64,000 nucleotides of DNA from Pseudomonadota bacterium (GTDB lineage Bacteria; Pseudomonadota; Gammaproteobacteria; Burkholderiales; Burkholderiaceae_C), in NCBI GenBank assembly GCA_021819435.1, contig JAKARB010000014.1:19085-83084 (forward strand), in the 5' to 3' direction. The position numbers and the translations under genes were made by a program. Each line of letters begins with the position of its first letter. The stretch's first letter is position 1. This document shows positions 1-64,000 of this stretch, piece by piece. The notes beneath the pieces are model-generated. The model made no database searches. It was not told the DNA's origin and saw nothing but the letters and a program-made list of their open reading frames with translations.

Positions 1-139
1 GTCTGGTTGTGGCCAAGGGGCTTGCGGCACGTGCAAGCTGACCGTGCATGACGGCCAGGCATGCGGCAACGTGATGGGCACAACGGTGTACCTGTGCACG
101 GCCTATCCGGGCTCGAGGCACCTCGTTCTGGGCGCTTGA
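1..139 (+). CDS. 3' end of a gene with a C-terminal 2Fe-2S ferredoxin domain (truncated by window start)
   Basis: Manual translation of frame 2: SGCGQGACGTCKLTVHDGQACGNVMGTTVYLCTAYPGSRHLVLGA*; CxxGxCGxC...C pattern; not in the ORF track. Confidence 0.75.
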   Translation, partial: SGCGQGACGTCKLTVHDGQACGNVMGTTVYLCTAYPGSRHLVLGA

Positions 140-438
140 GCCGCCCCTCGCTGCCGCCTGCGCCGCATCGTGCGGCCCTTAAGCTGCAGGCATGTACGCC
201 ACGCCGGTCAGAGTCAGTTGAGGAGCATCGCAGGGGTCGCCATCGGCCATCTGCCGCAGCGGCCTCTGCTCGCGCACACCGCTGAACAGGAGCAACTTCC
301 GTCGGTGTTTGGCGCATCGAGAACGGTTGGCGCAAAACCACAATACCTTTGACCGCCCCCTGAGCCAGGGTTGTCTCGCCGCGACAAGGACAGAGACAAT
401 TTGCGCACCTTTACTCAACCAGACACAGGGGAGCATCC

Positions 439-939
439 ATGAAATCCACACTGACCATCCTCGCCACCAGCCTCGCAGCGCTGTTGAGCGCACCCGCATT
501 CGCCGAGACCCCCCTCAGCGTTGACAACAGCTGGCACTACTTCTCCTTCGGCAACGTCGGCTCGACCTTCAGCAACCAGCCGTTCACGTTCACCTTGACC
601 GAGGCTGCCGTTCTGCGCGTGACCGACGCATACAACTCGGGCGACCAGTTCGAGGTCTTCAGCAATGGCAATTCGCTGGGCCTGACCTCCACCCCGACTT
701 ACGGCCATGACATCGGTGCTGACTACGCGGCCGCCTTCTTGAGCGAAAACTTCAGCCATGGTCAATGGACCCTGGCCGCAGGCACCTACAACATCACAGG
801 CGTCACCATCCTGTCGCCATACTCTGCGGGCGGCGCCGCCATCTCTCTGTCGGCCGTGCCAGAGCCCGAGTCCATCGCCCTGATGCTGGCGGGCGTGGTC
901 GTTCTGGGTGCAGGACTGCGCCGCCGCAACACACGCTGA
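439..939 (+). CDS. PEP-CTERM sorting domain protein
   Basis: Signal peptide; C-terminal VPEPESIALMLAGVVVLGAGLRRR (PEP motif, TM helix, Arg cluster). Confidence 0.9.
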   Translation: MKSTLTILATSLAALLSAPAFAETPLSVDNSWHYFSFGNVGSTFSNQPFTFTLTEAAVLRVTDAYNSGDQFEVFSNGNSLGLTSTPTYGHDIGADYAAAFLSENFSHGQWTLAAGTYNITGVTILSPYSAGGAAISLSAVPEPESIALMLAGVVVLGAGLRRRNTR

Positions 940-962
940 GCGCCATCCATCCGATCAGCTCC

Positions 963-996
963 AAACCGACCCATGCCAAGGCGGGGTCGGTTTTTT
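963..996 (+). terminator. Rho-independent terminator
   Basis: AAACCGACCC / GGGTCGGTTT stem followed by a T-run after the PEP-CTERM gene. Confidence 0.75.
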
Positions 997-1042
997 CACG
1001 TCTGAGGGGGCCGCGCAGTGGCGCTGCTGCAGCGGGAACGAA

Positions 1043-1771
1043 TCAGTCAGCCGCCCCAGGCGCCGCACCACGCCACAAGCGCTTGAGGCGTGCCAACTCC
1101 GCGTCATACAGGCCATTGACCCGCACCAGCTCGGTCTGCTGGTTCTGGATGATGTCGCGCTGAGCCTGTTGCTGCGCGTCGTTGGCCTCGAGCTTGGACT
1201 TGAGCTTGAAGGGCAGCTTGCGGTCCTTGTAGAACTCGGTTTCCGCGACGAGCGGCTTGCGCTCATCCTGCAACTCTTTGAGCCGTCGCTCGGAGTTGGC
1301 GATGCCTCGGCGCAGGTCGTCGAGCGCGGCTTCGCGGGCCTTGTGGTGCGCCGCCTCGTCGGGGAAACGCAGCATCAGGTTGCGGTCACGGCGCACCGCG
1401 TCTTTCTGCGCTGCGGCGGCCTGCTCTTGCAGGCGCTGGCGCTCATCGGCCAGGGCGCGCTCTTCGGCGTTCATGCGCGGCGGCACCGTGCGGCGCTCCG
1501 AGCCGTCGCGGTTGAGCAGGCGCTGCTCGCGGTCCAGGCATTCAGGGATGGGACGGTCGGCCGTGTGGCGCTTGCCCTGTGAATCGACGCAGCTGTAGAT
1601 GCCACCAGCCTGTGCCCAGGCCGAGCCCATGGCGCCGATCGACACCGCCCATGCCACCACCAGCGCGCCAGCGCCCGCCCGCGCCATGGCTGGGCGCACT
1701 GAGCGGGGCTCCCGAGCGATGTCCCGAATTCGGGACCGCAGCGAAATGGCGGGGAAGTGAAGCGTGTTCAT
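1043..1771 (-). CDS. DUF4124 domain-containing exported protein (start uncertain)
   Basis: IYSCVDSQGKRHTADRPIPEC motif after a signal-like segment, followed by a coiled coil. Confidence 0.75.
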   Translation of the reverse strand: MNTLHFPAISLRSRIRDIAREPRSVRPAMARAGAGALVVAWAVSIGAMGSAWAQAGGIYSCVDSQGKRHTADRPIPECLDREQRLLNRDGSERRTVPPRMNAEERALADERQRLQEQAAAAQKDAVRRDRNLMLRFPDEAAHHKAREAALDDLRRGIANSERRLKELQDERKPLVAETEFYKDRKLPFKLKSKLEANDAQQQAQRDIIQNQQTELVRVNGLYDAELARLKRLWRGAAPGAAD

Positions 1772-1874
1772 CAGGGTGGTTCGGCGGCCACGGCAGCCAT
1801 GGTCGTCAGCTTCGGTCATCTGACAGCAGCCCGACTCACATCAGGCCATCATAAAACGGTCTATATCAAACGTC

Positions 1875-2552
1875 TCAAACACCGTAGCGTTGACGGTAGG
1901 CCTGCACGGCGGGGCGGGCAGCCACCAAAGCAGGGTCTGACTGGCCGTCGAGGAAGCCCATCAAATCGGCCAGCGTGGCGATGGCCACCACGGGCAGGCC
2001 GTATTGGTTCTGCACCTGCTGCACCGCGCTCTCGGCGGCGTCCTGGCCGTTGGCGGTGGCCTTTTCCTGGCGGTCTAGGGCGATGGTGACGCCGCAGGGC
2101 GTGGCGCCAGCGGCCTTGATCATCTCGATGGATTCACGCACAGAGGTGCCCGCCGAGATCACGTCGTCGATGATGAGCACGCGGCCTTTCACGGGTGCGC
2201 CCACCAGGGTGCCGCCTTCGCCGTGGTCCTTGGCTTCCTTGCGGTTGTAAGCGAACGGCAGGTTGTGACCCAGGCGGGCCAGCTCGATGGACACGGCCGC
2301 CGCCAGGGTGATGCCCTTGTAGGCAGGGCCGAAGAGCATGTCGAACTGGAGGCCCGAGGCGACCAACCGGCGTGCATAGAATTCGGCCAGGCGGCCCAGC
2401 TTGGCGCCGTCATCGAACAGGCCGGCGTTGAAGAAATAAGGCGACAGCCGGCCTGCCTTGGTCTTGAACTCCCCGAAGCGCAACACCCTCGATTCCACGG
2501 CGAAGGCCACGAAATCCTGGGCCAGGGTGTCTTGTGCGGGGGTGTTGCTCAT
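1875..2552 (-). CDS. pyrE: Orotate phosphoribosyltransferase
   Basis: FKTKAGRLSPYFFNAG, FGPAYKGI, RKEAKDHGEGG, VLIIDDVISAGTS motifs. Confidence 0.97.
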   Translation of the reverse strand: MSNTPAQDTLAQDFVAFAVESRVLRFGEFKTKAGRLSPYFFNAGLFDDGAKLGRLAEFYARRLVASGLQFDMLFGPAYKGITLAAAVSIELARLGHNLPFAYNRKEAKDHGEGGTLVGAPVKGRVLIIDDVISAGTSVRESIEMIKAAGATPCGVTIALDRQEKATANGQDAAESAVQQVQNQYGLPVVAIATLADLMGFLDGQSDPALVAARPAVQAYRQRYGV

Positions 2553-2566
2553 GATGGTGGTGCGCT

Positions 2567-3376
2567 GTGTTTCGACTGGTCTCTTTCAACCTCAATGGCA
2601 TCCGTTCGGCGGCCAACAAGGGCATGCTGCAGTGGGCCGAAGGCCACGGCGCCGATTGTATGGGCGTGCAGGAACTCAAGGCCCAGGCCATTGACCTGAC
2701 CCCCCAACTTCAAAATGTGGCGGGCATGCCCGGGCATTTCCACCATGCTGAAAAGAAGGGCTATTCCGGCGTGGGGCTCTACAGCCGCATCGAGCCCTCT
2801 GACCTCATCGTGGGCCTGGGCGCATCCGACAACGGCGAGTTCGACGCCGAAGGCCGCTACGTGGAAATGCGCTTCGACAAGCCCGGGCGCAAGCTCTCCA
2901 TCATCAGTTGCTACTTCCCCTCTGGCTCCAGCAGCGAAGAGCGGCAGGAGGCCAAGTTCCGCTTCCTCGATGTGATCGAGCCCCACCTGGCGCGGCTGCG
3001 CGGCGAGCGCGAGTTCATCCTCGTGGGCGACGTCAACATCGCCCACCACGAGCGCGACCTGAAAAACTGGAAGGGCAACGTGAAGAACTCCGGCTTCCTG
3101 CCCGAGGAACGCGCCTGGATGACCAAGCTGCTAGCGCCAGATGGCGGCACCCGCCTGGTCGACGTCTACCGCAGCCTGCACCCCGAGACCACCGACGAGT
3201 GCTACACGTGGTGGAGCAACCGGGGCCAGGCCCGCGCCAAGAACGTGGGCTGGCGCATCGACTACCACCTGGCCACCCCGGCACTGGCCCAGACCGCCAA
3301 AGCCAGCGCCATCTACAAAGACCAGTGGTTCAGCGACCACGCGCCATTGACCATCGACTACGACTTCACAATTTGA
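2567..3376 (+). CDS. xth: Exodeoxyribonuclease III
   Basis: SFNLNGIRSA, QELKA, GDVNIAH, SGFLPEER, GWRIDY, SDHAP motifs. Confidence 0.96.
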   Translation: MFRLVSFNLNGIRSAANKGMLQWAEGHGADCMGVQELKAQAIDLTPQLQNVAGMPGHFHHAEKKGYSGVGLYSRIEPSDLIVGLGASDNGEFDAEGRYVEMRFDKPGRKLSIISCYFPSGSSSEERQEAKFRFLDVIEPHLARLRGEREFILVGDVNIAHHERDLKNWKGNVKNSGFLPEERAWMTKLLAPDGGTRLVDVYRSLHPETTDECYTWWSNRGQARAKNVGWRIDYHLATPALAQTAKASAIYKDQWFSDHAPLTIDYDFTI

Positions 3377-3475
3377 GCGCAACGCAACGCCGGCCGCGAA
3401 TCCTTTTGCCGCTTGCGCCCCTCTTTGCCATGGAAGCCCGCCACGGTGGCGGGCGCACGGAGGAGCACCGAAGCC

Positions 3476-4018
3476 ATGCGCATGTCCCCTGACCTGTCGA
3501 TCACCGACCTGCTGAGCCAGGCGCAAGCGGGCGATCAAACCGCACTGACGCGCCTGCTGAGCGAACTTCAACCCGACATCCGCCGCTACGCGCGCCGGCA
3601 ATGCCACCGGGCCTCCGTGCTGGAAGACGTGGTGCAGGAGGCGCTGATCGTCGTCTACCGCAAGGTGGGGCAGGTGCGCAGCGCGCAAGCACTGGGCGGC
3701 TGGCTGCTGACCGTCGTCACCCGCCTGTGCATGCTGCCGGCGCTGATGCTCAGCCGGGGCATCGAGGAGCTGAGCGACACCGACGAGGCGAAGCGGTTCG
3801 CGGCGGTGCCGGTGGACGACCTGCGCATCGACCTGGCGCGGGCCATGGAGTCCCTGCCCGCCACCCACCGCGAAGTCGTGCTGCTGCGTGATTTCGAGGA
3901 GTTGACGATCAACGAGATCGCCACGCGCCTGGGCATCACCCGCGAAGCCACAAAAAGCCGGCTGCACCGCGCGCGCTGCCTGCTGCGTGAGTACCTCGTC
4001 AACCAGGAGGCGGCATGA
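3476..4018 (+). CDS. ECF RNA polymerase sigma factor
   Basis: Region 2 (EDVVQEAL) and region 4 (REVVLLRDFEELTINEIATRLGITREATKSRLHRAR); GGAGGAG RBS before ATG 3476. Confidence 0.9.
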   Translation: MRMSPDLSITDLLSQAQAGDQTALTRLLSELQPDIRRYARRQCHRASVLEDVVQEALIVVYRKVGQVRSAQALGGWLLTVVTRLCMLPALMLSRGIEELSDTDEAKRFAAVPVDDLRIDLARAMESLPATHREVVLLRDFEELTINEIATRLGITREATKSRLHRARCLLREYLVNQEAA

Positions 4019-4371
4019 CGGCCTACCAGTCTCCCCAGGACCTGCGCCATGGCGCCGACCTCGTCAGGCTCGCGCCCACCGAGGCGAACGCCTTCCTGGC
4101 CTTCGACCACGCGGCCAAGCGCGAGGACGGCCACTTGCCGGCAAAGACGCGCGAACTCGTTTCACTGGCCGTTGCCTTGACCACCCAGTGCGCCTACTGC
4201 CTCGACGTGCACACGCGCGCCGCCAAGAAGGCGGGCGTGACGGCGGAGGAGCTCGCCGAGGTGATCGCGGTGGCGGCGGCGGTGCGCGCCGGCGCGACCA
4301 TGGCGCACGGCACCTTCGCGATGCGCTTGTTCAGTGAAGCGAACACCGGCAGCGGCGGCGCGCCGCCGTGA
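4015..4371 (+). CDS. Carboxymuconolactone decarboxylase / AhpD family protein
   Basis: KTRELVSLAVALTTQCAYCLDVH (CxxC-x2-H); ATGA overlap with the sigma gene. Confidence 0.9.
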   Translation: MTAYQSPQDLRHGADLVRLAPTEANAFLAFDHAAKREDGHLPAKTRELVSLAVALTTQCAYCLDVHTRAAKKAGVTAEELAEVIAVAAAVRAGATMAHGTFAMRLFSEANTGSGGAPP

Positions 4372-4414
4372 TCACACGGCAGGCCGCGTCACTTGCCGCG
4401 CCTCTTGTCCTGGT

Positions 4415-4912
4415 TCAGTTCAAACCCGACTGGCTCAGCCCGAACTCCTGGTCTTTCGAGCCCGGCACGTTGCGGAAGGCAACGTTGACGCGATTCCAGC
4501 CGTTGATGGCCATGACGCGAAAGGTCAGCTCGGAGAGTTCGACCTCGGAGAGCTGCTCGCGCGCCTCGGCGTAGAGCGCGTCCGGCACGCCATGGGCGTC
4601 CAGCCGGGTCAGGGCCTCGGTCCAGGCGAGCGCGGCGCGTTCACGCGGCGTGAACAGGGGCGACTCGCGCCAGATGGCGATGTGGTGCAAGCGCAAGGCA
4701 CGTTCGCCATGCACGTGCGCCTGCTTGACGTGCATGTCCAGGCAGAACGCGCAGCCGTTGAGTTGCGAAGCGCGGATGTCGATGAGGTGGGCCAGCGTCG
4801 GCTCCAGCTTGATGGACAGGGAAAAGTCGAGGAACTTCTTGAACAGCTGGGGCGACAGCTTCATGTAGTCGGCGCGGGGCTGGGGGGCGGATACGGGAGC
4901 GTCTTGGCTCAT
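4415..4912 (-). CDS. CMD/AhpD-family alkylhydroperoxidase-like protein
   Basis: IRASQLNGCAFCLDMH, RERAALAWTE, INGWNR motifs. Confidence 0.92.
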   Translation of the reverse strand: MSQDAPVSAPQPRADYMKLSPQLFKKFLDFSLSIKLEPTLAHLIDIRASQLNGCAFCLDMHVKQAHVHGERALRLHHIAIWRESPLFTPRERAALAWTEALTRLDAHGVPDALYAEAREQLSEVELSELTFRVMAINGWNRVNVAFRNVPGSKDQEFGLSQSGLN

Positions 4913-5083
4913 GGCGATTTTTCCTTTTGCGCTTTTGTGCGTTTGCACGTTTGCGCGGCTTAAGTGGTTGGCGGAGCCGGTGCGCTCACCGGCCCTCATC
5001 CACAAGACGACGCAGCACGTGGCTTTGTGACATCGGCGGACGAAAAGCCAAGGTGCCTGGTTCGCAGCCAGGTCCGTGACGCC

Positions 5084-6037
5084 TCACACAGCCAGCGCCG
5101 CCAGCAAGCCCTTGAGCTTCTCTGGATTGCGCTGGATGTAAAGCGCCCCGATGCGGCCCGGCTCGTCCACCGATGGCGCCAGCACCATGGCCTGCACGAG
5201 GCGTCCGCCCTCGAGGTCATCGAAGACCAGGCAGCCAGGCATGCCGTTGAGCCAGACGGCCTCCAGGCGCCAGCCCTGGCTGGCTGGCATGCGCGCGAAA
5301 CCGATGAAGGCGCGGGCGATGCGTTCGCCGCCTTGCAAGGGCCTGGGCACGGCGCTGACCACGCCGCCGCCATCGGCCAGCATCAGCGCATCGGCGCTGA
5401 GCAATTGCGCCAAGGCATCGACATCTTGCGAGCGCACGGCCTGGCTGAAGGCTTGCCACAGCCTGTGCCCATCGGCACGCGTGACCTCGCGGCGCGGCGC
5501 CTCTTCCTTCACTTTTCTGCGAGCGCGGCTGCTGAGTTGCCGGCAGGCGGCCGGACTGCGTCCCAGGTGCTCGCCGATTTCGCCGAAGTCGAGGTCGAAC
5601 ACGTCGTGGAGCAGGAAAGCGGCCCGCTCCAGCGGAGACAGGCGCTCAAGCGCAAGCATGAGGGCCACCGACACGTCCTGAGCGAACTCGGCCTGAGACT
5701 GCGGATCGGGGGCGGTCTTGCCAAAAGCCTCGTCGTCCAGCCAGGGCTCGGGCAGCCAGACGCCGACGTAATGCTCGCGGCGAGCGGCGGCCGAACCCAG
5801 CCGGTCCAGGCACAGGTGCGTGACCATGCGGGACAAGAACGCGCCCGCGTGCCGGACTTCGGCCTCGTCCTGCTCGGCCCAACGCAACCAGGCCTCCTGC
5901 ACGATGTCCTCGGCCTCGGCCACCGAGCCGAGCATGCGGTAGGCCAGTGCGCGCAAGGCGCGGGCGTGCTCGCGCTGGTAGCGCCGGGCGCGTTCGGCCT
6001 GGGCTTCGGCCGGGTTTGGCGGGGTGGACTCGGTCAT
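5084..6037 (-). CDS. sigJ: ECF41/SigJ-type sigma factor with C-terminal SnoaL-like extension
   Basis: YRMLGSVAEAEDIVQEAW, YVGVWLPEP, DGGG and RNPEKL motifs typical of ECF41. Confidence 0.9.
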   Translation of the reverse strand: MTESTPPNPAEAQAERARRYQREHARALRALAYRMLGSVAEAEDIVQEAWLRWAEQDEAEVRHAGAFLSRMVTHLCLDRLGSAAARREHYVGVWLPEPWLDDEAFGKTAPDPQSQAEFAQDVSVALMLALERLSPLERAAFLLHDVFDLDFGEIGEHLGRSPAACRQLSSRARRKVKEEAPRREVTRADGHRLWQAFSQAVRSQDVDALAQLLSADALMLADGGGVVSAVPRPLQGGERIARAFIGFARMPASQGWRLEAVWLNGMPGCLVFDDLEGGRLVQAMVLAPSVDEPGRIGALYIQRNPEKLKGLLAALAV

Positions 6038-6157
6038 GCGGGGATCAGTCTGGTCAGGGCGCTCGTTGCCTGTCGCGGCCAAGTCGGCGCGAGGTCACCG
6101 CCATGAACCTCGGCGTGATGGACAACGGGCGGCGAGCCGGACGGCAACAAGGCGGCC

Positions 6158-7120
6158 TCAGTTGGCGTGCGAACCGGGCAACCCACGCCAAGGCGGCGCC
6201 GGGATGCGCTCGGTTTCCCCCGGGACTGGTGCGAACCGGCCTGCGGCCCAGTCGGCCACCGCCTGCTCGATCAAGGCCGGATCGTGGGAAACGAAGTTCC
6301 ACCACATGCGCACCGGCTGGGCCAGGGGCTGTCCGCCGACCAGCACCAGGCGCGCCCCGTGCTGACCGGCCTGCAAGACCACCGCTTCGCCAGCAGGCAG
6401 CACGGCCATGTCGCGCGGCGCCAGCACTTCGCCATCCACGGTGAGGGCATCTTCGGGGCTGAAGATCGCTTGTTCTTCGGCCAGCGGCGGCAGGGTCCAG
6501 CTCGTGCCGGGCGGCAGGGTGATGTCCAGGTAAAGCGTGGGCGACGCGGTGCGCACGGGGCTGCGCACGCCGAAGGCCTCGCCCACCAGCACGCGCACTG
6601 ACACGCGCACCGGCGACTCGCTGCCCGATGGGCCCGACCCGCCCGCGTCCAACGTGACGTGCGGCAGGTCTGCCGCCGCAACGTGCTGAAACGAGGGCTC
6701 ACAGCGGGCCTGATCCGGCGGCAGCGCCACCCACAATTGCAGGCCATGCAGGCGGCGCGGGTGGCCGCGCTCGGCCTCGGGCACGCGCTCACTGTGCGCC
6801 ACACCCCGGCCCGCCACCATCCAGTTGATGGCACCGGGCGTGATGGTCTGCTGCGTGCCCAGGCTGTCGCGGTGCAGGAAGCCGCCTTCGAAGAGGTAGC
6901 TCACCGTCGCCAGCCCGATGTGGGGATGGCAGCCGACATCGGTGTCCAGCTCGGGCGGCAAGGTCACCGGCCCGAAGTGATCAAAAAAAATGAATGGTCC
7001 GACCGAGCGTTTCGCCGCTGCGGGCAGCACCCGGCGCACGGTCAGGGCGCCGGCCAGGGTGGTCTCGTGCCCCTTGAGGCGCAAAAAACGATCCCTTGCG
7101 GGCGAATCGGCGGCGCTCAC
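6158..7120 (-). CDS. Pirin family protein
   Basis: GPFIFFDHFGP, HPHIGLATVSYLFEG, HRDSLG, WMVAGRGVAHSE. Confidence 0.95.
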   Translation of the reverse strand: MSAADSPARDRFLRLKGHETTLAGALTVRRVLPAAAKRSVGPFIFFDHFGPVTLPPELDTDVGCHPHIGLATVSYLFEGGFLHRDSLGTQQTITPGAINWMVAGRGVAHSERVPEAERGHPRRLHGLQLWVALPPDQARCEPSFQHVAAADLPHVTLDAGGSGPSGSESPVRVSVRVLVGEAFGVRSPVRTASPTLYLDITLPPGTSWTLPPLAEEQAIFSPEDALTVDGEVLAPRDMAVLPAGEAVVLQAGQHGARLVLVGGQPLAQPVRMWWNFVSHDPALIEQAVADWAAGRFAPVPGETERIPAPPWRGLPGSHAN

Positions 7121-7536
7121 GCAACGCTCCCGGGCTCGGCCAGCGCCGTCTGCACATCGATCTCACCTTCGAAAATGCGGTGGATCGGGCACTTGTTGGC
7201 GATCTCCAGCAGCTTCGCGCGTTCGGCCTCGCTCACGTCGCCTTCGATGCCCACGGTGCGCACGAGCTGGTAGCGCACCCGGCCCTGTTCATCGCGCGAT
7301 TCGGTGTGCTCAACGCGCACTTTCAGGTCGGTGACGGGCAACTGGCGGCGGCGGATGTAGAGCTCCAGCGTCAGCGCCGTGCAGGCCGCGAGGGAAGAAT
7401 CGAGCAGGTCGTGCGGGTCCGGGGCGAGGTCGCCCGAACCCAGGGCCTTGTCGACATCGGAAAGCCAGGCGTGGCGACCGTTGCTGAGCGTGGTCAGGGC
7501 GCCATTGGCGCGGTGCAGGGTGGCTTCGACGGTCAT
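7117..7536 (-). CDS. OsmC family protein
   Basis: [17 protein letters not shown] and [11 protein letters not shown] (two conserved Cys). Confidence 0.92.
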
Positions 7537-7725
7537 GGGGTCTCCAAAGGTGCCTGCCCGGTTCGGTGGCAGGCAAAGGCTGCGGATGGCGATGGGCCCA
7601 TCATGGCCGACAAGCACCCACGCCGTGGTTCGCGGCTTTCGCACCCGGGCTTCAAAAACATCGAATGGTGGCCGGGCCCTGCCCATTTGCGTCCCTCGCC
7701 CCTCGCCCCTGGGTGGATTGGGTCA

Positions 7726-7754
7726 TCGACTTCCCAGGAGCCGACGGGTACAAT
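7726..7754 (+). promoter_or_regulatory. Candidate sigma70 promoter of infA
   Basis: TCGACT-17 bp-TACAAT about 90 bp upstream of the start codon. Confidence 0.55.
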
Positions 7755-7843
7755 CACCGGTTGCCCAGATCAGCTTGGGCGAACAAATTCTCGGATCAAT
7801 CCTTTTAACTCTCCAACCCATCCAAGCCCTCACAGGAGTCACC

Positions 7844-8110
7844 TTGGCCAAAGAAGAACTGATTGAAATGAGCGGCAAGGTCGATGAAGTGCTGCCTGAC
7901 TCACGCTTTCGTGTCACCCTCGACAACGGCCACACGCTGATCGCTTACTCCGGCGGCAAGATGCGCAAGAACCACATCCGCATCCTCGCTGGTGACAAGG
8001 TGTCGCTTGAGATGTCGCCCTACGACCTGACCAAGGGCCGCATCACCTACCGGCACATCGAGAACCGCGGCCCCACGCCAGGCTTCACGCCCGGCGCGCG
8101 TAAGCGCTGA
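7844..8110 (+). CDS. infA: Translation initiation factor IF-1 (TTG start)
   Basis: (M)[29 protein letters not shown]...[32 protein letters not shown]; AGGAG RBS. Confidence 0.97.
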
Positions 8111-8350
8111 CACGGCTGATACAGCTGAACACAAATCGGTGGTCAAGGCCGAAGCCATCTGGCCGAAGACAAGGCTTGCAGCCTGTTTCCCACCGGTTAG
8201 CGCGCTTGTCGAGTCGCGCAATCACTCCTGAGTCAGTCCCGACAGGGGCGATGCAGGCTGCCTCACCGAGGAGCCTCCATGCATCGTCCCAGCCGCTTGT
8301 GGTCCATCCTGGGCCTTTCTCATCCGGCTTTCCCACCGGTTTCCCACCGG

Positions 8351-9064
8351 ATGCAACGTCCAGGCGTTTCGTGCCTGGCGCGGTTGACACGCTCCATCTG
8401 CCGCCCGGTTTCAGCAGCCGGCCTCTTGGCGGCCACCTTGCTATCGACCGCGCCCGCTGGCGCGCAGGCGGGCGAACCGTACGTCAAGGTGGGCCTGCCC
8501 GGCATCGTCGTGGGTTATGCCCACACGGTGAACGACCAGCTCGGCCTGCGCGTCGACGCGGGCACCACGGGCCGCATCTCGCGTGACCGCACCGAGTCCG
8601 GCGTGCCTTACCGCGAGCAACTGAAATACGACCGCGTTGGCCTGTTTGGCGACTACCGGCCCTTCGGCGGCCGCTTCCGCCTGACTGCCGGCCTGACCGT
8701 CAACGACGCCTCGGCCAAGCTCGACAGCCGCTTTGATGGCGCCACCTCGGTGACGATCAACCAAACCACCATCACCCCCTCGGCGGCCGACTACTTCCGG
8801 GCCCGCGTGAAGATCCCGCGCCTGACGCCTTACTTCGGCATCGGCTGGGGCCACGAACCCCGTGAGAGCGGGTTCGGCTTCGTGGCGGATGTCGGGGTGT
8901 CCGTGGGCAAGGCCAAGCTCACCGTCGATCAGAACCTGACAGAGAACCACCCCGGCCTGATCAGCCAGGAGGACGTGGACGTCGAAACCCGCGAACTCAA
9001 GGACAAGGTCGGCAAGGTGCGTGTGCTGCCTCACCTGGCCGTGGGGATGAGCTACCGCTACTGA
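8351..9064 (+). CDS. Hypothetical outer-membrane beta-barrel protein (start 8279 or 8351)
   Basis: Signal peptide, amphipathic strands (PYFGIGWGH, FGFVADVGV), C-terminal GMSYRY. Confidence 0.65.
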   Translation: MQRPGVSCLARLTRSICRPVSAAGLLAATLLSTAPAGAQAGEPYVKVGLPGIVVGYAHTVNDQLGLRVDAGTTGRISRDRTESGVPYREQLKYDRVGLFGDYRPFGGRFRLTAGLTVNDASAKLDSRFDGATSVTINQTTITPSAADYFRARVKIPRLTPYFGIGWGHEPRESGFGFVADVGVSVGKAKLTVDQNLTENHPGLISQEDVDVETRELKDKVGKVRVLPHLAVGMSYRY

Positions 9065-9110
9065 CGCCCGCGCCGACAGCGAGCGCTCGGGCAGGACGCG
9101 GCGGCTTGCA

Positions 9111-9776
9111 TCACAACAGCGCCGCTCCGACGTTCACCATCAGCGCCAACAAGGTGGCGTTGAAGAAGAAGGCCAGCACGCAGTGCACCAGGCCGACGCG
9201 ACGCATCTCGCCGCTGCCGAAGGACACGTCCGCCGTCTGCGCCGACGTGCCGATGACCGCCGCCACGTAGAGAAAGTCGAAGTAGTCAGGCTGCCGGGTG
9301 TCAGGGAACACCAGGCCGGGCGACGGGTCGGACGGCGAGGCCTGGTAGTACTCGTGGGCATAGTGCAGCGCGAACATCACCTGCGTGAAAGCCCAAGAGG
9401 TCAGCACCGTGGCGGCGGCCAGGCCGATGTGCAGCGTGCGAGCAAGGCCCGTCTCGTTGCGGGCCACCGCGAGCTCGGCCACGATGGCACCGAGGCTGGC
9501 CAATGCCGCCAGCACCACGAGGGCGAGGATCATCGCCGCGCCGTCGTCTTGCGAGGGCGCGCGCCTGCGCATGTCGTCGTGTGACGAACGCGCCATCATC
9601 AGCGTGGCCAGAACCAGGTAGCACGCGGCCCCGGCGTTCCAGCCGACCAGCCAGCGCGTGACCTCGCGCGCCTCCACGCCGAACCAGGGCCAAGCCAGCG
9701 CCACCCCGCTGCCGAACAAGGCAGAAGCCGCCAGCCGGGGGCGCGCACGCAAACTGCGCAGGAATGAAAACACCAT
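9111..9776 (-). CDS. DUF1345 domain membrane protein
   Basis: SWAFTQVMFALHYAHEYY, PDYFDFLY, IGTSAQTADV motifs. Confidence 0.9.
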   Translation of the reverse strand: MVFSFLRSLRARPRLAASALFGSGVALAWPWFGVEAREVTRWLVGWNAGAACYLVLATLMMARSSHDDMRRRAPSQDDGAAMILALVVLAALASLGAIVAELAVARNETGLARTLHIGLAAATVLTSWAFTQVMFALHYAHEYYQASPSDPSPGLVFPDTRQPDYFDFLYVAAVIGTSAQTADVSFGSGEMRRVGLVHCVLAFFFNATLLALMVNVGAALL

Positions 9777-9868
9777 GCGGCGATGATGCCCGAAGAAGCC
9801 GCCATGGCTGGATGCCCGGCTGACTCGCCAACGCCCCGGGGCGCAATCGGCGCTAACATCGTGCGGTC

Positions 9869-10621
9869 ATGCCCGCGAACTACGCACGCTACCTCGTCGG
9901 CCGCCACCGCAGCGTCCAGGCCAACCGCCAGCTCGGCTGGACCCTGGCCTTCGTCGCGGGCGCCATCAACGCGGGTGGCTTCCTGGCGGTGCACCAATAC
10001 ACCTCGCACATGACCGGCACGGTTTCGTCCTTGGCCGACAACCTGGCGCTGGGCCACCTCGATCTGGTCATCGACGGCATCGTCGGCGTGCTGTCTTTCC
10101 TGGCTGGAGCCATGTGCAGCGCGCTGATGGTGAACTTCGCGAGGCGACGCCAACTCAGCAGCGAGTTCGCGCTGCCGCTAATGCTGGAGGCCTTCCTCAT
10201 CCTGTGCTTCGGCCTGCTCGGCTCACGCCTGAGCGAGTTCGAAGGCCTGCTGGTGCCTTTCACCGTGGTGCTGCTGTGCTTCATCATGGGCTTGCAGAAC
10301 GCCGTGGTGACCAAGCTGTCTCACGCCGTCATCCGCACCACCCACATGACCGGCATCGTGACCGACCTGGGCATCGAGCTGGGCAAGGCCTTGTACTGGA
10401 ACCGTCGCGAGGACGAGCCCCCCGTGCGCGCCAACTTCGAACGCATGACCGTGCTCGGCGGCCTGCTGCTGGCTTTCACGGGCGGCGGCGTGATTGGCGC
10501 GTATGGGTTCAAGTTCGTGGGCTATGCGTCCACGGTGCCGCTGGCGGTGTTGCTGGCGGCGCTGGCGCTGGTGCCGGCGTGGGATGACTTTCGCAACCGG
10601 GGCGCCAGACTGTCAAGGTGA
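9869..10621 (+). CDS. YoaK / DUF1275 family membrane protein
   Basis: AFVAGAINAGGF, TSHMTG, MGLQNA, IRTTHMTGIVTDLG. Confidence 0.92.
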   Translation: MPANYARYLVGRHRSVQANRQLGWTLAFVAGAINAGGFLAVHQYTSHMTGTVSSLADNLALGHLDLVIDGIVGVLSFLAGAMCSALMVNFARRRQLSSEFALPLMLEAFLILCFGLLGSRLSEFEGLLVPFTVVLLCFIMGLQNAVVTKLSHAVIRTTHMTGIVTDLGIELGKALYWNRREDEPPVRANFERMTVLGGLLLAFTGGGVIGAYGFKFVGYASTVPLAVLLAALALVPAWDDFRNRGARLSR

Positions 10622-11647
10622 TTCGGTCTGCACAAGGCATTCGGCCATCGCCGGAGACGCCTGGCAACGTGCCTTCTTCATCAGGTTCAGCGTGCGCCAA
10701 CTGTAGAGGCCGGCCTTCGCCCCGTCGATGCGCCCCTCGCGCAGCACGTCCACATAAGGCTGTACCTGATCGGGCGGCAGCTCGTACCAGAAGCGGTCCG
10801 GCACCTCGGCCTCGGCTCGCTGGATGACCTTCAACGCCCACTCGTGCAGGCCAGCCCAGTACACGCGAGATGGCGCCCCGAGAGACGCCGGGACCTGCGC
10901 ACGGTTGAAGATGAGCTGCAGCGTCGGGATCATGACTGGCATGCGCAGCACGCCGCCCTTGCTGCCCATGCCCCGGGCCAACTCGAAGGGCCTGAAAGTG
11001 ACCGCTGGCATGTGGATGAGATCGACCAGGCCGTTGTTGAACTTGGCGCCCACATTGGTCACGTCCGACGAGATCGCCTGCGCGCCCATTTTCTGGACCA
11101 GCATGGCCTGGACACGGTCATGGTCGAAGACAGCCACCCGCTTGCCCGCAAGGCTGTGGGGTGTGATTTCGAAACGCTCGCGCATCATCGGGTAAGCCGC
11201 GCCAACCGGCATGATGCCCCCCACCTCGTAACGCCCTTCGATCATCAGTGAGGCGGCCTGTGGCGCCGCAAACACTTGGATGATCTTGCGCAGCACCTCG
11301 TAGCTGGCCGCAAGGTCGACCTTGCCATCACGCACCACCACGGCGGAGCCCAAGCTGTCGAGCGAGCCCGTGACCTGATTGAAGGACCGCGCCCGAAAGC
11401 CAGTGAGGATGGCTGCAGCGCACTGGCCGACGCGGAAGTCCTCGGCCACCACCCGCTCATCGGTGAAGGTGCGCACCTCAAAATGCACACCTTCGCGGGC
11501 CATCGCTGCGGCGTAGTCTTGGGCCAGTGCGTGCACATCGCCTCCCTTGCCGAGCAGGTCCCAGGCGCACAGCAGCGGGCCAGCCCACGCAGACCCGCTG
11601 AGCCCCATCAAGAAGGCCACGGCCCAACGATGGCTTGTCGAATTCAT
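10613..11647 (-). CDS. Putative solute-binding protein, AdeT/DUF6091-like (TRAP DctP-like fold)
   Basis: Signal peptide; CAWDLLGKGG, TDERVVAEDFRVGQC, KFNNGLVD, KKARC motifs. Confidence 0.75.
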   Translation of the reverse strand: MNSTSHRWAVAFLMGLSGSAWAGPLLCAWDLLGKGGDVHALAQDYAAAMAREGVHFEVRTFTDERVVAEDFRVGQCAAAILTGFRARSFNQVTGSLDSLGSAVVVRDGKVDLAASYEVLRKIIQVFAAPQAASLMIEGRYEVGGIMPVGAAYPMMRERFEITPHSLAGKRVAVFDHDRVQAMLVQKMGAQAISSDVTNVGAKFNNGLVDLIHMPAVTFRPFELARGMGSKGGVLRMPVMIPTLQLIFNRAQVPASLGAPSRVYWAGLHEWALKVIQRAEAEVPDRFWYELPPDQVQPYVDVLREGRIDGAKAGLYSWRTLNLMKKARCQASPAMAECLVQTESP

Positions 11648-11716
11648 GATCCCTCCTCGGTTGATGCGGATCAACGCTGTCGAGCGATGCGCCCCGAGAT
11701 GCGGGCGTCAAACAAC

Positions 11717-11744
11717 TTGACAGACAAGCGAACGAATTTACACT
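11717..11744 (+). promoter_or_regulatory. sigma70 promoter of the copper operon (nearly leaderless transcript)
   Basis: TTGACA (11717)-16 bp-TACACT (11739), 8 nt before ATG 11753, no Shine-Dalgarno sequence. Confidence 0.7.
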
Positions 11745-11752
11745 CCGCGACC

Positions 11753-12142
11753 ATGCCATTGTCCGTTCGTCGTCGCATCACCTGGATCGCCGCCCTGGCC
11801 GTCCTGATGATTGCGCTCGCGCCGGCCATCTCGCAATGGCTGCTGGCGCAACGCAACCCAGGCCTGAGCTGGGTGGCGGTGTGCTCGAGTACCGGCATGC
11901 GCTGGGTCGCTGTCGGCCAGGCCACACCCGATCACCCAGCTGATCAACAAGGCCTGCATGCCCAGTCGCATTGCCCGGCCTGTGTGCTGCATGCCCATGA
12001 CATGGGCCTGCCCCCCCAGCCCCTGCGCGTGCAGGCGCTGAACACCGAACGGGAGGCCCTGCCCTTCCTGTTCCTGCATGCGCCCCGCCCGCTTGCGGTG
12101 TGGTCGCCTGTGCTCGCCCGCGCCCCGCCGGCCGTGGTCTGA
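11753..12142 (+). CDS. DUF2946 protein, CruR-like copper-responsive leader ORF
   Basis: Signal/TM helix, VCSSTG, HCPACVLH (CxxC), C-terminal LARAPP (RAPP arrest motif). Confidence 0.85.
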   Translation: MPLSVRRRITWIAALAVLMIALAPAISQWLLAQRNPGLSWVAVCSSTGMRWVAVGQATPDHPADQQGLHAQSHCPACVLHAHDMGLPPQPLRVQALNTEREALPFLFLHAPRPLAVWSPVLARAPPAVV

Positions 12143-12254
12143 GAACACACCCTTCCCCTTTTTATTTTTATCTTGATCGATCACCGCTTGCGCGCGTGAG
12201 GCCTGGGTGCGTCCTGGCCCGCGTCAGCGTCTGCGCGTGACGGGAGCTTTCACC

Positions 12255-12893
12255 ATGAACAAGCAAACCACCTTCCGCACCGCCGCCCTCGCCTTGGTGC
12301 TAGGCACCTTTGCCAGCGTTGCATCGGCCCATGGCAGCCTCGATGGCGAATCGCTGTTGATTGAATACGGCGTTGACTTCGGCTCAGGCTTCACGGCCTT
12401 GAGCAGCCGCACGGTCACCGTGGGCAGCGGGCTCGAAGTCAGCGGCTGGCCGCTCAGCAGCGCCAAGGACATCCGCTGGAACATCGATTTCAGCGGCGCC
12501 AACATCGCCTTCACCTACGTGGGCAACGACGACTTCATGAACGTCGGCACCTTCGCGATGCAGGGCTTTCGCATCAGCGGCATGCCCTTCGAAGTCGAAG
12601 GCGCGCTCGTCACGAACACGGAGTACGTGCCCAACGTGAAGGGCAACCTGATCGAGGGATTCGACCCGACCACGGACCTGAGCTTCACGCCCAGGACGGT
12701 GTCGGTCAACCTCAACGAGTCGATGTACCACCACCACGCCATGACCGGCATGGGCGACCCGGTGCGCGATGCGATCAAGCTGCACCTGCACCTGGCGCCC
12801 GCCGTGCCTGAGCCATCGGGCTGGTTGCTGGGCGGCATCGGCTTGCTGGGCGTGGGCGTTCTGCGTCGGCGCAGCGTTGGATGCCGCGCTTGA
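12255..12893 (+). CDS. His/Met-rich PEP-CTERM protein
   Basis: Signal peptide ending ASA followed by His; internal SMYHHHAMTGM; C-terminal VPEPSGWLLGGIGLLGVGVLRRR. Confidence 0.85.
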   Translation: MNKQTTFRTAALALVLGTFASVASAHGSLDGESLLIEYGVDFGSGFTALSSRTVTVGSGLEVSGWPLSSAKDIRWNIDFSGANIAFTYVGNDDFMNVGTFAMQGFRISGMPFEVEGALVTNTEYVPNVKGNLIEGFDPTTDLSFTPRTVSVNLNESMYHHHAMTGMGDPVRDAIKLHLHLAPAVPEPSGWLLGGIGLLGVGVLRRRSVGCRA

Positions 12894-12938
12894 TGCCGAC
12901 GGCCCGATGAGGGCCTGACAGAAGCTTGCCAAGCTCCA

Positions 12939-12968
12939 CCGTCCCCGCCGCCGCTGTGGCGGGGACGG
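12939..12968 (+). other. Perfect 11-bp GC hairpin between the PEP-CTERM and receptor genes
   Basis: CCGTCCCCGCC-N8-GGCGGGGACGG, no U-tract. Confidence 0.6.
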
Positions 12969-13011
12969 CCTGCGGCATGCATGCGCCAACGCATTCATCA
13001 CCCACGCAACG

Positions 13012-15057
13012 ATGTTCAACTTCAGGAAGTTCAACCACCTCTGCCATGGGGCAACGGCGATGGTCCTGTCAGCCCTGCCCACCCTGTCGAGCGGCGAGAC
13101 ACTCACCGACGAAGCGACCTTGCCGGAGATCAGGGTGCAGGCCAGCAGCCCATCGGATCCCTTGCGCCCCAGCCTGCGCATCCACGGGCAGGACACGCAA
13201 GACGACCCCGCCGAGCAACTGCGCCAGGTCAACGGCGTGCGCGTGATGCGGCAGGCCGGCACCGCCGGGCTCGTGTCGGTGCAAGGCTTGAGCGGCTCGC
13301 GCGTGCCGGTGCTGCTCGATGGCTTGTCGATCGATGGTGCCTGCAACCATGGCATGGACCCGGCCACGTCTTACCTCACGCTCGACAGCATCGACCGCCT
13401 CACGGTGCTCAAAGGCCCGACCACCGTGCGCCACGCGGGGGTCTTCGCGGGTGCGGTGCTGGCCGAGCGCGTCCAACCCACCACCGATGCACCAGCCAGC
13501 ATGGCATTGCAAGCGCAAGTGGGCCGATTCGGCGAACGCATGCTGGCCGCTGAAGCCCTGCTCAACACCGAGCCGCTGTGGGCACGCGTCAACAGCCGCC
13601 GCAGCGAACGCGACGACTACCGCGACGGCCAGGGTCGCAGCGTGCCCTCGCGCTTCAACAAGCGACAGAGCATGGCCGACTTCGGCTGGCGCATCGGCCA
13701 GCACGACACCCTGACCGCCGAGGTGGCGCAAAGCGATGGCGAGGCCGTCTACCCCGCCTTCCACATGGATGGCACGGCCTTCCGCCAGAACCGCCTGGGC
13801 GCCGGCTGGCAGGCCCGCGAACGCCTGCCGTGGCTGGAGCTGATCGAGGTGCGCGCCATGGAGCAGCGCATCCGCCACGCCATGGACAACCACAGCCTGC
13901 GCGAGATGGAGCCGCTGAGCTACGACGGCGAAGCTCGCATCCGCGAGGACATGTTCCAGGACGTCAACCGGCGCCAAGTCAAGGCCGAGGCCGTGATGCG
14001 CCCGGCAGATGACCAGCGCCTGACGGTGGGCACCCAATGGGCGCGCGACGACCACGATGCCGTCAACCACCTCAGCAGCGAAGCCTGCGTGGATTTTGGC
14101 TTGCCCATGTGCTTCACGCAGGACCCGGGGCCGCAACCCTTCTACCAGGTTCGCCAGCGCAAGCGCGGCGTGTACGCCGAATGGAGCCTGGAACTCGACG
14201 CCTGGCAGCTGACCCTTGGCAGCCGGCGCGACCACGTTGGCACGCGCACGGGCGCCATCCGGTCTTTCGCCGTCAACCCGGTGGTGAAGTCAGGCGAGAA
14301 CGGGCGCACCGAGCATGAACTGAACCAGCAGGTGGCCCGCCTGGACTGGCGTTGGGATGCGGCCTGGCAGGCCCACCTGGCATGGGGCCAGGCCCAGCGC
14401 GCACCCGACCCCATCGAGGTGGGCAGCGTGGACGCCTTGCGCTTGAACCCGGAAACCAACCGCGAGTTGCATGCCGGGGTGAGCGGTGCTTCGGGAGCAT
14501 GGCAATGGGGGGTCGATGCCTTTCACAGCCGCATCGACGACTTCATTTTGCTGACCAGCGGCACGACCGCGCGCAACGTGCAGGCACGCCGCGTCGGCTG
14601 GGAGCTCGAAGGCCGATGGCGATGGGCCAGCGGTTGGTCGAGCGGCGCCGCATTCAGCCGCGTGCGCGCGGACAACCTGAGCGAACGCCGCCCGCTGGCC
14701 CAGACACCGCCCGACGAGTTGCGCCTGAACACCGACTGGCGCGAAGGCCCCTGGCAGGCGCGCATCGAATGGCGCGGCGCCGCCCGGCAAGACCGCTACG
14801 CGTTCAACCAGGGCAACACCAACGGCCTCGACCTCAACGAGGCCACGCCGGGCTTCAGCGTCGTCAACGCCTCGGTGCGACGGCAACTGCCCTGGCAAGC
14901 CAGCATCGCCATCGGCGTGGACAACGTCTTCGACCGCGCCTACGCCGAACACATCAACCACAGCGTCGACCGCAGTTGGGCCGCGCAGGGCTCCAGCAGC
15001 ACCAGGGTGCCCGAGCCCGGGCGGCGCTGGTGGTTGAAGTGGATTCAACGACTTTGA
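13012..15057 (+). CDS. oprC: TonB-dependent copper receptor, OprC-like
   Basis: Plug motif DGACNHGMDP (CxxxM) and RHAMDNHSLR resemble OprC Cu ligand motifs; GVDNVFDRAYAEH, EPGRRWW C-terminus. Confidence 0.82.
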   Translation: MFNFRKFNHLCHGATAMVLSALPTLSSGETLTDEATLPEIRVQASSPSDPLRPSLRIHGQDTQDDPAEQLRQVNGVRVMRQAGTAGLVSVQGLSGSRVPVLLDGLSIDGACNHGMDPATSYLTLDSIDRLTVLKGPTTVRHAGVFAGAVLAERVQPTTDAPASMALQAQVGRFGERMLAAEALLNTEPLWARVNSRRSERDDYRDGQGRSVPSRFNKRQSMADFGWRIGQHDTLTAEVAQSDGEAVYPAFHMDGTAFRQNRLGAGWQARERLPWLELIEVRAMEQRIRHAMDNHSLREMEPLSYDGEARIREDMFQDVNRRQVKAEAVMRPADDQRLTVGTQWARDDHDAVNHLSSEACVDFGLPMCFTQDPGPQPFYQVRQRKRGVYAEWSLELDAWQLTLGSRRDHVGTRTGAIRSFAVNPVVKSGENGRTEHELNQQVARLDWRWDAAWQAHLAWGQAQRAPDPIEVGSVDALRLNPETNRELHAGVSGASGAWQWGVDAFHSRIDDFILLTSGTTARNVQARRVGWELEGRWRWASGWSSGAAFSRVRADNLSERRPLAQTPPDELRLNTDWREGPWQARIEWRGAARQDRYAFNQGNTNGLDLNEATPGFSVVNASVRRQLPWQASIAIGVDNVFDRAYAEHINHSVDRSWAAQGSSSTRVPEPGRRWWLKWIQRL

Positions 15058-15111
15058 CTTTGATGGCAGGATGAGACCCTGCGTCCACCCGTGTTCAACC
15101 AGGAGACCAAC

Positions 15112-15618
15112 ATGAGTTCACACCGCTTTGCCCCCCTCGCATCCGCCATCGCCGCGCCGCTGCTCGCCGCCACGCTGGCCACCGCGGCGTTCAGCGCCCA
15201 CGCCCAAGTCGATGTCAGCAACGCATGGGTGCGCGCCACGGTGCCAGGTCAACAGGCCACCGGCATGTTCGCCACGCTCACCGCCAAGCAGGACAGCACG
15301 CTCGTGAGCGCCAGTTCGCCGGTGGCCAGCGCCGTCGAAGTGCACGAGATGAAGATGGAAGGCGACGTGATGAAGATGCGCGCCGTGCCCGCGCTGCCCC
15401 TGCCCGGTGGCCAGGCCGTGGCGCTCAAGCCCGGCTCCTACCACGTGATGCTGATGGGCCTGAAGAAGCCGCTGCCTGATGGCGGCACGGTGCCCGTCAA
15501 GCTGGTGGTGGAGGATGCACAGAAGAAGCAGACCACCATCGACCTCAAGGTGCCGGTGAAGAAGGCCGGGCCGGCCCAGGCGGCGGAAGAACATGGGCAT
15601 GAGCACCACCAGCATTGA
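15112..15618 (+). CDS. Copper chaperone PCu(A)C
   Basis: AWVRAT, VEVHEM...MKM...YHVML motif, His-rich tail EHGHEHHQH. Confidence 0.93.
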   Translation: MSSHRFAPLASAIAAPLLAATLATAAFSAHAQVDVSNAWVRATVPGQQATGMFATLTAKQDSTLVSASSPVASAVEVHEMKMEGDVMKMRAVPALPLPGGQAVALKPGSYHVMLMGLKKPLPDGGTVPVKLVVEDAQKKQTTIDLKVPVKKAGPAQAAEEHGHEHHQH

Positions 15619-15678
15619 AGCTGACGGGGTGCGCCCCGCCCGCTCACGCGCGTGCAAGCGTGCCCTCAGACGTGAGCC

Positions 15679-17886
15679 TCAGAAACGCACACTGGCCGTG
15701 AGATGGGCCTGCCGCCCCGGCATGGGGTAGTAGGTCTGGCTGTAGGCCAGCGTGCTGTAGCGCTCGTTGAGCAGGTTGCTCACACCGAGCGCCAGTTCCA
15801 GGTCATCCAGCCGATGCCTCACCACCGCGTCGACCACCTGGTAGGCGCGCAATCGCGCCAGCGGCGGGTTGTCTGCATCGGTGGCGTTGCCATCGCGGCG
15901 CGGCCCCACATGGCGCACAGAAAGAGCCGCCTGCCACGCGGTGCTCGGCTGCCAGTCCAGCGTGAGGCTGGCCGTTGTTCTCGCCACCAGCGGGATGTCG
16001 CCCGAGCGGCCGGCCAGGCTGGGCACCAGGTAGCTGAGCATGCCGTTCAGGCGCCAGCCACGCGCCGGCTGCCACCGACCCGCGAGCTCGATGCCCTGGC
16101 GGCGTGAGGCCTCGTCGCGGTTGCGATTGACCTCGTCGCCATTGGGTTCACGGCCGTAGTAGATCTCGTCCTGCAGGTGCAGGTCGAACCAGGTCATCGA
16201 CCATGAAAGCCGCTCGCCCGCTCGCTGTCGCCAGCCCAGTTCCTGCGTCACGCCGCGCTGCGGCCGCAGGTTCTGCGCGGCCTTGTTGAGTTCATCGAGG
16301 TTGGGCGCGCGGAAGGTGCCGTTGCGACGCGCGAAGAAGCTGGTGTCGGCGCCCGGCTGCCAGACGACGCCAAGCTCGCCCAACCGGTTGAACCAGTCGC
16401 CAGCCATGGGCGCCTGCGTGTCTTCGTAGGCATAGGGCGAACACACCAGCACCGGGAAGGGCGCAAAAGCGCAATCGCGCGACCACTGCTGGGTTCGACG
16501 TGTCGACTCGAAGTGATCCCAGCGGGCGCCGGCCTGAACAGTGATCGCCGAATGTGGGCTCAAGGTCGTCGCCAACGTCCAGGCGTTGGAAGCGGCCTCA
16601 CCTTGCAGACGCGTGTGGTCTGGAGCGCTGGAGGGACGGTCCCAGCGCGCGTACTCGCCGTCCATTCGGCTCCAGCCCAGCGACACCTCCTGCCTGCGGC
16701 CCGCCAGGTCGAAGCCCACACGGTGCTTCAGTTGGTGATCCCAGCGCTCGGAGGTGGTGAGTTGTTCCTGCTCGGACAGCGGTCGGCTGGCATCAACGCC
16801 GATGTAAAAGGGGTTGCGCCGCTCGCGGTGGCTGCTGGTCCAGGTGAGCTGGCCGAGCGTGCCGAAGTCGAGGCTTGCACCCAGGTCTTGTCGATCCAGC
16901 TCCGTGCGTCCGCCGTCCAACGGGGCCTGGGTCGAGCGCAATTCACGCTCGCTGCCCGACTCGAATACGTCGCGCGAGACCGGGCCAGGCAAGCCGTAGC
17001 GGTCACGCTGTCGGGTGGCGCGCGCATGGGCATCGGCTTTCACGTCGCCGAGGGAGGCCTGCCAGCGCAAGGTGAGTGCCGAACGCGTGCTGTCGAATTC
17101 GCTGTTGTTGCGCCAGCCGGGTTCTTGCCCACGGTGCAGTTGCAGCACGGGCGTCCAGGCGCCGATCCGGGTCGCGAGTTGGAGATCACCAATGCGTTCA
17201 CCCAGGGTGCCCACGCGCACCTGTGCTCGCCCGCGACGTTCGCCATCGTCGAGCTCGGGCAGGGTGTTGATGCGTACCACGCCGGCCACCGCGCCACTGC
17301 CGTGCTCAATGGCGCCGCCGCCACGCACGACTTCGATCTGGCGCACATCGCTCAGCGACAGCGATGACAAGTTGGCACCTGAAAGATCGTTCTCGTTGAG
17401 GACCACGCCGTCGACCACGATCAACACGTTGCTGCCGGCGGACTCGCCCATGCCACGCATGTCCAGTGTGGCGCTGCGGTCGTTGCCGAAGTAGCTTTGC
17501 AGCGGCAGGTTGGCTTCGGTGGCCAGCAGGTCGGCCACCGAGCTCGCGCTGGAGCGAGCGATGTCGCGCGCGGTCAGCACCGTGACGTTGCGCGCGGCGT
17601 CGGCCGATGGCGCAGCGGCTTCGGAGCCAGCTTGTGCACGCACGCGGACCTCGGGCAAGGTCGCCTCGGCGTCCACCACCTGCTGCCCAGGCCGTTGCTC
17701 AATCGGTGGCGCGGGCGACGTGCCCGCGCCCTGCGCCAAGGCAGCCCCCCAGATCCATGGCCACAGCACACCTGTCGCCATGGCAATGGCCGGCCTCGGC
17801 CAGATCGCCGGCAGCGCCCGCCGCCCCGCAGCACCCGCAGCACCCGCAGCACCCGCAGCACCCGGAGCGCGCGGGCCGCGCCTCAT
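15679..17886 (-). CDS. TonB-dependent receptor, probable cobalamin receptor (BtuB-like by context)
   Basis: Plug (DMRGMG..NVLIVVDGV), barrel, C-terminal Phe; last gene of the riboswitch-led operon, ATGA-coupled to the DUF4465 gene. Confidence 0.85.
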   Translation of the reverse strand: MRRGPRAPGAAGAAGAAGAAGRRALPAIWPRPAIAMATGVLWPWIWGAALAQGAGTSPAPPIEQRPGQQVVDAEATLPEVRVRAQAGSEAAAPSADAARNVTVLTARDIARSSASSVADLLATEANLPLQSYFGNDRSATLDMRGMGESAGSNVLIVVDGVVLNENDLSGANLSSLSLSDVRQIEVVRGGGAIEHGSGAVAGVVRINTLPELDDGERRGRAQVRVGTLGERIGDLQLATRIGAWTPVLQLHRGQEPGWRNNSEFDSTRSALTLRWQASLGDVKADAHARATRQRDRYGLPGPVSRDVFESGSERELRSTQAPLDGGRTELDRQDLGASLDFGTLGQLTWTSSHRERRNPFYIGVDASRPLSEQEQLTTSERWDHQLKHRVGFDLAGRRQEVSLGWSRMDGEYARWDRPSSAPDHTRLQGEAASNAWTLATTLSPHSAITVQAGARWDHFESTRRTQQWSRDCAFAPFPVLVCSPYAYEDTQAPMAGDWFNRLGELGVVWQPGADTSFFARRNGTFRAPNLDELNKAAQNLRPQRGVTQELGWRQRAGERLSWSMTWFDLHLQDEIYYGREPNGDEVNRNRDEASRRQGIELAGRWQPARGWRLNGMLSYLVPSLAGRSGDIPLVARTTASLTLDWQPSTAWQAALSVRHVGPRRDGNATDADNPPLARLRAYQVVDAVVRHRLDDLELALGVSNLLNERYSTLAYSQTYYPMPGRQAHLTASVRF
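17825..17864. repeat. 9-bp tandem repeat (CCCGCAGCA)x4 in the receptor signal region
   Basis: Seen directly; encodes GAAGAAGAAGAAG in frame. Confidence 0.9.
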
Positions 17887-18680
17887 CGCTGCGCCCGGCG
17901 ACGCAGGCCGATGACGCCCACCACCCCCACCAACATCATCGCCAGCGACGAGGCTTCGGGCACAGCACTCACGGCTGACACCGCCAGGTTGTCGATGGCG
18001 AAGTAGGCCGGCGTGTTCATGCCGAACGAGCCCACGTCAGAAGAGGTCAACTCGAACTTGAGCGAGGTGACCGTGCCGAGCGAGCTCAGGTTCACGCTGG
18101 TCCAGTTGCTGACCACGTGGTCCAGGCTGTTGTCGGCGAAACGGTAATCGGCCAGGTAGAAGTCGACGCGGCCGGTTTCCTGGCCGGTGGTGTTCAGGCC
18201 GATGAAGGTGAGCTTGAGGAAGTCGGCGTCGTTGCCGCTGTCGCCGCCGAACTTCTTGGCGAATGAGTCGCCTTGCAGCATCGACAAGGCCGCGTACGTG
18301 GTGTTGGTGACGTCCACGCTTTCGACCACGGAGGGCGCGTCCAGGCTGATCACGGGCGAGCCGATGTAGGCCAGCGCGTAGTTGGCCGAACCGCCCGCGC
18401 CCGAGCCGGCGTAGGCGCTGAACTGGTTCTCGAAGCCCGGCGTGGTGGTGTCGGTTTCGTTGGAGTAGGTCCAGCCGCTCCAGCAGCAGCCGCCGCCGTA
18501 ATCGGTGAAGTCGTGGTTGAAGCTGGCGGCGCCGCTGGTGAACTGGGCCGAGGTGCCGGGGAAGAAGTGGCTGTTCGCGCTCAGCGGCAGGTCGTCGAAG
18601 GTGCTGACGGTCACGGCGGCTTGCGCGCCCGAGGCCAGGCCGGCTGCCAGCAGGGCAGCGGCGATGCGGGAGGTGTTCAT
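17883..18680 (-). CDS. DUF4465 domain PEP-CTERM protein
   Basis: WSGWTYSN, NQFSAY, VTNTTY, FYLADYR, GMNTPAYFAIDNL (DUF4465) plus VPEASSLAMMLVGVVGVIGLRRR. Confidence 0.88.
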   Translation of the reverse strand: MNTSRIAAALLAAGLASGAQAAVTVSTFDDLPLSANSHFFPGTSAQFTSGAASFNHDFTDYGGGCCWSGWTYSNETDTTTPGFENQFSAYAGSGAGGSANYALAYIGSPVISLDAPSVVESVDVTNTTYAALSMLQGDSFAKKFGGDSGNDADFLKLTFIGLNTTGQETGRVDFYLADYRFADNSLDHVVSNWTSVNLSSLGTVTSLKFELTSSDVGSFGMNTPAYFAIDNLAVSAVSAVPEASSLAMMLVGVVGVIGLRRRAQR

Positions 18681-18716
18681 GATGATGGGTCTTTCGGATT
18701 CGGTTTGGAGGACGGC

Positions 18717-19532
18717 TCAGGCTGCGCGGCGACGACGGCGCTGCAGCGCGCCCATGGCCAGCAGGCCCGCACCCATCAGCGCCCAGGTCTCGGGTTCGGG
18801 CACCGGCGCAAAGTGGATGACGCCGACGGCATCGAGATCGAAGCCGCCGCTGCCGGTGGTGGGGTACGGGTCATAGATCGGGTGCGGGCCGCCGTACTGC
18901 GCGGGGTAGTTGTCGAACTCCTGGCCACGGCCGACCACGTCGACGATGCGCACGTAGCGCACGTTGTCCACGTCCAGGCCCGCCTTGCCGGCCAGCGAAT
19001 CCAGGTCGAAGGGCGTGCCGAAACCCTGGCGGTACTTGCCGGCCAGGCCATCGATGTTGGTCGGGTCGATGCTGCCGAAGCCGCCCACCGGCGCGGGGGT
19101 GAACGAGTAGCTGGGGAAGCGGAAGAAGTCGACGCCGTTGGATGAGACCTCGACGAAGCCCAGCTCCAGGAAAGTGTCGTTGAAGCTGTTTTCAAAGACC
19201 GCGAAGTCAGCACCCGCGCCGTTGTAGATGGCGCCATCGAAGGTCAGGGTGATGCGGCCAGCGTCGCCCAACACGACGATGTCGGTGGAGGTGCCTTGGG
19301 CCTTGCCCAGGGCCTTCTCGGGCGTTTTCCATTGCGCGTCGACGTTGGGACCCGGCTGGTAGTCCTGCCAGCCGGTGGCCCATTGCACGATGGCCGGGCT
19401 GTCCTTGCTGATGGCCGTGGAGCCGGGCTTGCCGGCGGCCGGGGCGAAAGGACCGGCCGCGTGGGCGGTGCCCAGGCAGGCCAGGGCCAGGGTGGCCGCG
19501 CAGGCCGGGACTGAGAGAAGCTTGAATCGCAT
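18717..19532 (-). CDS. PEP-CTERM cell-surface protein with BtuH-like domain
   Basis: [47 protein letters not shown] plus [26 protein letters not shown]. Confidence 0.8.
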
Positions 19533-19634
19533 GTTGTTCCTCCGGGCACCCACCATCCGTGGGCGCATTCGAGCCAACCGGCTGAACACAGCAGAGGAAC
19601 AAGACAGCACGCGCACACCCGGTCGGGCCGCATG

Positions 19635-19667
19635 AAAAGGCCGAAGGCGTGTCGTCACCGCCTCGCC
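19635..19667 (-). terminator. Candidate intrinsic terminator in the riboswitch expression platform
   Basis: On the minus strand, AGGCG/CGCCT stem followed by CGGCCUUUU between the aptamer and the start codon. Confidence 0.45.
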
Positions 19668-19694
19668 GCCCACCGCAGCAACCGGGTCCATGCT

Positions 19695-19910
19695 CCAGGC
19701 CGGTCTCCGGGCTCGCGAACGCCTTGTGGGCCAGCGATCCGCCTTCCCATGCTTCGCAGCACAGTGGCACCGTGGATCGCCTTGCTTCGCTTCACCGTTG
19801 CGGGGGCAGCGTCGGGATCAGCGAGCCTTGTTTGTCAAGCAAAAAGGCCCGCACACCGAACTTCCCGTTTCACCCTTGCAGACCGCTCGCGCGGCCCCAA
19901 GGACACCTGA
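19695..19910 (-). ncRNA. Cobalamin (B12) riboswitch
   Basis: Minus strand reads AGGTG...GGGTGAAACGGGAAGTTCGGTG...GCTGCCCCCGCAACGGTGAA...GCCACTG...TGGGAAGG...GAGCCCGGAGACCGGCC (B12 box); TACAAT -10 at 19921-19926. Confidence 0.95.
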
Positions 19911-20044
19911 GGCGGGGCGGATTGTAAAGCTGGCCCTGGGGTTTGCCCAGCCCCGCGTTCCGGGCCCCTGAACGGGCTCGGAACGTAGACTGGTGCTGGC
20001 GCGCTTGCGCCGCCCCCCCAATCAACACCCGCGCAGCGGCCCTC

Positions 20045-21601
<1,557 letters not shown>

Positions 21602-21614
21602 GGCCCGGGCGAGT

Positions 21615-21830
21615 TCAGCGACCGCGCGAACGCGAAGAACCCCGGCCCACCATGAACCACACTGCGCCGTGCGCGGCCAAGCCGATGCCCCAGGCCCAGG
21701 CCACCACGCCAGCCCAGTTGAACTGCGACGACGTGGCCTGGTTGATGTAGAAAAGCCCGCCAACGACCGCCGCGTAAACAACGGCGTGGATGACGAGGCT
21801 GGTCTGGAGGAGCTTGTTCGGAGCGGCCAT
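21615..21830 (-). CDS. Small 2TM domain protein
   Basis: IHAVVY...INQ....NW...WAWGIGLAAHG pattern. Confidence 0.75.
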   Translation of the reverse strand: MAAPNKLLQTSLVIHAVVYAAVVGGLFYINQATSSQFNWAGVVAWAWGIGLAAHGAVWFMVGRGSSRSRGR

Positions 21831-21947
21831 GGGTGACTTCGCAAATCTTCGAAAATGGTCGAGCCGCTATCATCCCCGGCGACGCCCGCGCAGACTTGCC
21901 CCTAAGCGCCAGCCGACTTGACCCGCCGTGCCGCATCGGCATCCCCC

Positions 21948-23096
21948 ATGTCTCGAACCGCACCGCCAGGCGCCAAGCCACGCCCCCAGCCGCCCACGCC
22001 GCAAGCCCCCGAACCACCCGACTCCGACGCCTCCGCGTTGATGGCCTGGGTGTTGGCGGGCAAGCGCGCGGCCGAGCGCCGGGGCATCGACGCCGAGGCC
22101 CTGCTGCGCGAGGCGGGACTCGATTTGCATGCCCGGCCCGACCCGATGTCGCGCGAGTCCGCCGCCCGGGGCCTGGCCTTCTGGCAGCTCGCCATGCGCG
22201 CCGCCGACGACGAACTGCTGGGCGTGGATGTGGCCCTCGAATCGGTGCCCATGACCCTCAACGCCCTCGGCTACGCCTTCATGGCCTCCGAAAACCTGGG
22301 GCAGATGTACACCCGCGTGGCGCGCTATGCCCACGTCGTCACCGACGCCTGCGAGATCACCTTCGCACTCGAATCGCATGGCGGCGGCAGGCTGTCCATC
22401 AGCGGCGACCAGCGCCTGCTCGCCGGAGTCGACGCGCGCACCGCCTGGAGCCTGTTCGACTACGCCATGGTCAGCGTCGTGCGCGGCTCACGCCTGCTCT
22501 ACGGCCGCGACTTCGCGCCGCTGGAGTTGCGCCTGCAACGCCCGCGCCCCCAATCACCCGAGCGCTATGAAAAACTGCTCGGCTGCCAGCCGCTCTACAA
22601 CTGCGCGGACAACGCCGTGCTGCTCGACGCGGCCACATTGACCCGCCCGCTGGCCTTCGCGAACCAGGAAGTCGCCCGAGCCAGCGAAGAAGCCGTCGAG
22701 CGCCACCGTGCCCGCCACCAGCAGGATCGCGACGCCGCTGGCGCCCTGTCGGAGCGCCTGGCCGAGGTGCTGCGCGACCTGCTGCCCAGCGGCGAGCCCA
22801 AGCAAAAGGACGTGTGCGCCCGCCTCGGCCTGAGCGCACGCAGCGTCCAGCGCCGCCTCGCACAAGAGCAGACCACCTTCCGCGATGTGCTCAACACGGC
22901 GCGACGCGACCTGGCCTTGGCGCACCTGCGCGACGGCCAGCACTCGGTCAGCGAGGTGGCCTTCCTGCTCGGCTTTGCCGAAGTCAGCGCCTTCACCCGC
23001 GCCTTCAAACGCTGGACGGGCCTCTCACCACGGGCCTGGCGCAACCAGGAGGCGGAACAGGAAGCCGAAGAGGCCCTGCGGCAAACCCTGTCGTGA
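21948..23096 (+). CDS. AraC family regulator (Arabinose_bd_2/OruR type)
   Basis: LGYAFMAS..LG..; C-terminal SARSVQRRL, EVAFLLGFAEVSAFTRAFKRWTG. Confidence 0.92.
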   Translation: MSRTAPPGAKPRPQPPTPQAPEPPDSDASALMAWVLAGKRAAERRGIDAEALLREAGLDLHARPDPMSRESAARGLAFWQLAMRAADDELLGVDVALESVPMTLNALGYAFMASENLGQMYTRVARYAHVVTDACEITFALESHGGGRLSISGDQRLLAGVDARTAWSLFDYAMVSVVRGSRLLYGRDFAPLELRLQRPRPQSPERYEKLLGCQPLYNCADNAVLLDAATLTRPLAFANQEVARASEEAVERHRARHQQDRDAAGALSERLAEVLRDLLPSGEPKQKDVCARLGLSARSVQRRLAQEQTTFRDVLNTARRDLALAHLRDGQHSVSEVAFLLGFAEVSAFTRAFKRWTGLSPRAWRNQEAEQEAEEALRQTLS

Positions 23097-23158
23097 TTCA
23101 CCGCATCGTGTCGCGATGTGCCATTCTCATGTCGCGATCGATCGCTTTCAATCCGACC

Positions 23159-24241
23159 ATGCGACAACCCCTGCCCGCCTCAGCCAACGAGCTCATCCCC
23201 TTTCCGTGCGCCAGCGCCTGGGTGCGTGCCGCTGCGCTGTGCCACATCAACCTGCCGCCGCTGCTCGAACAAGCCGGCCTGGGCATCGACCACCAGGGGG
23301 TCCACCACATCCGCCGCGCCGGCATGCTGGAGATGATGATGCGCTGCGTGGGCCAGGCCGCGCCAACGCACCATTTCCCTCTGGTGCTGGGCGAATGCCA
23401 CGGCTTCGACACCTTGCCCGCCATCGAGACCTTCCTGGCCACCAGCCCCACGGTGCGCGGGGCCATGCCCGTGCTGGACTGGACGAGCCAGATGCTTCCC
23501 GGCCTGCACCTCAGCCTGCAGGAAGGCAAGCAGGAATCGGCCGTCGTCATCGAGGTGGAACAGCTCGAAGGTGACCCGCCCAAAGCGGCAGGCTACTTCG
23601 TCGAGGTGTCCCTCGCCAGCCTCAACAAGTTCAGCCGCATGCTGCTGGGCGGCCGCACCCTGGCCACGCGAGTCGACCTCGAACACGACCCCGGCCCCCT
23701 GCGCTCGGTGTGCGAGATGCAGTTCGGCGTGCCCGTTCGCCCTCGCCAGGCCCGCAACGCCGCCATCTTCCCCTCTGCCATGCTTGATGCCCGCCTGCCC
23801 GGCGGCCTGCCCGATTTGCACCGGCAACTGCAAGGCGTGATCGAACAGAGCTTGCCTGCGCCCCGCTTCACCACGCTGGCAGAACGCATTGAGACGCTGT
23901 TCAGGCAACAGCCGCGCTGGATGGGCCAAGGCATCCAGAACGTGGCCGAGCACCTGGGCCTGCACCCTCGCACCCTGCAGCGCCGCCTCAAGGACGAAGG
24001 CCAGGTCTACGGCGACATCCAGACGCGCAGCCGCTACGAGCACGCGGTCACGCAGCTCAAGGTCGGCCAGGTCGACATCGACACGCTGAGCGAAACCCTG
24101 GGCTTCACCGACCGCAACAGTTTCACGCGCGCTTTCAAGCAATGGACAGGCATGGCCCCGCGCGATTTCCGGCGGCTGCACCGCTGCATGGCATCGCCTC
24201 AAGGCACCGCGCAAGAAACCGCCGAAGCGCAGGCTGTTTGA
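23159..24241 (+). CDS. AraC family regulator (Arabinose_bd_2 type)
   Basis: HPRTLQRRL, LGFTDRNSFTRAFKQWTG. Confidence 0.9.
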   Translation: MRQPLPASANELIPFPCASAWVRAAALCHINLPPLLEQAGLGIDHQGVHHIRRAGMLEMMMRCVGQAAPTHHFPLVLGECHGFDTLPAIETFLATSPTVRGAMPVLDWTSQMLPGLHLSLQEGKQESAVVIEVEQLEGDPPKAAGYFVEVSLASLNKFSRMLLGGRTLATRVDLEHDPGPLRSVCEMQFGVPVRPRQARNAAIFPSAMLDARLPGGLPDLHRQLQGVIEQSLPAPRFTTLAERIETLFRQQPRWMGQGIQNVAEHLGLHPRTLQRRLKDEGQVYGDIQTRSRYEHAVTQLKVGQVDIDTLSETLGFTDRNSFTRAFKQWTGMAPRDFRRLHRCMASPQGTAQETAEAQAV

Positions 24242-24265
24242 GCTTGCGCCCAGGCGGCCTGTTCT

Positions 24266-25876
24266 TCAAACAGACCCCAGCAGCGCCAGGCTCTGCAGAG
24301 CCAGCCGCGCGGCGCTGCCCAGTGGGCCGTCGGCCATGACGACCCTGTCGGGCCGCACGATCGCCACCCACCCCGAGGGCACCTTGGCTGAACAAAACGA
24401 GTTGTCCAGGTCTTCCCAGGTGGGCACGCTCGCCTCGATGGCGGGCCGTCCTCTCGGCGAGATGCGCATGAACTGCCCGCCGACCTGGTGCCACTTGCTG
24501 CGCACCTCCGGTGGCAGGCTGGCGGCCGGGTCCACGCCAAAGCCCACCAGCACCAGTCCCTGACCCAATGCCTGATCGCTGAGCATGTGCGCACGGTCTT
24601 GGATCGAGCGCACCCAGCCTTGTGGCAACTGCCCCCCACGGACCAGGCGCGAGCCCCGCCCGCCGGGCGCGAAGCAGCCTGTCTTGAACCGGTTGGCGGG
24701 CTTGATCTCCAGGTTTTCGAACAGGTTCTTCACGCGGGGGATGGAAGACAGCGTCTTCATCAAGCCATGCGTGAGCCAGGCCTGCACCGTGTTGCCCGGC
24801 ATGACCAGGCGCCCCATCCATTGCGCCAGCCGGATCATCTCGCGCACATGCGGCTGACGCTCCCGGCTGTATGTCTCCAGCAGCGCTTCCGACGCCCGCC
24901 CTTGCACCACCCAGGCCAGCTTCCACCCCAGATTGGCCACATCGCGCAGCCCCGCTACCAGGCCCTGCCCAACGAAGGGGGGTGTGATGTGAGCCGCATC
25001 GCCGACCAGGAACGCGCGCTTGACCTGGAAGGTGTCGGCCACGCGAGCATGGAACCGGTAAACAGCAACGCGTTCGATTTCGATGTCCTGTCCTTGCGCC
25101 CATGGCGCCAGCAAACGCCGCACGGTTTCTGGGCTTTCCATCTGCTCACGCGTCTCGCCGGGCTGCAACTTGAACTCCCACCGCTGCCGATCGCCCGGCG
25201 CCACCATGTGCGGCGTAGGACGCCGTGGATCGCAGATGAACTCGACGTGGTCGATGGCCTGAGGCAGTCGCTTGGCATCGACCACCAGCCAGTCTTCAGC
25301 ATAGGTCTTGCCTTTGAAATCCAGGCCCAGCAGGCTGCGCACCAATGAGCTGGCCCCATCGGCTCCGACGATGTACTGGGCGCGCACTTCGCGCTCGTCG
25401 CCGTTCGCATCGCGAACGCGGGCGCGAACACCCGACTCGTCCTGCTCGAAGCCCAGCAGGCTCGTTCCCAAGGACACCTTGACGGTCTCGTGCGAGGCCA
25501 ACCTCGCGCGCAGCACTTCTTCGAGTTGAGGCTGGTAGAAGGTCACCAGCTTGGGATGCCCGTCGATGGCGCCCGAGGTGTTGGCCCGGCTGTAAAAGCC
25601 GAAATGAGGGGAGTGCATGCGCACCTCCGGGATGGCGACGGTGTCGATGTCGCCCTCGTGGATGCCGCACATCTGCAACACACGCAAGGCGTCGTTGTCG
25701 AGGGCGATGGCGCGAGGTGCCCGATAGATTTCGGTCGCCTTGTCGATCGCCAGGACCCACACGCCATGCTGGCCCAGCAAGTTGGCAAGTGCGGCACCCA
25801 CAGGCCCCAAGCCCACCAGCAGCACATCGGCCTGTGGATTCGCTCGCGAATGGGTCTGGTCAGCCTTGTCGTTCAT
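24266..25876 (-). CDS. FAD-dependent phenol monooxygenase, MhpA-like
   Basis: VGLGPVG, GADGASS, GDAAHITPPFVGQGL..GLRD, RPDR. Confidence 0.9.
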   Translation of the reverse strand: MNDKADQTHSRANPQADVLLVGLGPVGAALANLLGQHGVWVLAIDKATEIYRAPRAIALDNDALRVLQMCGIHEGDIDTVAIPEVRMHSPHFGFYSRANTSGAIDGHPKLVTFYQPQLEEVLRARLASHETVKVSLGTSLLGFEQDESGVRARVRDANGDEREVRAQYIVGADGASSLVRSLLGLDFKGKTYAEDWLVVDAKRLPQAIDHVEFICDPRRPTPHMVAPGDRQRWEFKLQPGETREQMESPETVRRLLAPWAQGQDIEIERVAVYRFHARVADTFQVKRAFLVGDAAHITPPFVGQGLVAGLRDVANLGWKLAWVVQGRASEALLETYSRERQPHVREMIRLAQWMGRLVMPGNTVQAWLTHGLMKTLSSIPRVKNLFENLEIKPANRFKTGCFAPGGRGSRLVRGGQLPQGWVRSIQDRAHMLSDQALGQGLVLVGFGVDPAASLPPEVRSKWHQVGGQFMRISPRGRPAIEASVPTWEDLDNSFCSAKVPSGWVAIVRPDRVVMADGPLGSAARLALQSLALLGSV

Positions 25877-25894
25877 GTTCTTCCTCGAGTCGAG

Positions 25895-26935
25895 TCAAAT
25901 CTCGGCAGTCAGCACGGCCCGAGTGGGCTGACCACTGGCAACGTGCGCAAAAGCACTTTCCGCATGCGCGAACGAAGCGCGATGCGCCACTTCGAGCACC
26001 AGGGGTTGCGACAGCAAGCAGGCCTGAAGGGCGTCCATCGCTGCTTCATCCGGCTTGAAGACCGTCCAGGCATACCGAGCACGCGGGGCCACCTCGCTCA
26101 GGCGGGCGCGCATCGCACGCCAGGCGCGCCAGCAGGCCAGGCCGCCCACCAACCAGCCCCGAGCATCGGTCTCGCCCAGCAAAGGGTGAACGGTGGTGGC
26201 GTGTCCCAGGGCCGTGGGCCGAAGCCGACCGATCACATCGGCTTCATCGGCCCACGCGCCAAAGTTCAGGGTGGCATCGCAGTTCGACGGCAGGCTAGAC
26301 AGGCGGGTGGCGTGCCGGTCGATCACCTGCTTCGCGCCCAGCGACACGCAGCGCGCGCTCGATGCAGCACCGCACACGGCGGTCACCGAGGCGCCCCACC
26401 GGGTCAGCAGCTGGATGGCCAACTGCCCCAAGGCACCGCCCCCGCCGTTGACCAGCACGTGGCATCCTGCGGCCTGCCCTTCGTGCAGGCCCACCGCCTT
26501 CATCGATCGCCAAAGTGTGGTGAAGGTGTAGGGCAGGACAGCGACCGACGCCATGGGAAACCCGGCGGGCAGGGGCCTCACCCACCTCGAAGCGACGCAC
26601 ACCTCGCTGCGATGCGCACCTTGCGGGCCCGTCGGCACAAGCCCCCAGACGCGATCGCCCACCGCCACATGCGGCACATCCCCGCCCACCTCGGTGACCA
26701 CGCCCGCGAAGTCGTTGCCCAGGACCAACTCCTCGCCGCCGGCCCCCAACAGCGACAACACCCGGCGCCCATACCCGGCGGCGCGCTTCACATCGATCGG
26801 GTTGACCGAAGTGAACATCACCAGGACACGCACCTCATCGCGCCCCAGCGCACGCCGCTCAACGGGCTGACAACGCAAAGAACGAGAAGCCGGATCAGCG
26901 GAGACCCGGCACACCAGCGCCATGGTCGAACTCAT
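25895..26935 (-). CDS. Zinc-independent MDR / NADPH:quinone oxidoreductase-like protein
   Basis: TSVNPIDVK, LGNDFAGVV, VLVNGGGGALG. Confidence 0.85.
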   Translation of the reverse strand: MSSTMALVCRVSADPASRSLRCQPVERRALGRDEVRVLVMFTSVNPIDVKRAAGYGRRVLSLLGAGGEELVLGNDFAGVVTEVGGDVPHVAVGDRVWGLVPTGPQGAHRSEVCVASRWVRPLPAGFPMASVAVLPYTFTTLWRSMKAVGLHEGQAAGCHVLVNGGGGALGQLAIQLLTRWGASVTAVCGAASSARCVSLGAKQVIDRHATRLSSLPSNCDATLNFGAWADEADVIGRLRPTALGHATTVHPLLGETDARGWLVGGLACWRAWRAMRARLSEVAPRARYAWTVFKPDEAAMDALQACLLSQPLVLEVAHRASFAHAESAFAHVASGQPTRAVLTAEI

Positions 26936-27900
26936 GCCGAGACCACCTTGTTGCGCTGCACGCCCAGATCGAGGCGGCCATCATCGGTGCGAATGCTCAA
27001 CTCCATCACGTCGTTGGGCTGCAAGTACAGCGGGTCGTTCAGGCCCTTGCGAACAAAGAACTTCCATTTCGTGACGTCCGAAATGAAGTGTCGCGCGATG
27101 AACATGGGCAGCTTGCCAGGCGCCCGGGCGGCGCAGCCCGCTGGCGTGCCCGTTGCGATCAGGTCGCCAGCCATCAAGTCCTGCAAAGCCGACAACTCCG
27201 TCAGGGTCTGATGCGGTTTGAACAGCATCGAACCACACAGGTCGTTCTGCCGCTGCGCGCCATTGACGGTCAGCCGCATGCGCAGGCTGGGCCACAGCGC
27301 CCACTCCTCGGGTTCGAGCAACAGCAAGATCGGCCCGACCGGGCCGAAGGTGCGATGGCTCTTGCCCTTGTAGAACTGCCCCTGGGGCAGCTGCACGTCT
27401 CGCGCGGAAACATCGTTGACGATGGTCAGTCCAGCCACCACCTCGTGCAGGCGGTCGGCGCGCACCTCGCGCGGCCGGGTCAGGTCTTCAGACAGCACCA
27501 GGCCCAGCTCGATTTCGAAGTCGAGCAGTTGCACATGGCGTGGCCGGATCACGTCGTCCGTCGGGCCGGTGATGCAAGAGGACGCCTTGGTGAAGATGGT
27601 GTTGAAGGGGAAGTTCTTCGGGTCCAGCCCCGACTCCCGCACATGGCTCTCGTAGTTCACACCCTGGCAGATGAACTGCTGGTTGGTGGTCACGGGCGAC
27701 AACACCTTCACATCGTCCAGGCCCAAGGTGGCCTGATCGGGGGTGGCCGCACGCGCCAGGCCAAGCGCATGACGCACGAAATCGCCTGTGGTCATTGCCT
27801 CGGTGGGCAACACGGCGATGCGACGGTCAAACAAGACGCCCCACTGCGGGCTCGAGGCAGGGCCGGCCTTGGGCCGAAAGCGAACGACGGAGGTGGCCAT
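26932..27900 (-). CDS. Fumarylacetoacetate hydrolase family protein
   Basis: GVNY..H, FTKASS, LDFEIEL, NDVSARD, KGK...FGPVGP, TGTPAG. Confidence 0.93.
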   Translation of the reverse strand: MATSVVRFRPKAGPASSPQWGVLFDRRIAVLPTEAMTTGDFVRHALGLARAATPDQATLGLDDVKVLSPVTTNQQFICQGVNYESHVRESGLDPKNFPFNTIFTKASSCITGPTDDVIRPRHVQLLDFEIELGLVLSEDLTRPREVRADRLHEVVAGLTIVNDVSARDVQLPQGQFYKGKSHRTFGPVGPILLLLEPEEWALWPSLRMRLTVNGAQRQNDLCGSMLFKPHQTLTELSALQDLMAGDLIATGTPAGCAARAPGKLPMFIARHFISDVTKWKFFVRKGLNDPLYLQPNDVMELSIRTDDGRLDLGVQRNKVVSA

Positions 27901-27954
27901 GTGGATGTGGTTGAGATGGGTTGGTTGATGGAGAGGTTGTGGCGCGATGCGTCG

Positions 27955-29094
27955 TCAAAGCCAGGGACGAGCGGGGGTGTCGATGACCTTGCCGGTCATG
28001 AGCAGGCGCCGCAGGTCGAGCCGCCCGGAGCGCCAGAGCTTGAATACTTTCCACAGGAGCGCTGGCCTCTTCTTGGGAAACATGGTGGATGGCACGTCAT
28101 CGCCCCAGGCCCAGATGCTGGCGGGGCCAAAAGGCACGTAGCGCGTTTCGTGGTCTGAGGTGAAGACATCACCATCGGTGTAGTGCTCGAACTCGAGACC
28201 GTCCGGGTCGAACCAGTAATCGAACAACTGGCTGCCCAGCAGGTGCCGGCCGATGCCCCACATGTGCCGGTGGCCAGCGGCCTTGAGCACCTGCTGGCCT
28301 TGCCCCAGCGCATCGAGGTCTTCCACCTCCCAGGCGCTGTGCTCGTACTTGGCTTCCAGCCCCCCGGCGATGACAACGGTGTGGTGGTCCGCCGGCGTGG
28401 GCCCCAGGTCCAGACGGAAGAAGGCCAGCATGGGCGATCCGTCAGGCAGGTACTGCACATCTGTCGGGATGAGGCCCAGCACACGCATGTACCAATCGGC
28501 CATGGGCTGGAAGTCGACGGTCTGCAGCACCACGTGCCCCAAGCGCCCCACCCGCGCCGGCTCGATGGGCGAGCGCACCGTGGCGTTGACACGCGAGTTG
28601 TGGGCGAGGCTGTTCGCCAAGTGCGTGAGCGGCGCGCGCACCGGCAAGGCATCCACCGACCCGCCCCCCTGGACGAGCCACAAGGCGTTGCCGTCCGGGT
28701 CTCGCAGGCTGAACGCGCGACCTCCTCCCGGCACCTCATCGGCCGGCACGGCCTCCCCATTCATTCGACGAGCCAGAGCGCTCAGATCGACTTCTTCGGG
28801 CACCCTGAAGGCGGCCCCCGCATAGCACGAGCGCTTCGCGAGCGTGGCGACCAAGACGGCGGGTGAAGAACCCGCCGCGCGCATGACCAGCCGGTCGGCC
28901 GTGCGCGACACGGTGATCAAGCCGAAGTCCAGCCAAAAGCGCTCGGCGCGCACCAGATCGCGCTTCTCGAACATCAGGAACGCCAGCTCTCGCGCCTTCA
29001 GCAGGGGCTCGGGCCGGTGAACCCGTTGGACATGGTCGGGGCGCTGGCTCTCCGGATATTCGGGTGCCGTGCGAAGAACGTTGGGCGTGGTCAT
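27955..29094 (-). CDS. VOC family extradiol dioxygenase-like protein
   Basis: RLGHVVL, DHHTV, YEHSAWEV, WGIGRHLLGSQLFDYWFDP.G..FEHYTDGD. Confidence 0.85.
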   Translation of the reverse strand: MTTPNVLRTAPEYPESQRPDHVQRVHRPEPLLKARELAFLMFEKRDLVRAERFWLDFGLITVSRTADRLVMRAAGSSPAVLVATLAKRSCYAGAAFRVPEEVDLSALARRMNGEAVPADEVPGGGRAFSLRDPDGNALWLVQGGGSVDALPVRAPLTHLANSLAHNSRVNATVRSPIEPARVGRLGHVVLQTVDFQPMADWYMRVLGLIPTDVQYLPDGSPMLAFFRLDLGPTPADHHTVVIAGGLEAKYEHSAWEVEDLDALGQGQQVLKAAGHRHMWGIGRHLLGSQLFDYWFDPDGLEFEHYTDGDVFTSDHETRYVPFGPASIWAWGDDVPSTMFPKKRPALLWKVFKLWRSGRLDLRRLLMTGKVIDTPARPWL

Positions 29095-29151
29095 GGCATT
29101 TGCGGATTGAACGCATCGCGGGGCTTGCGCACCCCGCGCCTCTCACCAATA

Positions 29152-29183
29152 ATGACACAAATGTCATCGTGACATCAATGTCA
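29152..29183. promoter_or_regulatory. Twin palindromic operators TGACA-N4-TGTCA
   Basis: Copies at 29153-29166 and 29170-29183 between the divergent VOC and TetR genes. Confidence 0.75.
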
Positions 29184-29255
29184 ACATGTGAGCAAGGCAG
29201 ACCAGACCACCTCCTCGTGCGACATTTCCGCCTTTCCCACACGCCTTGCCCCCCG

Positions 29256-29951
29256 ATGAATACCCTCGATCACCGCACCCGAGTCGCCGCAGAGAAGCGT
29301 GAGCGCATGCGCATGCGCCTGATCGAAAGCGCGCTACACGTGTTCGCACACAAAGGAGCGGACGCCGCCGTGATCGAAGACGTCATCGCCATGGCCGAGG
29401 TTTCGCGAGGCACCTTCTACAACTACTTCCGCACCAACGAGGAGTTGCTGGCCGCCGTGGTCAAGGAGTTGGGCGACGAACTGCTCGCGCTGGTCGAGGC
29501 CGTCGTCATCCAATGCAAGGATCCCGCTGAGCGGCTGGCCACAGGCGTTCGCATGACATTGCACACGATGCAGGCACATCCGCTGCTGGCGCAATTTGTC
29601 GCGCGTTCGGGCATGGCCATGGCAGCTCACAACAGCCTGGCGATGGCCTACCTGCCGCGCGACATCCTGGCGGCGATGGAGAGCGGCCGATTCAGCCTCG
29701 CTTCCGTGCAGGTGGGGCTTGTGCTGGTGCTGGGCACCGCGCACGCTGCGGTGGTCGCCATGACGCTGCCAGCGCCGATCGCCAACACCCTGCCAGCCAA
29801 TTACCCAGAAGATGTCGCCTACCACCTGCTGCTCGGCCTGGGCATGACCAAGGCACAGGCTCGCAAATTGGTGAGCTCCCCTATTCAACAGGTGGAGTTC
29901 CCGCCGCAGGCGCTGCTGGCCCGCACACGCCCGACGACCGACCGCATCTGA
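29256..29951 (+). CDS. TetR family regulator
   Basis: LIESALHVFAHKG...IEDVIAMAEVSRGTFYNYF HTH. Confidence 0.93.
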   Translation: MNTLDHRTRVAAEKRERMRMRLIESALHVFAHKGADAAVIEDVIAMAEVSRGTFYNYFRTNEELLAAVVKELGDELLALVEAVVIQCKDPAERLATGVRMTLHTMQAHPLLAQFVARSGMAMAAHNSLAMAYLPRDILAAMESGRFSLASVQVGLVLVLGTAHAAVVAMTLPAPIANTLPANYPEDVAYHLLLGLGMTKAQARKLVSSPIQQVEFPPQALLARTRPTTDRI

Positions 29952-30058
29952 TCGCACCCCGAGGTGTCCCGGTGCGTGCGTGAACGCCCTTCAGCCAATC
30001 ACGCTGGTCCAGGCGAAGGCGCGGCCGTTGCAGCCACCATGCGCGCCCGCTCAAGGGT

Positions 30059-31414
30059 TCATGCGCCTGCACCGCTCACCAGCTGGCACACCAGGCCCGC
30101 CCCGCCTGACGCCAGCACCACCGGTATCACGCCCACCTTGAAGCGCAACAAGGCCAATGCCGCCACCGCGCCGATCAGGGCTGCGGCCCATTCGAACCCA
30201 CCACCCAAGCCATGCGGCCACAGCACGTGGTACGCGAAGAACACCGCCAGGTTGACGATCACCCCCACCACGGCTGCGGTGATGCCCGTCAGCGGCGCGG
30301 TGAAGCCCAGCTTGCCATGCGTCGACTCGATGAACGGCGCACCCAGCAAGATGAAACAGAACGACGGCAGGAAGGTGAAGAAGGTGACCACAGTCGCCGC
30401 CACAACGCCCGCCAGCGGCAAGGCATCCGGCCCGAACAACGCCTTCGTCCAGCCACCCACGAAGCCCACGTAGGACACCACCATGATCAGCGGCCCCGGC
30501 GTGGTCTCGCCCAGCGCCAGGCCGTCGATCATCTGCGCAGGTGTCAACCACTGGAAGTGCTCGACGGCGCCCTGGTAGACGTAAGGCAGCACAGCGTAAG
30601 CCCCCCCGAAAGTCAACAGCGCCGCCTTGGTGAAAAACCAGGCCATCTGCGTGAGCACCGCGTTCCAACCGAGCCACAGCGCGAGCCCGCCCACGACCGC
30701 CGCCCACAAAGCCAAACACACGCCCAGCACGCGCCAGAAGCGCCCCCAGGTGAAGCGCGCATGGGCAGGCGGCGGGGTGTGGTCGTCGATGACAGCCGGC
30801 CCGTGCGAAGCGCTCGCCGCACCATGCCCGCCGCCAACCGAGAACTTCTCAGGCGCAACGCGCCCACCGATGAAACCCGTCACCCCCGCCATCAACACGA
30901 TCAGCGGAAAAGGCCAGCCCAACGCGAAGATGGCGAAGAAGGCCGCCGCCGCGATGCCCCACAGCCAGCCGTTCTTCAACGCCCGCGAACCGATGCGCAC
31001 CGCCGCCGACACCACGATGGCCGTGACCGCCGGCTTGATGCCGTAAAGCGCCCCGGCCACCGCCGGTACATGCCCCCAGGCCATGTAGACCCACGACAGC
31101 GCAATCAAGATGAACAGCGAAGGAAGCACGAACAAGCCCCCTGCCACGATGCCGCCCCAGGTGCGGTGCATGAGCCAGCCGATGTAGGTGGCCAACTGCT
31201 GCGCCTCTGGCCCGGGCAGCACCATGCAGTAGTTCAGCGCATGCAGGAAGCGCCGCTCCGAGATCCAGCGCTTGCGCTCCACCAAGTCTTCGTGCATGAG
31301 TGCGATCTGGCCCGCCGGCCCGCCGAAGCTGAGAAAGCCGAGGCGCAGCCAGTAGAGGAAGGCTTGCCAGAAGGTGGGGGGGGTGGGCGCAGCGCCCGGT
31401 GGATGATCGGTCAC
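30059..31414 (-). CDS. chrA: Chromate efflux transporter (long-chain)
   Basis: LSFGGPAGQIA, PGPEAQQLATYIGW, TFGGAYAV, ETTPGP. Confidence 0.95.
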   Translation of the reverse strand: MTDHPPGAAPTPPTFWQAFLYWLRLGFLSFGGPAGQIALMHEDLVERKRWISERRFLHALNYCMVLPGPEAQQLATYIGWLMHRTWGGIVAGGLFVLPSLFILIALSWVYMAWGHVPAVAGALYGIKPAVTAIVVSAAVRIGSRALKNGWLWGIAAAAFFAIFALGWPFPLIVLMAGVTGFIGGRVAPEKFSVGGGHGAASASHGPAVIDDHTPPPAHARFTWGRFWRVLGVCLALWAAVVGGLALWLGWNAVLTQMAWFFTKAALLTFGGAYAVLPYVYQGAVEHFQWLTPAQMIDGLALGETTPGPLIMVVSYVGFVGGWTKALFGPDALPLAGVVAATVVTFFTFLPSFCFILLGAPFIESTHGKLGFTAPLTGITAAVVGVIVNLAVFFAYHVLWPHGLGGGFEWAAALIGAVAALALLRFKVGVIPVVLASGGAGLVCQLVSGAGA

Positions 31415-31665
31415 GCCGGAAATGCATTTGGAGCGGGGACCAAATGCTACCTGAGCCGTCCTCCGCCATCCACCTGGGCATTCGCCCTCAAGAGGTCGGC
31501 AGGGCGGCGTGCACGCGAATGATCTGCGCACAAGCACGCGCCGCCTCGGCGCCCTTGGTCACGGCCAGCCTGCCTGGATGAATGCGATGCGCCAGGTGGA
31601 CGGGCCACCTTTGGCGCCTTGCTGCAAAGTGGTGATGCCTTGTGGAAAGGTCATGCCGCCCTGAA

Positions 31666-32457
31666 TCATGTTTGAAAGCCTTCGTCATCGCGCGAACGGA
31701 AATCCGCCTGCCCGTGCCGCCAATACGCCTTGCCGTACAAGCGCTCTCTCGGTAGAAGCCAGGTGCCCAACACATGCTGGCGCAAGGCCGTGACCAGCCC
31801 CGCCTCGCCAGCCAGCCACACCTGGCAGGACCCCACGTCATCGGGCACGCCCCAAGAGAGCACCGTCTCGACGAGCCCAGGCCGCTCACCGGCCAGCACC
31901 CAATGAAGGCGCACCATCGAAGCCGAGGTCATGACACGTCCATCCTGCGCGGAGGGCAGCTCAACCAAGGCAGTCACCCGCAACGGCTCTGGCAGGCTCG
32001 ACAAGATTGCTTCGATGGCCGGCAGCGCGGACGCATCGCCAATCAAGACGAGCCACTGCGTCCCCTCTTGCAAAACAAAACCGCCCGGCCTGGGGCCAGC
32101 CAGGCTCAAGGTGTCACCCACCCGCGCTTGGTCGGCCCATTGAGACACTGGCCCATGCTCATGCCGCACGAAGTCAACGTCGATGCGACCCAAGGCGCGA
32201 TCGACACGGCGAATCGTGTAGGCGCGACCGATGGTGAGGCCGCCTTGCGCCACGACGAACAGTTTGACCCAGGCGGCAGGCAGGCCCACACCGCCATCCA
32301 TGATGAAGCGCTGCACGCCTGGGCCGCCCAGGCTGAGCCGCCGGATGCCAGGAGACACCCGTCGCGTGTCCATCACCACCGCAACATGGCGCTCGCTGTC
32401 ACCGCTCGGCACGATCAGGCCTGACAAGCGCGAAGCCAACCCGTTCAACCAACTCAT
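31666..32457 (-). CDS. Siderophore-interacting protein (FAD-binding SIP family)
   Basis: RAYTIR, IDVDFVRH..GPVSQW, GDASALPAI, WLAGE, AYWR. Confidence 0.9.
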   Translation of the reverse strand: MSWLNGLASRLSGLIVPSGDSERHVAVVMDTRRVSPGIRRLSLGGPGVQRFIMDGGVGLPAAWVKLFVVAQGGLTIGRAYTIRRVDRALGRIDVDFVRHEHGPVSQWADQARVGDTLSLAGPRPGGFVLQEGTQWLVLIGDASALPAIEAILSSLPEPLRVTALVELPSAQDGRVMTSASMVRLHWVLAGERPGLVETVLSWGVPDDVGSCQVWLAGEAGLVTALRQHVLGTWLLPRERLYGKAYWRHGQADFRSRDDEGFQT

Positions 32458-33704
32458 GAGCGCCCCGCCTCGGCCACAGGCACCGCCCACAGCAACCACA
32501 GCGCCACCAAGGAGCCCCCCGCCACCACCAAGGTGCCGAAGAAGAACACCGCCTCAATCCCCCAGACACCGGCCAGCGCCCCTGCACCCGGGTTGATGAG
32601 GCCGAGCGCGATGTCAAGGAAAGCCACATAGGCGCCCATGGCCGCGCCCCGGTTCTGCGGCGGCGCCCGCTTGACCGACTCGACACCAAAGCCGGGAAAG
32701 GCCAGCGAATAACCAAAACCCGTCAAGGCCGCACCAACGAAGGCCACTACCGGCGTGGGTGCCAGCCAGATCATGGCTTGCCCACCCGCTTCGATCAGCA
32801 CACAGATCAGCGCCACCTTGGCGCCCCCCACCTTGTCAGGCAGATGCCCGAAGAGCAGGCGCGCACCGATGAAAGCCACGCCAAACGCCGTGAACGCCAA
32901 CGAAGGGTTGCCCCATGATCGACTGGTGAACAGCAGTGGGATGAAAGCCGTGAGCAACCCAAAGCCCGCGCTCGACAAAGCCAGCCCCAGGCCCGGCACC
33001 CACACCTGACCCAACACCTTGTAGAAAGGCATGCGCTGCACGCCCGACGGTGCAAGGGGCTTGACCCAGGCGATGAAGCCCCAGGCCAATGTCGGCAGCA
33101 TCACGCACGCCCCAGCCACCGCCGCGAAGCCCTGGGCGCCACACAAACCCGGCTCGCCATGCAGATGCACGCCCAAAGGCGCGCCCCCCGCGTAGGCCCC
33201 GTAGATCGCGATGCCCACCCAGGCCATCACCTTGCCGACGTTGTGCGGGCCAACCAGCCCCACGCCCCACGACAAGGCACCCGTGACGATCAGGCTTTCC
33301 GCGCAGCCCTGCAGGACGCGCCCGAGCAGGATGAGGCCCACGGCCTGTCCGGGCTCGTGGTTGAACTGGGTGGACAGCAAATAGGCCAGGCCCGCCGCCG
33401 CCGCCATCACCAAGCCCGACACCACCGCCGTCTTCGCGCCCCGCGTGTCGGCCATGGCACCCGCCCAAGCACGGCTGAGCAAAGCGGCCGCGAACTGAGC
33501 CCCCGCCGCGATGCCGACGACCCAGGTGCCCATTCCCAGCGTGCCGTGGATGTGCAAAGGCAACACCGGCAGCACCATGCCGATGGCCAGGAAACCGAGG
33601 AAGACCGCGAAGGTGATGGGCAGGAGCACGGCGAAGACACTGCGCCCCGATGTGGCCGCCTGCGCCAGACGGGACGCGACAGAGGTGTTGGAAGAGGAAG
33701 GCAT
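32454..33704 (-). CDS. MFS transporter, YfcJ/YhhS family
   Basis: 12 TM segments; GRVLQGCAES, MAWVGIAIYGA, NRGAAMGAYVAFLD. Confidence 0.88.
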   Translation of the reverse strand: MPSSSNTSVASRLAQAATSGRSVFAVLLPITFAVFLGFLAIGMVLPVLPLHIHGTLGMGTWVVGIAAGAQFAAALLSRAWAGAMADTRGAKTAVVSGLVMAAAAGLAYLLSTQFNHEPGQAVGLILLGRVLQGCAESLIVTGALSWGVGLVGPHNVGKVMAWVGIAIYGAYAGGAPLGVHLHGEPGLCGAQGFAAVAGACVMLPTLAWGFIAWVKPLAPSGVQRMPFYKVLGQVWVPGLGLALSSAGFGLLTAFIPLLFTSRSWGNPSLAFTAFGVAFIGARLLFGHLPDKVGGAKVALICVLIEAGGQAMIWLAPTPVVAFVGAALTGFGYSLAFPGFGVESVKRAPPQNRGAAMGAYVAFLDIALGLINPGAGALAGVWGIEAVFFFGTLVVAGGSLVALWLLWAVPVAEAGRS

Positions 33705-33842
33705 GGCTGCTCCTGATGGGCGGACGATGAAAAACGAGTCATTGCTCAACATTTGGCGATGCTAGGCAACACCACCCTCGCTGAAAACTCGCGTTCCAGA
33801 TCGCAAATCACCCCTCGGACAAACCGATCCTGCGCATCCAAA

Positions 33843-34487
33843 TCATGGATTTGGGCTCGCGTTTTCAGGCCCGCGAATGCCGCCGAGGTAACCCATCACG
33901 GCCTCGACGATGGCCTTTTCCACCTCGCTCACCGAGAACCCGCGCGGCGGATCGATGACGGCCGCGTGCACCATCGACTCGGTGATCTTGAGGATGACCC
34001 AGGCGGCCAGGTCCAGGTTGCGCGGCCTGATCTGCGCCTTGAACTGCCCCAACAAGGCACGCACGCGCTTGGCGATGCCTTGGTCTGTCTCGCTGTCGGC
34101 CTGGGGCGCATCGAAAAAGGGAAACTCCCGCTCCAGCACCTGATGCAGCTTGGGCTCGACCAGGTGCGCGGCCAGCAACGCCCTCACCATCGACTCGATC
34201 TGGCTGCGCAGGCTGGCCTTGTTCGAGGCACCCAGCACCGCATCGATGACCTGGTGCATGTGGCTGGCGTGGCGTTCATGCAGGGCCGCGATCAGCGAAT
34301 CCTTGTGCGGGAAGTATTGGTACACCGAACCGACGCTGACACCCGCCCGCTCCGCCACCAGGTTGGTGTTCATGCCCGCGTAACCCTTCTCCGACAAAAC
34401 CAGCGCCGCCGCTTCGAGGATGTTGTCCACCATGCGCCGCGAGCGGGCTTGTGTGGGAAGCTTTCTTGGGGTTGGGATGGGAGGCAT
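33843..34487 (-). CDS. TetR family regulator
   Basis: QARSRRMVDNILEAA, TNLVAERAGVSVGSVYQYFPHK. Confidence 0.93.
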   Translation of the reverse strand: MPPIPTPRKLPTQARSRRMVDNILEAAALVLSEKGYAGMNTNLVAERAGVSVGSVYQYFPHKDSLIAALHERHASHMHQVIDAVLGASNKASLRSQIESMVRALLAAHLVEPKLHQVLEREFPFFDAPQADSETDQGIAKRVRALLGQFKAQIRPRNLDLAAWVILKITESMVHAAVIDPPRGFSVSEVEKAIVEAVMGYLGGIRGPENASPNP

Positions 34488-34568
34488 GAAAGAAGGGCGG
34501 GCGTGAAATTGAATTCTTGCTCACGTTTCAGGGCAACGGCAAGCTCTCACCCCACCCATCCCTCACCC

Positions 34569-36059
34569 TCACGGCCGCGCCAACAAGTCCGCCACCAACT
34601 GATAAACCTGCCGCAACGCCGCATTGGCATCGAACGCCACACCTTGGCGCAGCACCACCAAGCCACGGCTGGGCACGATCACCAGGTGCTGCTCCTGAAA
34701 ACCAGCGAAGAAGACCAAGTCCGCCGGCAGTTGGGCGCGCAGGTCAGCCGGCAGTTGGTCGGTGGGCTGGCGCCACAGCATGCCGCCGTAACCGCTGTTG
34801 GCGGGCGAAGGCGCCTTCATGAAGTCCACGTAAGACGGGTTGAGGATCTCCTGCCCCTTCCAGCGTCCGCCGTTGGCCACCAGTTGCCCCAGCCGCAACC
34901 AATCAACGGGGCGCAGCATGCCGCGCGCGCCGCCCACGGGTGAGCCAGATGCGTCGACCTCGATGTAGCCGCCCCGGATGCCCAGGGGCGCGAACAGGCG
35001 CTGCTGGTAGAGGTCGTAGACCTGCTGGTGGCTGCCTCCGGCCAGTTGCTTCAGGCGGCACATGGCCAGGTTGGCAAAGCCCGTGGAGTAATTGAAGACC
35101 GTGCCCGGCCGCGCCACCAAAGGCTTGTTCGCGGCCCAGGTGCATTGGTCTTCTTGCGTGAACAGCATCTTGGTGGTGTCGTCATCGCCAATGCCATAAC
35201 CGCCCTCCACCCAGGCCAGCCCAGGCGCCATGTTCAGCAACTGGCGCCAGGTGATGGCGGCCTTGTCGGTGCCCTGCCAGGCGGGGAAACCCACCGGCGC
35301 ATCCAGGGCGATCCGGCCGTCGCGCTCCATCACACCAGCGACCAGCGCCGTCAAGGTCTTGGTCATCGACCAGCCCAGTTGCAGGCGGTTGCGGTCGAAG
35401 TGGGTTGCGTAGCGTTCGTACACCAGCTTGCCGTCCTGCGCCACCAGCAACGCATTGGTGTTGACCTTCTTGGCCGGGTCCGTGCTGGTCTCGGCGAACA
35501 TGGCGGTGGCCGCCTTGTTGAGCACGGCGAGGCGACCCGAGCTCAGCAACTCGCTTTGCGCTTTGCCCTCGCCGAAGGGCCAGGGGGTGGTCGTGTCCGC
35601 CACGGCGGGCACGGCGGCCTTAAACGGTTGCGCGCGCAACGCGGCCTCTTTTGCGGAAGACGCGGTGATGAGCGTGCAACCCAGGCCCGGCCTGTACACG
35701 GCCCGCCGAGGCGAGAGGAAGAAAGCCGACACATCGGCCTCGTCCGCGCCATGCGTCACCAGCCAGAAGCTGGGCAGGGGCTGCACCTTGGGGGCGGTGT
35801 ACTGCGACTTCACACGCGAGAAATCATCGCCTGTGGCGATGGCGCGTGAGCACAAGTCCCAGGCCGCGTAGCCCGTGCCCACGGGGATGGACTTGAGGAT
35901 GTCGAGCAGCGATGGGGATGGGGCCGCGCTCGGTGAAGCCGAAGCCTGCTGCGCTGCGGCGGGCCACGCCAGGCACACACTCGCCGTGAGGGCGCACGCC
36001 CAAGCAAGCAAGCAACGTTCTGCGGCGCGGAAGATTCGGGGGGCAGATTCGATGGTCAT
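34569..36059 (-). CDS. Exported serine hydrolase, beta-lactamase/AmpC-like family
   Basis: Signal peptide; WSMTKT (SxxK), FNYSTG (YxT), FFAGFQ. Confidence 0.85.
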   Translation of the reverse strand: MTIESAPRIFRAAERCLLAWACALTASVCLAWPAAAQQASASPSAAPSPSLLDILKSIPVGTGYAAWDLCSRAIATGDDFSRVKSQYTAPKVQPLPSFWLVTHGADEADVSAFFLSPRRAVYRPGLGCTLITASSAKEAALRAQPFKAAVPAVADTTTPWPFGEGKAQSELLSSGRLAVLNKAATAMFAETSTDPAKKVNTNALLVAQDGKLVYERYATHFDRNRLQLGWSMTKTLTALVAGVMERDGRIALDAPVGFPAWQGTDKAAITWRQLLNMAPGLAWVEGGYGIGDDDTTKMLFTQEDQCTWAANKPLVARPGTVFNYSTGFANLAMCRLKQLAGGSHQQVYDLYQQRLFAPLGIRGGYIEVDASGSPVGGARGMLRPVDWLRLGQLVANGGRWKGQEILNPSYVDFMKAPSPANSGYGGMLWRQPTDQLPADLRAQLPADLVFFAGFQEQHLVIVPSRGLVVLRQGVAFDANAALRQVYQLVADLLARP

Positions 36060-36243
36060 GGGCGTTGTTCGGGGCGCTGACATGCTGGTGCGGCAAAGCA
36101 TACGGTGCAAACACGCGCCGGGCGCCAGGACATGGGCCAGGCATTCCCCGACATGCCGTGCTGCCCGCGTGAACCGAAGCACCACCTCCGGAGAGCGTGG
36201 CACCAACCTTGCTGGCTCGACGCCATCAAACTGGAGTTCTCCG

Positions 36244-36591
36244 ATGACTCAACGGGTCTTTGTGGTGGCGGACCACCTGCAACCGAGCGAAGTCGAACCC
36301 ATCCGCTCGGTTGTGCGCGAAACCAGCGATGCGGTCATCGTTGCATGGACGGTCAAGCCCGGTCAGCGCATCAAACCGCATGTGCACCCTGCCGGCCAGG
36401 ACACATGGACCGTGATCTCGGGCGTGGGCGAGTACCAGGTCGACGCGTCCGGCACAACGCTGAAGCTCAAAGCGGGGGACATCGCGGTGGCGCCCACGGG
36501 CGCGGTGCACGGCCTGCTCAACACCGGACAGGAAGACTTCGTCTTCGTGTCGGTGGTGTGCCCGGCGCTTGCCGGATTTGAGGAGCTGTGA
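36244..36591 (+). CDS. Cupin domain protein
   Basis: IKPHVHPAGQDTW.V..G.G and GAVHGLLN cupin motifs. Confidence 0.88.
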   Translation: MTQRVFVVADHLQPSEVEPIRSVVRETSDAVIVAWTVKPGQRIKPHVHPAGQDTWTVISGVGEYQVDASGTTLKLKAGDIAVAPTGAVHGLLNTGQEDFVFVSVVCPALAGFEEL

Positions 36592-36727
36592 GGCGGCCGG
36601 ATGGCGCAGCAATGCGGTCTCGTCCAGGTACTCGCAGATCTCGCGGCACACGCCGATGGAGCTGGTGATGGCGTGGGCATAAGTGACTGCGACTGAGGAG
36701 CCCCGCGACATCCTCGAACTGGGCGCG

Positions 36728-36771
36728 GACCGCAATGGCGCTCGCAGCGGCTGCGAATGCCGAAAGCGGTC
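36728..36771. repeat. Imperfect nested palindrome upstream of abiEi
   Basis: GACCGC...GGC..TCGCAGC-G-GCTGCGA..GCC...GCGGTC. Confidence 0.55.
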
Positions 36772-36914
36772 GCTTAGGTATTCGAACCTGAACGACTCAG
36801 TTCAGCCTATTGCGATCATCAAACCTCCGGGCGGCGGTTTGCAGCGCCTGCGTCCATTCACCACCCCGCCATCTCGTTGCCCAACAGCGACGAGGCCCGC
36901 AGAACATGGTCGAA

Positions 36915-36962
36915 TGTTTCGTTTTTTCTTCATAAATTTGCATTCGACGAAAAAACGGAACA
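36915..36962. promoter_or_regulatory. 14-bp inverted repeat, candidate AbiEi autoregulatory operator
   Basis: TGTTTCGTTTTTTC (36915) vs GAAAAAACGGAACA (36949): 13/14 match, 20-bp spacer, directly before ATG 36973. Confidence 0.65.
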
Positions 36963-36972
36963 CACTCTGCCC

Positions 36973-37578
36973 ATGCTCTCCAGCACCCACACTCAGCGTG
37001 TCCTCGATCTGGCCAGCCAGAAGGGACTGCTGCGCGCCAGCGATCTGGACGCCATCGGTACGCCTCGGGTCGTTCTGACGCGCCTGACCGCTGCGGGCCT
37101 GCTGGAAAAAGTGGGGCGAGGCCTTTACCGGCTGCCGGATGCACAAGTTTCGGAATTCGAGAGCCTGGGCACCATCGCCACCAAGGTGCCTCAAGCAGTG
37201 TTTTGCCTGCTCACAGCCCTGCAGTTTCATGAGCTGACGACGCAGCTACCGCGACAGGTCTGGATCGCCATGCCACGGGGCAGCCACCCGCCTCGCGTGG
37301 ACTACCCGCCCGTCAAACTGGTGCAGTTCACGGGTGATGCCTACACGGCCGGGATCGAGGAAGTCGAGCACGACGGTGTCAGGCTGCGGGTGTACAGCGT
37401 GGCGAAGACCGTGGCGGACTGCTTCAAGCACCGCAACAAGATCGGCCTGGATGTGGCGCTGGAGGCGCTGAAAGACGCCCGGGCGCACAGCAAGGCATCC
37501 GTCGACGACATCTGGCGTTTTGCCAAGGTATGTCGCGTGGCCAATGTGATGCGCCCCTATCTGGAGAGCGTCGGATGA
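36973..37578 (+). CDS. abiEi: Type IV TA antitoxin, AbiEi family
   Basis: N-terminal wHTH (GLLEKVGRGLY), SVAKTVADCFKHRNKIGLDVALEAL. Confidence 0.9.
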   Translation: MLSSTHTQRVLDLASQKGLLRASDLDAIGTPRVVLTRLTAAGLLEKVGRGLYRLPDAQVSEFESLGTIATKVPQAVFCLLTALQFHELTTQLPRQVWIAMPRGSHPPRVDYPPVKLVQFTGDAYTAGIEEVEHDGVRLRVYSVAKTVADCFKHRNKIGLDVALEALKDARAHSKASVDDIWRFAKVCRVANVMRPYLESVG

Positions 37579-38486
37579 ATGCGGCCACCCGAAATGGCTC
37601 GGCATCTGTCCGTGCACGCCTGCTGAATGTCGCCAAGGCGCAAGGCGTCGATTTCAACCAGGTGCTGGTGCGCTTTGCCTTGGAGCGCATCCTCTATCGG
37701 CTGACCCAGTCGCCACACGCAGATCGCTTTGTGCTCAAAGGTGCGCTTCTGTTCACGCTCTGGTACGACATGCCACACCGGGCCACACGCGATGCCGATC
37801 TGTTGGGCTTCGGTGCCAGCGATCTGGCGTCAGTGACCCAAGTGTTTCGGGACATCGCCGCTGTGGCGGTCGACGACGGCATCGTGTTCGACCCAGCCTC
37901 CGTCACGGTCGAGGAGATCCGCAAGGAAGCCAGCTACGGCGGCGTTCGTGTGATCATTGCGGGTGATCTCGCCAAAGCATGTTGCAAGACCCAGATCGAC
38001 GTCGGCTTCGGCGACGCCGTCACACCGGCGCCTGTTGATTCGGTCTATCCGGTGCTGCTGGAGGACATGCCCGCGCCAAGACTTCGCACCTACCCAACGT
38101 ACACCGTCATCGCGGAAAAGCTACACGCCATCGCGTTGCTGGGCATGACCAACAGCCGCCTGAAGGACTACTTCGATCTGTCGGTGCTATTGGAACGAGA
38201 AACCCTGGACATTGATCTGCTGGCCCAAGCGATCAAGGCCACGTTCGGAAGACGAGGCATGGCGGTTCGTGACGCGCTGCATGACGGGATGCTTGTGGGC
38301 CTGACGGATGAGTTTGCGCACGACACTTCGCGCCAGGCGATGTGGCAAGCATTTCTCAAGAAGAACGAACTTCCGCCAGAACCCTTGCCCGCCATCGTTG
38401 GCCGCTTGAGCGTGGCATTGGCACCTGCTTTGAACGCCGTCCTTCATGGCGCAACGTTCACCGCTGACCCCTCGTTGAATTCCTAA
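37575..38486 (+). CDS. abiEii: Type IV TA toxin, AbiEii nucleotidyltransferase
   Basis: FVLKGALL, HRATRDADL, IDVGFGD, IAEKLHA, NSRLKDYFD; ATGA overlap with the antitoxin. Confidence 0.93.
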   Translation: MNAATRNGSASVRARLLNVAKAQGVDFNQVLVRFALERILYRLTQSPHADRFVLKGALLFTLWYDMPHRATRDADLLGFGASDLASVTQVFRDIAAVAVDDGIVFDPASVTVEEIRKEASYGGVRVIIAGDLAKACCKTQIDVGFGDAVTPAPVDSVYPVLLEDMPAPRLRTYPTYTVIAEKLHAIALLGMTNSRLKDYFDLSVLLERETLDIDLLAQAIKATFGRRGMAVRDALHDGMLVGLTDEFAHDTSRQAMWQAFLKKNELPPEPLPAIVGRLSVALAPALNAVLHGATFTADPSLNS

Positions 38487-38607
38487 CGTCGCGTCAGTCA
38501 ATGATCTCCCCACCAAATGACAATCCGATCTGACCGGGGGGCATATCACCAACCCACGTGCCACATTGGAATGGAGCACCAAGCCCACAGAGTGCTACGC
38601 TCCCCCC

Positions 38608-39243
38608 ATGCTCCACCGCCTAACCCTCCCCGTCACCGCCTTCGAACAGAACTGCTCCCTCGTCTGGTGTGACGAGACGAACGAAGCCGCCCTGATCGAC
38701 CCGGGCGGCGACATCGGCGAGCTGCTGCAGGCGGTTGAAGAGCGCGGCCTCACGCTCAAGGCGCTGTGGCTCACCCACGCCCACATCGATCACGCGGGCG
38801 GCACGGGCACGCTGGCGCGCACGCTGGGCTTGCCCATCGTCGGCCCGCACGAGGGCGATCAGTTCTGGATCGATTCGCTGCCGCAGCAAAGCCAGATGTT
38901 CGGATTCCCGCAGGCCGAGCCTTTCACGCCCACGCGCTGGCTGCACGATGGCGACGAGGTCACCATCGGCAAGCAGACCTTGAAGGTGTTGCACTGCCCC
39001 GGCCACACGCCCGGCCACGTCGTGTTCTTCCACGATGGCACGCGCCACGCGTTCGTGGGCGATGTGCTGTTCAACGGCAGCATCGGCCGCACCGATTTCC
39101 CTGGTGGCCGGCACGCCGACCTGATCCGCGCCATCACCGAGCACCTGCTGCCGCTGGGTGACGACATCACCTTCACGCCCGGCCATGGGCCCGAGAGCAC
39201 CTTCGGCGAGGAGCGGCGCTTCAACCCCTACATCAAGCGCTGA
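38608..39243 (+). CDS. MBL-fold metallo-hydrolase (YcbL/GloC-like)
   Basis: THAHIDH, PGHTPGH, GDVLFNGSIGRTD, PGHG. Confidence 0.93.
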   Translation: MLHRLTLPVTAFEQNCSLVWCDETNEAALIDPGGDIGELLQAVEERGLTLKALWLTHAHIDHAGGTGTLARTLGLPIVGPHEGDQFWIDSLPQQSQMFGFPQAEPFTPTRWLHDGDEVTIGKQTLKVLHCPGHTPGHVVFFHDGTRHAFVGDVLFNGSIGRTDFPGGRHADLIRAITEHLLPLGDDITFTPGHGPESTFGEERRFNPYIKR

Positions 39244-39309
39244 CGCTGAGCCCGCGCGCGGGCGAAGGCGTGCGTGGCCTCAAATGAAACGCTGATCGAT
39301 GTCGATTGA

Positions 39310-40875
39310 TCAGCCCTGCGCCAGCCGGAACACGCTGACCATCTCGGCCATGCGCTGCGCCTGGGTGCGCAGGCTCTCGGCGGCGGCGGCGCTTTCTTCA
39401 ACCAGCGCGGCGTTCTGCTGCGTCACCTGATCGAGCTGGGTGATGGCGTCACCCACCTGGCCCACCCCAGAGGCCTGCTGCGCCGAGGCATTAGAGATCT
39501 CGTCGATCATCTGGCTGACCTGGCGCACCTTGGCCACGATGTCGCCAATGGAGCCACCGGCCTCGTCGGCCTGCTGTTCGCCCAGGCGCACTTTTTCCAC
39601 GCTGGCGTGAATCAGTGTGCGGATCTCGCGGGCGGCTTCAGCCGAGCGTTGTGCGAGCGTGCGCACCTCGCCGGCCACCACAGCGAAGCCTCGCCCTTGC
39701 TCGCCGGCCCGCGCGGCTTCCACAGCCGCGTTGAGCGCCAGGATATTGGTCTGGAAGGCGATGCCGTCGATCACGCCAATGATCTCGGAGATCTTGCTCG
39801 AAGCCTGTGAGATGTCCTTCATCGTCGAGACGAGGTTGCCCATCGTCTGACCACCACGCTCGGCGGCTGAGGCGGCGGTGCCGGCCAGCTGGCTGGCCTG
39901 GACGGCGGTGTCGGCGTTGTTTTGCACGGTGCCCGAGATCTGTTCCATCGACGCGGCCGTCTGTTGCAGGTTGCTGGCCTGCTCTTCGGTGCGCTGGCTC
40001 AGGTCGGCGTTGCCGGTGGCGATCTGCGACGAGCCGGTGGCGATGCTTTCGCTGCTGTGGCGCACCTGGCCGACGATGTCAGCCAGTTTGGTCTGCATGT
40101 CAGACAAGGAAGCCAAAACGCTGCCGGCAGGCGCCTGGCGTGCGTTCTCGATGGGGTGCAGGTCGCCGTCGGCCACGCGTTGCGCGATGGCGCCCAGCTC
40201 GCCTGGCTCGCCCCCGAGGGCGCGGCGCAGGTTGCGCGATATGAACCATGTCACGCCCGCGCCCAGCACAGCCATCAGAACGCCGAGCGTGGCCATGGCC
40301 GCAACGCCAGCACTGGACATGGCGTGCGAATCCTTGACCAAGGCCTGGCTGGCTTCCTGCTGCATCGCAATGGAGTCATCCACCGCCTGGAAGAGGATCT
40401 GCCGCTTTTGCTTGGCCATCACCATCAAGACGGGCACGGCCTGTTCGGTTTGTTCCTGGCTGTCGAGCTCAAGGGCCTGATCGATGAGCTGGTTGTAAGC
40501 AGGCCGGGTGTCGTTGATCACCTTGAACAGCTCGCGCCCACGCGGGCTGACCACGAGTTTGTCGAGGTCGGCCAGCAGCTCGGTGTTGCGAGCACGCAGT
40601 TTCTTGATGTGAGCGCGCGCCTCTTCCTCGAAACCCAGGTCGTCCGACAGCAGGATGTCGCGGGCCGCCGTGGCGATCACGTTGAGGTTGTCTTTGAGTT
40701 CACCGAACTTGGCCACCTTGACCATGCGGTCGTTCGAAATGGTGTCGAGGCGACGCCCCATGTCCTCCATGATCCAGACCGCGACGGCGGCGATCAGCAG
40801 GCCAATGAGGGTGATGCCGCCAAAGCCCAGGGCCAGGCGCTTTGAGACGGTCAGGTTCGATGAGACGGTCTTCAC
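39310..40875 (-). CDS. Methyl-accepting chemotaxis protein (4HB sensor)
   Basis: Two TM helices; [30 protein letters not shown]; GTG start with AGGAG RBS. Confidence 0.95.
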
Positions 40876-40995
40876 GAGAAGATCTCCTAGGACGGGCCCG
40901 CCCCGATACACAGAGACGCGCATGAATTGTCTTGGGAGTATCGACCCGTGTCTCAATTCCTTGAGATATTGCGCGCCCCTGCTGCGTGAGAAGGG

Positions 40996-41238
40996 TCACG
41001 CGCCGCCTAACCGATGCCTTTCGTAACAGCAGGCCTGGAGGCCCATCGCCTGGATGACAACTTCCTGCGGCACCGAGGCCACGTGACCGCAACCGGGGCT
41101 CAGCACGTGGTCGACCATGTCGCCTTCGCGGGTCAGCCACAGGCTGCCCTCGCGCACGACCAGGGCCTCTCCCCGGCGCAAGGCCAGGCGGACAACCTGA
41201 CCAGCAGGCAGTTGGGTCGGTGTGGCGATGGACGACAT
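40996..41238 (-). CDS. DUF2917 domain protein
   Basis: VVREGSLWLTREGDMVDHVLSPG motif; divergent from the MocR regulator. Confidence 0.85.
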   Translation of the reverse strand: MSSIATPTQLPAGQVVRLALRRGEALVVREGSLWLTREGDMVDHVLSPGCGHVASVPQEVVIQAMGLQACCYERHRLGGA

Positions 41239-41351
41239 GGGGGCCTCCGTTGTTCGGGTTCGGTCGGGTCCCCAAGTTAGGCCGCGACTGCACACCCCGA
41301 CAGCCACAGTCAGGCGCAGGCCATTCCCGCACAGACGGCCCGGCGCGCGGA

Positions 41352-41390
41352 CTGTGCCGGTCATGTGCGCGGCCATCTGTGCTGGTCATG
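41352..41390. promoter_or_regulatory. Direct repeat CTGTGCYGGTCATG x2, candidate MocR binding site
   Basis: Copies at 41352 and 41377 in the DUF2917/MocR intergenic region. Confidence 0.5.
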
Positions 41391-41428
41391 AAGCCGCCAT
41401 TCCATACAGAATGAGCTGGATGATGCCC

Positions 41429-42883
41429 ATGCAGACCCACGCCGACGCCCCCGACACCCTCTACCTGCGCATCGCCGACGCCATGGCGCGGCAGATCCGC
41501 ACCGGCACGCTCTCGCGCGGCGAGCGCATCCCCTCGGTGCGCAACCTGGCGCATCAGCATGGGGTCTCGCAGTCGACCGTCGTGCAGGCCTACCGCACGC
41601 TCGAAGACGCCCGCCTGATCGAAGCCCGCCCCCGCTCGGGCTACTTCGTCGCGGCGCGCCCGCCCCAGTTGCCCGAGCCCGACACCTCGCGCCCGCCCAA
41701 GCGCTCGGTCAGCGTCGGCATCAGCGCCATGGCCGGCAAGATGATGAGCCTGGCCCACCACCCCGACTACGTCTCGTTCGGCGCGGCCTGCCCGGATGCC
41801 GCGCTGTTCGCCCAGGAGCGCGTGCGCCGGGCCGTCAGCCGCGCCACCCAGCGCCACCGCGCCACGCTGTGCCAGTACCCCTTCGGCCCGGGCGACGAGT
41901 CGCTGCGCAAGGCCATCGCGCGCCACGCGCTGCGCATGGGCTGCCATGTCGACGCGGCCGACATCATCGTCACCAGCAGTTGCCTGGAGTCGATCACGCT
42001 GTGCCTGCGCACGGTGACCAAACCGGGCGACGTGGTGGCGCTGGAATCGCCCACCTACTACGGCTTCCTGGAGATCCTCGAAAGCCTGGGCCTGCGCGCG
42101 CTGGAGATCCCCACGCACCCGCGCACCGGCCTGTCGCTGGACGCGCTGCAACTGGCGCTCGACACCCAGCCCGTCAAGGCCATCCTGGTGGTGCCCACGC
42201 TGTCGAACCCGCTGGGGTCGAGCATGCCGCTGGCCGAGCGCAAGCGCCTGGCGCAGATGGTCGCGCGCCACCAGGTGCCGCTGATCGAAGACGTGCTCTA
42301 CAACGACCTGTGCGAAGACGACGACCGCCGCCGCGCGGTGCAGTCCTTCGACACGGGTGGGCAGGTGATGCTGTGCGGCTCGTTCAGCAAGACCATCGCA
42401 CCGGGCCTGCGCCTGGGCTGGATCGCCGCGCCCGGCCAGGGCGAGCGCCAGCAGCGCCTGCAACGCATGAAGGCCGCCACGTCAGGCAGTGAAACGGTGA
42501 TGCTGCAACGCGCCCTGGCCGACCTGCTGACCCAGCCGGGCATCGAGGCCGGCTACCGGCAGTTGCGCGCCGTGGTGGCCGCGCGCATGGACGAGGCCCG
42601 CGCCCTGATCTCGCGCCACTTCCCCAAGGGCACGCGCATGACCTCGCCTTCGGGCGGCTTCATCCTGTGGCTGGAGTTGCCCGGCGAGGTCGACACCGTC
42701 GAGCTTTTTCACACCTGCCTGGAAGAGCACATCTGCATCGCCCCGGGCAGCCTGTTCAGCACCAACGACCGCTTCAAGCGCTGCATGCGCCTGGGCCTGG
42801 GCGGCAAGTGGGGCGAGGCCGAGCGCCGCGCCCTGGCCCGCGTGGGCAAGCTGGCGGGCGAGCTGATGGAGACCGGGCGCTGA
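41429..42883 (+). CDS. MocR/GabR family regulator (GntR HTH + PLP aminotransferase domain)
   Basis: IPSVRNLA..HGVSQSTVVQAY..LE, CGSFSKTIAPGLRLGW. Confidence 0.93.
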   Translation: MQTHADAPDTLYLRIADAMARQIRTGTLSRGERIPSVRNLAHQHGVSQSTVVQAYRTLEDARLIEARPRSGYFVAARPPQLPEPDTSRPPKRSVSVGISAMAGKMMSLAHHPDYVSFGAACPDAALFAQERVRRAVSRATQRHRATLCQYPFGPGDESLRKAIARHALRMGCHVDAADIIVTSSCLESITLCLRTVTKPGDVVALESPTYYGFLEILESLGLRALEIPTHPRTGLSLDALQLALDTQPVKAILVVPTLSNPLGSSMPLAERKRLAQMVARHQVPLIEDVLYNDLCEDDDRRRAVQSFDTGGQVMLCGSFSKTIAPGLRLGWIAAPGQGERQQRLQRMKAATSGSETVMLQRALADLLTQPGIEAGYRQLRAVVAARMDEARALISRHFPKGTRMTSPSGGFILWLELPGEVDTVELFHTCLEEHICIAPGSLFSTNDRFKRCMRLGLGGKWGEAERRALARVGKLAGELMETGR

Positions 42884-42930
42884 AGCTTGCCCCGGCGCGG
42901 AACGCGGTTGAGTCGGGGTTCGGTCGGGGC

Positions 42931-43968
42931 TCAGTGCCCGTGGTCGTGCCCGCGGTCGTGATCGTGAGTGCCTTCGCCTGCGCTGACAGCGTCACCACCA
43001 CCGTCGCCGTCTGGCGCGCGGCGTGCCAAGGCCTCGTCGCCCCGGCCCCAGAAGCCCAGCTCAAGCGGATCGGCCTCGTTCAGGCCCGAGCGCGACGGCG
43101 CGTCCCAGCGCTGCTCGGGCTTGGGCGCGCGCTCGTACAGCGGCATCACCTTGGGCAGGTTGGCCTGGATGTCGTGGATGCGGGTGCCGCTCGACGGGTG
43201 GGTGGACAAGAACTGCGGCGGTGCGCCCTTCGAGGCGGCGGCCATCTTCTGCCACAGCGAGATGCCGGCCTGCGGGTTGTAGCCCGCGCGCGCGGCCAGC
43301 TCCATGCCGACCAGGTCGGCCTCGGATTCGTCCTGACGGCTGAAGGTCAGGGTCAGCAACTGCCCACCCATGTTCAGCAGCGAATCGCCCAGGCCGCCCA
43401 GGCCCAGCAGGCCCGAGATCACGTTGGCGCCCAGGCGCGTTGCCGACTGCTTGCCGATGCGCTCGCGGGCGTGCTCGCGCAGCGCGTGCGCCATCTCGTG
43501 ACCCATGACCATCGCGACCTCGTCGTCCGTCAGCTTGAGCTGGTCGAGGATGCCGGTGTAGAAGGCGATCTTGCCGCCGGGCATGCAGAAGGCGTTGAGC
43601 TCTTTCGAGTTGATCACCATGACCTGCCACTGCCACTGGCTGGCGCGTTTGTTCCAGCTCAGGCTCTGCGGGATGATGCGCTTGGCGATGCTTCGCAGGC
43701 GGATCACCTGCGGGTGCTGGTCGGGTAACAGGGCGTTCTGCTGGCGGGCCTGCACGGCCATCTGCTGGTACTGCTGGGCGGCGGCCTGCTCAAGTTGCTC
43801 CGCAGGCACCAGACGCGCCAGGAAGGACTGCTTGTCGACCTCCACGCCCTCGCGGGCCCAGGCCTGGCTGGCGGGCACCGCCAGGTTCGCGGCCAGCGCC
43901 ACGCACAGGCCAGCGGCCAGGGTGCGCAGGGTGATTCGGGACGGGTTGGCAACAGCGTTCAGGGGCAT
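42931..43968 (-). CDS. M48 family metallopeptidase
   Basis: NAFCMPGGKI, GHEMAHALREH, ESEADLVG, FLSTHP; His-rich tail. Confidence 0.93.
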   Translation of the reverse strand: MPLNAVANPSRITLRTLAAGLCVALAANLAVPASQAWAREGVEVDKQSFLARLVPAEQLEQAAAQQYQQMAVQARQQNALLPDQHPQVIRLRSIAKRIIPQSLSWNKRASQWQWQVMVINSKELNAFCMPGGKIAFYTGILDQLKLTDDEVAMVMGHEMAHALREHARERIGKQSATRLGANVISGLLGLGGLGDSLLNMGGQLLTLTFSRQDESEADLVGMELAARAGYNPQAGISLWQKMAAASKGAPPQFLSTHPSSGTRIHDIQANLPKVMPLYERAPKPEQRWDAPSRSGLNEADPLELGFWGRGDEALARRAPDGDGGGDAVSAGEGTHDHDRGHDHGH

Positions 43969-44035
43969 GGCGGTGTGGATCGGGTCATGGGGCGTCGGAT
44001 GACGGCAGATGCCAGATGGCAGGCAGACAGCTTGT

Positions 44036-45562
44036 TCAACGCACGTCGTCGCGCGTCAGCATACGCCGCACCGCCGGCAACAGCGTGTAGGCCGGAAATG
44101 ACAGGAAAAAGGTCAGCAGGAAGAAGGCCGCGTAGCCCATCTGCTCCACCCCCAGGCCACCGGCCCAGCCCGCCACCGAACGCGAAAACGCGAAGATGGA
44201 CGACAGGATGGCGTATTCGGTGGTGGCGCGGCGCTTGTCGGTGATCCCCATGAGGAAGGCCAGGAAGGCGCCGGTGCCCAGCCCGCCGGTGAAGCTCTCC
44301 AGCGCACTGGCGGAGTAGACCAGCGCCTGGTTGCCCAAGCTCACCTCAGCCCCCGGCACGGCATGCGGCACCACCCAGGCGGCCACGGCGTAGCCCAGGT
44401 TCGAGAGCGCCTGGGCCAGGCCCAGCACCCACAGGCCCTTGAAGATGCCGGCGCGGTCCACGTACCAGCCGCCCGCCAGCCCGCCGGCGATCGACAGGCC
44501 CAGGCCCACGTTGACACTGACCAGGCCGATCTGCGCCGGGGTGAAGCCGGCATCAACCCAGAAAGGCTTGACCATGAAGCCCATGGCCGCGTCGCCCAGT
44601 TTGAACAGCAGGATAAAAAGCAGCACGGCGAGCATGCCCGGGCGCGCCAGCAGCGCCACCCAGGCACCGAACACCGGCCCATCGGCCAGGCGCGAGGCCT
44701 GCGGGCCCCGGGCGGCCACCACCATCAGGCTGGCGCCCAGCAGCATCAGGCCCACCGGCACGGCGCCCTTGAACCACCAGGTGCCGCTCACCGCCTGCAC
44801 CGCAGCCCACGACATCGCCTTGCCGAGCGGCCCCAGCACCGGCCACAGCAGGCCCGCCAGCACCAGGCCCAGAGCCAGCAGCCACAGGGGCTGGCTGCGC
44901 AGGATCTGCCATTCGACGACGGCCGCCGTCGCGGTCACCGGGGCGCGTGGCGGCTGAGCCGGTGCCATCAGGATCAACACGGCGTTGACCACCATCAGCG
45001 CGCCACCCACCGCGTACGCGGCCGACCAGGCCGGCTGGCCGGGCGTGCCCCACCAGCCGGCCACCACCAGCAAGCCCCCTGCTGTGAGCATGCCGCCCCG
45101 GTAAAAGCCGATGCGCAGGCCGTTGGCCACGCCGTACTGGCCCTTGCTCAGCAGCTCGATGGTGTAGCCGTCGGTGGCGATGTCGTTGGTGGCCGACAGC
45201 ATGGTGAATGCAGCCAGCAGCGCCCACGGCCAGGTCGCGCCCTGCCCCAAGGCTTCGGGGCGGGTGGCCAGCATCCACAGCACGGCGGCCATGCCCAGGT
45301 TCGCCACGGCAATCCAGCGGCGGTGATGCCGCCAGGCGTCCACCAGCGGCGCCCACAGGAACTTCACCGTCCAGGCCAGGCCCAGCAGGCTCAGCAGGCC
45401 AATCTCGGCCGGCCCCACCCCCGCCTGGCGCATGTGCACCGGGAAGAGGTCATAAAACACCCCGAGCGGCAGCCCTTCGGAGAAGTAGAGCAAGGCCACC
45501 CAGAACATCGGATGACGGGTGACGGAGGGCGGCGCCGAAGAGGCGGGCAAAGGGGCAGACAT
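44036..45562 (-). CDS. ampG: AmpG-like MFS (muropeptide) transporter
   Basis: LYFSEGLP, KFLWAPLVD, SATNDIATDG, KLGD, ATEYAILSS. Confidence 0.8.
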   Translation of the reverse strand: MSAPLPASSAPPSVTRHPMFWVALLYFSEGLPLGVFYDLFPVHMRQAGVGPAEIGLLSLLGLAWTVKFLWAPLVDAWRHHRRWIAVANLGMAAVLWMLATRPEALGQGATWPWALLAAFTMLSATNDIATDGYTIELLSKGQYGVANGLRIGFYRGGMLTAGGLLVVAGWWGTPGQPAWSAAYAVGGALMVVNAVLILMAPAQPPRAPVTATAAVVEWQILRSQPLWLLALGLVLAGLLWPVLGPLGKAMSWAAVQAVSGTWWFKGAVPVGLMLLGASLMVVAARGPQASRLADGPVFGAWVALLARPGMLAVLLFILLFKLGDAAMGFMVKPFWVDAGFTPAQIGLVSVNVGLGLSIAGGLAGGWYVDRAGIFKGLWVLGLAQALSNLGYAVAAWVVPHAVPGAEVSLGNQALVYSASALESFTGGLGTGAFLAFLMGITDKRRATTEYAILSSIFAFSRSVAGWAGGLGVEQMGYAAFFLLTFFLSFPAYTLLPAVRRMLTRDDVR

Positions 45563-45726
45563 GGCGCGGATTGTAGGAACCCCCCGCGCAAACCATCGCA
45601 AACAGCCCCAGAAGCACGACTTATTCGCGCGTTTTCACTTCAGGGCGCCGGCCATCATGCCGATAGCCTCACGGTGAAGGGCACGCCACACGCTTGGCGT
45701 GTTCATGCCCCTCCGCAGGAGCCAAG

Positions 45727-47622
45727 ATGAAATTTCGCACCAAAATCTGGATGTTGCCGATCAGCGCCGCCGCCGTCTTCCTGGTCGGCGCGGCCATCAG
45801 CCTCGTGGTCGGAGAACGCACCTCGAGCGTCCTGGAGCGCCTGCACAGGATCGACAACATCCAGCTGACCAGCCTCCAGACCGTGGACCGCAGCGTCGAG
45901 CAATTGCGCCTGACCTTGCAAACCGCTGCCGCCGAAGGCGATGTCGCCAAGCTCAAGGACACCGACGCCATGGTGTCAGCGGCCAAGAAGGCCCTCACCG
46001 ACATGGGCCAGTTGCCCGAGAAGGCCCCGATCGCCAAGGCCATCGGCGAGGCTTTCGAGGCCTACCAGACTTCCGCCATCGGTGCCACGCGCGCCCTGCT
46101 GACCCAGCAGCCCTCGGGCGACCAGGCCGCCAAGGCTCGCGCCTCGCTGCAAGACCTCGACAAGCTGCTCAACCAACACCAAGCCAGCGCCAGGGTCGCC
46201 ATCGACGAGGCGCAAGCCGCCGCCAGCGCCGGCGTGAACACGAACCTGTGGGTGACCGTGCTGACCGGCGTCATCGTGCTGGGCATCCTGGGTGCCGGCT
46301 CGGCGGCCATCGTCGCCTCGGTCTGGAAGGACCTGGGCGACGAGCCAGCCACCTTGCGCGACCTCGTCGGCCGCATCTCGGACGGTCACCTCGACATGAC
46401 CCTGCATCACCAGGCGGGCGACACCGATTCGCTGCGCGCCTCGGTGGTGAGCATGACGCACAAGCTGCGCGACACCATCTCGGTGATCCGCCATGCGACC
46501 GACTCGATCTCGACGGCCTCCAGCGAAATCGCCTCGGGCAACCAGGACCTGAGCCAGCGCACCGAACACACCGCCTCCAACCTGCAGCAGACCGCCAGCT
46601 CGATGGAGCAGCTCACCGGCACCGTGCTGCAAAGCGCCGACGCCGCCCGCCAGGCCAACCAGCTCGCATCGGGCGCCGCCACGGCAGCCCAGCGCGGCGA
46701 GCAGATCGTCTCGCAGGTGGTGGCCAACATGGCCGAGATCAACAACGCCAGCCGCAAGATCACCGACATCATCACCGTGATCGACGGCATCGCCTTCCAG
46801 ACCAACATCCTGGCTTTGAACGCGGCCGTGGAAGCCGCCCGCGCGGGTGAGCAAGGCCGTGGCTTCGCCGTGGTGGCCGGCGAAGTGCGCACGCTGGCCC
46901 AGCGTTCGGCCAACGCCGCCAAGGAAATCAAGACGCTGATCAACGCTTCGAGCGAGAAGGTCGAGTCCGGCTCGAAGCTGGTGCAGGACGCCGGCTCGTC
47001 GATGGTCGAGATCCTGACCAGCGTGCAGCGAGTGTCGGACATCATCGGCGAGATCAGCGCCGCTTCTTCCGAGCAAAGCGAAGGCATCGGCACCGTCAAC
47101 CAGTCGGTCAACCAGCTCGATCAGATGACGCAGCAGAACGCCGCGCTGGTGGAAGAGTCAGCCGCCGCCGCCGAAAGCCTCAAGGAACAGGCCACACGCC
47201 TGGCCTCTGCCGTGTCGGCCTTCAAGCTGGGGGCGCAGAAGGTGCAGGCCGAGCCGGTGCTGACGCCGGTCAAGGCGATCCCCTCGCCGTCGCTGGCACA
47301 TGGCGGCGCGTCTGGCGCTTCCGGTGCGTCGGGTTCATCCAGTTCTGCTTCGAACTTCGCGCCGAGCACGCCAGCGCCCAAGGCCCTGACCACCTCCACC
47401 CCCGTGGCACTGGTGGCGGCCGTGGCAGCGGCTTCGGCCAAGCCCGCAGCCGAGAGCAAGCCGATGGCCCGCCCCAGCCTGCCCAAGCCGGCCACCACGG
47501 CCAAGGCCCCGAGCAAGCCGGTGCCGACCAAGGCTGCCGCGCCCATGAGCACGCCGCAAGCCGCCGCCAGCTTCACGCCCGCGACGACAGCCGCTGACGA
47601 TGGCGATTGGGAGACCTTCTGA
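45727..47622 (+). CDS. Methyl-accepting chemotaxis protein with long flexible tail and C-terminal pentapeptide
   Basis: MCP signalling motif; Ala/Pro/Ser/Lys-rich linker ending DWETF. Confidence 0.95.
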
Positions 47623-47656
47623 GGCTTTCTTAGCCGCTGATCCCGCCCTCCCTGCG

Positions 47657-47697
47657 AGTCCGCGAACGCCCGCCCGGGCTTCGCGGACTTTTGTTTT
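47657..47697 (+). terminator. Rho-independent terminator
   Basis: AGTCCGCGAA / TTCGCGGACT stem followed by TTTGTTTT. Confidence 0.8.
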
Positions 47698-47861
47698 GCC
47701 GGGTCGCTCCAGGCCGGGTGCGACCGAATTTCTCATGAGCCAAAAGACCGAATCGAGGGGGCCAATGGCCTGCGAATGGGTGCTACGCTGCCCGTTTGAT
47801 CTGCTGCCGTTAAACACCGCTGCGTACCCCCTGCCGCGCACCGCCGCGACACGATTGCGCC

Positions 47862-48716
47862 ATGCCACACGCTGCCCCTTCATCCGGTCACGCCTCACCC
47901 TCCCTCCGGTTCGCCGCCAACCTGTCATGGCTGTACACCGACCTGCCCTTCCTGGACCGCTTCGAGGCCGCTGCCCGAGACGGCTTCAAAGGCGTGGAGT
48001 GCCTGTTCCCGCATGAGCACCCACGCGCCGAGGTGGCGGCCCGCCTGCGCGACCTGGGGCTCGAACTGGTGCTCTTCAACGCCAACCCGGGCGACTGGGC
48101 GAGCGGTGAGCGCGGCCTGGCTGGTGTGCCGGGGCGGGAAGCCGACTTCCGCGCCCACCTCGGCGCCGCGCTCGACCTCGCCGAGGCGCTGAATGCCCCC
48201 CGAGTGCACGTCATGGCCGGCCTGTGTGACGACGCCCCCGCCGCGCGCGCGCAGGCCTGGTCCACCTACGAAGCCAACCTGCGCTGGGCCGCAGCGCAGG
48301 CGCGCGCTGCCGGCCGCGTCCTCACCATCGAGGCCATCAACCCGCGCGACATGCCCGGCTACCTGCTGACCCGCTCAAGCGAAGCCCTCGCGCTGTTGGA
48401 AAACATCGACTCGCCCCACCTGCAGGTGCAGCTCGACCTCTACCATGCACAGATCGTCGAGGGTGACCTCACCATGCGACTGCGCCAGATGCTGCCCACC
48501 GGCCGCGTCGGCCACCTGCAGATCGCGGCCGTGCCCGACCGGGGCGAGCCGGATGCCGGTGAACTGCACTTCCCCTGGGTGTTCGAAGAACTGCGCCGGC
48601 TGAACTGGACCGGCTGGATCGGCTGTGAATACCGCCCGCGCGCCTCACCAAGCCGCCATGAACCAGGCCGCGCCACCTCGGCAGGCCTGGGTTGGTTGCG
48701 CCGCGCGAACCCTTGA
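47862..48716 (+). CDS. Hydroxypyruvate isomerase family (Hyi/OtnI) protein
   Basis: RFAANLSWLY, GFKGVECLFP, IEAINPRDMPGY, DLYHAQI, EPDAGEL. Confidence 0.92.
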   Translation: MPHAAPSSGHASPSLRFAANLSWLYTDLPFLDRFEAAARDGFKGVECLFPHEHPRAEVAARLRDLGLELVLFNANPGDWASGERGLAGVPGREADFRAHLGAALDLAEALNAPRVHVMAGLCDDAPAARAQAWSTYEANLRWAAAQARAAGRVLTIEAINPRDMPGYLLTRSSEALALLENIDSPHLQVQLDLYHAQIVEGDLTMRLRQMLPTGRVGHLQIAAVPDRGEPDAGELHFPWVFEELRRLNWTGWIGCEYRPRASPSRHEPGRATSAGLGWLRRANP

Positions 48717-48747
48717 ACCCGCCCCCACCATGACAGGAGTACACATC

Positions 48748-49617
48748 ATGATGGTCGATTTCCCCGCCACCGTCGCCACGCGCGACGGCCTGGCCCTGGT
48801 CACCCGACATTGGCCGCTGGCCGGTGCGCGCCCCGCGCCCGGCGTGGTGCTGCTCGTCCATGGCCTGGGCGAGCACATCGGTCGCTACGAGCACGTGGCG
48901 CACCACCTCAACCAGCATGGCTGGGCGGTCGTGGGGCACGACCACCGCGGCCACGGCCGCTCGCCAGGCAAGCGCGGTGCGCTGCGCGACCACCATGACC
49001 TGCTCCATGACCTGGCCGCCGTGGTCGACGCCACGCGCCAGGCCTACCCCACGCAGCCGCTGGTGCTGGTCGGCCACAGCCTGGGCGGGGCCATCGCCGC
49101 GCGCTTCGCGGCCGCCCTGGCCACGCCGGCGGAATCCACCCAGTGGACCCGCCACATCGATGGCCTGGTGCTGTCATCGCCCGCGCTGGCGATCCCCATC
49201 AGCCCCCTCCAGCGCCTGCTGCTGGCCACCATCGGTCAGCTCACGCCCGATGTGGCGGTCTCCAACGGGCTCCAGCCCGCGTGGATCTGCCACAACCCGG
49301 CCACCGTGGCCGCCTACCGGGCCGATCCCTTGGTGCATGATCGCGTCACCGGCCGCCTGACCTCCTGGCTGCTCGAAGCCGGACAGGTCGCGCGCCAACG
49401 CGCGGCGAGCTGGAGCGTGCCCACCCTCATCATGTGGGGTGGCGAAGACCGCTGTGTCGACCCCGCCGGCTCGGCTGCCTTCTCCGCCAGCGCCCCTCGC
49501 GATCGCGTCACCAGCCGCCCGTGGCCGCGCCTGTCCCACGAGATCTTCAACGAGGTCGAACAAGCCGACGTGCTGGCCGCCATGAGCGGCTGGCTGCAAT
49601 CGACCTTCCCCGCCTAG
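48748..49617 (+). CDS. Alpha/beta hydrolase (lysophospholipase / monoacylglycerol lipase-like)
   Basis: VHGLGEHIGRY, DHRGHGRS, GHSLGG, HEIFNE. Confidence 0.92.
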   Translation: MMVDFPATVATRDGLALVTRHWPLAGARPAPGVVLLVHGLGEHIGRYEHVAHHLNQHGWAVVGHDHRGHGRSPGKRGALRDHHDLLHDLAAVVDATRQAYPTQPLVLVGHSLGGAIAARFAAALATPAESTQWTRHIDGLVLSSPALAIPISPLQRLLLATIGQLTPDVAVSNGLQPAWICHNPATVAAYRADPLVHDRVTGRLTSWLLEAGQVARQRAASWSVPTLIMWGGEDRCVDPAGSAAFSASAPRDRVTSRPWPRLSHEIFNEVEQADVLAAMSGWLQSTFPA

Positions 49618-49631
49618 AAAACGAACACACC

Positions 49632-50186
49632 ATGGCCCTCAAAGCCACCATCCACAAGGCCAACATCCAGCTGGCCGACATGGACCGCAACGTCTACACC
49701 GACATCTCGGTGACCATCGCCCGCCACCCGTCCGAGAACGACGAGCGCATGATGATCCGCGTGCTCGCGCTGGTGCTGGGCTGGCCGCAAGACACCTCCG
49801 AAGGCACGCTGGAGCTGGCCAAGGACATGTGGGAGCCCGACGAGCCCGCCCTGTGGCAGAAGAACTTCTCCGACGAGATCCTGCACTGGGTGGAAGTGGG
49901 CCAGCCCGACGACAAACGCCTGATGAAGGCCAGCGGCCGCGCGCACCGGGTCAGCCTGTGGGCCTTCCAGTCGAGCACACCGATCTGGTGGGAGGGCATC
50001 GCCAACAAGCTCACCCGCGCCCACAACCTCACCGTCTGGCAGGTGCCCACCGAGCAGAGTCAGGCGCTGGCCACGCTGGCGCGCCGCAGCATCGCGCTGC
50101 AAGTCACGGTGCAGGACGGCACGGCCTGGGTCAACGATGGCGAGCAGACCGTGGAGGTCACGCCGGTGAGGCTGATGCCGGCCTGA
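49632..50186 (+). CDS. yaeQ: YaeQ family protein
   Basis: MALKATIHKA, DMDRNVY, ARHPSENDERMMIR, WVEVGQPD. Confidence 0.93.
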   Translation: MALKATIHKANIQLADMDRNVYTDISVTIARHPSENDERMMIRVLALVLGWPQDTSEGTLELAKDMWEPDEPALWQKNFSDEILHWVEVGQPDDKRLMKASGRAHRVSLWAFQSSTPIWWEGIANKLTRAHNLTVWQVPTEQSQALATLARRSIALQVTVQDGTAWVNDGEQTVEVTPVRLMPA

Positions 50187-50205
50187 AGGGCCGCACCAAC
50201 TTCAC

Positions 50206-51399
50206 TCAGCCCAGCACCGCCGCGAACGCCTTCGCCACGGCCTCAACGTTGTTGGCGTTGAGGCCCGCCGCACACATGCGGCCCGAGCGCAGCACGTACA
50301 CGCCATGCTCGGTGCGCAGGGTGTCGGCCTGTTCGGGGCTCACGCCGGTGTAGCTGAACATGCCTCGCTGGTCGATGAAGTAGCGCACGTCACGACCGGG
50401 CAGCCTGGCCACCACGCCGTCGTACAGGCGTTGGCGCATCACCTTGATGCGCTGGCGCATGCCGGTGAGTTCATCGGCCCAGAGCTGGCGCAGCTCGCTC
50501 GACTGCAGCACCTTGGCCACGATCTGCGCGCCGTGCGTGGGCGGGCTGGAGTAGTTGCGGCGCACCGCCGACATCAACTGGCCGAGCACAAGCTGCGCCT
50601 GCGCCTTGTCGGGGCAGACGACGCTGAGGCCACCCACGCGCTCGCCGTACAGCGAGAAGCTCTTCGAGAACGAGTTCGCCACGAAGAAGCTGACGCCGGC
50701 ATCGGCCAGGGCACGCAGCGCGAAGGCGTCTTCCTCGATGCCATCGCCGAAGCCTTGGTAGGCGATGTCGAGGTAGGGTAGCAACTGGCGCTTTTTCAGC
50801 ACCTCGATGAGCTGCATCCACTGGGCGTTGTTCAGGTCGACGCCGGTGGGGTTGTGGCAGCAGGCGTGCAGCAGCACGATGCTCTTGGCTGGCAGCGCGT
50901 CGATGGCAGCCAGCATGGCGTCGAACTTCAGGCCCTTGGTGCCCGCGTCGTAGTAGGGGTAGGTGTTGACCTGGAAGCCCGCGCCTTCGAACATGGCGCG
51001 GTGGTTGTCCCAGGTCGGGTCGCTCACCCAAACCTGCGAGTCGGGGAAGTAGCGATTGAGGAAGTCACCACCCACTTTCAGGCCGCCCGAGCCGCCCAGG
51101 GTCTGGATGGTGGCGATGCGGCCGCTCTTCACCGCCTCGTGGTCGGCGCCGAAGAGCAGCTCCTGCACGGCCTGGCGGTAGGCCGGGTGGCCGGTCATGG
51201 GCAGGTAGGGCTTGGGGCCGACGGCGGCCAGCAGCGAGGACTCGGCCTCGCGCACGGCGCGCATCACCGGCAGGCGGCCTTCGTTGTCGAAGTAGATGCC
51301 GATGGAGAGGTTGATCTTGTCTGCGCGCGGGTCTTTCTGGAAGTCTTCGTTGAGGGTGAGGATGGGGTCGCCAGGGTAGGCATCGACGTGCAGAAACAT
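50206..51399 (-). CDS. Aromatic/aspartate aminotransferase (class I, TyrB/AspC type)
   Basis: GDPILTL, KINLSIGIY, LHACCHNPTG, DIAYQGF, NSFSKSFSLYGERVG. Confidence 0.95.
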   Translation of the reverse strand: MFLHVDAYPGDPILTLNEDFQKDPRADKINLSIGIYFDNEGRLPVMRAVREAESSLLAAVGPKPYLPMTGHPAYRQAVQELLFGADHEAVKSGRIATIQTLGGSGGLKVGGDFLNRYFPDSQVWVSDPTWDNHRAMFEGAGFQVNTYPYYDAGTKGLKFDAMLAAIDALPAKSIVLLHACCHNPTGVDLNNAQWMQLIEVLKKRQLLPYLDIAYQGFGDGIEEDAFALRALADAGVSFFVANSFSKSFSLYGERVGGLSVVCPDKAQAQLVLGQLMSAVRRNYSSPPTHGAQIVAKVLQSSELRQLWADELTGMRQRIKVMRQRLYDGVVARLPGRDVRYFIDQRGMFSYTGVSPEQADTLRTEHGVYVLRSGRMCAAGLNANNVEAVAKAFAAVLG

Positions 51400-51560
51400 G
51401 GTGGCTCCAGGGACACAGCAGGACAAAAATGAGGCGAGACGCATTATCGTGTGAGCAGCCCTCCAGTTCCTGGCCGGAGGTGCCGAAGACGAGCTCTGGG
51501 GGCGGCCTCTTCGTGGAGTCGATTCGCTGAGTCCATGCCTCCCAAAATTGGAGCAGCGAC

Positions 51561-53972
51561 ATGAATCCCCCTCGGAGCGCCCCGCCACCCGCGCCCGTGC
51601 AGGCAGATCCGCCCCCCGACCGCCCCCCGGACGGCCGAGCCCGCGAAGCAGCCCGCCTGCGTGCCCTCGGCCGGCTGGAGCTGATCGACAGCCCCCCTGA
51701 TGCCGAGATCGACCGGCTGACCGCCGTGGCGGCGCGCAGCCTGGACGTGCCCGTCTGCCTGATCTCGCTTGTCGACCGCGACCGCTTGTGGTTCAAATCG
51801 CGCACCGGCCTGTGGCTGGCCGAAACGCCCCGCCAAGGCAGCCTGTGCCAGCACGTGGTCGACACCGAGCAGCCTTTCGCGTGCCCCGATGTGAGCGCCG
51901 ACCAGCGCTTCGCCCACCACGCCCTGGTGCGCCCGCCCAGCCCCTGGCGCTTCTACGCAGGCGCGCCCCTGAGCTTCGACGATCAGGTGGTGGGCACCCT
52001 GTGCGTGCTCGACGCCCGCCCGCGCCCCGACTTCGACGATGCAAGCCTGGCCTTGCTGAGCGAGTTCGCCCAGATCACCCGCGACAGCCTCGCGGCTCGC
52101 CAGATCAAGCTCAACGCCCAGCGTGAGCGCGAGCTCTTCGCGGACGGCCCCTTCGCCGCCCTCATCTGGGACAACCACCCATCCCAGCCACGCATCAAGC
52201 ACCGCTCGGACAACCTCGCCCACATCGTCGGCCCAGAGGTCGCCATGGCCCTGAATGCGGGCGCCCCGCTGGAAACCTGCGTCGACCCGCGCGACGCCGA
52301 AGAGGTGCGCCTGGCCCTGATGAGCCACAGCCGCTCGCCCCTGCCGCAGAACCAGACGCGCTTTCGGCTCAACGTCGATGGCCGCTGGATCCAGCTCATC
52401 ACCGTGGGTGACCGAGATGCCCAGGGCGGGCTGCTGCGCATCCGTGGCTACCTGAGTGACGCCAGCCACCAAAAGCAGCTCGAATCGACCATCGAGTCCA
52501 CCCGCGAACGCCTGCACCTGGCGATGGAATCGGCACGCATCGGCGCCTGGGACATGGACCTCATCGCCCAACGGCGCCTGTGCAGCCCGCGCGTGGCCAG
52601 CATGATCGGCCACCCACATGAGGAGCTGGAACTCACCACCGACGAATGGATGGCGCTGGTGCACCCCTTCGACCGCCCCATCCTGGTCGAGAAAAGCGCG
52701 CGCCGCCTGAGCCTGAGCGATGAAGAACTCACCAGCAGCCGCGACCTGTTCTCTGTCGAATACCGCGTGCGTCACCGCATGGGCCATCACATCTGGGTGC
52801 AAAGCTGTGCGCGGCTGGTCTCGCGCGACAAGTTCGGCAAGCCGGCGCGCATCGTGGGCACGCTCATCGACATCACCGAGGCCAAGGCCGCCGAGCAATT
52901 GCGCCAGCGCCAGCAAAAGCTGCTGTCGCTGGTCAACGCCACGCAGCGCACCTTCTTGCAGGACAAGAGCCTCACGGCCGCCTGCGAAAGCTTGTTCGAG
53001 CCCCTGCTGGCGCTCACCGAAAGCCGCTTCGGCTTCATCGGCATCACCGAAGCCGGCGAAGGCGGGCAGCTCGCGCTGCGCGTGCCTTCCGTCTCGAACC
53101 TGAGTTGGGACACCTCCAGCCACCACTGGACGCAGCGCCACCGGCACGCCGTCGGTGGCGTGCTGTTCACCGAGCTCGACAACCTCTTCGGCTACGTGGT
53201 GACGCACAACACCGTGGTGTGCACCAACGACGCCCCCAACCACCCGGGCCAGAACACCAACCCGCCCGGCATCCCCGAGTTGCAGAGCTTCCTGGGCATC
53301 CCCTTGCGGCACGATGGCAAGGTGCTGGGCCTGCTGGCCCTGGGCAACCGGCAAGAAGGCTACGAGCCCGCCCTGGTGCAGATGCTGGAGCCGCTGACGC
53401 TGACCCTCGGCACCCTCATTCACGCCCGCGAGGTGGAAGAAGAACGCGCCCGCGCCGAGCGGCAATTGCTGCGGCAGGCCACGGCCGATTCGCTCACCGG
53501 GCTGGCCAACCGCCGCCGCTTCTTCGATGTCGGCGAAGGCCTGCTGGCCCAGTGCCGCCGCTACGGCACGCCAGCCACCGTCGCGCTGATGGACCTCGAT
53601 CACTTCAAACAGGTCAACGACCGGCATGGCCACGCGATGGGCGACGCCGTGCTCAAGGCCTTCGCGGCGGTGCTGCTCGACGTGCTGCGCGCCAGCGACC
53701 TGGCCGCGCGCGTGGGCGGCGAGGAGTTCGCCGTGCTGATGCCCTCGACCACGGCCGAAGAGGCGCTGATCCCGCTGGAGCGCATCCGCCAGATGTTGGC
53801 GGAGCACGAAGTGGCCCACGAAGGCCAGACCGTCCGCGTGAGCGTGAGCATCGGGCTGTGCGAATGGCGCGAAGGGCTGGATTCGCCGGATGCGTGGCTG
53901 GCGCAGGCAGACCAGGCCCTGTACGCCGCGAAGGCCGCCGGGCGCAACCGGTTGTGCGTGGCGGGGGGGTGA
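51561..53972 (+). CDS. Diguanylate cyclase (GAF-PAS-PAS/PAC-GAF-GGDEF)
   Basis: RFYAGAPL GAF, WMALVHPFD PAS, DSLTGLANRR, DLDHFKQVND, RVGGEEF. Confidence 0.93.
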   Translation: MNPPRSAPPPAPVQADPPPDRPPDGRAREAARLRALGRLELIDSPPDAEIDRLTAVAARSLDVPVCLISLVDRDRLWFKSRTGLWLAETPRQGSLCQHVVDTEQPFACPDVSADQRFAHHALVRPPSPWRFYAGAPLSFDDQVVGTLCVLDARPRPDFDDASLALLSEFAQITRDSLAARQIKLNAQRERELFADGPFAALIWDNHPSQPRIKHRSDNLAHIVGPEVAMALNAGAPLETCVDPRDAEEVRLALMSHSRSPLPQNQTRFRLNVDGRWIQLITVGDRDAQGGLLRIRGYLSDASHQKQLESTIESTRERLHLAMESARIGAWDMDLIAQRRLCSPRVASMIGHPHEELELTTDEWMALVHPFDRPILVEKSARRLSLSDEELTSSRDLFSVEYRVRHRMGHHIWVQSCARLVSRDKFGKPARIVGTLIDITEAKAAEQLRQRQQKLLSLVNATQRTFLQDKSLTAACESLFEPLLALTESRFGFIGITEAGEGGQLALRVPSVSNLSWDTSSHHWTQRHRHAVGGVLFTELDNLFGYVVTHNTVVCTNDAPNHPGQNTNPPGIPELQSFLGIPLRHDGKVLGLLALGNRQEGYEPALVQMLEPLTLTLGTLIHAREVEEERARAERQLLRQATADSLTGLANRRRFFDVGEGLLAQCRRYGTPATVALMDLDHFKQVNDRHGHAMGDAVLKAFAAVLLDVLRASDLAARVGGEEFAVLMPSTTAEEALIPLERIRQMLAEHEVAHEGQTVRVSVSIGLCEWREGLDSPDAWLAQADQALYAAKAAGRNRLCVAGG

Positions 53973-54057
53973 CGGCAACGCATTTACGCCGTTTTGACAC
54001 CGCCCGTGTCAGCATGGGCACCTCGTTCAACGCGGCGCCCCAGGGCGCCCAGATCCG

Positions 54058-55647
54058 ATGAGCCCCCTGCCCGCTGTACGGCCCGCCATCCCCTGGTTGC
54101 TGACCACCCTGGCCTGCATCCTGACCACCGTGCTGACCTTGCCCCTCAGGCACCTCGGGCTGGACGCGGTCAACACGGTGATGCTCTACCTGCTGACCGT
54201 GGTGCTGGTGGCCTCGAAGCTCGGGCGCGGGCCCAGCGTCTTCGCCGCCTTCCTCACGGTGGCGCTGTTTGACTTCTTCCATGTGCCGCCAAGCCTGTCC
54301 TTCCAGGTGCGGGACGCCCAATACCTGCTGACCTTCGCCGTGATGCTGGGCGTGGCGCTGTGGATCGCCCACCTCACCGCCAGTCTGCGCGCCCGCATGG
54401 TCGAATCCACCGAGGCGGCCCGCCGCGCCGAGGGCCTGGCCGCCCTGGCGCGCACGCTGGCGGGCGCCCCCGCGCCGGAGCAGGTGCAGACGGCCCTGGC
54501 CGCCTTCGTGCAGGAAACCTGCGGCGCTCAGGCCAGCATCTGGTGCCCTGACGAACACGAGGTGCTGAACCCCGTCGACGAGCAGGCTGCGCCCTCGCTC
54601 GCACGCCGGCTGGCGGCCACCGCACTCTTTCACGAAGCCCCCCGACTGGCCCACCCCGCCCGGCTGGATGACGATGCCCGAGGCGAGGTGTGGCTGTGGC
54701 CGCTGTGCGGCGCCACCCGGCTGCGCGGCGTGCTCGCACTGGAAGGACTGCCCCCGGGCAGTTGGGCTGCGCGCCGCACCCTGGCCGACGCCATCGCCAG
54801 CCTGGCCGCCACCGCCCTGGAGCGCCAGCACTTCGTCGACGTGGCGCACGCCAGCCAGATGGACGCCCTATCCGAACGGCTGCGCAGCTCCATCCTCTCG
54901 GCCCTGTCGCACGACATCCGCACCCCGCTGACCGCGCTCTACGGCCAGGCCGACACCCTGGCCTCGTGGCAACCGCCCCTGAGCAGCGCGGCCAGCGAGA
55001 TGGCGGCCTCCATCCGCGACCAGGCTTGGCGGCTGCATGACATGGTCAGCAAGCTGCTGGACATGGCCCGCCTGCGCAGCGGCACCAGCGGCACCAGCGG
55101 CACCAGCGGCATGGGTGGCATGAGTGGTGCACAAGGCGCCCCCCTGCCTCTGCAGCGCGAATGGCAGCCGCTGGAAGAGGTGGTGGGCGCGAGCATCCAA
55201 CTGCTTGGGCCAGCCCTGGCACGCCACCCCGTGCGCGTCGACCTGCCGCCCGACCTGCCCCTGCTGTGCTTCGACGCCGTGCTGATGGAGCGCGTCTTCG
55301 GCAACCTCATCGACAACGCCGCGCAATACGGCACGCCTGATGGCGCGATCCTCGTCCACGCCCACGCGCAAGACGGCCGCTGCGTGATCGGCGTGCGCAA
55401 CGATGGCCCCGGCTTTCCCCCTGGCCGGCTCGACAAGGTGTTCGATCTGTTCGAGCGCGGGCAGACCGAATCCGCCGTGCCGGGCATGGGCCTGGGCCTG
55501 GCCATATGCCGCGCCATCGTCGAGGCGCATGGCGGCGACATCCAGGCGCTCAACCCCGCCGAGGGCGGCGCCGAAGTCCGCTTCACGCTGCCACTGGGCA
55601 CGCCACCCGCCATCGAGCCAGAAACCAGCCAGGAGGCCGACGCATGA
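54058..55647 (+). CDS. kdpD: KdpD-like sensor kinase lacking the N-terminal KdpD/Usp domains
   Basis: Begins at DUF4118 TMs (FDFFHVPP.LSF); SHDIRTPL HisKA; NLIDNAAQY and GMGLGLAIC HATPase. Confidence 0.85.
   Translation: MSPLPAVRPAIPWLLTTLACILTTVLTLPLRHLGLDAVNTVMLYLLTVVLVASKLGRGPSVFAAFLTVALFDFFHVPPSLSFQVRDAQYLLTFAVMLGVALWIAHLTASLRARMVESTEAARRAEGLAALARTLAGAPAPEQVQTALAAFVQETCGAQASIWCPDEHEVLNPVDEQAAPSLARRLAATALFHEAPRLAHPARLDDDARGEVWLWPLCGATRLRGVLALEGLPPGSWAARRTLADAIASLAATALERQHFVDVAHASQMDALSERLRSSILSALSHDIRTPLTALYGQADTLASWQPPLSSAASEMAASIRDQAWRLHDMVSKLLDMARLRSGTSGTSGTSGMGGMSGAQGAPLPLQREWQPLEEVVGASIQLLGPALARHPVRVDLPPDLPLLCFDAVLMERVFGNLIDNAAQYGTPDGAILVHAHAQDGRCVIGVRNDGPGFPPGRLDKVFDLFERGQTESAVPGMGLGLAICRAIVEAHGGDIQALNPAEGGAEVRFTLPLGTPPAIEPETSQEADA
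55078..55110. repeat. 9-bp tandem repeat (AGCGGCACC)x3.7 in the kinase
   Basis: Encodes SGTSGTSGTSG in frame between HisKA and HATPase. Confidence 0.9.
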
Positions 55648-56336
55648 GCGACGCCCGCGTGCTGCTCGTCGAAGACGACCCCCACATCGCCCGCTTCGTG
55701 GACAACGCCTTGAGCGCAGCGGGCCACGCCGTGACGCTGGCGGGCACGCTGGCCCAGGCCACCGAGCGCCTGACCGACCCCGTGCCCGACCTCGTCGTGC
55801 TGGACCTGGGCCTGCCCGATGGCGATGGCCTGACCCTGCTGCGCAACCTGCGGACGTGGTCGAGCCTGCCGGTGCTGGTGCTCTCGGCCCGCGCGCACGA
55901 GCACGACAAGATCGAAGCGCTGGACGCCGGCGCGGACGACTACCTGACCAAGCCCTTCTCGGTGGGTGAGCTGCAAGCGCGCGTTCGCGCCATGCTGCGC
56001 CGCGCCCAACGCGCCAGCGACGACGGCCGCCCCCTGCGCCGCTTCGGCTCGATCGAAGTCGACCTGGCGCACCGGCAAGTCCGCAAGGGCGGCGAGCCCG
56101 TGCGGCTCACGCCGATCGAATACCAGCTGCTGTGCGTGCTGATCTCGCACGCCGGCCGGGTGCTCACGCATCGTCAACTGCTCAAGGAAGTCTGGGGCCC
56201 GGGCCACGCCGATCACAGCCACTACCTGCGGGTCTACGTGGGCCACCTGCGCCACAAGCTGGAAGACGACCCCACCCAACCGCGCCACCTGCTCACCGAG
56301 CTGGGCGTGGGCTACCGCTTCGCATCAGAAGGATGA
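55644..56336 (+). CDS. kdpE: Response regulator KdpE
   Basis: LDLGLPDGDG, DDYLTKPF, HYLRVYVGHLRHKLEDDPTQPRHLLTELGVGYRF. Confidence 0.93.
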   Translation: MSDARVLLVEDDPHIARFVDNALSAAGHAVTLAGTLAQATERLTDPVPDLVVLDLGLPDGDGLTLLRNLRTWSSLPVLVLSARAHEHDKIEALDAGADDYLTKPFSVGELQARVRAMLRRAQRASDDGRPLRRFGSIEVDLAHRQVRKGGEPVRLTPIEYQLLCVLISHAGRVLTHRQLLKEVWGPGHADHSHYLRVYVGHLRHKLEDDPTQPRHLLTELGVGYRFASEG

Positions 56337-56340
56337 CACC

Positions 56341-58320
56341 ATGTCTTCAGTGGTGAACAAGGGCTTGCCGGCATCTTCGGCCCCTCACACAGCGCCCGAC
56401 ACAGCGCCCGACACGACACCCGCCGCGCCGCACCGTGGCGCCTCCAGCCTCGGGGCCTTGACCCTGGCCGCGCTGGGCGTCGTCTTCGGCGACATCGGCA
56501 CCAGCCCGCTCTACGCCTTCAAGGAAGCCTTCACCGGCCCCCACGGCATGCCCGCCTCGCCCGAGAACGTGCTGGCCACCTTGTCCGCACTGCTGTGGGC
56601 CTTGCTGATCATCGTCTCCATCAAGTACGTGCTGATCGTGCTCAAGCACGACAACGATGGCGAGGGCGGCGTGCTGGCGCTCACCGCGCTGGCCCACCGC
56701 CTGGCGGACGACCCCTCGCGCCACGCGCGGCGCTCCGCCCTGGTGGTGGGCGCGGGCGTCTTTGCTGCCGCGCTGTTCTATGGCGACGCCATCATCACCC
56801 CGGCCATCTCGGTGCTGTCGGCCGTTGAAGGCATCAGCGTGGCCACGCCTCATCTCGAACACATGATCGTGCCGGTCACCATCGGCATCATCATCGCCCT
56901 GTTCGCCATCCAGAAGAAGGGCACGGGCAGCGTCGGGCGCCTGTTCGGGCCGGTGACGGTGCTGTGGTTCGTCTGCCTGGCGGTGATGGGCGTGCGCAGC
57001 ATCGTGCAGACGCCCGCCGTGCTGCAAGCCCTGAGCCCGCTGCATGCGCTGCGCTTCGCCGTGGACCACCCGGGCACCGCCTTCGTGCTGCTCTCGGCCG
57101 TGTTCCTGGCCATGACCGGCGGCGAGGCCCTCTACGCCGACATGGGCCACTTCGGGCGCCGCGCGGTGCGCCTGGGCTGGTACGGGCTGGTCTTCCCCAG
57201 CCTGGTGATCAACTACTTCGGCCAGGGCGCGCTGGTGCTGCGCGACGCATCGGCCGCCGCCAACCCCTTCTACCTGCTGGTGCCCGAACCCATGCTGCTG
57301 CCGCTGGTGGTGCTGGCCACGGCGGCCACCGTCATCGCCTCGCAGGCCACCATCTCGGGCGCCTACTCCATGACGCTGCAAGCCAGCCAGATGGGCTACC
57401 TGCCCCGCGTGCGCGTGCTGCACACCTCCGACCATGAGCAGGGGCAGATCTACGTGCCCAGCGTCAACTGGCTGATGCTGCTCGCGGTGATCGCGCTGGT
57501 GCTGAGCTTCAAGTCGTCCGGCGCGCTGGCTGCGGCCTACGGCATCGCCGTGTCGGGCACCATGATCATCACGACGCTGCTGATGGGCATCGTGGTGTGG
57601 CTGGGCGTGCGCACCTGGCGGCGCACCACGCTGGCCGCGCTCGCCGGCTTCCTGCTGCTGGAATTCGGGTTCTTCGCCTCCAACCTGACCAAGCTGGGCG
57701 AAGGCGGCTGGTTCCCGCTCACGCTGGGCTGCCTCATCTTCGTCGCACTGACCACCTGGAAGAAGGGCAGCGCCCTGGTGGCCCAACAGCGCCGCCGCAT
57801 CGACATCCCCATGGCCGACTTCGTGAGCGGCCCCGCACCCGATGTGCACCACGTGCCCGGCTCTGCGGTCTACCTGACCTCTGACCCCGCCATCGTGCCC
57901 AGCGCGCTGTTCCACAACTTGAAGCACTACAAGGTGATGCACGATGTCACCGTGTTCCTGCACGTGCTCAACGAAGACGTGCCCCGCGTGCCCGACGCAA
58001 GACGGCTGGACGTGGCGCAACTCATGGATGGCGTCTGGCAGATCTCGGTGCGCTTCGGCTTTCGCGAAGAACCCGACATCCCGCGCGCCCTCGCCTTGCT
58101 CGACGTGGCCGATCTGCACGGCACCGCACGGCCCGAGCTGCAACCCATGGCCACCACCTTCTTCGTTGCACGCTCGACCGTGGTGGACGGCCCCGGCGCG
58201 CTGTCGCCCTGGCGCAGCGGCTTGTACGCCTGGATGACGCGCCAGGCCGAAAGCGCCGCCACCTACTACCGGCTGCCAGCCAACCAGGTGGTGGAGCTGG
58301 GCACGCAGGTGATGTTGTGA
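56341..58320 (+). CDS. kup: Potassium transporter Kup
   Basis: GVVFGDIGTSPLY, NDGEGG, YGDAIITPAISVLSAVEG, EALYADMGHFG. Confidence 0.97.
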   Translation: MSSVVNKGLPASSAPHTAPDTAPDTTPAAPHRGASSLGALTLAALGVVFGDIGTSPLYAFKEAFTGPHGMPASPENVLATLSALLWALLIIVSIKYVLIVLKHDNDGEGGVLALTALAHRLADDPSRHARRSALVVGAGVFAAALFYGDAIITPAISVLSAVEGISVATPHLEHMIVPVTIGIIIALFAIQKKGTGSVGRLFGPVTVLWFVCLAVMGVRSIVQTPAVLQALSPLHALRFAVDHPGTAFVLLSAVFLAMTGGEALYADMGHFGRRAVRLGWYGLVFPSLVINYFGQGALVLRDASAAANPFYLLVPEPMLLPLVVLATAATVIASQATISGAYSMTLQASQMGYLPRVRVLHTSDHEQGQIYVPSVNWLMLLAVIALVLSFKSSGALAAAYGIAVSGTMIITTLLMGIVVWLGVRTWRRTTLAALAGFLLLEFGFFASNLTKLGEGGWFPLTLGCLIFVALTTWKKGSALVAQQRRRIDIPMADFVSGPAPDVHHVPGSAVYLTSDPAIVPSALFHNLKHYKVMHDVTVFLHVLNEDVPRVPDARRLDVAQLMDGVWQISVRFGFREEPDIPRALALLDVADLHGTARPELQPMATTFFVARSTVVDGPGALSPWRSGLYAWMTRQAESAATYYRLPANQVVELGTQVML

Positions 58321-58531
58321 GCCGAGGCGGTGCCGATGCCACCGTCACAGGCCGCCATGCAGCACCCCGCAACGCACCTGATCATGGTTGATCGCGCCTG
58401 ATTGCCGCCCGCCCTCGGCGGGTATGCCGCTTGCCCCATCTCCATTCGTGCGGTGCCCAGCCAGCCGCGTTCAAGGAGATGACCATGCACCCTGTGCCCA
58501 GGACAGCCGCCCTCCTTCCGGAGAAGACGGC

Positions 58532-59710
58532 ATGAAAGCCCTGACCTACCACTCGGCCAAGGACGTGCGCGTCGAGACCGTGCCCGACCCGATCATTCAG
58601 GAGCCGGAGGACATCATCCTGCGCGTCACGGCCACCGCCATCTGCGGCTCCGACTTGCACATCTACCGCGGCAAGATTCCCGGCATGAAAGCAGGCGACG
58701 TGCTGGGCCACGAGTTCATGGGCGTCGTCGAAGAAGTGGGCCCGGCCGTCACCTGCATCAGCCCTGGCGAGCGCGTGGTCGTGCCATTCACCATTTCCTG
58801 CGGTGACTGTTTTTTCTGCAACGCACGCCTCTTTGCCGCCTGCGAAACCACCAACCCGGGCCGAGGCGCCATCCTCAACAAGAAGAACGTGCGCTCAGGC
58901 GCGGGCATGTTCGGCTACTCGCACCTGTACGGCGGCTACCCCGGCGGGCAAGCCGAGTTCGTGCGCGTGCCCAAGGCCAACACCGGCCCGCTGACGATCC
59001 CCGCCGGCCTGGCTGACGAACAGGTGCTCTTTCTCTCAGACATCCTGCCCACGGGCTACCAGGCCGTGCTCAACGCCCGTGTGGAAGAGGGCTCCCACAT
59101 CGCCATCTTCGGCGCGGGGCCAGTGGGCCTGATGGCGGCGGCATGCGCCCGCATGCTGGGCGCCGAACGCATCTTCATGGTCGATCACCACGCCTATCGC
59201 CTCGAATTCGCTCGGCAAACCTACGACGTCATCCCCATCAACTTCGACGAGATCGAAGACCCCGCCGAATTCATCGTCGAGCAGACGGACTTCCGGGGCG
59301 TGGACGCCTCGATCGACGCGGTGGGCTTCGAGGCCAAGGGCAGCGCGCTCGAAACCGTGCTCACCGACCTGAAGCTGGAAGGCTCCAGCGGCAAGGTGCT
59401 GCGCCAGGCCATCGCGGCCACGCGCCGTGGCGGCGTGATCAGCGTGCCCGGCGTGTACGCGGGCTTCATCCACGGCTTCCTGTTTGGCGATGCTTTCGAG
59501 AAAGGGCTGAGCTTTGCCTCCGGCCAGACGCACACGCAGCAGCACATGCCGCAATTGCTGGAGCACATCCTCAGGGGCGAACTGCGCCCCGAGGTCATCG
59601 TCACGCACCGCCTGCCGCTGCACGAAGCCGCCCGAGGCTACGAGCTGTTTGAGCAAAAGCTAGAAGATTGCCGCAAGGTGATCTTGACGCCCGAACTCTT
59701 GCCCGCGTGA
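58532..59710 (+). CDS. Zinc-dependent alcohol/formaldehyde dehydrogenase family (YbdR-like)
   Basis: [37 protein letters not shown]. Confidence 0.93.
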
Positions 59711-59722
59711 CGGGCCTGTGCC

Positions 59723-61066
59723 ATGCCCAACGCGCCTCGCATCCTCATCGTTGGCGGCGGTGTCGCTGGGTTGACGCTGGCCACGCACCTCGGGGACCAC
59801 TTCGGGGAGCACCTCGGAGACCACCCCGGCCGCCACCGCCCGCATCGCAACCAAGGCCACGCCGAGATCACGCTGGTGGACCGCAGCCCCACCCACCTGT
59901 GGAAGCCGATGTTGCACACCATCGCAGCCGGCACATGGGATGTGAGCCAGCAGCAACTCAGCTACGTGGCCCATGCCTCGGCACATCGCTTTGGTTATCA
60001 CATCGGCGGCCTCGCGGGCGTGGACACCGCCTTGCGGCAGGTCACGCTCGCGCCGCTGATCGGGCCCGACGGCGTTGAATTGGTGGGACAGCGCAAGCTG
60101 GTCTACGACGTGTTGGTGCTGGCCGTGGGCAGCCGCGCCAACGACTTCGGCACACCCGGCGTGATGCAGCACTGCCACTTCATCGACAGCCAGGCGCAGG
60201 CCGAACGCTTCAACGCCGTGCTGCGCGGGCGCCTGCTGCGCAGCGTCGTGCAGGACGAAACACTGCGCGTGGCGATTGTGGGCGGCGGGGCCACGGGCGT
60301 GGAACTGGCGGCCGAACTCTGCAGCATGCTCGACACCGCCAACAGCTACGGCAACGGTGCATCGCACATCCGCGAGCGACTGCGCCTGACGCTGCTCGAA
60401 AGCGGGCCACGCATACTCACGGCCTTTCCGGAGCACGTGTCGCGCTCCAGCGCGCAGCAACTGCAACGCCTGGGCGTGGAGTTGCGGATGGGCGCGAAAG
60501 TGACCGCCGCCGAGCTGGAAGGCTTCCGGCTGGCCGATGGCAGCCTGGTGGCGGCCGACCTGATGGTGTGGGCCGCCGGCGTGGTGGCCGAAGGCACGTT
60601 GGGCGACGACACCGGCTTGCCGCTCACGCGCTCACGCCAGGTGGTGGTGGGCCCCAACCTGCAAAGCCCGGCTGATGCCCACGTGTTCGCACTCGGAGAC
60701 TGCGCCAGCCTGACCCCGGCCGGCCGCGACAAGCCCCTGCCCCCCACCGCCCAAGTGGCCAACCAGCAGGCGCTGCACCTGGCGCGCCACCTGCCGGCCT
60801 GGGTGCTGCACGGCACCCCCGTGCCGCCCTTTGTGTTCCGCGACCTGGGCGCGTTGGTTTCACTCAGCGAATACAACGCCTTCGGCACCCTGGGCAAGTT
60901 CGGCTTCCTCAAAGGGCTGTTCGTGCAAGGCACCTTCGCGCAACTCAGCCATGCCTGGCTGTACCGCAAGCACCAGATCGGGCTGCACGGGGTTTGGCAC
61001 ACCTTCGTGATGTGGCTGGCGGAGCGGCTCAATCGGCGGGTTAAGCCGAAGATTCGGTTGGGGTGA
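59723..61066 (+). CDS. ndh: Type II NADH dehydrogenase
   Basis: IVGGGVAG, WKPMLH, IVGGGATGVELAAEL, ALGDCA, PPTAQVANQQ. Confidence 0.9.
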   Translation: MPNAPRILIVGGGVAGLTLATHLGDHFGEHLGDHPGRHRPHRNQGHAEITLVDRSPTHLWKPMLHTIAAGTWDVSQQQLSYVAHASAHRFGYHIGGLAGVDTALRQVTLAPLIGPDGVELVGQRKLVYDVLVLAVGSRANDFGTPGVMQHCHFIDSQAQAERFNAVLRGRLLRSVVQDETLRVAIVGGGATGVELAAELCSMLDTANSYGNGASHIRERLRLTLLESGPRILTAFPEHVSRSSAQQLQRLGVELRMGAKVTAAELEGFRLADGSLVAADLMVWAAGVVAEGTLGDDTGLPLTRSRQVVVGPNLQSPADAHVFALGDCASLTPAGRDKPLPPTAQVANQQALHLARHLPAWVLHGTPVPPFVFRDLGALVSLSEYNAFGTLGKFGFLKGLFVQGTFAQLSHAWLYRKHQIGLHGVWHTFVMWLAERLNRRVKPKIRLG

Positions 61067-61083
61067 GGGGGCGACGCCGCCCA

Positions 61084-61362
61084 TCACCGCAGCTCGCGGG
61101 TGTGCCACAAGCGCAAGATCCAAATCTCGTTGCCGCTGGTGAGTTCGTACCGCATCTCGTGGTCACCGACCAAGATGTAGCGAACCTCGCGAGGCTCGAA
61201 CTCCGTGAGCTTCGTCCCGATGCGAGGCTGCATCAGCAGCAAGTCGGGGCCAGCGGTCAGCCGCTGCACCACTCGTGCAGCAGCTTGGGGGTTCATCGGA
61301 CGCAAGAACTCATGCAGCCGCCCCAAGTCGCCAAGGGCGGCGCGGGTCCATTTGATCGTCAT
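61084..61362 (-). CDS. RelE/ParE family type II toxin
   Basis: IKWTRAALGDL.RL, P.IG, YEMRYE, IWILRLWHTRE. Confidence 0.88.
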   Translation of the reverse strand: MTIKWTRAALGDLGRLHEFLRPMNPQAAARVVQRLTAGPDLLLMQPRIGTKLTEFEPREVRYILVGDHEMRYELTSGNEIWILRLWHTRELR

Positions 61363-61628
61363 TCAGGCAACCGCCCGGGCTGGTCCGTGCTCAACGACGC
61401 CGCCCAGGCCTTCACGTCATCGTGGCTCACGCCGTTTTGGGCATCCACATCTCCCAGCGCCTCGATCGTCATTCGGTGACGCTCGGCCTCTCTTTCCACA
61501 TAGGCCGCCAAAGCCTGCTTGAGCACCCAACCTCGGGAGCGCTCAAGCTTCGCCGCCAGTTGGTCAACCTGATCGGCCAATGGAAGGGGCACATGGGCGG
61601 TCATCACACGGGTCTCGGGGGAAGGCAT
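61359..61628 (-). CDS. CopG/RHH antitoxin
   Basis: VMTAHVPLPLADQVDQLAAKLERSRGWVLKQALAAYV; ATGA overlap with the toxin. Confidence 0.88.
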   Translation of the reverse strand: MPSPETRVMTAHVPLPLADQVDQLAAKLERSRGWVLKQALAAYVEREAERHRMTIEALGDVDAQNGVSHDDVKAWAASLSTDQPGRLPE

Positions 61629-61658
61629 GAATCACTCCTAATCACTTTGAATCAGTCT
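61629..61658 (-). promoter_or_regulatory. Three TGATT repeats at 10-bp spacing upstream of the antitoxin (candidate RHH operator)
   Basis: Minus strand GACTGATTCAAAGTGATTAGGAGTGATTC then ATG. Confidence 0.5.
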
Positions 61659-61679
61659 AACGGAGCACACACGGTAAAC

Positions 61680-61859
61680 ACAACACCTTCGGCACCTTGG
61701 GGCAAGTTCGGCTTCTTCATGGGGCTGTTCTTCGTGCAAGGCGCCTTCGCGCAGCTCAGCCGTGCGTGGCTGTACCACGAGCACCAGATCGGGCTGCATA
61801 GGGTTTAGCGCACCGTTGAGATGTGGCTGGCGGAGCGGCTCAATCGGTAGGTGAAGCCG
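61680..61859 (+). pseudogene. Decayed copy of the ndh C-terminal coding region
   Basis: Translates to NTFGTLGQVRLLHG.../FVQGAFAQLSRAWLYHEHQIGLHRV*, matching the ndh end. Confidence 0.85.
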
Positions 61860-62259
61860 GTTCATTGCCGTCATCCTGACGCAGCACATGCCCTGGGCTG
61901 CTGAGCGCTCTGTGCGAGGCCTTGCGTTGACCGCTTTTAGGCGGTTTAATTGATGGCAACAAGATGTAATCAGGGGGCGAATGCCATGCGAATTAAAAAC
62001 TTGCCGATATCGCGCCGCAAAGGGCGGCGCTATAGGTCGACGTCTTCGTTGAATATGGATTGGCCTATTAGTTAAGGCCACGCGCAACATACGCCGCGCC
62101 CACACAATAAATCAAGGAAATGAATTGCGCCAATCCATCCCTTCGGTCACACGCCCGGCAGACTGCAATACCGAAATGTGGCCATATGTGACCTCCATAT
62201 CTAGCCAGAAATTGCCGCACGTATACAATTATGGCTACAGGCGAACACAAACCACTGAC

Positions 62260-62278
62260 GTATAAATTGCAGTTAGAT
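62260..62278 (+). mobile_element. attI-like integron recombination site / start of the first cassette
   Basis: GTATAAA-TTGCA-GTTAGAT (L box, 5-bp spacer, GTTRRRY core); the core is the exact reverse complement of the downstream attC R'' ATCTAAC. Confidence 0.65.
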
Positions 62279-62315
62279 TTATGCAGCAACACATTCTCAT
62301 TCAACCAGGAAAAAA

Positions 62316-63053
62316 ATGAGCGAAATGGTCTTCTGTCGCGCATGCGGCAAACAATTACACAACACGGCCCCCATCTGCCCACATTGCGGAGCGCCACAGA
62401 GATTGGGAAAGAGCCTAAAGAGCAAAACAGCAGCAGCAGTTTTAGCAATATTCTTGGGCGGCTTTGGCGCGCATAGATTTTATTTGGGGAAATGGTGGGG
62501 CGTCTTCTATCTTCTGTTTTGCTGGACAGGCATTCCTGGCGCAATAGCGTTAATAGAAGGCATTGTATTTGCATTCACAAACATTGAAAAATGGGATGCA
62601 AAGCATAACAATGGAATTCCGTCTGGCGAATCAGGCGCAGGAACAGCCGTTGTCATTGTTGCCGCAGTGGCTGGAAGCATATTCATTATCGGAATACTTG
62701 CTGCAGTTGCCATTCCAGCATATCAAGACTACGTAACACGAGCAAAAGTATACGAAGCAGTGTCAGTCATCAATCAAGCCACGCCAGTCGTTGGAGAATA
62801 CATTGAGGCCAACCATCAAGTCCCTCCCTCGCTAGAGGTTGCTGGCTTCACAAAAACACTTCCTCCTTCCATTGACAGAGTTTCCATTAACCAACGCTCT
62901 GGAGAAATTCTAGTCACCCTTAAAGGAAGCGCATCGATCGCCGGCAAGTCGTTTTCAGTGCTACCCACGGCCGACACTTCGAATCATATTTCATGGCGCT
63001 GCTCAAGCGAAACACTGCCAAACAATAGCCTTCCACAGAATTGTCGGCAATAA
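62316..63053 (+). CDS. Cassette gene: Zn-ribbon + TM2/NINE + type IV pilin globular domain fusion
   Basis: CRACG...CPHCG; KSKTAAAVLAIFLGGFGAHRFYLG; IGILAAVAIPAYQDYVTRAKVYEA...WRC...C; AT-rich. Confidence 0.85.
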   Translation: MSEMVFCRACGKQLHNTAPICPHCGAPQRLGKSLKSKTAAAVLAIFLGGFGAHRFYLGKWWGVFYLLFCWTGIPGAIALIEGIVFAFTNIEKWDAKHNNGIPSGESGAGTAVVIVAAVAGSIFIIGILAAVAIPAYQDYVTRAKVYEAVSVINQATPVVGEYIEANHQVPPSLEVAGFTKTLPPSIDRVSINQRSGEILVTLKGSASIAGKSFSVLPTADTSNHISWRCSSETLPNNSLPQNCRQ

Positions 63054-63153
63054 ATCTAACTGGCGGTTCAACGCGGACGCCAACACTGGCCAAGGCCAGC
63101 GTTGGTGCCCTGCGCGCCTCGCGCTCCGGCGCCGGTTAACCTGGGCGTTATAC
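63054..63153 (+). mobile_element. attC integron cassette recombination site
   Basis: R'' ATCTAAC, 5-bp spacer, L'' GTTCAAC ... L' GTTAAC, 6-bp spacer, R' GTTATAC; two extrahelical bases and GC-rich internal stems. Confidence 0.9.
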
Positions 63154-63183
63154 CTCTTCAACGAAAACTGAGCGTCAGGGAAT

Positions 63184-64000
63184 ATGTCAAACCCAAAAAT
63201 CACCAAACTAATCATTAAAAATTTTGGCTGCATTGGCCCGCAAGGGGTGTCTATCGATATCGACAAAATTGTTGTATTGGTAGGCGCAAACAACGCAGGA
63301 AAAAGCACGATCTTAAGAGCGTTCGAGGTTGTGGCGGATTGCCTGAAGCTCGAGCAAGATGACTTTCACAATCGACAGGTAGTTGCAGACAATTTTCCTG
63401 ATATCGAAATCCACTCGATCGTCACTCAAGACAACAAGCCAGGAGATGAATGGTGCCAGCTGCTGCCTGACGGAACATGGCTTATCAAGGAAAAGTGGAC
63501 ATGGAATGGAATTGGGACCGAGCCCAAGAGGGTAGGTTTCAATGTCAAGATCGATAGGTGGGCTCAAACCGGCGACAAAGAGCTTATGCCGTGGGGGACA
63601 AACAATGTTGCAAAATCCAGAAGACCTAAACCCCATCGAGTAAACACGTTTGACAACCCTGAGGTTCAAGCAAAAGCCATCACAAGCTTGCTTAAAAGCC
63701 TTTTAGAAAACGATATTAAAAATATAAAGACGAATGAGACAGATGAACTGTCTAGGTATGACGCAATCGTCAGCAGCCTAAAAGAGCTGAGAGCAGACTC
63801 CAAGAAAATTCAGCAAGCAGGCATTGCAGACATCCAAACTCAGGCCAATCTAATACTTGAGCAAATATTCCCAAACTATACAATGAAGGTCATTGCGCCA
63901 GAAAGCACCGCCCCAATTGCAATTGATCTGCTCGGAGAGGAGTTCGGATTGGAGGTCGGCGCCACTGGGGGCCTTCCTTTCCTCTGGAGAAGCAAGGCAG
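63184..64000 (+). CDS. OLD/AAA_15-family ABC ATPase (ATP-dependent nuclease-like), second cassette, truncated by window end
   Basis: Manual translation open to the end: MSNPKITKLIIKNFGCIG...LVGANNAGKSTILRA (Walker A); not in the ORF track because there is no stop codon. Confidence 0.8.
   Translation, partial: MSNPKITKLIIKNFGCIGPQGVSIDIDKIVVLVGANNAGKSTILRAFEVVADCLKLEQDDFHNRQVVADNFPDIEIHSIVTQDNKPGDEWCQLLPDGTWLIKEKWTWNGIGTEPKRVGFNVKIDRWAQTGDKELMPWGTNNVAKSRRPKPHRVNTFDNPEVQAKAITSLLKSLLENDIKNIKTNETDELSRYDAIVSSLKELRADSKKIQQAGIADIQTQANLILEQIFPNYTMKVIAPESTAPIAIDLLGEEFGLEVGATGGLPFLWRSKA

Follow-up and report, generated by a model that had tools for sequence, protein, structure and literature searches.

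A probable integrase-less fragment of a chromosomal integron array directly after the ndh gene of a Burkholderiales genome

The DNA analysed here (the window) is a stretch of 64,000 nucleotides of contig JAKARB010000014.1, in assembly GCA_021819435.1, and directly after the stop codon of the ndh gene it very probably carries a fixed, integrase-less fragment, of approximately 4 kb, of a chromosomal-integron array. [quoted passage not shown] 2016, PMC4889954). In the best reading, it is what remains of a Burkholderiales chromosomal array after breakage or erosion, and has become fixed in at least two strains; the array type would be that of Aquabacterium, Ideonella, Rubrivivax, Acidovorax, and their relatives. 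Four elements would follow one another in it. The first would be a ParE/RHH toxin-antitoxin (TA) cassette, which has lost its left end, and has a 3’ site derived from an attI and an insert of 211 nt derived from ndh. This would be followed by a 200-bp remnant (62072-62271), a cassette that encodes zinc-ribbon, TM2, and pilin domains and has a complete attC, and a cassette of an OLD-type anti-phage nuclease, with an attC that lacks L’ and R’.

The IntI tyrosine recombinase of integrons joins the folded bottom strand of an attC to a double-stranded attI, or to another attC, at G|TT, where the bar marks the point of crossover. On the + strand, positions 63054-63153 read ATCTAAC-TGGCG-GTTCAAC ... 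GGTTAAC-CTGGGC-GTTATAC, that is, R’’-spacer-L’’ ... L’-spacer-R’, with the R’’ ATCTAAC, which conforms to RYYYAAC, at 63054-63060 and the R’ GTTATAC at 63147-63153. This R’ is one R position off GTTRRRY, as is often the case in hybrid R’ sites. The L’’ box is one base longer than L’, which provides the extrahelical base (GGTTCAAC pairs with GTT-AACC), and the spacers, TGGC(G) and (C)TGGGC, are unequal and non-complementary. A covariance model (R1), trained on 41 independent copies of the attC family described below, with the window’s own site left out, matches the window exactly at 63054-63153, on the + strand and at full length (100.3 bits, E 4.6e-29), and all the other scores in the scan of the 64 kb are at most 12.3 bits. 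This model is specific to the attC family, rather than the generic model of IntegronFinder, and a very different type of attC could escape it, while short variants of 67 and 85 nt in related arrays are picked up at 25-50 bits. Rfam has no family that matches the site. The R/L pairing is not reproduced in folds of the single sequence by minimum free energy (MFE), and such folds carry no weight here. On sequence criteria, the site (attC1) is confirmed as a canonical integron attC, and is a complete, short-VTS variant of the Burkholderiales family. The first-pass annotation of this DNA had recognised a well-formed attC with an extrahelical base here, and both the layout and the covariance model, to which the annotation had left the decision, bear this out.

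The 20-nt core of the family, GGTTCAACGCGGACGCCAAC, is found without mismatches in more than 119 stretches of the Burkholderiales and Rhodocyclales, often in several copies per contig, and its carriers include Aquabacterium, Ideonella, Rubrivivax, Acidovorax, Zoogloea, Thauera, and Methyloversatilis, among others. In the plasmid collection, the sole match was a copy of the family in Aquabacterium olei. The consensus of 131 extracted copies is GCCTAAC TGTCG GTTCAAC ...VTS... GGTTAAC CTGGGC GTTAGGC, and in 41 distinct copies, the proposed structure is 94% paired, compared with 18-44% after a shift of the partners by 1-3 columns. Pairing in the L box reaches 99%, column 16 is unpaired, and compensatory changes are found in the variable stems. 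The arrays of this family are arranged on the same strand and oriented away from genes named as integron integrases by NCBIfam (contigs L070, L081, L292, and L320), with 451 bits to TIGR02249 for the integrase of L081 and 468 bits for P0134, which is that of L292. Each cassette of an array starts with the final six bases of the preceding R’, which are therefore complementary to its own R’’. Among the neighbouring sites of the family in the arrays analysed, 21 of 25 follow this rule exactly, with R’(n) equal to R’’(n+1) when reverse-complemented.

The same complementarity delimits the first complete cassette of the window. The R’’ of attC1, ATCTAAC, is a rare variant (three of 96 family sites) and the exact complement of the GTTAGAT at 62272, and each of these heptamers occurs once in the 64-kb window, so that cassette 1 extends over 875 bp, from 62273 to 63147 on the + strand, with its start, TTAGAT, complementary to its own R’’. 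These limits had been proposed in the first-pass annotation and they stand. The open reading frame (ORF) at 62316-63053, which precedes attC1, encodes a protein of 245 amino acids with zinc-ribbon, TM2, and pilin domains (Pfam TM2 4e-17, Pilin 5e-12), and one guess would be that the product is a membrane-anchored, pilin-like protein. There are 584 relatives of this protein at E < 1e-10, and the closest of those examined, with 65-76% identity, are chromosomal and located among housekeeping genes, with no attC. At the DNA level, the similarity to the closest relative begins approximately 40 nt ahead of the ATG and lasts up to the stop codon.

Cassette 2 begins at 63148, on the + strand, and is cut by the end of the window at 64000. 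From 63185, it carries a gene of the OLD family of ATPase-TOPRIM nucleases, recognised by its homology with a locus of Uliginosibacterium paludis (L007), where the intact protein of 610 amino acids matches the PADLOC Old model (9.7e-89), and the AAA_15 and OLD-like TOPRIM domains of Pfam. The DNA of the two cassettes is 95% identical, starting exactly at G|TTATAC (T63148), while the attC sequence in front of this G|TT is similar to that of L007 only at the level of the family. An identity of 95% from the G|TT onward is direct evidence of mobile cassettes exchanged between genera. Class 1 OLD nucleases (P2 Old; PADLOC ‘Old’) are likewise single-gene proteins with an ABC-ATPase and a TOPRIM domain, and an Old gene carried as a cassette has a parallel in the integron cassettes of phage defence (10.1101/2024.07.02.601719). 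In this genome, however, the gene is frameshifted, and its role in defence is predicted only. A deletion of 1 nt in a run of G after 63966 splits the ORF into 286 and 262 amino acids, and both the ATPase and the TOPRIM domains are present, although not in a single intact protein. The ORF is intact in L007 (610 amino acids) and in sequencing run X2. Runs X2, X3, and X4 have the additional G, which is missing from X1, the source metagenome of the metagenome-assembled genome (MAG), and contigs of the second metagenome, X2, hold the same locus, with the additional G, at a depth of 150. As X2 has the additional G and X1 lacks it, the frameshift is a polymorphism between strains. The comparison of cassette content across strains, which had been recommended, recovers variation in this frameshift (X2 versus X1) in a locus that is otherwise the same.

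The right end of the array lies outside the window, and was reached through contig DAHVNH010000016.1 of MAG GCA_027319445.1 (L001), which adds 10 kb downstream, and in which a position plus 52315 gives the window coordinate. Cassette 2 ends at L001 12770, equivalent to position 65085, approximately 1.1 kb past the window. Its attC (attC2), which begins at L001 12695, tracks the complete attC that closes the cassette in L007 up to ...GTTGGTGCCCTA at L001 12770, beyond which the two sequences are unrelated. Only the 5’ 76 nt of this site are kept, and both L’ and R’ are missing. The model matches L001 12695-12824 with 68.5 bits, with the 3’ half poorly aligned and GTCGCCT in the place of R’. The covariance model found no further attC in L001 over the approximately 8 kb that follow. 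Six genes, from a MAPEG gene to an ORF of 262 amino acids, come after attC2, with approximately 60% G+C, overlaps or spacers of at most 50 bp, and no attC, and they are followed by a convergent gene of a TonB receptor. Given these short spacers, the lack of attC, and the convergent receptor gene, the array ends approximately 1.1 kb past the window. The expectation that the array would continue beyond the window was therefore correct for the remainder of cassette 2, and for that alone, as the array ends there in an attC without L’ and R’.

At the opposite end, the array begins with the TA cassette. The body of this cassette (61067..61667), as identified by Pfam and its colinearity with L305, is read on the - strand, and consists of parE at 61084-61362 (Pfam ParE_toxin 5e-14), the gene of the RHH antitoxin at 61359-61628 (Pfam RHH_1 2e-9), and the 5’ region of the pair at 61629-61667, with both genes reversed relative to the array. 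The pair is 73-87% identical, at the amino acid level, in nine contigs, one of Aquabacterium parvum (L305) and eight from metagenomes (L315-L322), and in eight of these nine (L305, L315-L320, and L322), the R’ of an attC immediately precedes it. Contig L321 is cut inside the RHH gene, which places the left boundary of its TA pair outside the sequence. Once an insertion of 211 nt is removed, window positions 61086-62097 are colinear with L305 2993-3790 (76% identity over 815 columns), and this colinearity implies that the TA pair and the attI-type site described below form a single cassette, so that the array starts at the ndh stop codon. A scan of genomes with a 19-mer, CTTTTAGGCGGTYTAATTG, returned 16 matches, with approximately nine expected by chance, and only that in L305 is real. 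The first-pass annotation had placed the TA pair outside the array, together with a decayed copy of ndh, where a divergent intI would be expected; both are present, but the pair is no unrelated occupant of this space, given that it is a cassette behind an attC in other contigs.

No more than 17 nt separate the native stop codon of ndh from the cut left end of the TA cassette, which is fused there, and the first 30-55 nt or so of the cassette are missing, including the left G|TT boundary. The intact ndh keeps the native C-terminus found in its homologues (...VKPKIRLG, followed by the stop codon). With the cassette boundary missing and the C-terminus native, the left end of the array is an illegitimate junction. 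The insertion of 211 nt (61668..61878, + strand) is located in the spacer of the cassette, and is absent from the homologous cassettes of L305, L317, L320, and L321. It is flanked by 8-nt repeats, ACGGAGCA (61660-61667) and ACGCAGCA (61879-61886), of which the homologous cassettes have one copy. The decayed 3’ copy of ndh makes up 61668-61859, contains stop codons, and is 79-90% identical, depending on the segment, to 60861-61048, with the repeat families D1, D5, and D6 spaced by 807-811 nt. The insertion looks like a templated one, which may have been copied from the ndh gene 800 bp away.

The remainder of the spacer and the attI-type (ΔattI-like) site that ends the TA cassette extend from 61879 to 62071 on the + strand, as delimited by homology with the complete integrons L292-L297. 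Window positions 61918-62083 are 64% identical, over 171 columns, to the spacer that separates intI from the first cassette in these integrons, with a local score of 39, compared with 10.4 ± 1.4 (maximum 19) in 500 dinucleotide shuffles (z = 21). An earlier comparison of upstream regions, which covered 119 attC loci and 80 intI loci, recovered no similarity, an effect of sampling, and the similarity was found later with L292-L297. The site occupies 62030-62080, and has a DR-like box, CTATAGGTCGAC, at 62030-62041 (versus GTTAGGTCAAC in L292), a 19-nt spacer, and a simple site, TGGCCTATTAG|TTAAGGCCA, at 62061-62080 (versus TGGTCCATTTCCAG|TTAGGCCA in L292), with an alignment that is colinear through all three. 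Contigs L292 and L293 diverge straight after the G|TT, which identifies it as their crossover point, and the equivalent in the window is G62071|T62072. In L305, L317, L320, and L321, this region comes after the TA pair, and gives way to four different sequences after CCAG|TTAGGC. The TA unit of L320 occupies the third cassette position in a complete integron, which has its own attI, differently arranged, next to intI, and an IntI that is 83% identical to that of L070. By this homology, the true attI-type site is that at 62030-62080, located 200 bp to the left of the motif that had been likened to attI1 from the letters alone, and it closes the TA cassette on its 3’ side. That motif, TAAA-N5-GTT, is present at 62262-62274, and a real G|TT junction without an attC is found there, but the string is short, and its likeness to attI1 is not above chance.

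An architecture of this type is known from the ΔattI-type (‘unusual’) cassettes, which are documented in class 1 and class 2 mobile integrons (Partridge 2009; PMC12901181), and for which an occurrence in chromosomal integrons is raised only as speculation in PMC12901181. The TA cassette shares with these the attC-ORF-ΔattI order, in which a stretch derived from attI, with G|TT at its end, stands in for the attC, and the cassettes downstream vary from array to array. This order is found in L305, L317, L320, and L321, while the window lacks the upstream attC, due to the ndh fusion, and is colinear in the remainder. The TA cassette differs in the length of its attI piece, of approximately 190 nt and with a DR-like box, which is of an integron class of environmental Burkholderiales, and in its toxin-antitoxin cargo and its location in chromosomal arrays; the activity of its site in recombination is a prediction. 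It is conceivable, if rather doubtful, that the ParE/RHH cassette, with its approximately 190 nt of attI, would act as a self-stabilising ‘portable attI’, which plants a second functional capture site, with cassettes 1 and 2 having been acquired behind it instead of at the attI of a platform. If so, a portable attI would be spreading among the integrons of environmental Burkholderiales, including arrays and integrase-less fragments. The TA cassette with its long attI-derived site is the sole mildly novel feature of the locus, and recurs in at least five environmental arrays.

A segment of 200 bp (62072..62272, + strand), rich in AT, separates the attI-type crossover from cassette 1, and its last base is the G before the bar in GCAG|TTAGAT. 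No attC was found in 62072-62271 by the covariance model with its filters off, by folding, or by eye, and these positions contain no hairpin (z = -0.4) or credible ORF, and have no similarity to 200 related loci. The first 35 nt or so resemble a common cassette start, as in several cassettes of L305 and L081. The clean G|TT junction at its right end, together with the perfect complementarity to the R’’ of cassette 1, argues for a joint made by IntI, and it might be hypothesised that this joint, at 62272, arose when a secondary site within an older cassette recombined with the attC of that same cassette. Imprecise recombination events of this kind have been described (10.1101/2022.09.11.507474). 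The end of the segment, TATAAATTGCAG|TTAGAT, resembles that of the TA-cassette site of L315, CTAAATTGCG|TTAGGC, with 13 of 14 nt alike. A second type of TA-cassette site was considered on this basis, and was rejected, given that the local score is not above those of the shuffles.

The lack of an adjacent integrase, already noted in the first-pass annotation, was confirmed by tblastn with three verified IntI proteins, which found no IntI in the 64-kb window or in the 10 kb downstream, and the Pfam labels of the called genes agree that there is no integrase nearby. A search for a remnant of intI with relaxed thresholds, at 61000-62400 and across the whole window, returned noise only (best E 0.27 at 61000-62400). 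The arrangement of a complete integron, with intI adjacent and divergent to attI, is thus absent at this locus. The search for an integrase elsewhere, which the annotation had advised, was negative within the 10 kb downstream, but recovered a depth-matched intI in both metagenomes, X1 and X2 each holding a contig with an intI that is 81-86% identical, at the DNA level, to that of L070. The depth of this intI is 57 in X1 and 127 in X2, compared with 67-69 and 141-150, respectively, for the locus, and the X2/X1 ratio is approximately 2.2 for both, whereas that of a class-1-like intI is 0.44. As the depth and the ratio match those of the locus, we infer that a complete integron is probably present elsewhere in the genome. 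There are also more attC-bearing contigs at genome-like depth in these metagenomes. Two other integrases, P0134 and P0135, were considered as the IntI of the host, and rejected, as they are not from the right samples.

Three other explanations of the locus were weighed against that of an eroded array fragment. The repeats might be of another class, such as REP- or MITE-like elements or terminators, which flank genes by chance, and the variable stem of the family does have a hairpin and a run of T, like a terminator, while the MFE fold of a single site alone does not yield the R/L pairing. Nevertheless, the R’’, L’’, L’, and R’ boxes are nearly invariant, with an unpaired spacer of 4-5/5-6 nt, neighbouring sites are complementary, in arrays that are oriented away from verified intI genes, and cassettes are shared exactly at G|TT, so that this reading has next to no probability, and is, for practical purposes, already refuted. 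A more substantial alternative, although an unlikely one, is that a complete integron once stood here, next to ndh, and that its intI was deleted, in which case 62030-62080 would be the attI of the platform itself. The homology of 61918-62083 with the spacer adjoining intI in L292-L297, in the right orientation, would be expected in this case, and the start codon of the L292 intI is 124 nt beyond the start of the homology, a position occupied in the window by rearranged DNA. The same region is joined, however, to the same TA pair inside the arrays of L305, L317, L320, and L321, and in L320, it is three cassettes away from the true intI-attI. The colinearity of the window’s own TA pair with the attI-type site explains the site without a local platform, no remnant of intI is found at E < 0.27, and the conserved intI-proximal motif (CTGGCAGAGGCG...TCTTCCC) of L070, L292, and L320 is absent.

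Less probable still is the insertion of cassettes 1 and 2, by an IntI from elsewhere, into a secondary site (of the attG type, GWT) of the genome. The left junction, GCAG|TTAGAT, is indeed a clean G|TT that no attC precedes, CALINs with two cassettes form the most frequent class, for which a secondary-site route has been proposed (10.1101/2022.09.11.507474), and an intI is present at genome-like depth in both metagenomes. The DNA to the left of this junction is not that of the host, however, being AT-rich and integron-derived, with the attI-type site and the cassette-start motif, and on the right, the array breaks off within the variable stem of an attC, rather than in a junction of attC, G|WT, and host DNA. 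At most, then, a secondary-site event would have taken place inside an older array, and not in the host chromosome.

As a fragment of an older array, the locus conforms to the CALINs of PMC4889954 in most respects, as the first-pass annotation had suggested. The definition calls for two or more attC sites on one strand, separated by less than 4 kb, and the locus has two attC matches on the same strand, 1.9 kb apart, of which only the first is complete. It has no intI or intI pseudogene within 10 kb, and cassettes without counterparts among the resistance cassettes, and its IntI is probably encoded elsewhere in the genome, as in approximately half of the replicons that bear CALINs. The differences are that the second attC is truncated, and that an attI-type site, which the definition does not foresee, is also present. 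On a strict count, there is one complete attC and one attI-type site, given that attC2 has GTC where GTT is expected. Most CALINs are small, and 95% lack an intI pseudogene (10.1101/2022.09.11.507474). The locus also shares its attC family, TA cassette, attI-type sequence, and cassette orientation with the sedentary chromosomal integrons of the Betaproteobacteria (L070, L292, L320, and L081), but differs from these in the absence of intI and of the intI-proximal part of attI, and in that both ends of the array are broken, leaving 3-4 elements. An element of this kind is already described and common, and small CALINs are routine. The locus is of some value in illustrating the construction of such a fragment, with illegitimate junctions at both ends, and in a cassette that is 95% identical across genera (Uliginosibacterium) and a phage-defence gene that is frameshift-polymorphic between two strains.

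As neither outer end is a junction made by IntI, the block as a whole cannot move. The sole sites that look competent would be the attI-type G62071|T62072 and the G63147|T63148 of attC1, which, judged by its sequence, is a likely IntI substrate. An IntI supplied in trans, probably from elsewhere in the genome, would excise 62072-63147 as a circle of 1,076 bp. The order of events, and the way in which the fragment arrived, are what we infer from its present structure. Two independent metagenomes contain the same locus, and no relative with an empty site was found among the species representatives, while look-ups of exact proteins gave only the same arrangement. The nearest relative of the ndh gene among the species-representative genomes, that of Aquabacterium, has 75% identity and is not syntenic. 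The turn to an AT-rich composition that had been noted upstream of cassette 1 is evident in the G+C content, which falls from 0.67 to 0.46-0.49 from position 61936 to the end of the window. The cassettes may be expressed from this AT-rich upstream DNA, in which a promoter scan returned one weak promoter-like match, at 62202-62229.

The gene of the first cassette (cassette 1, 62273-63147), which encodes a protein with zinc-ribbon, TM2, and pilin domains, has its nearest relative (76% amino-acid identity) in an ordinary chromosomal gene of the comparison locus L207. The similarity at the DNA level, between L207 5815-6900 and window 62130-63200, runs from approximately 40 nt before the ATG to the stop codon, where it ends, and this is the position at which the attC is found in the window. 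This pair of genes could be informative on the formation of cassettes.

The gene of the second cassette, which encodes an OLD nuclease, is broken in the MAG at window 63966 (11651 of the overlapping contig, L001), where a G run has lost 1 nt, and this deletion is shared by the source metagenome, X1. The gene is unbroken in X2 (the second metagenome with the same locus), in the further runs X3 and X4, and in Uliginosibacterium paludis. Six genes on the same strand are found 3' of the truncated attC of this cassette, just outside the window (L001 12771-16165), and encode a MAPEG protein, a GNAT acetyltransferase, and the products of four unannotated ORFs (201, 92, 177, and 262 aa). This stretch contains no attC, has a G+C content of approximately 60%, against 67% in the genome, and may represent a separate acquired block.

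The spacer of the toxin-antitoxin (TA) cassette, which lies 3' of ndh, contains an insertion of 211 nt (61668-61878, within 61660-61886), most of which duplicates the 3' end of ndh, 800 bp further upstream. This copy is 79-90% identical to its source, depending on the segment, and contains stops. Repeats of 8 nt, ACGGAGCA and ACGCAGCA, border the insertion, which resembles the product of a templated or repair-type event, rather than a transposon. In the 5' part of ndh itself (59785-59829), a 12-nt tandem repeat is present in three copies, coding for HLGDHFGEHLGDHPG.

A second lineage of the TA cassette, found in four comparison loci (L315, L316, L318, and L322), has a different long site at its end, approximately 260 nt past the RHH gene, with the sequence ...GTTAGGCGGCG...GGCCTCACTTTTGAGGYCTAC ATTGCG|TTAGGC. 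This site does not belong to the attC family of the window, and no link to an intI was found among the loci retrieved for comparison; it may be another attI-derived site.

In several arrays (L013, L024, L025, L029, L039, L081, and L102), the last attC, on the 3' side, lacks the GTTRRRY end. The terminal sequence of these sites, ...GGTTAACCTGGGC|TACAAGGGCTTCCCC..TGTCAAGCAA, is kept across genera, and is also found at a loose end in run X4. This stretch may mark a conserved end of the arrays, or may be an element that has inserted at R'.

A class-1-type intI is also present in both X1 and X2 (reads compared with 3606-3669 of L081, an array with a verified integron integrase; loose ends ...LKVGGAGVRS). 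Its depths fail to follow the host genome, and it is therefore from another organism. The array of Aquabacterium parvum (L305) is broken up at 1441-2055 by a fragment of an ORF that, judged by eye, resembles an IS transposase.
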